Shown piece by piece: positions 1 to 64,000 of a stretch of 64,000 nucleotides of DNA. How positions within the stretch are numbered: position 1 is the first letter of the stretch; each line of letters starts with the position of its first letter. The stretch spans positions 36,952,001-37,016,000 of the forward strand of contig OX597814.1 of assembly GCA_951406725.2 (NCBI GenBank). The letters run 5' to 3'. The notes below the pieces were generated by a model, which worked only from the letters and a program-made list of their open reading frames with translations, made no database searches and had not been told where the DNA came from. Position numbers and translations under genes: made by a program. The stretch is from Octopus vulgaris. Lineage: Eukaryota.

Positions 1-59
1 AGATAATCAAATATGTTGGGAATAACTAGGTTTTAATAATTTGACATGATTTAGTTTGG

Positions 60-290
60 AAAGAATAGAATGTTAGAAGTGGTTAGGCTTTGCTTTATAT
101 TTTTTCCAATGAGGTAAGTTTCCTTATTTAGAATTGCTAGAAATGTTTAGGTTTTGGCTTACATTTTTCAATAAAGTAGGTTTCATTATTTAATCTAACT
201 TGTGTTGGTGTTCCAGTAGCACAATGATAAAATGGAATGATTACAAATTATGGAAGCAGTTGCTTTGCACATTTCTCAATGTACTCACTT
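60..290 (-). mobile_element. Penelope-like element, C-terminal end of GIY-YIG endonuclease region (degenerate; last ~60 bp duplicated)
   Basis: Minus translation SEYIEKCAKQLLP*FVIIPFYHCATGTPTQVRLNNETYFIEKCKPKP resembles the PLE C-terminal R..KE.YFI.K.KP.LN pattern; a second copy of the ETY..GK..K.KPN segment follows. Confidence 0.7.
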
Positions 291-905
291 CAAACACGTA
301 TATACATACAACAACCCCAGGGAGCCTTAAATTACGACCCATTATATAACTGGCTCAGCCAGTGAAACACAGATAAAATCTATATATGGACATCCACCTG
401 ATACCCATTCTTAAACACATCAATAGCTATATCAGAGTTGACTTGGACATGTTAAATCACCTTCTAAAAAAGGAAGAAACAATCATGGTATCATTTGATG
501 TGATTAATTTATATGCCAGTATACCTCATAATTATGGTTTAGAGACAATGCAGTCCTGGCTGAACCAATATCCGTAAGAAATACCGGAAAGGATCAGCAA
601 AGAATTCATAATTGACTCGGCTGAAATCATCTTACGAAGCAACTGCTTTATGTTTGACAACATGTTTTAATAACAAAAATTCGGAATTGCGATGAGTACA
701 AGGGCAGCCCCACTCATTGCAAACTTAACAATGGGCTATCTGGAAATAATAATATACCAGGAATCTTTATCTACCTTTGGAAATTCTCTTTCCTAATACA
801 TAAAAAAGAAATTGGAAAAGATTCCTAGACGAGTGTTTCATCCACTACATATGAAAACACAAACTCTTGAAATTCAAAAGATTATTGAACAGTATCAACC
901 CAATC
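290..905 (+). mobile_element. Penelope-like reverse transcriptase fragment (pseudogenised)
   Basis: LKLRPII, IMVSFDVINLYASIPH, NCFMFD..QKFGIAMSTRAAPLIANLTMGYLE, WKRFLDECF and LNSINP motifs of PLE RT, with stops and frameshifts; includes ORF 386-577. Confidence 0.9.
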
Positions 906-1078
906 AGGTTTTCTGAGGCACAAGTAAATTCAGATTTGAATTTGAACTTTTGTCCCTCTTTTGAAAAGGAATTCTGATCCTTCAAGAACTGTTAGGCATG
1001 TTGAGCAATTTGGTCGACCACATTTGTTGCAATTTTGCGTCCGTTATTTTAGAAAATAATTTTGCATTTGTGAGGATC

Positions 1079-1080
<2 letters not shown>
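903..1080 (-). mobile_element. Penelope-like RT-EN linker (Cys-rich zinc-binding region)
   Basis: Minus translation KILTNAKL..CNKCGRPNCSTCLTVLEGSEFLFK..KFKFKSEFTCASENL, typical of the region just before the GIY-YIG domain. Confidence 0.8.
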
Positions 1081-1119
<39 letters not shown>

Positions 1120-1120
<1 letters not shown>

Positions 1121-1795
1121 AAAAAATGAAGTTCGAAAATGCTGCTATATTATACAATTTTTAATTATTATATATACATTATAACATGTTTCAGTTCCTG
1201 AAATGAACCTTATCAAAAAAAGTTATATATAAAAAAAGATAGTTCATGCTATCAAATATAAGAAATTCATTTATATTACACAATGGAGTCAGACATCATA
1301 CAGTTCATATTTAGTTTGAAGTGAGTTCGTTCATGCTTTATGTTTAAAGTGTATGATGCAGTGGTACGTGGTGGTGATATATAAAAAATAGATCAAAGTG
1401 GTGGAATGCAGTCAATATAAAAAATTTATGTTCCTGAAAGAACGAGGAATTCATTTTTACCTTGAGCAACTGTGATGACCAATGGTGGGTGTTCGCTGGA
1501 TGATTCTGGCGAATCTTGTGAATTGTTCGGGTTTTATAACACCTGTTAGATGGTCAGTCCAGCGTAGCGTGACGTCATCAACGTTTTGACCAATCGTTTC
1601 GTTAGGTGGCTTAGTCAAGCAGAACGGGACGTCATCAACATTCTGACCAATCGTGACCTCTCGCTGTATTATAACTGCCTCTTGTCTGTATCCTGTTTTG
1701 ACCAATCGTTTCTTTAGGTGGCTTAGTCAAACAGAACGGAACGTCATCAAAATTCTGACCAATCACGACTTATAGCTGTATTATGTCTGCCCCTT
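1120..1795 (-). mobile_element. Putative PLE terminal-repeat-like segment between (TA)n tracts, with internal ~112-bp direct repeat
   Basis: Flanked by (TA)n on both sides; 1583-1680 repeated at ~1695-1790; degenerate HHR-like TTGATAAG..TGAAAC on the minus strand at ~1185-1216. Confidence 0.4.
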
Positions 1796-1809
1796 ATATA
1801 TATATATAA

Positions 1810-3571
1810 TCTCACTGCTTGTAGTAAACGTGACACCGTCTTCGTTCTTCGCATACAGGTATACCATCTAATGTCTCTTTAAAATTTAAGGTATTACAGT
1901 TTCCTATCCCATTTTCTTTCGTCATGAAGATTAATAACATTTAGGGTCAAATGCTAAAAGTTTCTTGATTGCAACTTGTAGATTAAACAGAAGTTCGTAT
2001 ATGAAATCTATCTTTTCCCTACTTCAATTATTCCGTTTTCTCTTATATAATACACACATACAGAACGAGTAAACCTAAATCTGAGTGAGAGGACACAGCA
2101 TTTGTAATTTCATTGGATGATGGCTTACCCTTGCCTTAACTTCCATTCCTGTAATATGACGTCCGAATTTCAGCACTGACCCGCGATAGAGGGCACAGCA
2201 TTTGTAATTTTGTTTCACTATTACTTACTGATATTCCTAATAAAAAAATGCCTGCTAAAAAAGACCCTCAAAAAACGAACACCAAACAAACGTACGACTG
2301 CAGCAGAAAACGAGGATGTGACACGCGCAATCCTAAATCTGTAGTCGCAGTCTCACTCTGGTTCAGATTTGAAACTGAACCTTTCAATTCTCCTTTGGCA
2401 TATGCCTTATTCAAATGTGAAAAGAAACTATGACAAATAGGTATTCCATTTCACCTGTGGCATTTTCCGTGCCATCGCAAAGACACCTGGTTTCTCTAAA
2501 GCCATTCTTATATATGATATAGCTATTCTTTAGCTTCATTCACGATATACCGCTTATTCAAACGTCAAAAAGGAACAGTGACAGATGGATATTCCACTTG
2601 ACCTGTATCGTTTTCAATACTATCGCAGTCACTTGGATTTAGTCAAGCTATTCTTCTTTATGATATACCCATTTCTCTAGCTTCTCAGAGAAATGGGTAT
2701 ATCTTAAAGCATTAACGAAAGTCAGGATCAAGCACTAAAAGTTGCTGGATTGCGACTTGAAGAACAAACAGAAGTTCGTATTTGAAATCCATGTTTTTTC
2801 TACTTCAATTATTACATGTTTTTCTCTTATATAATACACGCATACAGGACTAGTAAGCCTAAATCTGATTGACAGGACAAAGCATGTGTAATTTCATTGG
2901 ACTACAACTTACTGTTGCCTTGCCTTCCATTTTTGTAATATAGCGTCCAGTTATACCATCAAATGTCCCATTGAAATTTAAGCCCTTACACTTTCCTATC
3001 CCACTTTCTTTTGCCATGAGCATTAATAACAGTCAGGGCCAAACACTAAAACTTGCTGGATTGTAACTTGAAGAACAAACAGAATTCGCATATGAAATCC
3101 ATCTTTCCCCTACTTCAATTATTACATATTTTTCTCTTATACAATACACACATGCAAGACGAGTAGATCTAAATCTGACTGACAGGACACGGCATTTGTA
3201 AATTCCTTGGATTATTACTTACTCTTGCGTTGCATTCCATCCCTGTATTACAGCGTCGGAATTTCAGCACTAACACTGACAGGACACAGCATTTGTAATT
3301 TCATTTCACTATTACTTACTGATATTCCTAATCAAAAAAATGTCTACTAAAAAAAGACCGTCAAAGAATGAACACCAAAGAAATGTATGACGTGCAATAC
3401 ATTTTCGGTATGGACAGTGATGTTCCACTTGACCTGCAGCCACTTTAGTGCCATCGCAGTCAACTGGATTCTGTAAAGCTAGTCTTCTATATAGCATACC
3501 CATTTTTCTAGCTTCTCCACCCGAGAAACAGTAATAGTAATTACCCGAACAACAACGGGTATTTCTGCTAG
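1810..3571 (+). mobile_element. Non-autonomous Helitron with internal duplications and PIF1-helicase remnants
   Basis: 5' TC at 1810; 3' hairpin TACCCG-aacaacaa-CGGGTA (3542-3561) then CTAG (3568-3571); A|T insertion context; 2953-3078 translates IPSNVPLKFKPLHFPIPLSFAMSINNSQGQTLKLAGL (Helitron helicase QFP..FAMTINKSQGQT motif), with further copies at ~1861-1985 and ~2709-2767. Confidence 0.9.
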
Positions 3572-4263
3572 TATATATATATTAATCATTCTAAATGAAT
3601 ATAAATTCTGGAATTGTGACTACTAGCTCATTATTTTGTTACTTTTGTCCAGTCTCATATTATTTTATTACCGTTGTCTTCTTTCGCTGTTCCGCGTGGT
3701 TCATTAGTTGATTTGAAGATGGAAGAAAAGATGTTGCCTGATTACTGTGAACAATTTATCGAAAACAATATCTATTATGTCCATTCTGTTCTTATTTTTG
3801 ATAATAGCTCCTAAATAAAACTAGATTTCTCTGTATTTGAATATTTTATCTTGGTGTACTGTATAATCGAAAATAATCTAAAATTAATGTACATTTTGTT
3901 CTGTTTGTTTCATTTCTAAGTTATGACTGATGGGACAGATATATTATCCAAGTTACTCCAATCGTAAATATCTTGCATGTTTCTTTTGCGTAGGAGTTAC
4001 ATTATACAACATTTCCGTTTTAAGGTAGAAAGGTATGATTTAAGGGCTCTACAGGAAACGGGAGATTCCCTAATTGACTGTGGGCAAAGTTTCAAAGCTT
4101 CTCTACGTGCATACATGCTTACATTCATACTTATGTGCATTCATCTATGTATACACACACATATGCATGTATACACACACACACACATATATATATGGAG
4201 AGAAAGAGAAAGAGAGGGAGAGAGAAGTAGAATTAGGTACATACGCAGACACTCACACACGTA

Positions 4264-4613
4264 CACTTGCGTCAGAAATTAATTAGCACTTCTCAAATTT
4301 CTACATTAAATAGGTTAAATCAATTAACCTATGAGCTGTTCAAAACTTCTTACGCGATGAGAAAACTTAGTATGGTGTGATTTCGGTCCTTGCGAGGCGC
4401 TACCTATATCTATTAAACAAAGGAAGATTTGTCTGCATCCGCACTCCAAGTTGTTGTAGACTCTCAAACCGCTCTGCAAACAAAGTTACGTCATCGTTCT
4501 GCGCAACAGTGAACTCGCAACAAAGCAATAGTTCGAGATATGGCCACTAGGTGACAGCACATACCTTGAGTGAAGAGCAAATCAAGGGTGCTAATTAATT
4601 TCTGACGGTAGTG
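4264..4613. mobile_element. Tc1/mariner-type MITE (350 bp)
   Basis: TIRs CACTTGCGTCAGAAATTAATTAGCAC / GTGCTAATTAATTTCTGACGGTAGTG (26 bp, 2 mismatches), flanked by TA at 4262-4263 and 4614-4615. Confidence 0.88.
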
Positions 4614-6949
4614 TACATATGTATGTATTTATATATATATGAGCACTGAAATAGTTATTATTCTATACGTTCCTAATTCCTGCAACTCTCAGCAATCAAG
4701 TAATCAAGTTTTGCTATTCATGCTCAACGAATGACTTATCTAGGCCGAGTCAAAAACTCTATAATGAGGAAATGCATAATGTGGATATAGTTTCTATGGA
4801 CTCGCTACGAACATACGTTCTGACTTGTCAAAGACGTAGCCACTTATACTTGATACACTTGAAGTAGCTGGTAATCTTTACATCTTATACTACTTACCTA
4901 AAAAATTGTATGATAGATTGAATAACTTAAACAAGTTTTGCCTGAATAATAAATAGAAAGCCGCAACAGAAGAAAAATCTCCGATTAATTGTGGTTGATA
5001 AAACAATTTGTTGCTAAAATTTCATACATTACTATAACATACACTCTATTATACTTTAACGCCAATGTATTTTTACAATTTTAAAAATAAAAATTAAAGC
5101 AATATTCGAATCGATATATCTCCAAGTATTTCAAGTATATTTGATGCTCAATGAATTAAATGTTTTCTAAATTCTTGTATGTAATTAAAAATGAGTATAT
5201 TAATATTGCTAATGAAAACCTAATCCTGTTGATAGGCAAACTTAAATAATATTATTTTTGAATGTCGGGACAGATGTTGTGAGGGGATGAATATGCATGA
5301 ACCATAGAAATGTATAATATTTTTATGATTAAATTCAAGTTACCAGCAAGTTCTTTGCGTGAATCAGATTACATTAGTTACTGAGCTATTAAACATAAAA
5401 TATCATATCATATTGACATACGTATTATCAATTTGGAGAGCGACAAGAAGTGGGAGGGTGAGAGTATCAGCACGAAGTTTACTTCCTTTGGCACTCACCA
5501 TGAGGAACAAGCCTTTAGTGGTGATGACTGTTTTAGTTCAATGGTACACATAGCCGAAAGTAACGCAATTTCAATTACAATATATAATATTTGGAGAACA
5601 CTTTTAACAAACAATTGTGCTATTCATTTTGCAAATAAACTGTTTAAGGAATAATTCTACTTGTCATTTATGAAACACATTGACTATTCCCTGGGCGATT
5701 ATTTTAATAATGTTCAATCAATGTAAAGATTGAGAATACAAGTATTGTTCGATTTCTAGATTACAAGCGCGCTATTTTTACCATTCATATGATACAAAAT
5801 ATGAAAAGATTGTGAACGTCCGAGAATAGAAAATTGCTCCCAGATGAAGTTCAATTGTGTGCCATGATTGCATTTCATTACTTTCACTTACATTTCAAAT
5901 AAATCCTATTTCTGTTTCTTGGTTGAAAACATGATTTCTACATTATCTTTCCAGTCGTTACAATAATACATTGAAAACAAGTATTTTTGATAATGATACA
6001 AATACAATACACAAATTTGGCAATACGTGACCCGATACAAGAAAATGTGGGAATAATTCTGAATTGGATAAGTATTCTGATTTAGGGATTGCATTAACTA
6101 TCATATCCATTGTAAATATGATTGCCTTTTTTTACACTGTAAAATGACAAAATTATTAAGTGATAAGTTTGAAACAAAGTGCATGTCAAAATCTAGAGGT
6201 TATGACTATCTACGTAGCATAAAACTAATATGAAATTTTAACTGATGCAGTAACACGTATTACACGTAGGAATAACGCATACTTTGTAATCATATTCTTT
6301 TATAACTGCCTGTGCAAGTCCCTTTTGGGAATTATTTTCCAGAAAATTTAACAGTAAATGCATCTTAGAAATTTTGAGGTATATAGTTAGCTGAATATAA
6401 GATACTGTCATTGTATCATTACGAGAACTTTTGCCTTATGTCTTTTTTAAAAAAAAGTCTTATATAACTACCATAATATAATGAAAGAAAATGTTGACAA
6501 AACACAAAAAGCCATAAATGAATATTAGTGAAATATATTTTAAAGTATGATATGAATGGGAAGAGTCGAACAAATTAAACAAATACTTTTTAAAGAAATG
6601 AGTTTATAGTGTACGTAAAAATTTTGAAGTAAGTGAAGAAATACCGGTTTGGAGAAAGTTGGACACTATCAATACATTTGATTTAAAATAATTTGATACG
6701 TATGTATATTTCTACTAATTGATATTCAAGTGATAACTAATCCTAATAAACATTAAACTTTGAATCCTATTCTATTTATCAATTTCCATAAAGTATCCAT
6801 GCTGTTTGACGTGTGTACACAGTGATATTATATGTATGAGTATGTGTCACTACGTTTCATTTGCATATATTTCAACTGTTGTAAATATTGTTAACATAGG
6901 AAAATGTATTTTTCTGCCATAACGATACTAATTTGAAGCCAAAACGAAA

Positions 6950-7450
6950 TAGGAAAATATGGAAATAATATGGTACTGGATAATCGCTATAGATTTGAAG
7001 CAGAATTGCTTAGGTGAATCTACAAATCAAACAACTAAAACAACATAGATAACCTAGTGTAAGACTATATTCACATACACATCGTCATATTTTGGAGTAT
7101 ATATACATACATACGTTTTTAAGTATGTATTCATATCTTCAATAACAAGCAGCACTTGAGTGCAAACACAATAAACCTGACGTTGTTCTGTGGGACTGGA
7201 AACAAAATCATGCACTGTTATAGAGGTAGATGTATCATCAAACGCTCAGGAAAGGAAATCATGTATTGTGAATTAACGCGGGAATTACAGCTCTTGTACG
7301 CTTATCATAAATTTCCATTTCTACCTATCTGTCATCATAGTTGCTTTAGTTTATGTACCTACAGATTTACATAGCAACCTCGGGTTTTATTTCAAGAAAG
7401 AGCAAAAGAAAGCGATGTGCATACTCCGAAGCCAATCATTTGAAGTCAAC
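6950..7450 (+). mobile_element. R4/Dong-like non-LTR retrotransposon, restriction-like endonuclease fragment (degenerate)
   Basis: ECKHNKPDVVLWDWKQ..CTVIEVD..YCELTRELQLLYAYHKFPFLPI = PD-(D/E) RLE motif; same family as 55735-56345. Confidence 0.75.
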
Positions 7451-8049
7451 ATTTATAAAATATTCTAATGATCCCTCATCTAAGCATCTTTAGATGAACA
7501 AATGAACACATTTGGGTATGTGTCTCCACAGTTCAGGAAACACACCAACTCAAACACATATTAAAAAACACCAGAAGTGTGGTCACTTTTTAGTGACCAG
7601 TTTGAATTATTTTAAGAACTTAAAACTCAAAGGAAACACAAGTGCCTGCGCATGCACTCATGTGATTAAATATATATGCTTAAAACTCTTTACGAGGATG
7701 CTTGCACAAATGATATGATTCAAGCTTTAGATTTGAATGCTCTGCTGCAAATATGGCGACTCTGTAATAGAATTTTTTTACTGTCTGCAGGTACATTTTC
7801 ATGTATTGCAATGTGCATCTTCAGACCCCCAGTAGATCTACGAACGCTGTTACAAATGAGATACGTAGTTTCTTTTTGACTTGGAGGTAGTAAGTTCTTG
7901 CTTGAGTTCTGATACTGTCATCCGCTATGTTCATGGTTAACTAATCCAGCTCTTGATAAGAATTAATGAATAGAAGCAACATACAAAAATCCTCCCTCAA
8001 AAACACTAGGTATATGCCGCTGCTTTTAAATAACCCGTTTTAATTTTTG

Positions 8050-10250
8050 ATTTTGAAATATTTCACAAACGTTCTTGATTGTACTGATCTCGTTTGATCA
8101 ACCCAGCACGAAAGCTTCGAAATCTTGATTTTCCCATGTTAAATCGTAGAGGTTTGTCTTTATCACATTGCTATATCTCTTTTGAAATTTATGCTGTGGT
8201 AACTTTAGTATTAGAACGCCATGATGTAATTGCTGAATAATCCTGGTGCTACAAATTCTAATTAAATGGCCTATCCAGCGTATTTCATTCAATATAATGA
8301 TTTCCTTTTTCAATGTTGGGCATGTTATTGTTTGCAAGAGCAAATGTGTCAGCGTATAATTTATACTAGTTCATCCTTAGTATACGCCTTAATCAGTTTA
8401 GGTGAAATCTTTCAAATGATACGGAATGTTGACGATGGGTGGTCCCTGTTTCTGTAGTATACAAAACACAGCATAAATTACTACATAAAGTGATTCGTGC
8501 TAAGAGTGATTCCTCTAATTTTCTAAACACGTTTTTCAAGTCTGCCAAAGGCAGGGCTTGCCTTTGCAATCTTTGGATAAATTTCAACAAATAATGATCT
8601 ACCAGATGATACAGAACTCTTGAAATCCAACCATGTTCCATTGACCCTGATATTAGTCATGTCATTAAGCGTCTCTGGATGCAAGTGTGAGAACAACCCT
8701 TTGGTCTTATTGAGTGTAAATGGAGTCCGAACGTATTGAGAGCTCTAGAAAAATTCTCCATTAGCAGTTGCATATCTTGCTATTAAAGGGTCACAAAATC
8801 GACATCGTCTGCATATAGTAATCCACGCAAAATCTCTTCCAAATCTGTATATAATCAGATTAAATAGGTTACTAGAGTCTCGGAAACTTGAACAGACATC
8901 AATGGTAAATCCTTGAAATATATAATAATAACATTAATGAAATTCAGGGAGGCATGTGTGGGAACAAATATGTCTTCTTCCTTGACACTGTTATCCATTG
9001 AGATAGAGTCTGATAGGACACTACTAGCATTTACACGAGCCACGTGCATTCATGTTTAGAAGGAGTTTGTGAATTATATCGGCAACCTCCGGCGCGCATC
9101 CTATCTTTTCTAAGCGTTTGTGAGCTAAACAAAAACTTGAATAAGTGGTAGTGAGTGCTCAGTTTACTTTTGTTGTATTTGGCGTGTTGAAAAGCTCGTG
9201 TATCTTGTGTGTCGGGCTTTTCTGATCAATCTTGTGTAATCCATTTTAAAATGCGATCCAGTAGAATCCTGCTCTTCCAAAAACCTTTACAACTGCTTCC
9301 AGTAGTTGTTCTACAGTAATCGCTAGAAATGTTTTTGTTCTCTTTGCTTTTGTACATAGATTATGACTGCACAAACCCAGTCCCGCCTGATGCCACAGCC
9401 CCGCTATTCATGTAAAAATTGACTATGAATTTCAACTCGACAACATCACCACCATACCATAGTAGTTCTACACAGGGATATTATCAAAGCCTGGAGCTCT
9501 ACCAGTGCTTACTTCCTTTTATTTCACATTTTATTTCATATAAGTTGGCTACCAGCAACTTTCCATTTATAGGATCTGTCAATGAGAAACCATTTACGAT
9601 TTCATTTATAATCGATAGATATGAAACGGTTCAGTGAAGTGTTCAGTCCATCTTCAATATATTTCACCAGTACCTTTATACAATACATTTCCACCCTAGA
9701 TTTTACAGGCATAATACTTGTGGTTTGAGGGTTAAAAATTTTCTTCAGTAAGCTGCGTAATTGATTTGTATTTTGATCACGTGCATTTTGCGTTTCTGTT
9801 ATGATAGTCGATAACCGTCTTTCTTTTCTCGAAGATCGCGTTGATTAGGGGCTTTGTAGAATAGGCTTTCTTTACAATGTGCAAAATGTCATATTTACAT
9901 GTAATAAGTCATGTTCAGAAATATCCTGCACCTCGTGTAACACTTACTGAGCATATGTTTGCAAAATCTCGCTTGTGTATGACTGCATTGTACAAAATTA
10001 GTCCAGGCTTTTGATCCTGGCTGAATCTATGCCAGTTATGAACATCCCTTTCTTTGACAAACGGATTAAACTATGGCTAGATAAAATTCTGTACAAAATA
10101 GGAGACGTAAACCATTACTGTTTGTTTTGCGTGGCCCATGATTGCCAAAAGGCTCCCAGACCATATAGGATTTGAGATATCCTAAAATATGTTTATCGGC
10201 TATTGTAGCTGAAAAGTTGCTTTTTTCAAATCTTGGTAAAGCCCATTTTC
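8050..10250 (-). mobile_element. RTE-clade LINE remnant (RT and C-terminus clear, endonuclease traces weak)
   Basis: LLYADDVDF (YADD at 8804-8815), IRWIGHLIRI..IQQLHHG..PQHKFQKRYSNVIKTNL, weak WHR and SEH APE-like traces; many stops. Confidence 0.85.
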
Positions 10251-10512
10251 AGTTTATAATCAATGTAACACTTACGAGTTACCAGTAGCACTTAAATAAA
10301 ACCACTGGCATATATAAGATCTCATCCGAATATGTGATGAGAATTAAAAGCAGAAATTTCAACACCATTGTCAAACTTTTACTTGTAAACGTTGATAATT
10401 TACTCTAATAACAATATGTGAGTGAGACTTCAAATTAATTCTCAGTTTCCATACTCATGCGCATGCCTATACATATTTATGTATTTATTTATGAAAGCAT
10501 GTGTTTATATAT

Positions 10513-10556
<44 letters not shown>

Positions 10557-10594
10557 ATATATAAACACATGCATTCATAGATATAACCACGTGT

Positions 10595-10781
10595 GTACCG
10601 TTGGCGATTTTTTTCCTCCGTCTTCCCTTCTTTGGAGCTTTCCTTTTCCTAAGTTTCTGACGAAGATCTCCACTCGAAACCTTAAACCCTCCTTCTTTCC
10701 TGAGCGTTCAACAACACTATACTTGTTCCGCGTCCTCGCGTTGTTGTGTTTTCTCTTTGTGTTTTCATGTTTGGATTAACT
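10595..10781 (+). mobile_element. Short PLE terminal-repeat-derived element with degenerate minimal hammerhead
   Basis: gttt-CTGACGA-agatctccactc-GAAAC-ctt-aaac at 10653-10687; element ends in (TA)n. Confidence 0.65.
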
Positions 10782-11284
10782 ATATATATATAAAACTATA
10801 TAAAAACAAACATTAATTTATCCCCAACTATGAACTCTAGGTGGTATATAACAATGGATAAAACTAGTGTTTTCTTTTTAAGATCTGTCATTTGAATATG
10901 ATTTTGCAATTTCATACGTAACTATTTCCGCATATTAATTAGTGTTAGTGAAACAAGTGCAAAAGTTACGTACTTGATGATGTTTCAGTAGATCACATCT
11001 CTTGTTATGGTATAATATGGTTATATGTGTTTTTATATCAATGCTTGTTCTCCCCCAACGCTTAATTACCTGTGTTCCTCTGTTTACATCTTTGTAACAT
11101 AGTGGTCCGGCAAAGACACCGATGGAATAAGTACACCAATATTGACTTTCTTGTACAAAAATATAGGGACACAATGTGTCGTGTAGCCAGCTGGATACAA
11201 TGTTTCCTGGGGTTAAATAACAGTAACATTCGTCCCAACCGTGACTGACACATTATGTTGGCAAATGACCTTTATATATATATA

Positions 11285-11555
11285 TGTCATACGTTTCTAA
11301 TTTTAACTCATGTCCATTGTTCGGAAATCTTTTGTCATACATCTGCGACCTCATCAGCGACAATTTCTGCCTTCGTGTGTGCTCTTGCTCTGCTTATTAA
11401 ATTCCAGTGACATGAGTTAGAATAAGAATAGTAATAGACGAGTGAAGAACAAATATACAGTACAAGTGCTTATTTGAGTACTGTTACTGAATGTATCTGT
11501 CTGTCCCTCTGGCTATAGCACTTTCTTAGCATTACCTGCTACTCTTTGGGCCTTC

Positions 11556-11560
<5 letters not shown>
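11285..11560 (-). mobile_element. Short element between (TA)n tracts with degenerate HHR
   Basis: Minus strand tgtcg-CTGATGAG-gtcgcagatgtatgac-aaaa (stem II gtc/gac; G of GAAA lost) at ~11325-11363. Confidence 0.45.
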
Positions 11561-11603
<43 letters not shown>

Positions 11604-12433
11604 GCATACATACCCACACACATATATATATGTACACATACATACATACATACATGTATATATATATATATAACTTAAACCTTATGTCTTTTTAGGTACC
11701 ACCAGATAAGAGTGCAAATTGGAACGTTGCCCAAAGAATTGGAAGAGATGTTTAAGAACAAAAAAATAAACCAACAGAACAGTTATCTATTAGATTATAG
11801 GAGGGAATGGAATAAGTATATTTGGAATAGCCACAACAAGAAATATATTAAGATAGAAAAATGTATTACCATGTAAATGATGAGAATACGAATGTACAAT
11901 AGAGAGGATGTATAAACATTCCTACGATTGTTTCATGATTATGTAATTTATCAGAATGAAACCGAAATAATAATATATTGAAGCTGCGTAACCATTCTTC
12001 AGACATATAAAAGGAAGCAAATAGTTCTTAAAAGTTTATCCTTGTTTATAAGAATGTTTTATTCCATAGTAGTATAGAGAGGAGTCATAGTGATTCTGTA
12101 CAAATTTCCATATAGTAATCCGACAAGATTATGAGAGATTTTCGTAGTAGTAATCGTGTATACGTTTTTCATAGTAATTGTAAATATTAACAGTAGAGAC
12201 ACAAAGTATGAGAATATGTGTTATTATTTATATTAGTATGATTCATTCTTATTACGCACATGGGGCTACAAAGAGCGACAGACGAACATATAAGTAGGAA
12301 AAATAAAGAAAACGAATGAAAAATGGCTATGAATAATGAAAAATGGAATTAAGTCTACCCGACCCCACTATCTGAGTGACATCATTTAGACATTTTAAAC
12401 CGTTTATAAAACAATTCATTACATTATCATCAG

Positions 12434-12785
12434 TTAGTCAGTGCTGAAATATAGGCAAAGATAGCCCACCGTTGGTGGCAATTTACCTGCGTCGATTTCC
12501 CTATTCAGGTCCAAGGTCTCTTTTCTGTATTTTACTATTAATCTACTCCTTTCTTCCTTACTCAGCAGAGCATATCCAGAATGCTCGGGCAAACCCTCAA
12601 ACCCCGCTACTTGCACCGACACAGGTGTGTTTGTATTTGTAATTTCCTAGATTTCTTAGCATTTTGTTCGCATGGTTCTAAACCACCGCGTGATACGTTT
12701 TAGCGGGTGGTGATTGGGGAATTTCGGGTACCTGAATGTTTGTGCATGTGTCTGTGTCTGGAGAGCCAAGGTGAGGATTGGTGAC
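12434..12785 (-). pseudogene. Left-arm ORF remnant of unknown family
   Basis: VTNPHLGSPDTDTCTNIQVPEIPQSP..(stop/frameshift)..PVSVQVAGFEGLPEHSGYALLSKEERSRLIVKYRKETLDLNREIDAGKLPPTVGYLCLYFSTD*; homologous to the right-arm ORF. Confidence 0.7.
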
Positions 12786-12835
12786 TGGTGGTGGATGGTG
12801 GGATAGCGAGGGACCGGGTGGATGTCGGGTGTCGG

Positions 12836-13186
12836 GTTACCAACCCTCACTCTGCCCCACAAAACACAGATACGATTGCAGACATTCAGGTGCCCGAAAT
12901 CCCCCAATCTCCAGCCCAAAAGGAAAAAAAAATGTCACGTGTGATAGACAACGTTTCTAATAAAAGGTTGAAAAGGGAGAACAATATGAATTTTCCAGTG
13001 TTGGTGGACGTGTCGGAGTATGAGGGATTGTCCGATCACTCCGGATGTGCCCTAGTGAGTGTTGAAGAACGGATTAGTCTGATGGAAATGTATGGGACGG
13101 AGATTTAAGATTTGAGGATAGAGGTCGACATGAGTATGATGCTACCAGCGGCGAACTTTCGTAACCTTTATTTTGGGAACGATTAA
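12836..13186 (+). pseudogene. Right-arm ORF remnant of unknown family (one internal TAA at 13106-13108)
   Basis: VTNPHSAPQNTDTIADIQVPEIPQSP..PVLVDVSEYEGLSDHSGCALVSVEERISLMEMYGTEI*DLRIEVDMSMMLPAANFRNLYFGND*; 28/63 identical to the left arm over the C-terminal part, with the same terminal stop position. Confidence 0.7.
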
Positions 13187-13542
13187 CTGTTGATATTGCT
13201 TTGTTATGAATTCAATGTTTTGTAAATGTGTTAAATGGTTGAAATGAAGTCGTTAGGATCGTGGGGTGCGAATCACCTTCATTCCATCCATCCGTTTTTT
13301 ATAACCAACTTTTACATAAGAATATATGAGAATATAATATTCTTATACTTTGTGTCTCTACTGTTAACATTTACAATTACTATGAAAAATTATACTGGAT
13401 TACTACTGTGGAAATCTCTCAAACCTTGTCGGATTATTATATGGAGATGTATACAGAATTCCTACGAATCCTATCTATACCACTATGGATTAACTAATTC
13501 TTATAAACACGGATAAACTTTTAAGAACAGTTTCTTCCTTCT

Positions 13543-13635
13543 ATATCTCTGAAGAATGGTTATGCAGCTTGAATATGATTATCATTTCGATTTCATTCAG
13601 GTAACTTAAATAATCATGAAACGATCGTAACGATT
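13543..13635 (+). ncRNA. Type I hammerhead-like motif with long stem II (mirror copy on minus strand at ~11915-12008)
   Basis: atct-CTGAAGA-atggttat..ataatcat-GAAA-CGATCG-TA: palindromic stem III ACGATCGT and GUA triplet; stem I imperfect. Confidence 0.6.
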
Positions 13636-16062
13636 TTTATACATCCTCGTATTCTCTATTTTACATTCCTATTCTCATCATTTACGTGGTAATACAATTC
13701 TTAATATATTTCTTGTGACTATTCAAAATATACTTATCCCATTCTCTTTTACATTCTAATATATAATTATATATATGAATATTTATATCATATACATATA
13801 TATGTATAAATATGTATATATTATATATATGTATTTATTTACACATGTACACACACAAACACACATATATGTGTGTGTGTTTGAACATCTATCCTTCTTT
13901 CTGTATCTATAATATACACACATCCATATATGTAACCTACCGACACAGAAACATGTACATACATACACATCGATGGGATGGTTTCTATAGTTTAAGGACC
14001 ATTCTATATTACAGTTCCATCTTTGAAACTCTGACGTATATATGGATGACTGTATGTGTGTGCGCGCATGTGTTGGCGTGGATGTTTTTGCCTGTGTACA
14101 TCTATGTGTGCAATGTGTCTGTGCATATGTGCCAGAGTGAGCATATGTATATAATATTAAGACTGGCTTTCTTTGCTATCCTCAGTAGATGAATCCACTC
14201 CTTCAATATCTCATCACATGTACCATCGCATCACCTTTTCTGATATAAAATCCAAGACGCATCTCAGCTCACGAATTTAAACCACGTTTACTTCGGTCCG
14301 GTTGATATATCGTCATTCTGGACCGAGTATATCGTCGTTTTTTCCGATAGAATTCTAATTGTAGTTTTATAGTTTCTTACACTCAGCAAATATTCATAAC
14401 GGAATAGACTCATAAATGAAAATGGTTTCATAATGGAATTGTTAAATATATAATTATATGAATTGTAAGTATCATGTGCATTAGAATTTATTGAAACTTT
14501 TCGCAATAGCAAATATTGACTACCTTTAGTTATTATATTTCTTATTTTATGACGTCGCTTTATTACTATTTCTAGCAAACCAATATGATTAACATTTTGT
14601 ATGTTCACCCAGAATATAAATATATATTACTAAAGACGTAAGTGAGATTCATATTTAAATAAATGATATGATAAACGAAAGTAAAGTTAAAATTTATGAA
14701 TTATGATAAACTTATGCCTTAGTTTATAACAAGCGAACCTGATACAGACAAGGCATTCGTTCATCATAACACTGGTATAGCTTCTTATTTACTTTAAGTC
14801 TATATGAGTCACAAATTATCGCGTTACTTCTATTGGGTCGTCAGAGAGATCAATCATGAAACCATTTTTTCTATTTCTTGGGATTAAATTAGTTTATGTA
14901 AGCTCTTTATCCTGCATGTCAAGGACTTTGTAGCTAGTAAAGCAAATGTAGGTCGTTGATATTCTAATGTATAAATGAGGGTTGCATTTCCGGTGTTTCG
15001 TACTTTTGCTTCATAAAGCGTGATGTATCTATGTTCAGATTTCTGTGAATCTGCCCATTTCACATTAATAAAATAGGCAAAAAGAAATCAGCTGTATTTT
15101 AATTGTTTTCATTATCATTATTATAAATTAATTATTTTACTCGACTAACAGTTAAAACGTATTTAGATTATGTCATTTCTAAATTAAATACCGCACAGAA
15201 AATTAATTTCTTTGTCGTTTCTAATACTTATAAACACGCAATCTTTTATTGCTGTACATCTGTTAATACGCTATGCTATATTCATGATGTGTTTTCCCTA
15301 ACGTGCTTCCTTCTACGAAAATAAATTTAAGCTTATATTCTATATTGAATACCGTATTGAGAGAGACGGTGCACAAGTACATATATATTTGTCGTGATAT
15401 ACCGAAATAATTTGCAAGTTTATTTAGTAAGAATCAAAGAGAAAGGAAACAACAAACCAGACGCTAAGAGAATTTGTACGCATATACATATTGCAGACAG
15501 TGATCCGTAAATATATGATTATTTATACAGTGTGCTATCAATATATATCAGAGCATTTCTCAAGGCAAAACATAAGTTCAAAGTGCTAGCCTCTCTGAAT
15601 ATTTATGCCATAAACTACCGGTAAATACATTCTTTGAAAAAATTACAAATACTTACCGTTCTTATATCCTAGGTATATTTGCAAAGTGTACAGATTAGAA
15701 TTCAGTTTCTATTTACTATAACATTCATATACGTATTTCCACATGTCGTTATTTCTATTATAGTCAATTTTTGAAAATCTATTACATATCAAATGCAATA
15801 ACGTCAAATTGAAATTGCCTATGCATAAAAACGTGAACGATAAATTGAACGCACTCATTGTTGACGTGAGAATTGAAATATTAAAGAATGTTACTCTATA
15901 CGCTGTTTAGTATGTTTTCTGAGTGAAACATAAATGATACTCGATCAACTGCTGGTAGTCAGGTATGAACATGAGAAGAAACACACCAAAGCACCTACGC
16001 ACGCAAACACACAAATACATACAAACACGCATAGGAATCAAACCTTGAAATGTATACATACT

Positions 16063-16102
<40 letters not shown>

Positions 16103-16544
16103 GACATTTAAAATGGTGACAAATTTAATGAGTCAAATTACATTATCTGTTTTTGCATACGAATGGATAGTAACAGCTTAATGTGTGAAACCTGTAAAAA
16201 AGTTCTAACAAAAAGTTCATGCCGGGATGCAGTTGCATTTATTTTATTGATATTCGCAAATTTCTCGGATGTTTTAAAATAATTTCATGTCCTCACTGGG
16301 TACCCCCAGATAAAAATGATGCTAACTATTGTAAATCTTTTTCTGATTTGGGAATTTAAATGTATTAATATACTGTGTATCTGAAATAGTTTTGTCGTCA
16401 TCTTCAGAAATACTATATGCATTCCGATAATCCTTTATAATCCGCTAATATATTTTTATTATTTACCCTAAACACCACAAATGATCCACTAATCCATAGG
16501 CCATTATGAGCAATACATATCATGTTCTACCTTTATCTGTTATT

Positions 16545-16724
16545 TTTTACTTATCTGAGTCATTTGATTGAGGCCATGCTGGGGTACCGACTCGAAATGT
16601 TTTAGTCTAACAAATCGATCCATATTTTTTTGAAGCCAAGTACTTACGCTGTCTCTTTGTCGGTGTCACCACGCCAACACTGGTTGTCAAGCGATGTTAA
16701 CACACACACAAATATGTATGTATG

Positions 16725-16761
<37 letters not shown>

Positions 16762-16912
16762 GACGGGCTTCTTTTAGTTTCCGTGTAATAAATCAACTGA
16801 CAAGGCTTTGGTCGGCCCGAGGACATTGGCCCAAGGAACCTCGCAGTGGGACTTAACCTAGAACCGTGTCATTAAGAAGCAAATTTCTTACTACACAGCC
16901 ATGTCTGCGCCT
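16545..16912 (-). mobile_element. tRNA-derived SINE (octopus OK-like), degenerate
   Basis: Reverse-complement similarity to 50600-51022 (gaccaaagccttg..ggaaactaaaagaagcccgtcg; internal microsatellite). Confidence 0.8.
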
Positions 16913-18029
16913 ATTTATAGGATATTGTGTTAATTCATGTTAAAGTGACATGTTATATTTCGTCGTAATTACATAGACGCATTATATATGTACCTGCTTC
17001 AGGGTATATACAATGTAATTGTATTGTCATATTTCAAAAAGTATATCTTTACGAGACGAGAGGGCATTTTAAGGTAGAAAATTCTAAATTGTTAACATTG
17101 TGTGTAAGAAAAAAACTGACTGTTAAAAGGAACAAATTCTTCGAATTATAATCTATAATTGTTACTCAACAATGGATTCACTGCAATAATGGATAGAAAG
17201 TGTGCTGTGACAATGTATATTATTATAGTATTTTGTGAGATAAATTTCACGTCTTGAGAAGTGTACAATATACGACACTCATTGGTAATACCGCGTGATT
17301 CTATAATAAACGCTAATGCTTTAATTCTAATGTTTTATTGACTCCCTATCTCAATATTCATAACCTATGATGTTTATGTTCTGTATGCATTCATAATTTT
17401 AGTGCTGTATAATGCTTCGGATTAACATAAAAATATGGTGGAGTATCAACGTTATTATGTGCAACGTTGTTGGTGAAACATAAGAAAATGTACTCTACTA
17501 AAATAACATATTTTGCAATGATGCATCACTCTAGATCAACTAATAGCACATCCGACCTATTTACATAAGTGAAATATTGATTTATTGTCTGCAGGTTTTC
17601 TTTCCTTCTAGCGTGCAATGTATTGGATAATTATAATTCAATATTAACCACGTCGCGGGCACTTTAGTTTGTTTTTGAGGAACTAAATAATATCTAATCT
17701 TCTACATTTTTCTTTAGAACTAATGCTTTAGTAAATGTTTGCCATTATGATCCACAAGCAACATATATAACCAATAACATGATAAATTAACCCATCGTTG
17801 TTTATAATCATTGCTTGCAAAATCTAGCATAATTTTGTTGGCATTGTAGCTTTTAAAATGGTTGTAGTTATGCCTGCCAATCATTTTCAATTCACACCGA
17901 AAATATTCAATCAACAATTCATATTCTGAATATTAACTAGTTCTAATTTTTGTATGAATTCTAAAGTAGGGGTTTACATGAATTTTTATATAAATTCTAA
18001 AGTAGGAGTTTACATGAATATGAATCCAA

Positions 18030-18265
18030 CAGATACATCCCTCGCCAGATCACGGTTCACCTATCGCGGTTTACCTATCGCGGTTTACCTATCACGGTTT
18101 ATTATTTAAGCTTACGTTGATTCCTCTGTAGTGCTGTTTTGCATTTATTATAACATAAATATATAAAAGTTATAAGAATATTTTTTTAAATAATATATAG
18201 TACAGTACTGTTTCTACTTCACGGATTTTCACCTATCGCGACTGGTTTTGGAACGTAACAAGTGC
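18030..18265. mobile_element. Tigger/pogo-like MITE fragment with 14-bp tandem repeat
   Basis: tccctcgcca..cggttcacctatcg/cggtttacctatcg x3, then ggattttcacctatcgcg..ggaacgtaac; recalled similarity to Tigger-type MITE ends; right TIR not seen. Confidence 0.55.
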
Positions 18266-21200
18266 GCTAGACTTGTATTTTTATATGCGAATCATATCGC
18301 CAACGTCCATTGCATTTTAGAAATATTAGTTCCTGTAAGTATCCTTTTTCCGTCCCAATATTAAAAAAAAATTTTTTTCTATGTTTACAAATTCATTCCA
18401 ATGTTAAAATTGATCAGTGTCTTTCAGATTTGTTAGAGATTTCCTTCTGAATGGTTAAAGTATTTTAGATAAGACGGCTATAATTGGAATTAATATGCGC
18501 ATTGGCATCTGTGCCCAACGTTAATCGACAGCTAAATGGAAGCAATAATAATGCATAGCTCAAGGTTTTAGTTCGAAGACATAACATTCAAATTCGAAAT
18601 ATTACTATAGTGCAAAGAGTGTTTAAACTGAGTACTGTAACTGCTCGATGTGCTGCAATCAGTAATGATTTCAATATTGTGGAAAACTTTTAACAACTCA
18701 AGTGAGAGGAGACGGGAAATATGTTAGATGACAATAAACAAATATATATAATTATATATATTGATATGGATTTCCATTATATTTCGGGAAAGGCTTACTT
18801 TTATCAAATTTAAGATAGAAAATAATCCAAGGAATCTGAGAAAAATGTAGGGTAATTCAACACCTTACCTTTTTCCTTATTAATATAACTTTATGTAAAT
18901 AGCACCCTATCATAATTACATATAACAGTATCATGCTAAATTCTCATATGTTTATGGAATTCTATAATTGGATGTAAGAAATGTCATGCATGTTATTTTA
19001 TAGCAAGGATAATGCGCAGAAGGTTTGCTTATTCTTATCTGATTCAATGAAAGCTCCATAACATGTCTGATTCGTAAATCACAAACAATGTCCTTGTCGA
19101 CAAATTGAAATAATGAGTGTTATATTTTCCTAATGTTTGATGTCACATATTAAAAAAGAAAAATAGATAAACGCGTGCAGCAGCGACTACCTATAGTTTC
19201 ATTTATTTACTATCATCTGTTCACTGCTACTGGGGTTTTCACATACAGTAAAACAGATGTCTTTATGTTAAAAACACGATTACAGTTTGCGAACGTTCTA
19301 CATAATAAGCCTATTTAGAGGTCAATGAGCATCAAACGGAATCCAGTGAATGTTCAACATTTGTAACTCGAGAGTGACAATGAGTACCATAAGTTACACT
19401 TATATGCATTAATTCTACCTTTAAGAAATCACAGGGACATTTTTCTTTTACATACATGTAAAAACCACTGGCTAAATTTAGAATAACGCAGCAACAAAAA
19501 TAATATTTAAAAATACGGCTTTGATCAAGGAGCTTCAAAAGCATAGAAACAGAAGGGAATTGCTTCATGAACAAGTATGTGCAATCAAGCAAAAAATCTA
19601 AACAAACAAAAAACACTCATTTTCTTAAGGGCAAACTTCATACTTATTTTCACTTTGAATATATTCAAAAATTACAATTATTGCTTGTCTCTCGCAAAAT
19701 AACATTTACAAGCTCATTTTCGAAAAGTGCCGTAAAATAATCACTTTCTTTTGATGTTGACAGAATCCATGTTGAATTTTTGAAACATCAGTTGATGCTG
19801 TCGTCCCATTATCGGTTATTCTTTAGTATTTAGGATTTCCCATCGTAATGTCAGAAGACACTTTAATTATCGCTTGTTTCTTCTATGCCGAAAACGTTTT
19901 TATTATTTTATTACAATAAATCTCATTAATTTCGTAATCATTAATTAAATAATTCAAGTAGGGCCTATCGATTTGACGGTTATAAACAAGTGTTTTCCAG
20001 TGTTGTCAAATGTTCGACACATTTACCACCAGTTTCATTTTCTATAAGGAAAAAAACCTCACAAAATGGTAAATGTTTTGATGTAAGTAAAATCTATTTT
20101 ACGATATAATTTGTATATAGTAATTGAAGTGATATTTACTTCTTAGCTCACTGTCTGAGCATGGCATTTTCATAAGTTCCTCCTAAACATCCATGCTATT
20201 TTTCAGTTTTCTATTTACCACGTGTATCATATGCTTTGCATAATATAAAGATCTCTAAAGTGATTGAGAAAAAAAATGGAAACATTCGTGATATATGAGA
20301 CATGGACGTCATGAAAGTATGTACTGTGTATTATATGAAATGTACAAGACATGAAAAGGGCTAAATTATAGATTTTCTGAATTTGACTATAAGAATATGC
20401 GATATTTTGTGTAAAATGTGATACGTGTCACCGTTCGGAATATTACACTCCTATTTTCTTTCTAATTCGACATTTAGTGTAGTAAGTATAAGATGCAAAT
20501 TATCCAAAGTAAAACATAAATCGTTGAAAATACAGCAAAGGTGGTTGCAAAGGCTCCCGAAGATGGGTATGAAATTGCTCATAGATTACCTGAATTCATC
20601 ACAAAATATCTTTACTTAATATCAGCTACCAGTATTTTAATACAAGTGGAGAATATTTCAATTCCCATTTCAATTTCACTTTCATTTGAATTCAATAAAT
20701 GAATTTGTGTGTCTTATCTAGGGGATGGGTAGAAAATATAATGGTTTTACAGGAAATACAGAATTTAAACATTCGTTTACTTCTTTCCTATTTTAACGGT
20801 TTAGAATTACAATCAAGTAATATCCATTTCTTGAATATATCATACACTTTTAACGGTGGTGTTATTTATTCTATACAATATGTCAATTTCGATATAATTA
20901 TCCTAGTACGTTATTTTCACAAATATGATATTGCAATTTAAACATAAGGTTGGGGAGTTTGATTTATTTACTGATGCAAATATTATGATGAGGAACAATG
21001 AATGATAGCTATACATTCAAAAGGACTTTGAGGAAAGCAACAATTCTACAGAGACTCTTTTACTGAAATTTCATCCGTGCTGCGTACTCATAATTTTACT
21101 CAGTGGTAGCTTTGATGAATATATATTTTTATAATCGGTAGAATTAACATATGATATTTTCCTACTCTTCCGTTCATTAGAGCTTACTAGGCTCATGAAT

Positions 21201-22794
21201 TTTTCTTCTAAGATACTCTTGTACAACTCGTCTCTACGTCATTCATCAGTCTTTTTATAGTCACACCAAGCCCCTGCGTTAATCTCTCTCTTCCCTCTTC
21301 CCCGAAAACTTGATTCTCTGGAATTTATTACTGCCCATATCTTTCATAAGTCAACGAAAGCCTGCAAAAGTGATGGTTTCTTCCACTTGCTCCACACACA
21401 CAGTAAGTAAGAAAAAATGCCTGTGAAGCATATTTTCTCTAAATACTCCATATAAAATTTAGTAACTTCCATTATTTGTCGTAAGATGTTGCGATTTAAG
21501 ATTCGAAAGGAAAAAAAAAGATGAGAGAAAATAGTTTTTTATAATAATTACCTTAAAAAGGTTTTGTTTTTTACAATATTTCATAAAATTTGCTTGGTCT
21601 CAGATTTAATGAAAGACGCCGTGTAAAACATTGTGCAATTGATTTTTAAGCACATTTTTTTACAAATACATTTCTATTTATAAGAAGAAAATTGTCTTTA
21701 TTTCAAACTCCATACTGATTTACTTTATATATATTTAGTGATAGAGGCTTTTTAGAGACATTTTTGATCAATTTTCTAATACAAGCACATTCTTTCATCT
21801 TCACATTTTAAAAGCAGTTCCTATTTTGCTCCCATTAAAAAAAAATCCGCTGCTTAATGTTAACTGAAAGAACAAAATATATTTAAAAATACGTGAAATA
21901 TTTAAATACTACAGATATAGATATTACCATACCTATCAAAAATTTATATTACTATTTAAATTAGATTGCACAAGTTGGTTTAAACTTAGGTGACGTTTCA
22001 TATATTTGTATATGAAGTAGCATTTCTTTCTCTCTCAGATGAATAAAATCAAACTTAAATATTCAATCAATATACCTCAAGTTGTGGAACGATGGCAGTT
22101 ACCGTGAAAATTATATTGTTTACAAATTCCACTTGCCAACGTTAACTAATCTTCTTTTGCAATCTTTGTGCAAAATTACCCGAAATATGCACCTTCCACT
22201 TAATATTTCCGTTCTAGTTATGTGCATTTGACACCATTTTACCATCATCTATAGTGCTCCCACTCACAACAAAAAAGCATAACAACGTTATCTTGTACCA
22301 CATCAGAAAGTTTAACAGTTCAGCACACAATTTATTATACTGTAATTATATGTTGAATATGAGAAACAAGTAACTGTCAGAAGATAATAAAAAAAATAGT
22401 AATATTTTTGCTGCTATCAATATTGAATGAGGAATTTCCTTCATTCCATATCAAGATTCTACCTAATTTATCTGAGGAGTGACATCCTTACTAAAATGTA
22501 AAACGTTCAAGTATACAAAACCAAATATATCTTCTGTAAATTTGTAAATTGTTTCAGATTTAGAGCCACCTACATTTGACCACAAGGTCAAACATTGATC
22601 GTTTAATAAGAGAATGCATCTTGGTTCTCAATGTATAATGATAATATGTAAGTAATATTACTTTAGAGTTTCGATACTTTTACATTTATATATAGCACAA
22701 TACCAAATTATACAAACCGATTACCACCCTTTTATTGCATTCTTTTAACTTAATTTCATCCTATAGAGGTTAAGAACTATTACAATATAGCAAA

Positions 22795-23190
22795 ACGAGC
22801 TAGCAGAATCGTTAGCACGCCGGGCGAAATGCTTAGCTGTATTTCATCTGCCGTTACATTCTGAGGTCCTATTCCGCCGAGGTTGTCTTTGTCTTTCATC
22901 CTTTCGGGATCGATTAAATTGGTACTAGTTCCGCACCGGGGTCAATATAATCGACTTAATCCGTTTTGTCTGTCCTTGTTTGTCCTCTCTGTGTTTAGCC
23001 CCTTGTAGGTAGTAAAGAAATGGGTATTTCGTCTGTCTTTACGTTCTAAGTTCAAATTCCGCTGGGGTCTACTTTGCCTTTCACCATTTCGTGGTCGATA
23101 AATTAATTACCAGTTGCGTACTGGGGTCGATCTAATCGACTGGCCCCCTCCACAAAAATGTCGGGCCTTGTGTCTAGTGTAGAAAATAAT
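22795..23190 (+). mobile_element. Dimeric tRNA-derived SINE with Nin/Deu-type domain (octopus OR-like)
   Basis: tRNA-like head gctagcagaatcgttagcacg; two copies of ccgccgagg..ctttgcctttcatcctttcggggtcgat-like core. Confidence 0.85.
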
Positions 23191-23401
23191 ATAATAGAGT
23201 TCATTTTTCCTGTTTGTTATCAAATCTGGATGTAATAAAACATTGCTAGTAATAATTAATTGTAAATATATTTTCAATATTTCATTTTCATTGGTATTAG
23301 ATATTTCTCGAACCACATTTTACTTATTCCTTTTGACGTACGTCTACCGTCAGCGAACACGATACAATGTTGTCACGAATGATGCTTATGCAGATACAAT
23401 A

Positions 23402-23631
23402 TCTATTTCTTTACAACCCACAAGGGGCTAAACACAGAGAGGACACAAACAGACAAACGGATTAAGTCGATAATATCGACCCCAGTGCGTAACTGGTACT
23501 TATTTAATCGACCCCGAAAGGATGAAAGGCAAAGTCGACCTCGGCGGAATTTGAAGTCAGAACGTACCGGCAGACGAAATACGGCTACGCATTTCGCCCG
23601 GCGTGCTAACGTTTCTGCCAGTTTGCCGCCC
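23402..23631 (-). mobile_element. tRNA-derived Nin-domain SINE, full length with 15-bp TSD
   Basis: Reverse complement of the first monomer at 22795-23020; TSD TATGCAGATACAATA at 23387-23401 and 23632-23646. Confidence 0.92.
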
Positions 23632-24514
23632 TATGCAGATACAATACCAACTTTTTAGTCATTGATAACCAAGAACCTAATATAATCCGTATTAATTTGC
23701 ACTAACGTTCAGGTACCAGTATTTGACTTGATTAATTTTGTTACATTTAATATTTGCTTGAGAGTAATTTGAACAAGGCGACAATACTTTCTTCAGACAA
23801 TTCAGTAATCAGAAACGCATTGAAGTCAAACGATCCGGAAATTCGATGTCATACGAGTACACATGAACACATGCAAGTACACGTACATACACACACAAGA
23901 GTGTATTTATGTGTATACAAATTTTATCAGTACAACTTATCTATGCTTGTAGTTGAAATTCAAAGAAATTGCGGTTTAAGTAAGGGAAATTTCTTTATGG
24001 ACGCATTTTGTTAAAGAGCTAGGTGAAAAGAGATCGCTTCAGAAGTGACCACAAGAGTGTTATGTACGTATTTCTCTGTTATTACGACTTATTAATGTCG
24101 CCTAAACGAGTCAAATCGAAAAGAAATCAAATCAGTTAACCTGAAGTGTATATAGATAGTGTATAAACCATATACTAGTTGGTTGCAAAAAAAAATAACC
24201 GTTTTGTCATTACACTTATCACACAAATACCACGTCATAGGATATCCGAACATACGCGCTCACATATATATGTACACGCAGACACACGCATGTTTTCGTT
24301 AATGCTCACAGAATCAGTTATACTACGACAAAAACGCATCCGTAGACACTGGTATGCACACACTAGAATTTGCACGCTCTTTTTCTCTCACATGCTCATT
24401 TTCTCCTCACCTCATCTCAGTCACACCTATGCACCCTCGATCACATCCATGCAAGGTAACATCGATGTAGAGAAAGGTAAAATAAGAAACAGGTGTACAA
24501 ACCTAGAATTTGAA

Positions 24515-24692
24515 CTGATGTAAATAGTGCATGTCATTGAAAAGGCTGACCTGATGTAGAGACTGCATGTCATTGAAGAGGCTGCGAATGACTCTGAAAA
24601 GAGAAAACAATATCTTATATAATAATGAATAATCCTAAATGTAATGGCACGAAAGAAAGAGAAAACAATATCTTATATAATAATGAATAATC
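24515..24692. repeat. Two adjacent direct duplications (periods 36 and 58 bp)
   Basis: ctgatgta..tgcatgtcattgaa.aggctg at 24515 and 24551; aaagagaaaacaatatcttatataataatgaataatc exact at 24598 and 24656. Confidence 0.85.
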
Positions 24693-27600
24693 ATTAATGT
24701 ACTAACCTTCAGACGAGGCAGTTGTAATTTGTTGCTGTGACTACCATCATGTGATCGACTGAATTAATTTTAAGGCCATATTCTAGGGGCTTGCGGGAGA
24801 GCTGTCATATAAATTAGCTTAACTTTCTCGGTCCCTGTCTCGGTCTCTCCCACACACACAGATACATACAGACACGCATGCACACATACGCATGCATTAA
24901 GTATACTTACATATGGTGAGGAATCAGAAGACTAACAGCATCAATTATTTGAACATTTTGATAACGCGTGTCACGCCGGCTTGCATCATAATTGAAAAAA
25001 TCCCTTTTTATATATGATCTTTAAACTTTTGCACACACTCTGTAAAACCTAGAAGAAATATTGTCGAAAGAAGCAATTCATGTATTACGGCTTCCACATG
25101 TGTTTCTACGGGTGTTTTCTAATCATAGTGTATTGGACAATCCAAAGCTAGCTTTGAGATGACTTATTCACTTTTTAAGAGTAATTACACTTTTATCACG
25201 CGCGCAGACACGCACATATACACATATACAAACACATTACTGTATTACTGTATGGATATATATATATATATATATATCAATATATAATCTCTATTGCTTT
25301 TCATACTACATTACAGCACCTAGCTCATATCCCTACTACATGCCAGTCGTTACATCCCTGTATCGCACAAATCAACTATCTTAATAATGCAACTTTTTTT
25401 CATTGTCTCCTTCAAAAGGAAATAATCCCATAGCTCATTACTTTTCTACATGCTCTATGGCTTACAACAGGATTCAGCACATAGATTTAAGAAAATTCAC
25501 TTGAAATCTGTTTCAAGTTTGAACGCAAATAAAATGTGTGTGTAGGGAGAATAAACTCTATATCTATGTATAAATTGTAGATACACTAACCGGAGTTCTG
25601 GAAAGCTGACATATGAAATGAGAACGAATACAATAATGTTTCTGCGGGATAACTGCATGTGGGAATTCTGGACAGAAAGATTAATATTGTGGTGAGTTGA
25701 GAAAATTACAGGGCTAATAACCAATGATTTCGCAATTCGCATCCAGAATGTAATGTTAGTCAAGAACAGGATCTTCACTATGAATGAAAATGTATATTTT
25801 ATAAATGGAAATAATAGAGGAAATAATAAGTTGAATAGTAACATTTTCTGCTACGTCCTGTAAAATATCATCTACTTCCTCTCGATTTTCCTATCACACT
25901 GTACGAGCCGTTCTACAATAAAATTAACAATTCACGTCGTACATAAATCTATATGCATAAGAATTATTCCATGATACACGAACGTTTTTATAACAAAATC
26001 TTACGAACACGTTTATGTACCTTGCTCTTTCTAACACCTATTGTTTACTTACAATATAAATATGCTTTTGAACTTTATAAAGCACGAGCTGTTGCTTTAT
26101 ATTATTCTGAAATGAATTTTTTTTTTATATATCATATCCAGTAACAATTATCCAGCTTCCTACATTAGGTGGTTCTGCAAGTAACATGTGGATTAAAGTA
26201 GCATATTCAAATATAACTAATAAGTATTTTGTGTCTGCTTTACTTAATCACAGACATTTATTTTCAACGAACTTTTTATATCACCACGCTAACAAATTCA
26301 CCGACGCAAGGCTGCTTACCTAAATTCAACATGGTAGATGTGTCCTTCAGGTTATTCAGTTAAATAAACCTCTGAGTGTAGCACAAACGTAGTCCCTCTG
26401 CTTTTAATATATATGGTTTTGATATTAATCTGCTAAATTTGAAAATTTCCCTGGTTATAATTGTGTCGATTTCTGTTGCAACAGAAAAGTGTGTCATTAA
26501 TAGTTACGGATAACGGTAGAAATCTTGATAGTTTGACTTTCATATATTCTATATGAAATATTATTTCAAAAGCGTATTCAGTAATGTGCATTAATTTAAT
26601 GATACATATGAAAAGGAAATGGCTTGTAGAGAATTCGAACTACGTATTCTTGTATATAACGATATATATATCTCTAAATCGTAATGTGTTATAAGATGAA
26701 TTCACCTACGCAAATATAAGATGTTTAATGGTATTTAATTAAAAATTTTGCAACCTATGTAATAATTCTCAGAATCTATACATCGAGTTGAAAGATAATA
26801 GCTTCAATATCCCCATTTAATAATATATAAAACAATGTAAAACGTTATATACCACATTTAATAGTGTAATTCTGTAGTGAAATTATGTTAGTATTATTTA
26901 ACTTAACCCATTCTGAGTTAATTATTTAGGGGCAATAACCGAATTTAGTTTAGAGAATTCCTACAAGTAAGTAAAACAATAATCTGTATTTGGTGCTCGA
27001 GTATATATTGACTTGTGTTTGGAGGCGTTTTATTTGCCTCTTTTTTTAGCGTGTTCTTGATATCCTTGGTTACCGTTTGGACTTTAGGAGTTTTATAAGC
27101 CTGAAATGGATCATTTGCCCTGTAGCGACAGTTTAAATATAACTCATTAGAATAATATAAAGTTTAAATTCCGTCGAATACTATGGCCATGTGTGCGATC
27201 CACATATTCAAACCTCCGTATACTTTATAACGCCACGAATGATACACATAAATTGCATAGTTTAAAATGAACCAATGAGACGAAATGCAGTTGGGTGGAG
27301 TGTGTATGTTATTTTCCTTTGTGGTTATTGTTCCTGTTGGTTGATATGGATTCAAACTAAGCATATGGGCAGCCTGTACGTCTACACTTAGCATTCACAA
27401 TCTATTATTTTAAGCAAATGGGTTTATTGCCTTTGCTGTTGATTTTGTGCGTATTTGATATATGTTTATCCGGGCTACGTGTAAGAGATAGTAATTTTTC
27501 AATAGAATCGAAATTTTGTGGGAAATTACGCACGTGACAGTTGTTTACAGATGAATGTCTAAGTGACACCAGAAACGGTGAGGCGTCTTTATTGCATAAT

Positions 27601-28916
27601 TTGTAATAGGTGTGATCTATATTCGTTGCTACACTCAACAGTAATTTTCAATTTATGGACAGATTTGCTGTTTATTTCATTGATGCATAAACTTTGTGCA
27701 AATATACCATATGCAACTGTAGTAAAAACATTTCTAAGCCTTTACAACGATAGCCATTATGATTAGGTATATAGAAACCCAATATTAAAGAATCAAAAAC
27801 TGATAAAATTCTGCACAACACCACAGCGTAGCTTTCAATGATTATGTTTAATAGCATGAAATAAAGAAAAACAGAGCGTTCATGAAATATGATTTTTTTT
27901 TAAAGATTACATTTCCACCTAGGAATTTCCCCTAGATATATCACGGGACAGCATAATGCAACGAAGCCATGAATATAACGATTATATGTAAAACCTACAA
28001 ACAATGAATGCCCCCGCTATTGACACAGACGCGGTTATGTGACACCAAAACCATGACTATGCGAAGTGGGCTCAGATAGGTGGATTTGCCTGAAATCATA
28101 ATACTTAGGATGTTTAAATGACAACCAAATTTATTTTACTGACCGTATCTTGATTTCTTATTTTGTAAGCAGTTATTTTTTCCCCATAAAATCTGCCATG
28201 CAAAGGGTCATATGGATATCGCCTAAACACATCACGTATGTTATAGCTTAACTCCCATATTCTGTGTGATTTATTCCCTACTTAAAAGAGAATTCCTAGA
28301 ATATTCTCAATTTGTTTTGATTATTTTTCTACATTTTTTCTATCTTTGTATCGTCATTCGCAATTTATTTTTCTCCAATTTTTATATTTTCATATAATTC
28401 ATGGTCTTTTCCAGCTCATTCCTTTAATATCATTATTCCTCTCTTTAACTTCTCGAATCATTATTCAAGAAATAATGTTCATTTATATACTCATATACTT
28501 GGATATGTATCCTTTATATTTTATTACTTTTTCTCCCATTTGCTATTCCCTCAGTAAATACTTAATTCTTCTTTGCCTTTCAAACATTCTATAAATTTTC
28601 ATTTTGTTTAGCTCTTTGTTGGCGTATCATGGCGAATCGGATTTTTTTCTATTATTTCAGCATTTTATGTTCCTTTTTAACTTCATACATATCCTTGACT
28701 TATCCATTTATCCATTATCATCTCATTTATAATATATAGATTTGTGTGTAGGTGGGTTTGTCCGAGTGTGTTTGAGTGTATGTGAGTGTTCAATACACAC
28801 ACAAACACACTTATGTATATATATATATATATATAGTATTTTAATTTTCAATGTTAGGGAGTCCCTTCCCATCAATCTTTACAATCGCCTCTCAACAGTT
28901 ACTTTATTTGCTAGAG

Positions 28917-28918
<2 letters not shown>

Positions 28919-28983
<65 letters not shown>
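28919..28983. repeat. (TG)n microsatellite
   Basis: Seen directly. Confidence 0.98.
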
Positions 28984-28984
<1 letters not shown>

Positions 28985-29778
28985 ATGTGCTCGCGCACTT
29001 GTTTCAATTCCTTTATATTCAGAGTATATATATTTTTGTACAACAAATAACCACATGTAGAATTGAGGTTCACCTGATAAATACTGGTACTCACATATGT
29101 AGAGGTACACACATATTGATCAGCCTGTGTCATGTCTAACAACTTCAGGATGACATTTTTTTTCTGTGAATTTATGTATATGCCGTGTGGCATGTATATT
29201 TAAGAGTCAGTTTTTAACATTAAAAAAAAACTTGTTTTCGAACATGTCACTTTGTATAAGTGCAAACTAATGCATTTTCAAGTACCTATACTTTCACTAA
29301 AGCAAATACAAATATATTGTTTCATTATTATGAGGAGGTTGCAAAATATAATTTCAGTTCTATTCTTTAGGCTACTCAAGACGAATTATGAATGTAGCTA
29401 TTTAATCATTATATTACACGGTTCCGAAAAGATAGAAATAAATATAAACTACTATAATTTGGAAGGTCTATTAACACCAACAACAATAATATTCAATGCT
29501 TATTGAGCAGTAAAATGGTATTGAAATAGGCTTAAATACTGCTGTATCACGTAGACTGTTATATAATTACAAATATAAATTGCTACTTATTCAGTATTTT
29601 ATATAATATTCTTTTTGTATGGTTTCACTTCGGGTGAGGATTAAGAATAAAGATTATATTTATCACAATAGTTAATAAATGTCTCTCCAACAATTACGGA
29701 AATGATTTTAACACAAAATATATTGGTATGAAATTAAACACGCGCATGCATATAATCATACATACATACACACACACA

Positions 29779-29844
<66 letters not shown>

Positions 29845-29849
<5 letters not shown>

Positions 29850-30136
29850 GTTATCGCCATACTAATATGGCATTCTTATAAAATTAAGAATAAAGCTGTC
29901 CGCTTATTAGCTCCATGAGGCCATCGCCTTAAGTTAGCTATTTGATACACAAACTGTATCCATATAACCTTCGAACAAGGGAGGTCAGTCGCTCCACACT
30001 ACTTGTTCGAAGGTTATATGGATACAGTTTGTGTATCAAATAGCTAACTTAAGGCGATGGCCTCATGGAGCTAATAAGCGGACAGCTTTATTCTTACTTT
30101 TATAAGAATGCCATATTAGTATGGCGATAACTATTA
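29845..30136. repeat. Near-perfect inverted repeat (135-bp arms, 22-bp spacer) within (TA)n
   Basis: 29845-29979 is the reverse complement of 30002-30136 with one mismatch; ~60-bp unique extension on the right, then (TA)n. Confidence 0.95.
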
Positions 30137-30194
30137 TTTTCCGGGAACGCTGCCGCTGTTCTCTTTTAGAGAGACTTAGTAATTTTAATATTTC

Positions 30195-30245
<51 letters not shown>

Positions 30246-30739
30246 CATCTATACGCACACATATATATTAAATACGTATATAGAAATATATATATTACAT
30301 ACATCCATGCATATATACGTATTTATTTATATGTGTGTGTTTGTGTGTTTGTGTGTGACGCTTAGAACAAGGAACCTCCACAGTTTTAATACAGTGTTCA
30401 GAGCCACAATACGACTGTGCTGGTAATTATTCGTTCCCTACAAGTAATGTATATTGAACCTTAAATAAGAGTAGCTGAAAAATGTTCTTCATGGATCTGA
30501 TATTGTCCAAGCACACTGCATCTGTGAATATATGAATGCTTCTCCATTTCCCTTATATGTGGCTATGTCTCCAGTCAATACAATGAGTAGATTAATAAAT
30601 TTTAAATGACCATCGATGTATGGCAATGTAATTTTCCATAATTACTGGACCCTGTTCCTCCGCACTGTAGAGATTCCAGATCATAAAGGCGCCTACACAA
30701 TTTGTGGTCACCTTAAATTTTCAATATATAGACATATCA

Positions 30740-30850
30740 GCCTGAGCCTTTTGTAGAAGACACTTTCCTAAGGTACCACGAGGTGAGACTGAATCCGAAA
30801 CTATGTAGTTGGGAAGACAATTTCTACCCTACACATTCACCCGTGCCCTT
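30740..30850 (-). mobile_element. OK-like SINE 5' fragment
   Basis: gtagaagacactttcctaaggtaccacg..gactgaatccgaaactatgtagttggga is the reverse complement of the head at 50600. Confidence 0.6.
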
Positions 30851-31348
30851 ATATACACACACCCGTATGTACATGTATATGCATATGTATGCATTAAGGC
30901 TACCATTGGTTTCAGGCTAAGATAAAATACCTAAATATCATAATTTTTCAAGGTGATCATAGAGGTGTTGTTCGTCTAGATTTTGAATAAAAACATGAAA
31001 AATCTCTGGAATTCTGGAAAATGTCTCGTTCAAGTTTAGATACATAGAAAACCTGGAGTTATTCAAGTAAAAACAGAAAAGGCAATAAAGTATGAACATT
31101 GAAAGAAGGGGGGTGTAACCAATACCCCCTACAAGTAACATGACTATCATAGTTAAAGCTAGGAAATACAGGAGACGGGGTACCAAATGTGAGCTACATA
31201 TCACCCAGTCAATAGAAAGCATATTAAATATTCGGAAACCTTCTCTTCCTGTATATCCAAGCAATATTTTACGCTTCAACATTTCAAAGAGGAACCACCA
31301 CCTATTCCGCCAATCCTGCCAAGATAATCTCATTTTTGAGTGTAACCG

Positions 31349-31393
<45 letters not shown>

Positions 31394-31816
31394 ACATACA
31401 GATTCTACACATAAAAGTTACGTTCCCCACAGATGAATTCCATGAGCACAAATATACAAGAACATCACATACACCAAGTATATATTAAATATTATATTAT
31501 AATATAATATTTATAGAACAAAGAAATTCAGCATCCAGCATGGTCCAACACATTTTTTCCCCAAAAGTCAAACCCAATGCAGATAATCATTCAAAGGGTG
31601 TCATCCAAGTCCAGCGCTCCATGATTTCTTCAGGTTTTTCAGGTGTTAATCCAACATGGAGGCGATCACCATCCCTCTATGTAATTAAAAGTTAAATGAT
31701 ATTAAAGTATCTTTGTTAGCATAAAACGAACAGTAGCCTTCATACAGAAATGAAATGAAAAATTATCCACCAATGCAGTGGTCTCATTCTCCTTATTTGA
31801 CCTATATGTATGTATA

Positions 31817-31858
<42 letters not shown>

Positions 31859-32102
31859 GAGTGTGTGTGTTTATAAATACGTGCACCCACAGAAACACAC
31901 ACACGCATATAGACAAACAACGATGAAAATATATAGGAGTGCGTATTTGGAAGTGAAAGACGATGGTTGGAGTATATATCAATTATTGCCTTGTTAATAC
32001 GTTAGATCGCACTTAGTTTTGCAATTCAGTTGTGTAATCTAATTAGATATAATCATATCCTTTCAAATTTTGGAAAATCATTGGCCAGTTTCGGATCGTT
32101 AG

Positions 32103-32105
<3 letters not shown>

Positions 32106-32194
<89 letters not shown>

Positions 32195-32216
32195 TGTATG
32201 TATGTATGTATGTATG
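32106..32216. repeat. (TA)n(TATG)n compound microsatellite
   Basis: Seen directly. Confidence 0.98.
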
Positions 32217-33829
32217 TGGGGGTGTGCGTGTCCGTGTCTGCGCGTGTGTGTGAATACATATATATTATATGTATATATGTGAGTGTGTGCGTGTGATCTA
32301 TCTATCTGTATGTATGTATGTATGCATATTTAGGTATATCACTTCTATATTTTACAAATTTATAATTGATAATATGAGGCAGAGTAGGTGTGAAATTTGA
32401 ACAATAACGCAACACACTTATTTAAATTAAACCTTACGCAATCCCCCTGAATATTTGGTTCGTTTAACGACTGGAAAACGGTTAGTCTTAAGTAATTGAA
32501 TATTCCAATTTCAAATATAATAAATATTACGTAATATCTTTAGAAACTGATAATCGCAGTCAATATGTAAACAACGTCACATACATGCACACTTGTTTAT
32601 GCACACAGGATCTCATATACGTAGACAGACACACTCGTAGTACACCCAGGAGCGAAGGCGCAACTTCCTCCATAAATCTATGCTCACAAACACATGCACT
32701 TCTATGTTGTTTTGGACAAACAAAATTCCGAATTAAATTTATGTTGGAAATGCGCAAAAACATTCTTCAAAATAAATGTATTCTTTGTTCGTGTTCGATA
32801 GCAGTGCATCAACAATCTGCAACAACTGTCACCAGTTATAATAAGACAGCAGGCCATGCAAAAAGCATATCTCAATTTAGGGGACACAAGAGTCAGCAAC
32901 ATCAAAATATGTGCAATTTTATATAAAGTACACACTTTTCAGAAAAAATGAGCATATGTAAGCTTGGTTTGAAAGGGAAATTATATTCTTTATTCTAGTA
33001 TAATTTTAAATAATATAAATCCACTAACTTCGATTTACGCATAGCAAAAGAAAAATTTAAATACGATCTCCATTTCCATGCCCAGACGTTAACCAATAAC
33101 GAAGGCTACTAATAATAACCACAATTATTCTGTTACCTTTCTATCAAACTGATTTGTACAGTCGAAAGAAAAGCAGACCACCGAATTTGCAGATTCAGAA
33201 TTTCTCAGTCACTGATACTGTACAGACTTTGTTCATACGTCAAATTAGTACCTGCAATATGCGGAAGTGTAGCGGTCCTACAATGATGAAATATTATTAC
33301 TAACACATGAAAACTAATTTCTTATGATTCCTCCAGTGCACACTGAATTTAATTACATCCTTTAATATCAGTAAGAACTACTACAGCAAATGCAAATGAG
33401 GTAAAACAAAAATTAAAAGAAAAAGTTCCAAATTGAATTACACAGTTTGGCAAGAAATAACAGCACAAATAAAGTAGAAACTACTAAACAAAACCGCCAA
33501 AGTAGCTTTGCAAGAATTGAAGCCCAAGACTATTGAAATATATAAACTTATAGTAACTTGTAATAGTGAAAAATGTAATATATTCATTATCGAAGATAAA
33601 AATGAATAAATTAGGAAAATATATTATATTCTTCAAAATAACTACAGTTTACCTTAGATGCAATATTCAACTGATGAATGTATATCATGAAAATGAAAAA
33701 CTAGAATTACGAAATTTCTGGAGACGTTACAAGTATAGAAGAGCTTTATATTTATTACTAAACAAGACAGACAAACTGATCACAGTTGTGAAACTTGCTG
33801 AAGGTTGACCATGCTGCAACTTTCGAACA

Positions 33830-34060
33830 CATTATTTCATCTTCCAGAGATTTAGACTGGGAGAAATTAGACTGCAACTGGGGCAACAGAATTTGGTGGA
33901 TGCTCTAAAATATAGTGATGCTGTGGGATTCACAAACATTCGACAACTCCGAATTTAGGTAACTCCATGCAATGGGTTAGGGACGTCAGAAAGCTAACGA
34001 ATGAAGACATGCTGTTACTATGAGGATTTAGTCAAATGCAAACAATATTTACACTGTGTC
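33830..34060 (+). mobile_element. Possible hAT transposase C-terminal dimerisation-domain remnant
   Basis: LVDALKYSDAVGFTNIRQL resembles AL..D...FPNI..LL; heavily degraded. Confidence 0.4.
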
Positions 34061-34811
34061 GTATTAGATGAACATTTTCACTGAGCGAAAGAGAGAGAGA
34101 TAGAGAGAGAAAGATGGAAAGAAAGAGAAAATGAGAGAGAGTGAGAGAAGGTGGGAGAGAGAGGTAAAAACTTCATTCTCGCGAGACGGTAAGAAAATTG
34201 TACTTTCATACGGTACAATATGCTTTCTAATGTCACAAGCGAAAAGCGAATGAAAACGCTTTGGCCGATGTTAGTAGATTCTAACAATAGCATTCTGATC
34301 TGCCAACTAGATCTGAAGCATAGATAGATATGAAGGTATAATAATAATTATAATCATGTTTAGAATTGAATTTGATGCAATGGAGAAGGGGAGAAAATAA
34401 TAATTGGTGAATGACCATAAATAGCGAAGGATGGAAGAGTATTTTGCAAAGAAGGTAAATGATGATTGTCACAAAAGTAGTGGGCACGTTTGAGGTGTCA
34501 AATGACACTTTGTCTAGATTTTACTTCTTCATTTTTGCCCACAAGACATTATGATATAAGGAGATAAAATTCGTAGAGTTGGCAATCACAAAAATAAGAG
34601 AGTTTGCATGACAAAAGATAATGTGTTCAGGTTCATTCTACTAAAAAAGATTGATAGAAGACAGGCGTCTTTCTGTGGAGAGAGATGTCATAAAGCATTT
34701 TGTAACCAGGGCTCAATTACTGCTCATGAAATCTCCAATTACGTGGAAAAGAAAGACAACAGTTATATATATATATATATGTGTGTATCTGCTTGTCTGT
34801 ATATATTATGC

Positions 34812-34852
<41 letters not shown>

Positions 34853-34861
34853 TTTCAAATG

Positions 34862-34945
34862 TTGGCAGAATTTGAACTCAGATCCTAAAGAAGGACTAAA
34901 TTCTGTAAAGCATTTGTCCCAGAGTCCTTACCAGTCTGCTAGCTA
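34862..34945 (-). mobile_element. OR-like SINE head fragment
   Basis: ggcagaatttgaactcaga..aagcattt..ctgctagct is the reverse complement of the OR-like head. Confidence 0.55.
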
Positions 34946-36230
34946 GTAGATTTATATGCAAACATGTATAATGATAAGCCATCAATATCGCACGAATATG
35001 TGATGATTGGCTCTACTGGTAAATGTCTATGTAACGTGATGTGAACGCTCTGTATTTACATAATTATTACTTTGCACCGAAATCGTTTTCATTGAGAGAA
35101 GATATGCTCTATAGGAGAAAATAGCTTATTTATAAGTACATCCATGTGTATCGTGTGACTGTCCAGTTATCCTTCTGTTACTCTTCCACTTGCTCCATAT
35201 TTATATATATATATATATATATGCATAAAAGCACACACACACACACAAACACCTACCCAGCCATATATATATATATATATATATATATTATCATTAAAGC
35301 TGCGAAAACATCACAAAAATATCACAAAAAAATTGTCTTAATGCTCCTTAGTGTTTGACGTTCCAGTTCGTCGAGAACGTGAAACTCTGAGTAGCTGCTT
35401 TATATTTGTGATGTGCTTACACCTTTAATAATAAAGCATATTACTCTACCTCTAGTATTCGAGTACTATATTTTCCACCTTGTTTCAAATGTACGTGTTT
35501 ACTCTGGTATATATATATATATATGTATATGTGGGTGTGTGTGTGTACGTCCGTGTGGCTGCGTATCTGTGTATCCATATATAGGGAAGTCATATATATA
35601 TATATATTAAGTTCTGCTTCAGTACACGCATAAGTGTTTGATTCTACTTCTTAATGTTTGTGTGTTACATGTATGTCTGAAACTTTTATATCTGATTTAT
35701 ATCTGATTATTATTTTATATGTTCTTCAATACTGCTCATTAGAGCTAGAGATTTAATGAGAAATCAATCAATTTAATAAGACCTTATATACCATCAGAAA
35801 CCTTAAAATGATAATAAACCAAACATTATTTTTTCCTACTTCTTACTATAAAATAATATCAAATATCTGATACAAGTATTAGGTTTTTGTTTTATTACTA
35901 AAACGCAAATTGTAATACTCATGTTTCATACATTTTATGATGATTCCAAATTTTTCTTCAGCAAATAGATTTTATTATTTGTCATAATTGAAGCGTTCTT
36001 TGAACTTTAGTTAGCAACTGAATTTTGCTAGATGCCTTCAAATAAATGTTATTTCTACGTAGTATTTATTCACATTACTTGTAATTATACATTTGTCGAT
36101 GCATGTACATATGCATAGTCAACATTAATGAATAGGTTTGTGAAAAAGTACACACAAAGACTGTACACATGTCCATATATATCACATATGCATTCCTCAA
36201 TATATATTAGCCAACACACAGGTATATAAG

Positions 36231-36234
<4 letters not shown>

Positions 36235-36286
<52 letters not shown>

Positions 36287-36426
36287 ATGTGCATGTACGT
36301 ATATATATATAATGTATATATATGTCGGTGTGTGTGCGTACAAATACATATATGCACGTATAAACGCATACATATATATATATACATACATATATGTATG
36401 TATGTATCTATCTATCTATCTATCTA

Positions 36427-36476
<50 letters not shown>
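36235..36476. repeat. Compound (TA)n/(TG)n/(TCTA)n microsatellite block
   Basis: Seen directly; source of spurious YIYI ORFs. Confidence 0.95.
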
Positions 36477-36477
<1 letters not shown>

Positions 36478-37534
36478 GAAAATACATGTTTGCGTGTTTG
36501 TGCATTTGCGCGCGCGAGTCCATGCGTGCCAGTGTGTTTGTATATGTAATGTATGTGATGTTCAGAGGATTTTTTTTATTATCAACTCTTGTCATAAATA
36601 TGCTGGTATCATTTTAATAGCAGCATTCTTTTTTTATTTTGGAGGGGAGAATTTTTTATGTTTTTGCCTCTACAGATTTTCATTTTTTTTTTCTTTCACT
36701 ACTTTGCTGTGATGACAAGCAATCACACCCTCGCTGCTGATGTTTCCACCTTGAAAACTAACAGGTTGTTGCTTTCATCCGAAAGTTCATACTTTCCGTT
36801 ATAAATGACAAGTATAAACAACGGATTGGCTTTTAATTAAAATGACATTAACAACTTAGAACTTCATTTAAAGGACGGCTTCTGCTTGTATTTTACATAC
36901 AGTTTTGAGTTTGTATTGATCATCGCATTCTCCTATCACCTCAATCGAATCATACACCTGGTATATCTTTTTAAAATTCGTTTGCTTTATTTACACCTGC
37001 TTTTATGTTGATGTTTTAATATTTTTTTCATTTTATTATTGGTGATGATACATTTGGTATTTGAAGACCTTATGATATTTAGCAAAGGTGTTTATTTTTC
37101 GTTTCAGTTACACCTTCTGACCTAAAATATCTATTCTTTAACTTCTGATATTTAAGAGCGAACGACAGAAGTGAGAGAAAACAAACATTAACACTATAAA
37201 TATAAGTGTTTTAAACTAACTGATGATACGCGTATATCAAACACGTTTCTCACTCAGAGGTGTTTTTAAAGTAGATTGCTGAATTCATTAAAATAAATAA
37301 CATCACTGCAGAACATATAACTGATTGGGTTGTGAGACAACCTTTCACCTTAAAATATCTGCGCGTAGAAACTAAACGTGTTGCACGTTAAGTATTCTAA
37401 CCACTAATAAAATATAAAATATAAGATAAATTATATTTTGTATTGTTGCTTTGTTATCGTAATGATTTTAATATTTACACATAAAAAATTAAATAGATTA
37501 ATCACAAAAGGGTATATTGTTTATAGTGATTATG

Positions 37535-37660
37535 AAAACAATAATAACATTATGATGATGATAATGATGACAATGATGATTATGCTGATAATGATGATGA
37601 TGATGATATTGGTGGTAATGAGAATGGTAATATATGAATATAGTATGATAATAATGAATA
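37535..37660. repeat. Degenerate (ATG/ATA)n trinucleotide repeat
   Basis: Seen directly. Confidence 0.9.
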
Positions 37661-39935
37661 AATAGGCTCCTATAATAGCATAAGTTCATGGAGTGCTGAT
37701 AATATTCAATTAAATAGAGACCAATGCAATAATTGTACAATATTTTGGTGTGTCTATTAAATGTCATGTATTTTACCTACACTTTTACAATATATATTGT
37801 TGATATTGTTAATCAAAGGAACTAATTTTGCCTTTGTAAGTCAATAATACCGGTTATATTGAATTGACATAATGGAAATAATTTGACATAGTTAATGCAC
37901 AAAACACTCTGTTTGTTGTTTCTTTTGTACAAATACCTACATAAATCTTGTGAAAATCCCTGGTTTTTCTTTTGTAACGGCAACACACTATTCGAAATAG
38001 TATATTGTATATTAGATAACTTCCACGTAATCTATGTGTAGAATCAAGGAGCTCATTTAAAAATATGGCCTAAATTTAACTGAAAGCAGGAAAATATGTT
38101 TCATTTGACGGGATTCCTTTCATTCTGTGTCTACTAAAGTTAAATTACAATGGTCACAACGGAAGTTAATTGCCTCTTGATATATACACATATACATTGC
38201 TTGTTTACAGATAACGATTAATACTTTTAAATCATCAGTCAGCAAATACTCCAAAAGGTATTTAATTTCTCATGCTCTTTTCTGTTCTGTAACACTATTT
38301 TTGTCATACAACTCGATCGAGACAGAAATCTCATTTTTTTCTTATTTTGAAGCAGAACTTTGCACATGATTATGTTCACGTATAGATAACTCTAAAATAG
38401 GCATAATTCACATGAAAAGGCATTAGTATGTATAAAATTACAAACATTTTAAGGTACCATATGTAGTCATAATTGATAAGCTATTGCTCTGTGCAGGATT
38501 AAGAGATTAAATATTTTTACATTTCCAAAACACAGTTTATCCATGTCATCGCCTGTTTCTTTTTCGGTCACTCAGCCATTTTCTAATGCTGATGCTGCTG
38601 AATGTGATGATGCTTGTGGAATAAGGGCGATGACAACGAGAATGACTATAAACAAACGGATGATACCGCTGTGCGGGGAAGGGAAGCAGTAGTGAAGGTG
38701 TGGTGGGGAATCTGATAATGAGGTAGTATTTTTGGAGTAGAAAGACAGGACAGACTAATGTAAAGAAATGGACTGATTATAATCATTATTTGTTCAACCC
38801 AGCATCGTTACATATATCGCCATCGTCACCTCCACCTTCACAACATCGAACACCACCAACATCGCACCAATATTCAACATACTTATACCAATCATATCTA
38901 TAACGACTACAACCAGCATCATCTTCTTGATCATTACTATTAACACAATAGTCAATCATCATTTTTCTCAACATTATTACATTTAACGTTATATACACAA
39001 CAATCATCACATCCACTTTTCCGTTGCTGCTACTAATATATCTAGCATTAAAATACCCACCCCTGTCACCTTCACCAATAAGAAATACCTTCACCACGAC
39101 TACCATAAAACCAACGACCACATGAAGACCTCGATTAGCAGCCACGACAATTATACTTTAGTCCTGTGTATATCTGCACTTCTATCTAAGGTTTGTGCAG
39201 AAATAAACTGTTATCGAACTGTTATGAAACGAAATATATTGTCTTGCTCTCGTTTCTTCTGACAAAGCACACACATATTCACGCGCGCACCCAATAATAC
39301 AAACATTGATATTAGATAGTCTGAACCGTTTATATGGAATTATTATCCAGTACTATATTACAATGAATACAAATAGTATGTCTACATGCACAACATATTC
39401 GTGAAGTGGGAAAAGATTGAAGAGTTGTACTTGTACGTTTCAATCTTGTAATATTTTCTAGTCTCCACCAACGCACTGCTTACAAACCTACTTTTATTCG
39501 AGGTTAATATAAACTAGTTAATCCAATTTACTTATTTGATACTTCACTGTATGTTCAAGTATGAAATACCTGGTTCAGTATAATACACATATATGCACTC
39601 AGTGAAACATGCATGCATGCATGCATAAAAATATATGTAGAAAAACAAACATGCATTCATACACACGCAGATACACACACACATATATAAACAAGCTTAT
39701 TTCTACAGAAATTTTCATATATATGTATGCTCTCAAATACCCATTCCTTCCAATATAAACTTGCTACACATATCTCAAAGAGCCAGACTGAATTTCTGTT
39801 TACTTTGGATCTAAAGTTAATATTGTGTTTTAATCATTACTAATAATTAAACCTGTTGTTTCTACTCATTATATAATTTAAAATGCACTCATTAACATGC
39901 AACGGTGTGACTCATTTTGCGTGAAGAAGCAAAGG

Positions 39936-39972
39936 CAGAAGGAAGCCCAGAAGGAAGCCCAGAAGGAAGCTC
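39936..39972. repeat. 12-bp tandem repeat (CAGAAGGAAGCC)x3
   Basis: Seen directly. Confidence 0.9.
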
Positions 39973-42710
39973 AGGAATTCCTGGAAATTGTTCTCTTTAT
40001 TTTGCGACAATATCAATGCATGAAATCTTTTCGTTCGGAGATTCAGATATGATACCAGCATAATCACGGGTTTCAAGTACCAACATATATGATCTTGGCA
40101 CAAGAATTCCCTAATGCTAAAATGTATTAGGTAAATTAAAGTAATGTAGTATAACATCACTTTTATTTCAAATGGCAGATCTAATAGAGTCAAATTCATC
40201 CTATATTTATCCAGTAAACACTTGTTTAGAAGCCATATGTTATACAAATAGTTCAATGAATATAACTTGAAAGTTAGTTCCCATTTCATGGGTAATTTGG
40301 CCTTTTTTTAGGTAGAATTAATAAAAACAATGCAATTTTGCCGCCCAGAAATTACTTTCAGCTGAGTTCATCTGTCATCAGTCATGACTATTGTACTAAA
40401 ATTAATACCAATTATAACACTAATGACACAAAATGTTACATCGGCCACAAAGTTTGTGTTTGTGCGTGTGTATGAGTATCTGTGTGTGTGGATATGAAAT
40501 CAAAAGATCGGCCGTAACACTTTCAAAATACATTTGGGGTTTAAAATATATCGTTTCCTCTGTAAATTAGTTCAAGAGGTCCTTTTATCTTTTTTACTCT
40601 ATGAAGATCATTGAAAGATCTCTAAAACTGTTATGGATTTCCTATCTCATCCATAACAGTTATTTGTTTTCCACCAAAGGAACTATGCTTTAACTATTTC
40701 AACCACCCTCTGATCCATTATATCCAGAGTAAGATTCATGTCATAAACTTTAATCTACAATTTCGGGCAACAGCATAGGAAGTGGTATTAAGTACAAAGC
40801 AGAAGGAGAACCAAAAGTGAAACACTAATGTAGTGATCTAAGATGTTTTTTACTTGCATTCCATATGATTCGAAATGTAGCTTTTACGAGGCATTTAAGT
40901 GCTTTGGAGTTTTTTACATGATGCACAAACGTAGCTTTTAAGTTATAGCCTTCTGTTGAATTGACCACAAATGTACATTAACCGATCTTAAACCACCTTT
41001 TAACTTGGCACAGACGATCCTCCTTTTATAACGTACATCCTTTCTAGCATGAATTTCTACAATAAATATTTATGAAAGTGTCAAACCATGTCCCCCTATT
41101 ATTTTTCCGGTCATAGAGGTGAAATTCAGTATCAGATTTTCTTGCTCCTTATATTTTACGTTAGGCAAACCAGAATATTTTAGCATCCACACACTCACAT
41201 ATTGGTTTCTTTCTTAACCTAAGGCTTCTAAACATCGAGTAATATGCATGATCAATCTCTATGATTAAACTGATAATCATGAGGATAACATTTTTCATGA
41301 GAGGAATAAGGCTGCCCATGGTTTATTATGTGCCTTGTCAATTGCACGGATTGTACAATTATTTTCTTATACGCACGAGATTCCTTTATCCCTTGAAATT
41401 GTAGATACAGTTTTCTGGCCTAAAGATCAGTTTGAAGACAAGTCTTTAAGATTTGTCCTCATTTATAATCTTATATTTTGGTTCTTAAATTTGCCGCTGT
41501 GCTGTCATTTCATTTTGGCATAACTGAATCATTGTTGCACAAAAGAAAATTCAGTTAACTAGATACGATCTTTTCTTTCTAAGCTATTGCAAGTTATGTA
41601 TATTAGATATGAATTTTTAAAGTAACATTAAAACAAGAAATTACAATATTGGCCACATTAAACAGATAACATTATATCATTAAGTAGGTTTACAAAAAGT
41701 TATTTGCTTTCTCGTCACATTTTTATGACTGTAAATAGAAAGACGGCAGAATTTTACTTTTGAAGGAAGACGAACTAGTCTCGAGTAAGGCATACAATGT
41801 GGGCTATGTATATATGGTGACAGTGGGAATAAACGAAAGTACTGAATAATGAAAGAATTCCATGAACTATTTTGTTCACACATTTTCATTTAATTCCAAT
41901 TGAAGGATAATGAAATCTAAGGTGCCCTATATATATTTTTGTACGTTCTATTACTAATAATTAATAAATGTTGTGAAAATATTGTTCCAAATGTTTCTTG
42001 ACATTTTATGAATACCGGTGATGGTCTGCGTCAGTAGCATCAATTACTATAAAGGTCAGAAGAATATGAGAGCGAAGATTTTCCATCAGGAGTTTAGAAC
42101 GGTGTTTGCTGCTCATCTTCGAGTGAGAATGATGGAGAATGAGAAACTGAAGGATTAGATTTAAATGAAAAGAGGTGACTAAACGAGAGATTCTGTATAA
42201 GAAGATAAAAGAACTCAGGAGGTGAGGTTTGAAGTGTGGAAATGTCCGATAGATGACCAGTTTTTGAAATACCTATATATCTATAATATGACAGTAGGTG
42301 AATGTTTTGTTGTGTGTAAGCAGAAATGCAGAAAGCTATGTATGAACAACATGGGCAAAAACAAACACAAAATATAGATTTATTCATATTTTACTACATA
42401 ATAGAAATGCCTCTAAATTCTGATTTCATTTCAGGATGAAACAATTCTGCTTATATATCACTATATACAACAAATTCTATGACGTATATATTTTTTTTGA
42501 AATTTGGGACATAAAGGCGTTTCAGACAGTTCTGCAATCGTGAGCTCCTCTATGCCTGTATATCAAATCACGCTGAAAGTTTGATATTGTGGGATGATTT
42601 GATACAGTTTTGATAATAGATTCTATGATGGGTTAGGTGTAAAGCGATAGTATCGGGAGTGGGTATATATACATACATAAATAAATATATATATAGATAT
42701 ATATATATAT

Positions 42711-43020
42711 CACCTTGATCACCTTGACAGACCAGTCCGTAGGGCATCCAATTGACCCCGCTGGTCACAGCACACTTTCCACTGCTCTCTCGATCACGCC
42801 TTTCTCATCCACGTGATTCCAATCGCCCTCCTGAAATCGTAACTCCACCGTCGTGGAGGCCTTCCGAGTGCGCGGGTCCACTTATTATCGGTGAGCCGAG
42901 CGACGTGTCCAGACCATCTAAACTTGCTATATGTATATTCTACGATGACATCCCTCACGCCATACTTCTCTCCGATGACCTCGCTACTGATGTGCTCTCT
43001 CAACGAGATTCCAAGCACGT
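42711..43020 (-). mobile_element. RTE-clade LINE 3' end with tandem-repeat tail
   Basis: MLGISLREHISSEVIGEKYGVRDVIVEY..SKFRWSGHVARLTDNKWT..GRPPRRW; tail (TCAAGGTGA)2 running into (TA)n. Confidence 0.9.
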
Positions 43021-43029
43021 TTGGTTACC

Positions 43030-43800
43030 ATGGCAGAGGCGAGGCGGCTCTACATCGGAAGCAGCCTATTCTGGAAGAAGGAGAAAAAGAAATGTACCTG
43101 GATATTGCCGAACTCTGAGTACTGAAACGAGACTGACTACATCCTGGTTGATAAGCGACGCATATTACAATTACGTCTCCGTCGTGACACCGGCAGCAAT
43201 CATCGTCTGGTAAGGGAGAGGGCCGTCATCAACGAGAAGAGGGAGAAGAAGGCGCTGCATTTGGATTCAAAAGGAAAACGTATCCGAGTCTACAACGAGG
43301 CGAAGCTGCAAGAAGCCATCATGCAGGAAAACGGGTACGAAGCAGACGACATAGACGATGACTACAACTCACTGATAGGGAAACTGAAGGAGTGTTTAAG
43401 GAAGGCTAAGGGAGTGTGTCGAAGAGAAGCAGGGAAGAATCTGGAAGGAAAGTACGAAGTTACTCGAGAATAGGAAAAATATGAAGTGGATTATTGAAGA
43501 TCATCTTGAATATTCTCTTCTCAGCAGAGTGATTCGTCAGCAACTAGAGTGAGACTTCGAGGCATACCAGATGGAGAAGCTCTTGAAAACCACAAACGAA
43601 AAGAAGAGCCTCAAGAAATGCAAGAGGGACATGATACTATATAGATCGGAGGTGACGACCTTGAAGAATACAAATGGAATACCGGTCAACGATAAGAACG
43701 AGATGGAAAAAGTTCGCGGAGACTTCTACTCAAAGCTCTTCAAGTCTACCAGAAATGTCCAGCCGTTACCATCACTCCAACAGGGAGAAAATGTGCCATA
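43030..43800 (+). mobile_element. RTE-clade LINE APE-end and linker fragment (inverted relative to the adjacent 3' end)
   Basis: TGSNHRLVR (SDH motif), DDIDDDYNSLIGKL.., KKSLKKCKRD..EMEKVRGDFYSKLFKS. Confidence 0.85.
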
Positions 43801-43823
43801 TGTATATATATATATATAGATAG

Positions 43824-43864
<41 letters not shown>

Positions 43865-44211
43865 CAGATATATATATATATATGTGTGTGTATCGAGAGA
43901 GAGAGAGAGAGAGAGAGAGAAGGAGAGAGAGGGAAAGAGAGAAGGCTGTTTGCTCTGGTCGGTCAGAGAGAGAACATTCGCTTCGCACCTATAAAGTACT
44001 TAGCAGTATATGTACGAAACCAGCAGTCACTCTCTGACCGGCTAAAACCAGCGACCTACTTTGAATATTACTGCTCTAATGTTTTAGAGAGTGCCTCTTT
44101 TCGGATTTATAAACTACTGACCTATATACACACACACACACACTCACACACGCACACACGCATATATTTCTATACCTATGTATGTTTGTATATGTGTGTA
44201 TATGCGTAGAC

Positions 44212-44248
<37 letters not shown>

Positions 44249-44288
44249 TATATGCATATATGTGTATAAATATGTATATATATATAAA

Positions 44289-44351
<63 letters not shown>

Positions 44352-46629
44352 TCAAACAAATACACACCAAAAATTTTGCATCTTTGTAACTAAAAAACTC
44401 AATCAACAAGCAGCATAGAGTTCCATATATATATACGCAAGTGCATTCCATTACAATCGCCAGAATACAGAACCGCACTTATTATAGAAACGTTTAAATC
44501 AATCTATATTGTGTTTTATTAAGTGAATAATATGCATGCACAATTATAATGTTAAAGAAGTAAATTATATTGATTGGAACTCGACAAAGTATAGTTAACA
44601 ATAACTGTCTCCATTAGTTGGCATTTTGTTTTATTGATTTCGCGACATGCAAACCGAATGAATGAATGTATACTCACGCAATTATTATGCAGGCGCCTTG
44701 TTGCAATTAAACTTTTATGGCAATCAATTTGAATGTTTAACATTCATTTTGTACAATTAAATATTAAGATTTATTTATTTATTTTAAGGTATCGTTAAGA
44801 AGGCGGTCGTTATTCGCAGTATAACTGTAATATATTTATGATCATGTATTCCATAATTTTATTGAAGTGGATAACCGTTCTACTAGTTTTAACTGTTCGT
44901 TAATATATACATATGCATACATACGTACACTCACACACACGCACATACACACACAGAAGCACACACACATACACACATGCAAACACACATGCAAACACAC
45001 ACATATGTATTTAATTCTATGTTACTTTGCGGGATTTGTTCAGTTATATGTTGATGAATAAATATTAAGAATTACAATATAGTTACTTATAGGGAGTAGG
45101 ATTTTGTCGTGGTTTGGATATACGTTTTATTGAATAGCATCTTTGTCTAAGACTGAATCATTTCCAATAATGTTATCCAAGTGTCATTGGAGGAACTTTT
45201 TTTATTATCTTACCCTCTTCAGTACAAAACGTTATTGCTTTCCTGAACACACTTAAACACCTCTGCCTTAAAACAACAGCTCTTCTATTATTCTCTGTAT
45301 CTATAGTTTTGGCTTTCATATATTTAATAACACTTGAAGAGAGATCATTCTTGGTTTTATCGAATAGGCTGCTATTTTTGTTTCAACAGCCAGATTTACC
45401 CTATATGTAATATCTTACCGGAGCGCCCTGTGAGGCCAAGTCACCTTAATTTTGGGATAATCTTTCTGGAAATAATGTTTTTTTGTAAATGTGTTGTGAG
45501 TTTTTGAAATGCTTTGTATTGAACGGAGATGAATGCTTAAAAATAACATGAAACACCTGACTGTAGCATAGGGCATTTATCTAAGTAGCAATACTTAATT
45601 CTTCATTCTAATATCCCTTACCTACCTCGTTGAATAGGTGCATTGTTAATTATTTGATTGGTACATATGTGTATGATTGACTATCTCTGTCTCTCTCTAT
45701 CGCTCTGTGTAAGTGTGTGCGTAAACAAACACAAAGAATCTCACCTACTAACACAAATTTATATTGGTGACAATCTAAACAAAATTTGATACTAGTCAGA
45801 AGCCATCAGTTTTTTTCTGTCAAATGCCCTGTCGACACATTACTCACTTAGAATTTACTGCGTTACGTATAGAAAAAGAAATTAATATTATTAGTGATAG
45901 TATCATTAAACGATAAAAGTTTCTTAAATATTTTCTTGCTCTGAAATAGCAAGACGTCCCGCAAAAAAGTGAAACAAATTAAATACACAAAATGTTATTA
46001 GATAATTACAACTAATGAATTGATCTTTCTATTTCAAATCTGGCTGAAAAGGATTGATTATTTCATTAAAAACAATATCATTCTACAATCAGTTTCCTTA
46101 GTGAATACACAAATCACAACGTCGAGATTTACCGGTTAAATTTGCTGAGAAATTAATCATATCACTAATTGCATATTAATTATTATATCTCGTTTTAAGA
46201 TATCAAAATATATAAAAAATGTAAAATTAAATTGCTGCTTAACTCATAACATTTAGTAATTAATTTTGCAATACATGGTTTTTCGTCCGTTTAAACTCTG
46301 GGTACATCGTTTACAATATCGGCGTTGCATCAAAAAAGCTGAAATCAATCCGTTTTCTATTTAAAGTTCTTTAACTAATGCTACAAGAGCTATCAAGATT
46401 TATCAAGAGCTATCAAGCTTGAGTATAAGTATCTTACAGATACCATAGAAATTTAAGTGGAAAGTAACAGCCCTAGAAAACGTGTTTGAGGTTTGAATTA
46501 GGGTATGTACTGTGGTGAGAAGATGATGCAGCTACTTTCTAGTGAATCGCCTTATTCGTTTATATATAGATTATACATTTACATCGAAACGTTACAATTT
46601 ACTTCATACATTTTATTACACGAATCTGA

Positions 46630-47010
46630 TGATGGGCAGGTTAGAGATCTTCAGAGCTGATCTAGAGTGGGTTCTTCTTGGTCTTGGCTGTGAGAATGTG
46701 ACCCTTATGCCTCTTGTACGAGTCGTTTGTAAAATCCTCATTCAAGGCCAGCTCCATGGTAGTCGCTCCAACATTCATCTCTCGCGCCAAATCCCAGATT
46801 CCGGCTTGTAGATGCTGTCAGAAAGCCTTCCTGCCCGTTCCTGCTGGCCGCAGCTTCATACACTCCGTTACAAGTGTCCATGTCATAACTTACAGCCTTT
46901 ACTCTGTTCACAGAACATAGAGCAGCAATCCTGGTGTCGGCATTTTGATATCCAGCATGAATCATCATGATGCAAATAACATTTTTTTGCAATATCAGAT
47001 GGCTTCTAGT
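46630..47010 (-). mobile_element. Tc1/mariner-superfamily transposase N-terminal HTH remnant
   Basis: MMIHAGYQNAD..CSVNRVKAV.. then IWDLAREMNVGATTMELALNEDF..SYKRHKGHILTAKTKKNPL (frameshifted). Confidence 0.75.
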
Positions 47011-47708
47011 CCCCGAAATCACGTAACGTATTCTCAATTACAAGCTTAATCTTTATTATCTCCAACGCCGTTGACTTTTCACTAATATATCAGGCTGGAG
47101 TTGTAATCTAAATGAAAGAGTTGTAACCAAGTAGAAGAAAATGATTTCTAAGAACTCCCCCACCCCAGAAACATCCGTGGTAAAATTCGAAATCAATTTT
47201 AGGATTTCTAACAGATCACACACAATTGTAAACTTTACTTCTTAGTTCATATCAGTTTTAAAGGAAAAACTTCGAAGCAGGATATATATATTGGGAAAGT
47301 TAAGAAAACTTTCCATACAAGTAATACACTTTTGTCACTACGGAGACATATTTAACTTCTAATATCTTCTTTTGTCCGCTCCTCAGAGAGTATGTTCATT
47401 TGCAGACATTTTAGGGTTTCTCATTCTTTTATATGTCAATTTCTTCATTTAAACTTTCATTTCTATGTTTACCCGTTCTTTGTAAATGTGGTTTATATCA
47501 TTCAACATTTTCAAATTAACCATCATAATTTCACGCTTTCTTTTACCATTTTCTCTCCGATGCCTTCTCATTGTGTTTACAACATTATCTTCAAATAGTA
47601 TTAATTTTCATTCATGAAGTACTTAAAATATAATGTTTTTATTTCCATTTCTCACTCTTTATCTCGCTCAAGATTTATATCCATATATATGCAAATAGCC
47701 ATACACAA

Positions 47709-47779
47709 ACACAGACAGATGGACACACTCTCCCATATATATTTGTAGATATACGCAAACATTAATATTTAGGTGTATT

Positions 47780-47851
<72 letters not shown>

Positions 47852-47860
47852 CATACTCAC

Positions 47861-47893
<33 letters not shown>

Positions 47894-47961
47894 TATGTAT
47901 ATATATCCCGTGATCACGTGACCGCGTGATATATATATATGTATATATATATGTATATATG

Positions 47962-47999
<38 letters not shown>

Positions 48000-48070
48000 A
48001 ATACATATAAATATTAATGTTTGCGTATATCTACAAATATATATGGGAGAGTGTGTCCATCTGTCTGTGT
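47709..48070. repeat. Inverted duplication enclosing (TA)n and a central GTGATCAC motif
   Basis: 47709-47781 is the reverse complement of ~47997-48070; centre cccgtgatcacgtgaccgcgtg at ~47907-47928. Confidence 0.9.
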
Positions 48071-48073
48071 CCA

Positions 48074-48137
<64 letters not shown>

Positions 48138-48646
48138 TACATATGTATATATACGCATAAAAACTCTCACACAAACCTACATATTGTATGTATATACGAA
48201 TGTATATCTATCTTCCTTATATTCACTCATTAAATTTTGTAATTGGGGGACAGTTTCACGATTTTAAAATTTAGTTAGCCATGCAATCAAAATGAGTGCA
48301 ACGAATGGAATGAAGTACCATTTATGAAGAATCTTTACAATTATGGAAAATTTAGAGATGTATTATTTCATTTTCACTCAAGCTGGTCAGGCAGAAACAA
48401 ATTTGCTATATATAGAAAGATAGGCTGCGTAGATAGATGGATGAAAGACAATTCAGAGACGTAGACAATAGTTTGATACAGGTATAAATAGTCTTGCGTT
48501 TCCGTACTTAGACGGCGATTCAGATTGTAGACAAAAATACCATCACACGCACTTAAATACAATTACATACATAGACACTTACATATATATTAATTTATAT
48601 GTTGCTGCTTTTAGCCATTGTTTTGTGGACTTACTGATTATCGACA

Positions 48647-48687
<41 letters not shown>

Positions 48688-49051
48688 GCTCTATCCTAAT
48701 ACCTAACAATCTCTATCTCCCTCTCACTGTATACACACACATATGTACATATATAATACTGGCCAGCGAGTATGTCCTTGGTTCATGTTCCATGTTTGCT
48801 CTAAATTTTTAAGTCCCTAAAGTGTTTTTAGAAGATACCTAATTCAACGTAAGAAGTTTGTGGTACTCTGAGCGATGTACAACAGAAGCTACTCCCGATC
48901 GCTACTAATTTCCAAATGAGTATAGTTTAGCAACGTGAAATGACGTGTATAATAACGAACAGTATGTCACAAGTTTACATTATTGAATCAAAGCCCTAAT
49001 GATCGCTAGCTGACCATCAGAACGACTACTCCATATAACTACCGTAAAGTT

Positions 49052-49107
<56 letters not shown>

Positions 49108-49134
49108 TATACACTTATATATACATACATACTG

Positions 49135-49430
49135 AAGATGTGTGGTTTAGCAGTTAGAGCATCCGACTCACGATCGTGACGTCTTGAGATTGTTTCCCTC
49201 GGCTGCATTGTCTCCTTGAGCAAGACACTTTATATCCTGTTTCTCCAGTGCACTCGGCTGGCAAAAATGGGAAGTAACTGTAGATCTGCGTGTGAGCATT
49301 GTCACGCAGAATGTCGCGCTGAATCTCTCTCAAAATTACAATAAGGCTACGCATGTCTGTGGAGTCTTCGGCCATATGAATGCTGTTCGATTAATCGGAT
49401 CAACTGGATCATCCGTCGTCATAACGTCAA
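49135..49430 (+). mobile_element. tRNA-derived SINE (degenerate)
   Basis: tggtttagcagttagagcatccgactcacgatcgtg head, then tccttgagcaagacactt core; lies between (CA)n tracts. Confidence 0.7.
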
Positions 49431-50009
49431 ACATACACACACACACACACACACACACATACACACACACTCGCGCACACACTCACATACACATATATTT
49501 TTGGTGAAAGCGGGGTGTAAATACGTAGAATGCCAACGTTGTTAAAATTCCACTTCATATATTCGAAAGTGAGTACACTGTTTCAAATCGCGTAACTTAC
49601 TGGAAATGTTGTTTCTTCTACCACTGTTTTTATTTATATACTTTATATTTTGAAAAAAAATTGATGTTTTACACAGTTTAAATGGGTCCGTAACTTTTAG
49701 GATGTTCTAGTATATCTAGTATATTTTTTATCATTTGCGAATGTCATTCATTGGCCCCATTAAAAATAGAAACAAATGTCAACACAGGCAAAGGAATAAC
49801 CATTTTCTATCTTGTACGTTATTGGAAAATGCGTAGTAAGGTTTGGAGGAGATGATTCCTTTTCTTTGGTAATGATGAATGTATATAATGTTAATGTTAC
49901 AATATATATATATATATAGTTTTACTGATTCATAATTTTCTGTCTGATATTGTTGTAGAAACGATAGCTCTAAGTATATATATATGACTTGATTATTTCT
50001 TTTTTTATC

Positions 50010-50316
50010 TATGCGCCTTTTACAATCTAAGCCAGGCCCATGGGCCCAGTTTCCCGGTTTCTGTGGCGTATATATCCCCTCGCCCCGGCTGGACGGGACA
50101 CCAATCCATCGCAGCGTTACTCAAGAAACGAAGAAAGAGTGAGAGAAAGTTGGGGCAAAAGAGTACAACAAGGGTCTCCACCACTCCCTGCCAGAGCTTC
50201 GTGGAGCTTTAGGTGTTTTTGCTCAATAAACACACACAACGGCCGGTCTGGGAATCGAAACCGCGATCCTCTGACCGCGATTCCGCTGCCCTAACCACTG
50301 GGCCAATGCGCCCCCA
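50010..50316 (-). mobile_element. tRNA-derived SINE
   Basis: Minus head ggggcgcattggcccagtggttagggcagcggaatcgcggtcagaggatcgcggtttcgattccc with A-box and B-box. Confidence 0.85.
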
Positions 50317-50341
50317 CTTGATATCAATATATAAATAATGA

Positions 50342-50556
50342 AGACGGTGAAGTGGCTGAATCATAAGTTCTCCGGGGAAAATGCTTAGTGGCATTTCGAT
50401 CATCTTTAGACTCTGGGTTCAAATTCCGCCGAGGTTGACTTTGCCTTTCATCATCTCGGGAACGAATAAATATGTACCATTTCAGAACTGATGTAATCGA
50501 CTTAGCCTTCACCAACCCGAACTTGCTGGCCTTGTGCCAAAATTTCAAACCTATTA
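50342..50556 (+). mobile_element. Nin-domain SINE (OR-like)
   Basis: ggttcaaattccgccgaggttgactttgcctttcatc core; ggccttgtgccaaaatttcaaacc tail. Confidence 0.85.
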
Positions 50557-50599
50557 TATAAACAGTAAACTATGTTGTTTGAAATTACCAACGAATGAA

Positions 50600-51022
50600 T
50601 AGGCACAGGTGTAGCTGGGTGGTAAGTAGCTTGCTTACCAACCACGTGGTTCCGGGTTCATTTCCACTGCGTGGCACCTTGGGTGAATGCCTTCTACTAT
50701 AGCCTCGAGCCGACCAAAGCCTTGTGAGTGGATTTGGTAGACGGAAACTGAAAGAAGCCTTTCGTATATATGCATATATATATATATATTTTTGTGTATG
50801 TATGTGTGTGTGTATGTTTGTGTGTCTGTGTTTTTCCCACCCCAACATCACTTGATAACCGATGTTCTTGTGTTTGCGTACCCGTAACTTAGTGGTTCGG
50901 CAAAAGAGACCGAGCGGATAAGTACTAGGCTTACAAAGAATAAGTCCTGGGGTCGATTTGCTCGACAAAAGCGTGTGCTCCAGCATCGCCACAGTCAAAT
51001 GACTGAAACAAGTAAAAGAATA
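50600..51022 (+). mobile_element. OK-like SINE, near full length
   Basis: tRNA head gtagctgggtggtaagtagcttgctt..ggttccgggttcatttcc, internal (TA)/(TG) tract, 3' gactgaaacaagtaaaagaataa. Confidence 0.88.
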
Positions 51023-53799
51023 ATGTGCTGAAGTTAAGACATTTAAAAAGGCGAAATTATTGTAAAAAGTTATTTGAATGCAAAGCAGCTTCTTTATAAA
51101 ATTAATGATTCCATCTCATTTTAGGATCTCGCAGTCGTTGTTCTATATTTGTGCAACATATCGCAAAACTTTCCAGAAAAGACGTTTTGTGTGAGATTAA
51201 GTTGAGAAAAGCTATAGTTTGATTTCAAATGCATAATTGAATTAGATAATACCACCAATGAACGCATGGGTACATTTACAAAAATATGCATATATTCATT
51301 TACACATCAGTTGAAACTAATCATCAAATACACATTCTTTTAATAGAATGACAAATAATGATAATTGTTTTAAAGTATACTACGAGTTTACACAGACCCA
51401 CGTCATACTTTATAACTAGTATCCCGATTTACAGGCTATTTTAGGCTGAAAGAACAAAATTACTATTAAACAAAAAGTTCCATTAAACGCTGAGTTCCAT
51501 TGGTTTTCATTTTTAGGTAGGGACCGGCATGCAATGAAGTTCCCCAATAAAGTTTCCTCGAGAATAGAAACCGCGACCTTACGATCACGAATCCATCTAA
51601 CTAATGGCTAGGTTTCACTCCTTTGCTAATACCATGAAGGCTAAACATTCATCAATTTTAGCCGACCAAATTTTGTTTGATTCTCATATAAAGAACGTCA
51701 TTGCCAAAACTCATATAAGACATCAGCAATCGCTTAATGACGGCATCTAATTTTCTTCCAATGTACAATACAGTAATAGAAGGATAATAGGACATAAATA
51801 TGTCTACTTTATCCGCGTACATATGAAATAATCAACTCGGAGTACACTTGATGTCCCGCTTAAAATATTGAACACGTTGAAAATCAGAGATGTCGTTCTC
51901 GGTTTTGTCAACAATTATCGTTAATGCTCAGTATTTTGTGCTAATTATGAGAGTTCCTTCCTTCATCGAATACTTATGTGAAGTACGCTAGGCCTCAAGT
52001 ATCTATATGAAGTAACATATATATTCGGTTTAAAAGCCTGTCTGGAAATAGAAGTGAATTGCTGTAACTTCTGGCAGTAAAACAGATGTTTTCTGCTAAC
52101 TCCTATTAATTTCCTGTCAAAATATAAAATAAAACATATAAATATAGACGCTGAAATATCGGCCCAGAAGGCAAACCACTTCTATTCAAGATCCTATTAT
52201 TTAAATTAAGCTCATATCTAAATAGATGCGATAAAAATAGAAGTTCTGTAACGATTTGATCAGTAATAACTTGCTCTATCAAATCTGAATGTCAATATAT
52301 TTTATTGCTATCCAATTTATTTTCAAAAGAATATATCGCTAGTATCTGAGATATTTAAATTGTAAAATAATTCATAAGTGGAATACACCCACCCACACAC
52401 ACATTCATATACACTCACACACACACGCGTATAGATTTATCATGTGTACGCAAATACGCATGTAAATGCATGGATATGTATTCAATAACATAACGCTAAG
52501 TTCGTGCACTCATATAAAATGATATAAATATGTACACGCTCACAATTCCCCATACTCACGTACACACAATTACAGCTTTATTATTACAAATACGTGTGCT
52601 CATACGCACCTTCACACACGCGCATACATCATATGCATAAACATTGAAAGTGCATATGTGAGATTAGGTTAGGTGTGTTCATATTCCTTGGCAATTTTCT
52701 ATAAACTAATAGCATTAATTCACGGGAAACTATGTTGAATGTTGAATATGAATGCATATTCCTTTTCAGCTATATAAGATATATCAGCTGAGATTTTATC
52801 TTTAAATACATTTTATTCCTCATTAAATCTAAACTTTTGAATGTACAAGTGTTTGCTACTTCAATATTTGTTTTGCTAATCCCTTTGAAGATTATTTGTT
52901 GCAATTATCATCACACCATTTTCTGAAGGAGTAAAATATTTCAAGAATTTCACTTTGCTTATGAGTGTATCAGAGCGTACATAAATTATAGAATTAAGGA
53001 TCTGATTCAATGTGTTATATAATTTGTATGTATATATGCTGGAATACAATTACGCTTTTATAGGTGTCTATGGATGCTTAAGTCACTTTATATTCATACA
53101 TTTCGTAATTTTTGCCGAGAATTCTGTGATAGTATTTCCTAGTTCATAAGCTGGATCATATATTTACATCTTGAAGTCTTCCCCTGCTGATGGAATATGT
53201 TTGCAATCAACGAAACATAATCTTACGTTCAGGATTAATGTAATGTTTCTCTCGCTCCATTCCATTTTCTTCAAATAGACAGTGTGGAAAAGGCTATAAT
53301 AAACATTTACATTTTTATCGAGTAATCACTAGGTTCTTTAAAACTCACTGATAAAGCCCAGTTTAGATACGTTGAGCGCGTACTGCCATGCACACAGAAC
53401 ATTATTTTGTATTTGCACCCCTGACACATAAACACAGATGCACACCCTCAAACACAGAGATTCACACGCGTCTTGACTCACACACACATACACACCACAA
53501 GCACAAACACTTACACTACCGCACACTTACAAACACACAGATATGCGTTGTTTCACTCACAATGCTTATATTGTGAATTTTGTGTTGTCGCACTTAGAAA
53601 TGACATATCAGTGTGAAAAAGATGAAATAAAATATAGGCAAGTATATGAGAGAATGAAAACGAAGAAAAAGGGCAATAGATGTTTTGTTACAGGTTTCGA
53701 TTTTAATATTTAAACGCATTATATAGACAGAGAGGGGAAAAAATTGCTTTGCACTTCTCGGTCTGTTGTTTTTTTGATTTTTGTCTTGACACTGCTGTC

Positions 53800-54200
53800 T
53801 ACTTGAATCACAGCCCGATGTCACCAGACCATTGACGACAGAGTTCTGCTATGAATCTACATCGTCGTTGTCTTTTGAAACTATTTCTGAGACAGATCTT
53901 ACCTGCTTGTATTCTGAGCTTCCTGATTAAATCTGCTAGCCGAAATTTTGCTTTTGACAGCAGAGCAATATAATCGGCAAAATCCAGCACACGAAATCCA
54001 TCCATCTTTGTTTTGTAGTGCTCCCTTTGATTGGTATCTTAATAATACTATCAGCTGTTTAGCGGAACAGGATATGTCAGCTAGAAAAGAGAGTCATGAC
54101 GAATAAAAGTAATGATAAATAAGTTATCATTATATGCATACTGTCCCTGACACGTCATCTATTTTTTTTATAATTTCTTGCAGATGTTGAAATATTGTTA
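53800..54200 (-). mobile_element. LINE RT fragment (RTE-like)
   Basis: VLDFADYIALLSK..LADLIRKLRIQAGKICLRNSFK matches the LDFADDIALL region. Confidence 0.7.
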
Positions 54201-55446
54201 GTCTACTTAGCATATTCCATTGAGAATTCTAATGTGATTGTCAGTGTATTCTACCAACACAGGCTCGAAAGACATTCCATTCAAAACACAAGAAGAGTGC
54301 ATTCTCAACTGTGTTCAGTGTACCACCAAAATTAATTTAAATTCATATTTAGCTCTCTGAAGGAGGACGTGTGGGGTTGTATAGAGCAGTTACTAATAAA
54401 TATCGGAAAATTATACAGTAGAGCACTACAAAACTTTGACTTAATTTTAACTAGCATATTAGGAAATATTCTATACTTTACCAATTTTAGTAGATTGTCA
54501 AAAGATTACAATTAGGGAAAGACGTGCAACAACTACAACCTTCTATTCAACAATTAACGAAGACTTGGTACACCAAATCACTCCTCAGAGGAAATAACAA
54601 GCATATCAAATCCGATACTCGCATTACCAAAAATGTTAGTACACTTTTGTCGTATTGTTAAGTGTGTAATCATCCCGGCTATGAAAACTTAGCTACTGTA
54701 AATGAATTCACAAACTTCTCGTATATTTCCTTTGAAAAATACCTGAAGCTGAGTTGTACAAATATCCACTTCAAACTTTGTTGCATCCAATTGTCTTAAA
54801 ATATTCACCGCATCAAAAGCCGATTGGATGGTATTGCCATACACTGTTGTACTATTCAATGACGAGCAGGCGACAACTCTGTGATTAAACTGGGAAGCAG
54901 TTTGATGACAATAATGGACCAACCGACAAAATTTAGATACTTCTCCTAGCACATGAAGTTGTTTTGTAACCGAAGTCATAGGTGAATTGAAAAGTTTACT
55001 GATTATCGTGTATTATGTTTTGCAATTTCCGCAGAAACATTCGCAGAATCGCAATACCAACAGCATTTGTTCATACCAATCGATGGGAAATTGCTTTACA
55101 AAAATTTCCCCGGGCGAAAAAGACCCAACAATTCTGGGGATGTCCAGATAATTAAAGCTTCATTTCCATTGACCCATACACAGAGCAAATATTTTCCCAC
55201 TCTTATTGCTAAAGAGCCACTTTGAATTAATACAGCATGAAATTCCATGGCTCTAATACCCGCAACTTCGTACGAACAATGTCTAACATGACTATTTTAG
55301 AACCTTCCTTTCCTTCATGTGGACATTTAAATTAATACTGAAATTTCTAATGAAGTCTCTCCAGAAATACACACACATGATCACACACACACACACACCC
55401 ACACCCACACACACACACACACACACACATAATCTAAGTATGTGAG

Positions 55447-55482
<36 letters not shown>

Positions 55483-55734
55483 TATGTATCATGTATGCAT
55501 GCATGAATGTATTTATGCATGTATATGTGTATCTATGTATGTCATTATTCAGAGAAAGAGGAGCCAGATTCAAATCTAGATCCAAAACTCCTTCATTGTA
55601 ATTTAAACAAGATCAACAGTGTATTTTTATATATATGCATATTATTTGTATATGTGCAGATTTGTATGTTTTGTTTTATATACATACTCTCATTCATATA
55701 GTTGCATGTCTAGACATACGTAAATTATAAATCC

Positions 55735-56345
55735 TGGAAAATTTTGCAAATTTTTACAGTTCCAGAGATGACTTGGACATTTAGTTTTCGGAACAGCTTC
55801 CTCCTTTCTGGTTTTCAGAAGCCTAATTAATCAAGATTGGCATTTAGGTAGTCTATTACATTGTAATTAGAGGTACAACCTGAACTTGTAATCTGGATCG
55901 AGTAGCTGTAGATTCCTCAATAGTTCAGCGTAGAGATTTCGTTTTCGGGTTTCTTAGCCTCATATTAACATTCGCTGGGCAACTGTTTTCCACAAATGAA
56001 CACAGTTTATCTTCTCCGTCCCAAATTACTGCCATGTCTATTATGTTTTCATTTTATTGAGGTTTTCACAGGGACATGTCTCCAGCACTACAGTTCCTAT
56101 TATGGGGTGGCTATGGACCCTACAATTCTGTAGGTGCTTTGGTGTCGGCCTTATCCTTCCGGCGTATCTCATCAGCTGCAACATCACATGTCCTCGGTAG
56201 TAAATACCGTAATCGCATTTTCGGCCAAATGTTTTTGATGTAGGTGATATCTTCGTTGTTAAGTCCACAAAGTCTGCATCGGTTATCGAATTCTGCTGCT
56301 TTTCATGCGTCTTTGTTCCTTTTGTGCATCAAGTACTTGGGTGAT
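55735..56345 (-). mobile_element. R4/Dong-like LINE 3' fragment (zinc knuckle and RLE)
   Basis: DNRCRLCGLNNEDIT..PKM..VPVKTSIK*KHNR..IWDGEDKLCSFVENSCPANVN..YAELLRNLQLLDPDYKFR..ISGTVKICKIF. Confidence 0.85.
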
Positions 56346-56439
56346 GATTTTGTTCCTGGATTGTATGTACACACACACACGCACACGCACATACACATAC
56401 ACACACACATATATATATATATATGTGTGTGTGTGTATA

Positions 56440-57400
56440 CTAGACAAAATGAGATAACAAAGCCAAAGCTGTGAGTAGTCTTCAGGACATTTTAAAGGAA
56501 AAAGATAAAGATACAGTCTTACAGCTGTTTCTGGTATAATATGAATATCCCTTCATCAGAGATGGTGTGAGATTGTGAAAAAACGGGGACTACTTGAGTT
56601 CGAAATAAGAAATTATTATGGAAAAGGAGGAGATAGGGAATATAGAGGGAAAAAATAATAAAAGTAGAAATACAATGTAAAATATATAAAGATATTGTAG
56701 TTGCAGTTCCATTATTCTAGGATAGTGGTGTATAGAAGTGGTTAAAATGCTTCCTGTACATGGTATGTAAGTTCCAATAGTAGTTCATGTTTAGTTATTT
56801 CTAAGTATGGAGCCGTGGATTCTGTGTTGCTCATTCGGAAGCGCCTTGCAGTGTGAATGAAAATATGAGAATTTATTGGTTGTATTTGTTGTTTGATGGT
56901 TGGTGGGGGAAAGATTGTATGATTAGAATGAAGAGAAAGATCAAAATGAAAACAGGAAGAAAAAATGAGAGGAAGAGAGAAAAAGTGAAAAGAATGAAAA
57001 CGTGTACAAAGGGTGAAAGAAGTGAGAAAAGGAGTGTTAGTGTGTAGCCAAGATAATGTGAGAAGATGATAGTATAGGAATGGGGGAGGGATAAAAAGAG
57101 ATGAGAAGGTAAGGAGAGAACAAAATGAGAGAAAAAGGGAAAAGAATGAAAAACGTGTACAAAGAAGTGAGAAAAGGAGTGTTAGTGTTTAGTCAAGATA
57201 ATGTGAGAAGAGGATAGTATAGGAATGTGAGTAGGGGTGTTATGATAGAGCTGCATTAAAGGATGGGTAGCGAAAAGGTGTAGGTGTGGTGATACCAAAG
57301 TGAGTAGTAGATTTTAATAGTAAAATGTAAAGTCTAGGGATGACAAGGATGTCAAATTTCTATAAATATACATATATGATTGCATAGGTTACCGTGATAG
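56440..57400 (-). mobile_element. PLE-like terminal region with minimal HHR and ~100-bp direct repeat
   Basis: Minus tct-CTGATGA-agggatattcatattatacca-GAAAC-AGCT-GTA-aga at 56517-56564; 56976-57082 repeated at 57130-57227. Confidence 0.65.
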
Positions 57401-57721
57401 CTAGGAATTAAACAACAGAAAAGAAGGTGTAATGAAATACATACGCGCGCTCACTCATACATATATATGAGCACATATGCATACATACACACATACACAT
57501 ATATACATATACATACATGCGCATATACATGCACATACATAAATAGACGTGCGTGCTCCTGCACATCCGTAAATGTATTCATACATGCATATGCGTGCGC
57601 ATACATATATACATATATGAAGTTGAAAATGCACTGAGAATAATTTTTAAAAAAATTTCTACCAAAAATATTACTAATCCCACCGAATGCAATTTTTCAA
57701 AGTAAGACATTTAAAAAATAT

Positions 57722-57769
57722 AGACCTGTATCACAGTGATTTCATACTTACGTATTCATCAGCAGGCCT
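57722..57769 (-). ncRNA. Type I hammerhead ribozyme, copy A
   Basis: Exact reverse complement of copy B. Confidence 0.88.
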
Positions 57770-58106
57770 GAATGTATCATAAATAAACGACCCTGCCCCG
57801 CTTAAGCCGGTCAGCTAACTGATCAACATCAACGAAGCACATGGGTGAGTTTACATATATTACATCCTGTAAATGGCATACTTTTACGAATTGCATTTCG
57901 GGAAAGGAAAAGTTTTTTCGGAATAAAAATTTAGCAAAAAACTTTAGAAAAATTTAGAAAAAACTTTTCCTTTTCCGAAATGCAATTCGTAAAAGTATGC
58001 CATTTACAGGATGTAATATATGTAAACTCACCCATGTGCTTCGTTGATGTTGATCAGTTAGCTGACCGGCTTAAGCGGGGCAGGGTCGTTTATTTATGAT
58101 ACATTC

Positions 58107-58154
58107 AGGCCTGCTGATGAATACGTAAGTATGAAATCACTGTGATACAGGTCT
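58107..58154 (+). ncRNA. Type I hammerhead ribozyme, copy B
   Basis: Stem I AGGCCTG/CAGGTCT (7 bp, one G-U), core CTGATGA, stem II ATAC-GTAA-GTAT, GAAA, stem III ATCAC-T-GTGAT, AUA triplet; predicted cut after 58147. Confidence 0.9.
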
Positions 58155-58582
58155 ATATTTTTTAAATGTCTTACTTTGAAAAATTGCATTCGGTGGGATT
58201 AGTAATATTTTTGGTAGAAATGACTAATTGTCCCTCTTAGCGTGTGGCATGTATGTATAATGCCCTCTGGCATGTATGTATAATGCCCACTATATATAAA
58301 TTAATATGTTCAATAAGAAATAATTATTTTCGAAATTTATTCTCTTATGAGGTTTTCACGCTATCTACCTGACAATTTCTTGTTAAGTTTTCCTTATTAA
58401 GTAGTTGTCCTTAATTGCTAAATTTTTATTCCGAAAAAGCTTTTCCTTTCCCGAAATGCAATTCGTAAAAGTATGCCATTTACAGGATGTAATATATGTA
58501 AACTCACCCATGTGCTTCGTTGATGTTGATCAGTTAGCTGACCGGCTAAAGCGGGGCAGGGTCGTTTATTTATGATACATTC

Positions 58583-58630
58583 AGGCCTGCTGATGAATAC
58601 GTAAGTATGAAATCACTGTGATACAGGTCT
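58583..58630 (+). ncRNA. Type I hammerhead ribozyme, copy C
   Basis: Identical to copy B; predicted cut after 58623. Confidence 0.9.
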
Positions 58631-58884
58631 ATATTTTTTAAATGTCTTACTTTGAAAAATTGCATTCGGTGGGATTAGTAATATTTTTGGTAGAAATGAC
58701 TAATTGACCCTCTTAGCGTGTGGCATGTATGTATAATGCCCTCTGGCATGTATGTATAATGCCCTCTATATATAAATTAATATGTTCAATAAGAAATAAT
58801 TATTTTCGAAATTTATTCTCTTATGAGGTTTTCACGCTATCTACCTTATTAAGTTTTCCTTATTAAGTAGTTGTCCTTAATTGC

Positions 58885-58919
<35 letters not shown>

Positions 58920-59679
58920 TAGATAATTTTGGAAGATACTACAATTTAGTGTAAGAACCGACTGAAAATTATATTAGGATGCTAATGAAACATTTCGTAA
59001 TATATTAAATAATATACAGTGTCATTGCATATATTCTGAACAGAAAGTATTTCTGATAATAATTTCTTACATATCATTTTAATGTGCACCTGTAGAAATT
59101 TCGCAACAAATCTTCCATCAAATGCAAGTTTAAAGGGCGTGATGCATTTCTTGCGTTAGGAAAACAAAAATATCGCCACGTTACGCAGGTTAGCTGAGCT
59201 CCGGAGGAAATGTTATTTAAAATTAATGTGAAAGAGGATGTCTATAGAGAACGGTTTCAAAGCTTTCAGCTTCAAACCAGATTATGAATTTAAATGCTTC
59301 CACCAAATCATCGGTACATTTGTTTATATTTTCATGCAACAAAAACCCATTATGCAATTCGAGTACGTTAACGGAACAGTGAAAAGACAATTTTTCGGGA
59401 GGATAAAATGAAAGTCTGTTTTTTTCTTATCTAAATGTCAGTAATGGAGCTTTATTTCTTTTCTTAGACACTAACGCATTCCTTTATCGGAATACCACTG
59501 CTATAATAAATGCACTTGAATCGCTAACAAGATAAGCAACTATAGAATAAAACATTAATCAACTTAACGGATATTCATAATTGAAAGCACTTATCTTGAT
59601 GAAATATTTTATCATTAGCGTAAGGATTAATAACATAAGGGAAAACATTGTTTTAAAATGTGCATATACTTTTTCTGAA

Positions 59680-60150
59680 GAGCTTTCTCAAGTGGTGATT
59701 AAGGATTAATTTCATTGGAAGCAGGAAACAATGTACAACCTATTTCTTGGTCAATTGTTTCGTAACAATATCTCCAGAAGCTGAGGACACTGATAGGAAA
59801 AAGAAAGGGCTGAACAAAGGTGGAGTTGATTCAGCACAAGTTTACAGCTATCCGGCATTAGTGCTATTGGTATGTGATTGAACATTATAATTAGTGGATG
59901 TGATGGATTACTAACGCTAGTCCAAATGTCCGTCGTCCAAGTGATGAAAAGCTCCAGAAAAAAACTATCAGTGTATTTTGAATAAGAACTTTGCACAAAA
60001 TTGCACTTGACTGACTTCGATGTAAAGCAGAAATAGTCTCGCTTCCTTATAAATGCTCTGGTTATCAGAATTATCAAGGAGAAATCTCGAAGAAACGAAT
60101 ATTGCAGTAGACAAAAAATATTTACGCTGTGTATAATATATGCATTTAGC
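59680..60150 (-). mobile_element. hAT (ZBED-like) transposase remnant
   Basis: ITWTTDIWTSVSNPSH is the first catalytic Asp motif (TTDxWTS); downstream VVHCFL..MKLIL resembles CxxHxLxL. Confidence 0.65.
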
Positions 60151-62289
60151 AAGAATACAACTGAAACAAACTACCACGAGGATGTATTCTGCTGAGGAAA
60201 TTGCGATACAATACACTGTGATGTATATAGTAGAGCAATTGAGATTGTACGTTTTATTAGTAGACAAACGTTTCCTGGAGACGCACTTGAAATTACAAGA
60301 AATATAAACGATATACCCGAGCGATACCGCCTGAAAAGAAGCACAATACATTATGAACCAATAAAATATATACCCTCAACATATTTTGCATTTAAGGTCG
60401 TCTTATATTTATTATGTACGTATTATATACCCGTGAATTATAAATACAACTGCATACTATCTCTATTTAATCGAACGAAACTACTTCTGTTCGATATATG
60501 AGAAGATTTTGAGGTAACAAGCTGAAAAGAAAAGTTGCATTAAAGGCATTAACAGTTGAATTTGTTGTCTCGTTGTTTTTAAAAACAAACAATGATCGAA
60601 GTTAAAAATTTGCAGCATTGAATTTGTGATCACAACACTTATTAAACTCAATATATGAAACCAGATTCTACCGTACGTCTCTCCACATTCGCGAAAAATT
60701 AAAATGTGATCAAAGAATCGAATAGTCTGGTATTTCTAGCAACTCAAAGGATACTTTTTAGCTTTCGTCTTTGGCTGTCCATAGAAATCGTAAACATGCA
60801 GAACAAGAACGTATGCTAATCTGAATATGTTATGTGTAAGACATGATATATTCTGAGCGAAAACTTTTTCTGAGTTCATAATGTAATGTAAGCAAATTTG
60901 AGATACATCAAGTATATCTTGCAATTAACAGCATATATTACTTTCAGTGCTAGAAGGTAGTCTCCCTTGTGCTGCATTTACCGGGTCTTTTAGCATCATG
61001 CTGATGGAGATGTTGGTTCAATCGCTAACGAACTTGCCGTATAACGGGTTTTAAAAATTACACATAAAAATTGTTTACGTTGATGACGTAATATCACAAA
61101 ATACGACATCGATTATATGCATAATCATTTCTATAAATACTGAAGAAACAACCAAACGCATCTTTACAACTTAAACAATGTCTGCAAGACAAACAAGGAA
61201 TGTAAATTCGTTTTAGTGGAAGACCATTGTATTTTTCATGCAATCTTGTTACCAGATTTACTATTGATTTTCTTTTGCTCACGTAATGCCTTATACACTG
61301 AAATTAAATTGGAAAAGATTTATGAAAATCAGATATTTTTTAGCAGAGATAATTCTAAAATATGATAGAAATTAATTCTTCAGAAAATTCCTACCGAATT
61401 TGTTGAGTTGAAATGTATTTAAGTGGTTGATAAATAAGTTTCTTAGACAAAGTATACAGAATGATTCTATTTATTTCCTTCCTTATCGTTTTGCTTTTAG
61501 AATTATTTGCAAATTATCGATAGAAAAGATTAGTAAGATGACATATTAACTTCAGAAAGAAAATTCCAAAGCAAGAAAAAAAGGTACAAATAATGTTGTA
61601 AAGACAGTGAAGTAAAGTAGAATTCTTTACGAGGATTTAATTATATTTTCCCTATAGTTATTTTGATAATACTTACATTAAAGTTTTTTGTCTCAGAAAT
61701 AACATTATAGAAGAAAAAATATTATTTTGAAGTATTTCTAGATATAAATATGATTTATGAATAATAAATATCCGCCGAAAATATTTTTTAGACACGTTAG
61801 AGTTTGGAAGTGTTTTCAAATCATATTTTCTCTCTTTGTTTGATTTATTTCCAACAAAATGCAGGATATTATCACAAAGTGTTAACGTATGAGAAGTTTT
61901 TAGATAATTTAAACATTTTGCACATAATATATAAATGAAGGCGTTGATTTGAATATTTGCTAATGATAAGAAACGAATAAAACTGAGAAATAAATTTTAA
62001 AATTTAAAAATGTAACATATGCCTAAATGTGTAACACGAATAACATTAGGTTTGAGCTCAACAATTGTGGAAACTAAATGATTAATATCTCGCTGAACTC
62101 AGAATTAAATGCTATAAGTTATATATACTAAATCTTAAACTTTCTTTCTAACCATTTTTGTCGTCACACCTGTATATTTTTCTCTTCGGTACCTCTGCAT
62201 TACTACTTTCTGTTCTCTATTTTTATAGCAATAGCAGTGATTACACTGAATTGTTTCTGCGCCCGAAAAAATGATTTGACATAAATCTT

Positions 62290-62580
62290 CCGACTCGTTA
62301 TGTCCGAAGTTCAAATCACGCCGCGGTCAACTTTGCATTTAATCATTCTGTGTTGATAAAATAATTTATTAGACTTGTACTAGACACGATAGTATTGATA
62401 GTCGCTATATCAGCTTTGCGTTTCCCTTGGATAACATCGGAAGCTTGGAGAGGGGAGACTTGTATACGTGGACGCTTGCTGGTCTTCTACAAGCAACATT
62501 GCCAAGGCTTGTGCTTTGGGGAAAAACTATCCAGGTGCAATCCCACGGTCATTCATGACCGAAGGGGGTCTTTACCTTTT
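62290..62580 (+). mobile_element. Degenerate Nin-domain SINE with LINE-like 3' tail
   Basis: gttcaaatcacgccgcggtcaactttgcatttaatc core; ends catgaccgaagggggtctttacctttt. Confidence 0.6.
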
Positions 62581-62989
62581 ATCCTACAATATCTGATATT
62601 ATCCAAATATATATTACGATGTATAAATTGCAGTTATGTGCTCATAACTAATTTCATCCTGCAGATTTCGAATTTGTTCTCATCATAATATCCATTAACA
62701 ATATAAATATTGCAACACGTTGCATTTCGGACTTTTCAGACTGCGGTGTTTACTGAAGACTTTTCTAACACTAAAACAGTTCAATTCTCATAATTTGGAA
62801 GGTGAACACTAAAAATGCAAAACGTTTGTATCAACTATAATCTGAATGCCTTAAATATTCGTTAAGAATTTATAAATGGAAGAGACAATAATATCTGTTG
62901 TTGCTATTGTTCTTGTTCCGCTTGTGCATGTTAATATAGTTAGGAATTTTATCTTGATGTTCGGTGACAAGACTCCTTTCAACAATCTT

Positions 62990-63490
62990 CCAAGGGATAG
63001 GATTCTTGCGGAATATAAGATGGTTCTTTCTTGCATGCCAACAATCTACTGTTTCTGTTTCAATCCTTTGCTGTCGTTTTGGTATCACTGCGGGCATTGT
63101 GCCTAGTGCACTAATTACTACAACTATAACCGTTGTCTTGGTCTTCCTGAGACTTTCCAGCTCTCAAGTCTTTCAATTCATTTAGTATTATTTCTTTTAT
63201 CATAGGAAATTGCAAAATCTATGACATTACACTGTTTGCTTGTTTTGTCTTCTACGATCATATCCGATCTTCTTGTTTCAATAGCAGGACCAGTCATTAT
63301 GGTGACATCCTACAAGATCTTGTGATTCTCATTTTCTATCGCATCCCCGGACTTATGTTTATACCACATTTTCTGTTGTTTTGAAGCCACGCACTCGGCT
63401 ATCATCCCAAATCACTAGTTTGCCTACACAGTTATGCCTGCGCTTATACAGCTTTTGTGGCAGTATACCGCACATACCCAAACTCTGTAA
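62990..63490 (-). mobile_element. R4/Dong-like LINE 3' fragment (RLE domain)
   Basis: LYKRRHNCVGKLVIW..WYKHK..IENENHKIL*DVTI..RRSDMIVEDKTSKQCNVIDFAISYD..VVVISALGT..MQERTILYSARIL. Confidence 0.85.
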
Positions 63491-64000
63491 TTTTGAATTA
63501 TACATAAACCCAGTAATGGAGCATCAGTATCTGAGTATCATTGTCTACCTGCCTTCTATTAGCGTGAATGTACGTACACTGGAGTGAAGCATTAATTGTA
63601 TATATACATATATATATATATATCGAATATTTATTAGAGAGTATTCATATAATAATGGAATTTCATTTCCAATAATGTAGTATATAATATGTAGTTGTCT
63701 CCTTACGTTTATATCAGTTAATCCGGACAAGATTCCCTTCCTACATTGGTCACTGTATATGGTTCTATTAACGTATACTTAGTATTTCCATCGCTTCATT
63801 TTAATTACATGAATAGTTCTTTTAGCGAACGCTGTGTAATTTGAAATAGCTGCTTTTGCTACATTGTAAAGTTTAGAAATATATAGACTAAGCGAAGTAG
63901 TAATCAACGTGACACACAACCTTCATCGGTTCTTCTATGACATAAAGTTTTATGGGTATCTGTATTCCACCAAAACAACTGAAGAATTTCATAAGAAAGT

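Follow-up and report, generated by a model that had tools for sequence, protein, structure and literature searches.

The DNA analysed here, a stretch of 64,000 nucleotides of the Octopus vulgaris genome (hereafter, the window), contains a 2-kb palindrome in which two related reading frames point away from each other. The locus raises the question of whether these frames are the genes of a bidirectional element or something else, and of how the two arms came together. We find that it is a relic of nested jumping genes, not a two-gene element. Its parts are, with a probability of about 0.9, decayed head-to-head repeat ends with hammerhead motifs and two broken ends of ORF1-only LINE derivatives.

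Architecture of the palindrome

The two arms, 11783-12785 and 12836-13766, are reverse complements of each other around about position 12810, as a sequence-only reading of the window had described. The impression that the outer arms are more alike than the coding part is borne out by the identities (83% for the outer and 64% for the inner arms). The span first given to the palindrome, 11780..13770, is that of a real structure but ends too early on the left, where the arm continues outward by about 113 bases, to about 11670; this tail (11670-11782) is without a counterpart on the right arm. A single contig crossing the junction (11685-13386) is present in each of four out of four DNA runs, which carry three species labels, and these contigs differ from the window at 13-38 positions; the far right end of the palindrome is covered in the runs by short pieces only. 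The palindrome is not an assembly artefact: the structure is real and old. Its parts are as follows.

11557..11669, no strand: TA/CA microsatellite bordering the long end, a likely target of the insertion (from the sequence; family ends fall in TA repeats at other loci)
11670..12241, minus strand: left arm of the probable Penelope-like host, with target region, hammerhead and tail of ~113 bases
11919..12005, minus strand: putative type I hammerhead motif, left copy (core start 12002, GAAA at 11934)
12242..12838, minus strand: 3' part of a predicted ORF1-only Tx1-clade element, subfamily A (proline-rich linker, C-terminal ORF1 domain, 3' UTR)
12834..12846, no strand: head-to-head junction, with a 5-bp stem and a 3-base loop
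12836..13325, plus strand: 3' part of a predicted ORF1-only Tx1-clade element, subfamily B (linker, C-terminal domain, 3' UTR deleted near its end)
13326..13766, plus strand: right arm of the probable Penelope-like host, reaching the short end
13546..13633, plus strand: putative type I hammerhead motif, right copy (core start 13549, GAAA at 13618)
13767..13830, no strand: TA-rich flank at the short end (from the sequence)

At the junction the arms overlap by 2-3 bases and are offset by 51 bases in element coordinates; neither host sequence nor a target duplication is present between them at 12834..12846. Differences between the window and three of the other runs are concentrated near the centre of the palindrome: at least 11 of about 38 lie in 12784-12931, that is, in 148 of 1702 bases (p 3e-4, computed after the fact), possibly through hairpin-linked mutation. 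Two candidate features were set aside. An RNA rod, suggested by an excess of G-U pairs, was given up once the repeat family had been found; mismatches number 65 G-T against 41 A-C overall, with no excess in the outer arms. A coding-looking inward frame at 11679-11876 has stops common to the copies and matches no family, and is treated as non-coding.

Inner arms

Genome searches with the inner arms gave 84 DNA matches and 14 protein matches. Some copies of the family are longer and extend upstream by another 1.1 kb, where they contain a frame encoding a CCHC knuckle (zf-CCHC, E 2e-6). Their ORF1 core, which as a query yielded 150 scored matches among 11742 candidates, including the ORF1 of full LINEs, is 45-51% identical (E 1e-31 to 1e-34) to the ORF1 of LINEs that encode APE, RT and zf-RVT in ORF2. 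This helper LINE probably belongs to the Tx1 clade, judged from its domain order (APE, RT, zf-RVT) and its likeness to known members. Both the ORF1 core and zf-CCHC are seen on longer family copies, the window containing the 3' part only. Direct comparison of the window's C-terminal domain with the C terminus of autonomous ORF1 gives a weak match (HMM best E 0.03; profile-profile probability 31%, E 5e-4), and the domain is tied to ORF1 because of its position in the longer copies. No ORF2 lies between ORF1 and the 3' end: most of the 27 ends listed, two of which are those of the window, have a short tail soon after the stop and then other sequence, and the full-length copies that were read (L047, L049 and L052) are devoid of ORF2.

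The two inner arms fall in different clades of 19 copies, and a forced sister grouping is rejected (AU p 1e-6). The proposal that two subfamilies of one element are joined head-to-head thus holds for the inner arms, which, judged from these comparisons, represent two distinct subfamilies of an ORF1-only Tx1/L1-clade retroelement, each truncated at its 5' end. Target duplications of about 16 bases flank L047 and L049; the window, lacking the 5' sides, shows none. Of 26 other copies, only 2 begin within the same 60 bases as the window arms, a mapping that is unreliable for six copies, whose references are without the C-terminal domain.

By eye, other ORF1-only copies end in mariner-like or other repeats. 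Five of them (L055, L150, L151, L153 and L155) appear to share a 3' end spot just before an apparent mariner transposase start, like Tx1-Mar. Head-to-tail stacks of ORF1-only elements occur in L049 (5260-5600, with the units split by a target duplication), L043 (4566-6850) and L107 (3350-6900), and in L106 (4373-5735) two ORF1 cores lie tail to tail about 760 bases apart.

Coding constraint in the inner-arm frames

Homologous TAA stops close the two frames (12434-12436, minus; 13184-13186, plus). Their last 63 codons align free of gaps, with 28 identical residues, 16 of them written with other codons, exactly as first counted. A neutral simulation gives a pN/pS of 0.83; between the arms it is 0.55 (bootstrap 0.35-0.90; p 0.027), and dN/dS over the 63-codon alignment is 0.39, not the value near 1 that had been named as speaking against selection. 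A constraint signature is therefore there, as claimed, but it is common to most pairs of family copies: the ratios run from 0.30 to 0.87 over all 36 pairs of 9 copies and are highest within subfamily A. The synonymous excess recurs wherever copies of different subfamilies are compared, and within subfamily A the pairs approach the neutral value. The value of 0.39 is thus the ordinary between-subfamily signal and, since most family-copy pairs show it, has no locus-specific meaning. Changes private to each arm (3 synonymous and 7 non-synonymous) look neutral, and we infer that the constraint dates from the period when the subfamilies were active.

The frames are not the two intact ORFs that had been reported. 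On the right, an in-frame TAA (13106-13108) lies within the 63 codons, and insertions of 2 and 1 bases interrupt the frame in three of the four runs. On the left, the 70-codon frame (open at 12434-12646) is without a Met, and stops at 12649 and 12658 together with a frame change sever its upstream part. Searches with the window peptides gave no match in Pfam, solved structures or the protein atlas. An early stop is seen elsewhere in the family: in four of the nine copies (the window at 12647-12649, L016, L033 and L039) it falls at nearly the same codon, in an A-rich run just before the C-terminal domain, and two of these four have a Met after it, as a slippage hotspot or a separate small frame might.

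It can hardly be credited, then, that the palindrome is a bidirectional element or gene pair encoding two working paralogous proteins. The inter-arm dN/dS of 0.39 is what speaks for such a pair; it is opposed by the internal stop on the right and the missing Met on the left, the insertions in the right frame, the 3 to 7 balance of private changes in each arm and the spread of ratios across the family, and none of the 84 genome matches has the same centre at another locus. What remains in each arm is a broken ORF1 3' end. The pattern that the sequence-only reading had offered as the opposite outcome, the C terminus of a known element with a junction unique to the locus, is in substance what we find: the peptide is the end of a transposon ORF1, and no second copy of the junction was found. 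As a gene or a new protein family the locus is of no value, its peptides being transposon ORF1 ends.

Outer arms

The earlier identification of the element was incomplete in that it overlooked the outer arms, which are a different element with a hammerhead motif. They form a separate low-copy family of 19 loci. The type I hammerhead core is found in both window arms and at 6 other family loci. In an alignment of the window family with a sister family, 91% of the cells are paired, compared with 30-54% in slid controls; in helix II, 7 of 9 pairs are changed on both sides between the two families, which is largely one split between two families. In the sister family, helix II is rewritten and the core, helix I and helix III are retained; its hammerhead pattern gives 173 matches against 0 for the reversed pattern. 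Helix III is minimal (two pairs). An Rfam search of the window returned microsatellite noise only and listed no hammerhead. According to the available text of PMC4209133, Penelope-like elements have a minimal, palindromic helix III and hammerhead motif pairs on opposite strands.

Eight of the 19 family loci are two-armed, that is, head-to-head, and mostly lie in TA repeats; the palindromic layout of the locus follows from this habit of the outer-arm element. Six of the eight have one long and one short end, a layout that the available parts of PMC8557442 and PMC3846280 give as Penelope-like. Here and at the loci inspected, the ends are embedded in TA repeats. The host stretch that precedes the target is similar to the end of a decayed ORF at another locus, L250 (tblastx E 3e-12, five-locus search). 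L250 has two same-strand hammerheads 7.4 kb apart, the second of which is preceded, at about 240 bases, by a full Tx1 LINE. Of the ORF with RT and GIY-YIG endonuclease that marks Penelope elements, only decayed pieces are seen. The candidate RT and endonuclease motifs in L250 presumably are those of Penelope; Pfam gave no match on these RT and endonuclease pieces, and the window itself contains no Penelope ORF. Taken by sequence and layout, the outer arms are likely the 3' end of a low-copy Penelope-like element. A foldback DNA transposon with captured LINE pieces, its long terminal inverted repeats being the outer arms, would also have long inverted arms and could recur, as at the similar locus L047; yet the two ends here are unequal and share no terminal sequence, the inner cut points of the arms vary and the arms contain hammerheads, which makes that reading very improbable.

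Several related structures were seen. L250 1104-8516 (G000:C8:42997001-43007000) appears to be a decayed Penelope-like element between its two hammerheads, with the Tx1 LINE inside its 3' part, and a further endonuclease-like piece lies at about 9540-9780. In the window, a second hammerhead-like motif lies at 10575-10800, in another repeat ending in TA, and the family of that repeat forms a 500-base palindrome with a perfect centre in L043 (1771-2275). Short palindromes also occur in an older host subfamily (L147 4769-5042; L148 5049-5430), and their near-perfect foldback centres coincide in position between the two loci.

LINE derivatives inside the host

ORF1-only elements sit in the same host region at L047, L048 and L049. 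Outside the window, four of seven target-bearing arms are occupied (by ORF1-only elements in L047, L048 and L049 and by an insert in L253) and three are empty (L060, L061 and L146). In the window arms the LINE derivative lies about 240 and 224 bases ahead of the hammerhead, much as a full Tx1 LINE does in a sister family that is likely Penelope-like, and seemingly at one shared spot, about 50 bases before that of L047, L048, L049 and L253. The L047 element is an in-place insertion into an arm, with a 16-base duplication. At L048, an ORF1-only end is joined to a host end, with no upstream host within 9 kb, and this locus looks like a moved composite. Within a literature search outside which most subscription papers and Repbase lay, we found no report of Tx1 or ORF1-only elements targeting Penelope ends, nor of palindrome arms from different templates. 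A recent octopus repeat annotation covers L1-Tx1 and Penelope families; the available main text (PMC13282606) is without mention of ORF1, hammerhead or nested elements.

Assembly of the palindrome

How Penelope-like elements make inverted ends is still described as unresolved in the available text of PMC8557442. We rate it slightly short of an even bet that a single integration made the palindrome by copying two distinct composite RNAs. More tentatively, we propose how: a Penelope enzyme may have copied two RNAs, one per strand, into one break, each RNA being that of a half-LINE parasite reading into a Penelope end. The enzyme of a full Tx1 LINE would have placed ORF1-only elements in two donor Penelope copies, and transcripts would have run from these elements into the Penelope end, presumed to bear the signal for the Penelope reverse transcriptase. 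The Penelope enzyme would have cut both strands of the TA repeat; one RNA would have been primed at the outer start, giving the long end, and another at the inner start, giving the short end. Both copies would have halted in the C-rich linker and been joined through the overlap of 2-3 bases. The locus is likely inert now.

The resemblance of the window junction to short overlaps at other family junctions counts for two templates. The available text of PMC11167929 describes a Penelope protein that, in vitro, cuts both strands, extends both and has two neighbouring RNA start sites; it is predicted to dimerise. This route leaves the 51-base offset to chance or to a stall, and the tail of about 113 bases, against the usual 30-40, counts against it. 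Among 10 matches there is neither a donor locus nor a second copy of either junction; the one match that spans the junction, L047 at 73%, is joined differently. The outer arms bear on the matter through shared states, which were counted as the outer-arm tree is mostly unresolved. Across 433-435 columns the window's outer arms have no strictly private state in common, unlike the arms of the two other long two-armed loci, L047 (4 in 341) and L062 (4 in 337); unrelated pairs (n=44) share 0-2. Private changes are uneven between the window arms (41 against 24; p 0.046, a weak value and one of several tests) and number 11 against 13 in L047 and L062 each. These two results, and the composite look of L048, count for two templates. 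The window arms do share 2-3 nearly private states, a count that rose from 0 with more rows, and the same insertion spot; both facts fit one common template and count against two.

Those last two facts are also what a later central deletion would account for. A Penelope-like palindrome would have formed first, ORF1-only elements of two subfamilies would have inserted in place, one per arm, and a deletion, for example by replication past a hairpin that could not pair in the variable linker, would have removed the 5' half and the target duplication of each insert together with the middle of the host. The in-place insertion with a target duplication in L047 and the occupation of four of the seven other target-bearing arms show the pieces that this history needs, and it would explain the in-register ends without chance. 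It has to add a deletion that left no trace, and the absence of strictly private shared states and the uneven private changes set the window apart from L047 and L062. We regard it as possible, at odds clearly below even. The shared insertion spot would equally follow if one composite RNA had been copied into both arms and one inner arm had then been swapped, by template switch or later gene conversion, with the gap just before the end of the right 3' UTR as a possible switch point. However, L047 is the nearest copy for most of the right inner arm and the left arm is the nearest for no part of it, and by private states the outer arms are not sisters, so we consider such a swap unlikely.

What distinguishes our two-RNA proposal from a foldback model is that it predicts arms from different templates, and the foldback model does not. 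LINE pieces nested in the arms are natural tags of template origin. A single old locus cannot settle the route; it does point to a test that could be applied genome-wide, palindromes of this kind being plentiful. If two RNAs were indeed copied into one break, the locus would be genomic evidence that Penelope palindromes can be built from two templates, and LINE derivatives that target Penelope ends would be able to hitch rides on a second, unrelated retrotransposon machine.

Relation to known systems

Each part has a precedent: inverted Penelope ends, hammerheads, half-LINEs, target-specific Tx1 elements and Penelope transport of foreign sequence. The comparisons below are with the available portions of the papers cited. 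The arms resemble the inverted, 5'-truncated copies of Penelope-like elements (PMC8557442, PMC3846280, PMC4209133 and PMC11167929) in their head-to-head arrangement, one-end tail and TA-repeat targets, in the type I hammerhead with a two-pair helix III and a palindromic loop, and in the short overlap or small palindrome at the junction. They differ in the tail of about 113 bases, where 30-40 is usual, in a helix II loop of about 45 bases and in bearing different LINE pieces.

The inner element is like HAL1 (half-L1; PMC5753468) in having a single ORF1, a short 3' UTR, no ORF2 and several subfamilies that diverged under coding constraint, whereas the octopus element derives from a knuckle-bearing Tx1-type ORF1 and prefers sites in other repeats. 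In this preference it recalls Tx1 in Tx1D and Tx1-Mar in Mariner-N4_AMi (PMC4494074), with repeated insertion at a set spot in another mobile element, tandem stacking and duplications of about 16 bases; here, the target is instead the stretch before the hammerhead of a Penelope-like element. Finally, Penelope-driven movement in Adineta vaga (PMC3846280) indicates that Penelope ends suffice to move unrelated sequence in trans. The cargo there is a host gene between repeats, whereas in the octopus palindrome it would be LINE pieces, different in each arm.

Follow-up and report, generated by a model that had tools for sequence, protein, structure and literature searches.

The window analysed here, a stretch of 64,000 nucleotides (64 kb) of the Octopus vulgaris genome, contains exactly three hammerhead ribozyme motifs when searched with a descriptor that checks the stems. 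Their cores lie at 58114 and 58590 on the plus strand and at 57762 on the minus strand. All three are identical and of type I, with a stem I of 7 bp including one G.U pair, a stem II of 4 bp capped by a GUAA loop, a stem III of the form AUCAC-U-GUGAU and an AUA cleavage site. The motifs occupy 58107–58154 (+), 58583–58630 (+) and 57722–57769 (−), with predicted cuts after 58147, 58623 and 57729 respectively; the first is backed by covariation within the family, described below, as well as by the descriptor. In 100 dinucleotide shuffles the descriptor gave 0.08 loose and no strict matches per window, which upholds an earlier sequence-only reading of this DNA in reporting three identical type I hammerheads; its description of them as intact holds at the level of sequence. 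The Rfam search that it had proposed found no hammerhead family at E ≤ 1 in the window or at E ≤ 10 in a 141-nt segment, and the motif was found by the descriptor. Rfam matches to miRNA families were rejected as long-hairpin or microsatellite artefacts far under the gathering scores. There is a hammerhead-like core of another repeat at 56515–56560 on the minus strand, which fails the stem descriptor and folds no better than shuffles.

The three motifs belong to an insertion with two arms of opposite orientation. The long arm (57957–58889, +) consists of approximately 1.96 units and terminates at the position designated end B of the family; it includes one full cut-to-cut monomer of 476 nt (58148–58623, +), and there is a 10-nt deletion in the last unit. 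The inverted arm (57655–57937, −; 283 nt) covers unit positions 268–476 and 1–74, numbered from the cut site, and is 99% complementary to the plus arm. The proposed arrangement of units 476 nt apart together with an inverted partial copy is thus correct, and what had been described as two near-identical units is indeed a tandem, although one that falls slightly short of two units. Between the arms (57938–57956) is a short imperfect duplication of neighbouring A-rich sequence. As had been stated, the element has no ORF of note, the longest frames being below 90 aa.

Within the monomer, which is predicted to be strongly self-paired (z −7.4), a 23-nt internal tandem duplication (58245–58291, +) is situated directly upstream of site A (58291–58301, +; unit ~144–154), a TATA-like sequence, TATATATAAAT, at which family copies end in (TA)n and which we infer to be the start site of reverse transcription. 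Site B, the second fixed end position, is at 58419–58423 (+; unit ~272–276). The terminal segment between sites A and B, to which we refer as the tail (58778–58889, +), is 10 nt shorter than the ~122 nt of the family, and at end B lies the target, an (AT)15 microsatellite (58888–58917). The left end is irregular in that the minus arm halts at unit position 74 and joins a foreign cap (57617–57654, −) that replaces the usual end A and (TA)n. The array had been given as 57617–58889, and it holds from 57655; the cap is not part of the unit, and some 36–45 nt here resemble the 3' end of an older Penelope-like family, with a near-exact match at one other genomic site. Copies of that family are 80–83% identical to the query and several have same-strand GIY-YIG remnants upstream; it was rejected as the mobilising partner because of its age, as reflected in this identity. 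The cap could derive either from a template switch or from a pre-existing remnant together with a deletion. Elsewhere in the window, positions 287–1025 contain remnants of a broken Penelope-like element (PLE) reverse transcriptase (RT) and endonuclease region, about 50% identical to a 781-aa protein described below, and at 1571–1795 there are tandem repeats of 56–112 nt that by eye are like the 3' UTR repeats of the 781-aa family.

The unit is a member of a dispersed multicopy family of low-GC, ORF-less tandem units, each with a type I hammerhead. A copy-number search, as had been suggested, found the exact 40-nt ribozyme at 107 sites genome-wide and the pattern of core plus stem III at 1,420 sites, with none in a reversed control. 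With the monomer as the query, the 2.8-Gb genome yielded 1,421 first-look candidates, and among the 40 of these that were scored, full-length matches are 91–100% identical. Copies are spread over more than 20 contigs with unrelated flanks. The exact and related copies, together with the compensatory changes in stems I and II, argue that the array is not an assembly artefact. The array had also been called young, which is supported; the window insertion is not among the youngest, since its three copies bear several single-copy changes. One variant is common to all three window copies and absent from the other sampled loci. The hammerhead and retrozyme literature for octopus or cephalopods that we searched contained no description of the family, with supplements, Repbase and Dfam outside the search and earlier annotation therefore possible. 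A search of sequencing runs found part of the stretch in 20 of the 24 rows listed, no RNA run being among them, which is neutral with regard to expression.

Variation among the ribozymes provides further insight. Across 52 distinct variants, pairs 1–5 of stem I, which was outside the search pattern, hold in 31–36 of 36 stem types with double-sided changes, and the basal two pairs of stem II alternate between G-C/A-U and C-G/U-A; the variants are related and hence do not represent independent events. U1.7 is conserved in 34 of the 36 stem types while its Watson-Crick partner varies, and an unpaired U at this position has been proposed to touch the last A of a GNRA loop 2 (PMC11875169). Core positions are mismatched at 0 of 468 compared with 295 of 18,425 overall, to which we give no weight because an exact match to the ribozyme had served to select part of the loci. 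Diverged subfamilies (L153–L202) have an extended stem II with an insert of 23–29 nt, and stem III and the end behaviour are unchanged.

The monomer folds far better than shuffles (sense z −7.4 to −7.7; antisense z −4.3), as do the diverged subfamilies (z −5.0 to −8.5), compared with 0.0 for a PLE 3' UTR and flanks that are likewise without strong folding; an isolated 78-nt ribozyme folds no better than shuffles (z −0.3). In the predicted monomer structure stems I and II form, and the 5' strand of stem III is base-paired to the core with a probability of ~0.9, the active stem III having a probability of 0.03. Two isolated 48-mers are predicted to favour a double-hammerhead fold (−31.1 versus 2 × −12.1 kcal/mol), and in the folding ensemble of the full precursor the probability of the double-hammerhead stem III is near 0. 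For a read-through plus-strand transcript of the locus, the 283-nt inverted arm is predicted to engage one of its two sense ribozymes in a duplex, and any sense ribozyme left free to adopt the core-masking misfold. Because the inverted arm would mask one ribozyme, the window locus is probably a poor source of RNA, and longer arrays elsewhere in the genome are the more likely sources. The 476-nt product forecast from the sequence would thus be right for the family and is doubtful for this locus.

The manner in which copies are inserted was examined at 75 distinct loci; the best DNA matches contributed 31 and the list of exact ribozymes 44, duplicate loci of one array (for example L005, L018 and L026–L028) having been removed before counting. 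A (TA)n tract is present on both sides of 64 loci and on one side of the other 11, and conceals any target-site duplication. Fifty-nine of the insertions are inverted and 16 direct. Copies terminate at either of two fixed points of the unit, separated by about 122 nt, A at ~150 nt and B at ~275 nt after the cut, and where an inverted locus has two regular ends, A is paired with B in 50 of 52 cases (binomial p 6e-13). The remaining inverted loci are one A/A, in which the second end is truncated, one B/B, and seven with one irregular end, including the window. Nine of the direct insertions end at A and seven at B, and their 5' flanks have in common only simple repeats and one older-repeat pair (L010/L149). 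Subfamilies at 70–90% identity have equivalent ends and retain the ORF-less layout. The inner arm junctions, by comparison with these fixed ends, are scattered over the whole unit and differ at nearly every locus. The cut site is traversed by arms in 171 instances and is the exact terminus of none of the 134 arms, the five mapped at position 1 actually beginning 8–19 nt upstream. With 5' truncations over the whole unit and none at the cut site, a cleaved linear monomer was rejected as the template.

Intact RT-linker-GIY-YIG frames are present in at least two of the genome's Penelope-like families, with lengths of 781 aa and 775 aa. All of the 150 copies of the 775-aa family scored, from 19,930 candidates, are ~100% identical, and 46 3' ends have a median identity of 99.8%. 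Its insertions lie in (TA)n, and all 19 of the inverted ones combine an end bearing a 33-nt tail with a short end; these were picked by protein match, and a 20th fetched region is a direct tandem. In a domain search on a partial copy, RVT_1 scored under its cut-off and GIY-YIG over. Among its loci (L263–L292) we see a head-to-tail period of 4,271 bp, for example at L292, and a hammerhead-like core, CCGAAGA, at L269. The 781-aa family has a 38-nt tail and mixed ends in 3 of 5 inverted pairs, a sample biased by the DNA query. Its loci (L091–L097, L203–L232) have an overlapping upstream frame and a U3-A8 variant of a minimal hammerhead-like core, a variant reported for Cercyon PLEs (PMC4209133). 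A linker motif (CX2-5CxxC before a C-terminal GIY-YIG) is present in the candidate partner translations and agrees with the linker described for the Neptune/Nematis type in PMC8557442.

The earlier suggestion that Penelope-like machinery mobilises the array is therefore supported by the signature of the ends, with A/B pairing at 50 of 52 loci against 19 of 19 tailed/short pairs in the autonomous family. As this end rule is common to the unit and the 775-aa PLE family, the unit acts like a PLE substrate with a tail approximately four times the usual length. The inverted arm and one-sided tail of PLEs have been described before (PMC3846280, PMC8557442), and a PLE protein has been reported to cut and extend both strands in vitro and to initiate at two sites within the RNA by which the tail is defined, the ribozyme being dispensable for insertion (PMC11167929). 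At the DNA level the unit matches neither intact family significantly (best E 0.13; 0.11–0.39, short AT-rich matches only), and the PLE partner is for this reason deduced from the signature alone.

Because of these patterns we think it probable that the locus is a two-armed insertion of an ORF-less 476-nt non-LTR retrozyme, written into (TA)n in trans by the RT/GIY-YIG protein of a putatively Neptune-type PLE, most likely from a circular template. In this model the protein of an autonomous PLE would act in trans and cut both target strands, and each DNA end would prime cDNA synthesis at its own position within the sense RNA, ~150 nt (A) or ~275 nt (B) after the cut. The two cDNAs would then extend toward each other and be joined at random truncation points. 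The template, which is not the cleaved linear monomer, would most likely be a ligated circle read round repeatedly. According to the predictions, the ribozyme cuts mainly in the double-hammerhead form and masks itself in the monomer, so that circles would remain stable.

The nature of the template can be approached through the uniformity of the arrays. Units of one array diverge by 0.4%, as against 2.6% for units of different loci, and in 45 of 51 loci an arm is more similar to the opposite arm than to the average copy outside. Substitutions private to one locus number 168, of which 142 affect a single copy, 8 some copies and 18 every copy that covers the site; nine of these 18 span both arms, one of them in the window. 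A 15-kb insertion (G000:C1:64.6397–64.6552 Mb; L183, L184) has 31 ribozymes in a row in ~31 near-identical units; its inverted arm finishes at A and its long arm at B, with a single singleton substitution in 30 units, and a near-uniform array with normal ends fits the rolling reverse transcription of a circle proposed earlier for such elements (PMC7229834, PMC4209133). Some variants in long arrays are, however, common to non-adjacent units, and an eight-unit array (L145; G000:C5:2.04 Mb) has variants in a period-3 pattern, which is interrupted at some distance from the cut site, between unit positions 338 and 384; both suggest expansion or conversion at the DNA level and weaken the argument for a circle. 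We therefore lean, by no great distance, towards a ligated circle in preference to a multimeric transcript that stays uncleaved.

The shared variants and the period-3 pattern would be accommodated if the same mobiliser copied an uncleaved linear multimer, the ribozyme were weak or incidental and long arrays grew by duplication of DNA. The core misfold predicted at a probability of ~0.9 points the same way, as does the report that RNA which has not been processed is the prevailing PLE substrate in vitro (PMC11167929). We nevertheless regard this as rather unlikely, though it is the most serious of the alternatives, as the stem covariation and the retention of U1.7 down to ~70% identity argue for a selected, working ribozyme, the array of 31 ribozymes shows hardly any variation and has A and B ends of the normal kind, and self-pairing of the unit is strong, as in reported retrozyme circles (PMC7229834).

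It is improbable that the unit is a pseudo-LTR (pLTR) or the 3' end of an unsampled autonomous PLE, of which the copies seen are 5'-truncated, notwithstanding a layout of ribozyme, ~150 nt, short end and tail that parallels PLE 3' ends in this genome and the fraction of PLE candidates scored (150 of 6,136 and 150 of 19,930). The two intact PLE families have different hammerheads, and those typical of pLTRs are minimal (PMC4209133); the subfamilies at 70–90% identity keep the ORF-less layout; and the 69 arms longer than one unit run into another unit and never into an ORF. That the unit might prove to be the pLTR of a described PLE had been raised from the outset, and in a tblastn screen of 118 unit-bearing loci it forms the pLTR of no PLE seen. 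PLE protein matches occur at 12 of these loci, with ten set apart from the unit by (TA)n and one beyond the inverted arm; the last (L192) is a broken, diverged PLE whose 3' UTR adjoins a partial unit, and is the one locus of the screen that favours this alternative. Inverted termini and TA targets occur in MITEs, and as some arrays appear homogenised at the DNA level the family might be viewed as a DNA-level mobile repeat or satellite (MITE- or Helitron-like, with the arms as terminal inverted repeats), or else as an assembly artefact. This we consider very improbable, as the two insertion ends differ by a fixed 122 nt, the inner junction varies nearly everywhere, the end rule agrees with that of an RT-encoding family and the copies, on more than 20 contigs, have unrelated flanks.

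Returning to the retrozyme copied in trans, a more specific and quite tentative version is that a circle produced by the ribozyme, lacking any detectable match to the PLEs seen, hijacks a dimer of the PLE RT/endonuclease, with one subunit starting at A and the other at B; the subunits would run round the circle and write up to 15 kb per event, the monomer masking its own core so that only tandem precursors are cut. If this is true, the genome would prove that an animal retrozyme undergoes rolling-circle target-primed retrotransposition and that each target end uses one of the two PLE start sites. PLEs have been strong candidates for the mobiliser of animal retrozymes (PMC7229834), and Li et al. 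2026 (bioRxiv 10.64898/2026.07.22.740005) add support from sequence and co-occurrence and leave the mechanism unresolved. The present family bears a PLE insertion footprint beside a very young intact PLE with an identical rule, and supplies a defined RNA together with candidate enzymes and two start sites that have been mapped, such that the mobilisation question is directly testable. The near-strict pairing of tailed and short ends (50/52; 19/19) also sharpens the known one-end tail and the observation, made in vitro, that there are two start sites.

Taken together, the family is likely a non-autonomous non-LTR retrozyme, copied in trans by a Penelope-like RT/endonuclease from circular or uncleaved RNA. 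Animal non-LTR retrozymes are already established, and the PLE insertion footprint on a retrozyme is unusually direct evidence for mobilisation. The literature searched, which did not extend to supplements and repeat libraries, contained no description of an inverted-arm or tail signature for retrozymes. Those of coral, mussel and axolotl, as reported in PMC7229834, are likewise ORF-less, low-GC tandem repeats in which every unit has a type I hammerhead; their predicted monomer is strongly self-paired, and they co-exist with autonomous PLEs as here. The unit of 476–481 nt is slightly over the 150–450 bp quoted there, and the (TA)n target, inverted arm and two fixed ends are without a counterpart in the passages of that account consulted here. 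Most animal retrozyme circles are predicted in the same source to leave the core free, whereas the monomer here is predicted to mask it; circles are reported for those elements, whereas this family is known from DNA. The vertebrate non-LTR retrozymes of Li et al. 2026 occur as monomers, dimers and multimers, with cleavage reported in 1 of 9 predicted dimers and the same proposed parasite-host tie to PLEs. The link to PLEs there, made by sequence in Xenopus, consists of pLTR sequence similarity and co-occurrence, whereas here it consists of an insertion signature with no detectable pLTR similarity. Neptune/Nematis-type EN+ PLEs, as described in PMC8557442, PMC3846280 and PMC11167929, likewise have a partial tandem with an inverted arm, a tail at one end, a (TA)n target and a hammerhead near the 3' end. 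By comparison with them, the family described here has no ORF, a tail of ~122 nt and not 30–40, a unit of 476 nt and not a 4-kb element, and a full hammerhead with a 7-bp stem I where theirs is minimal.
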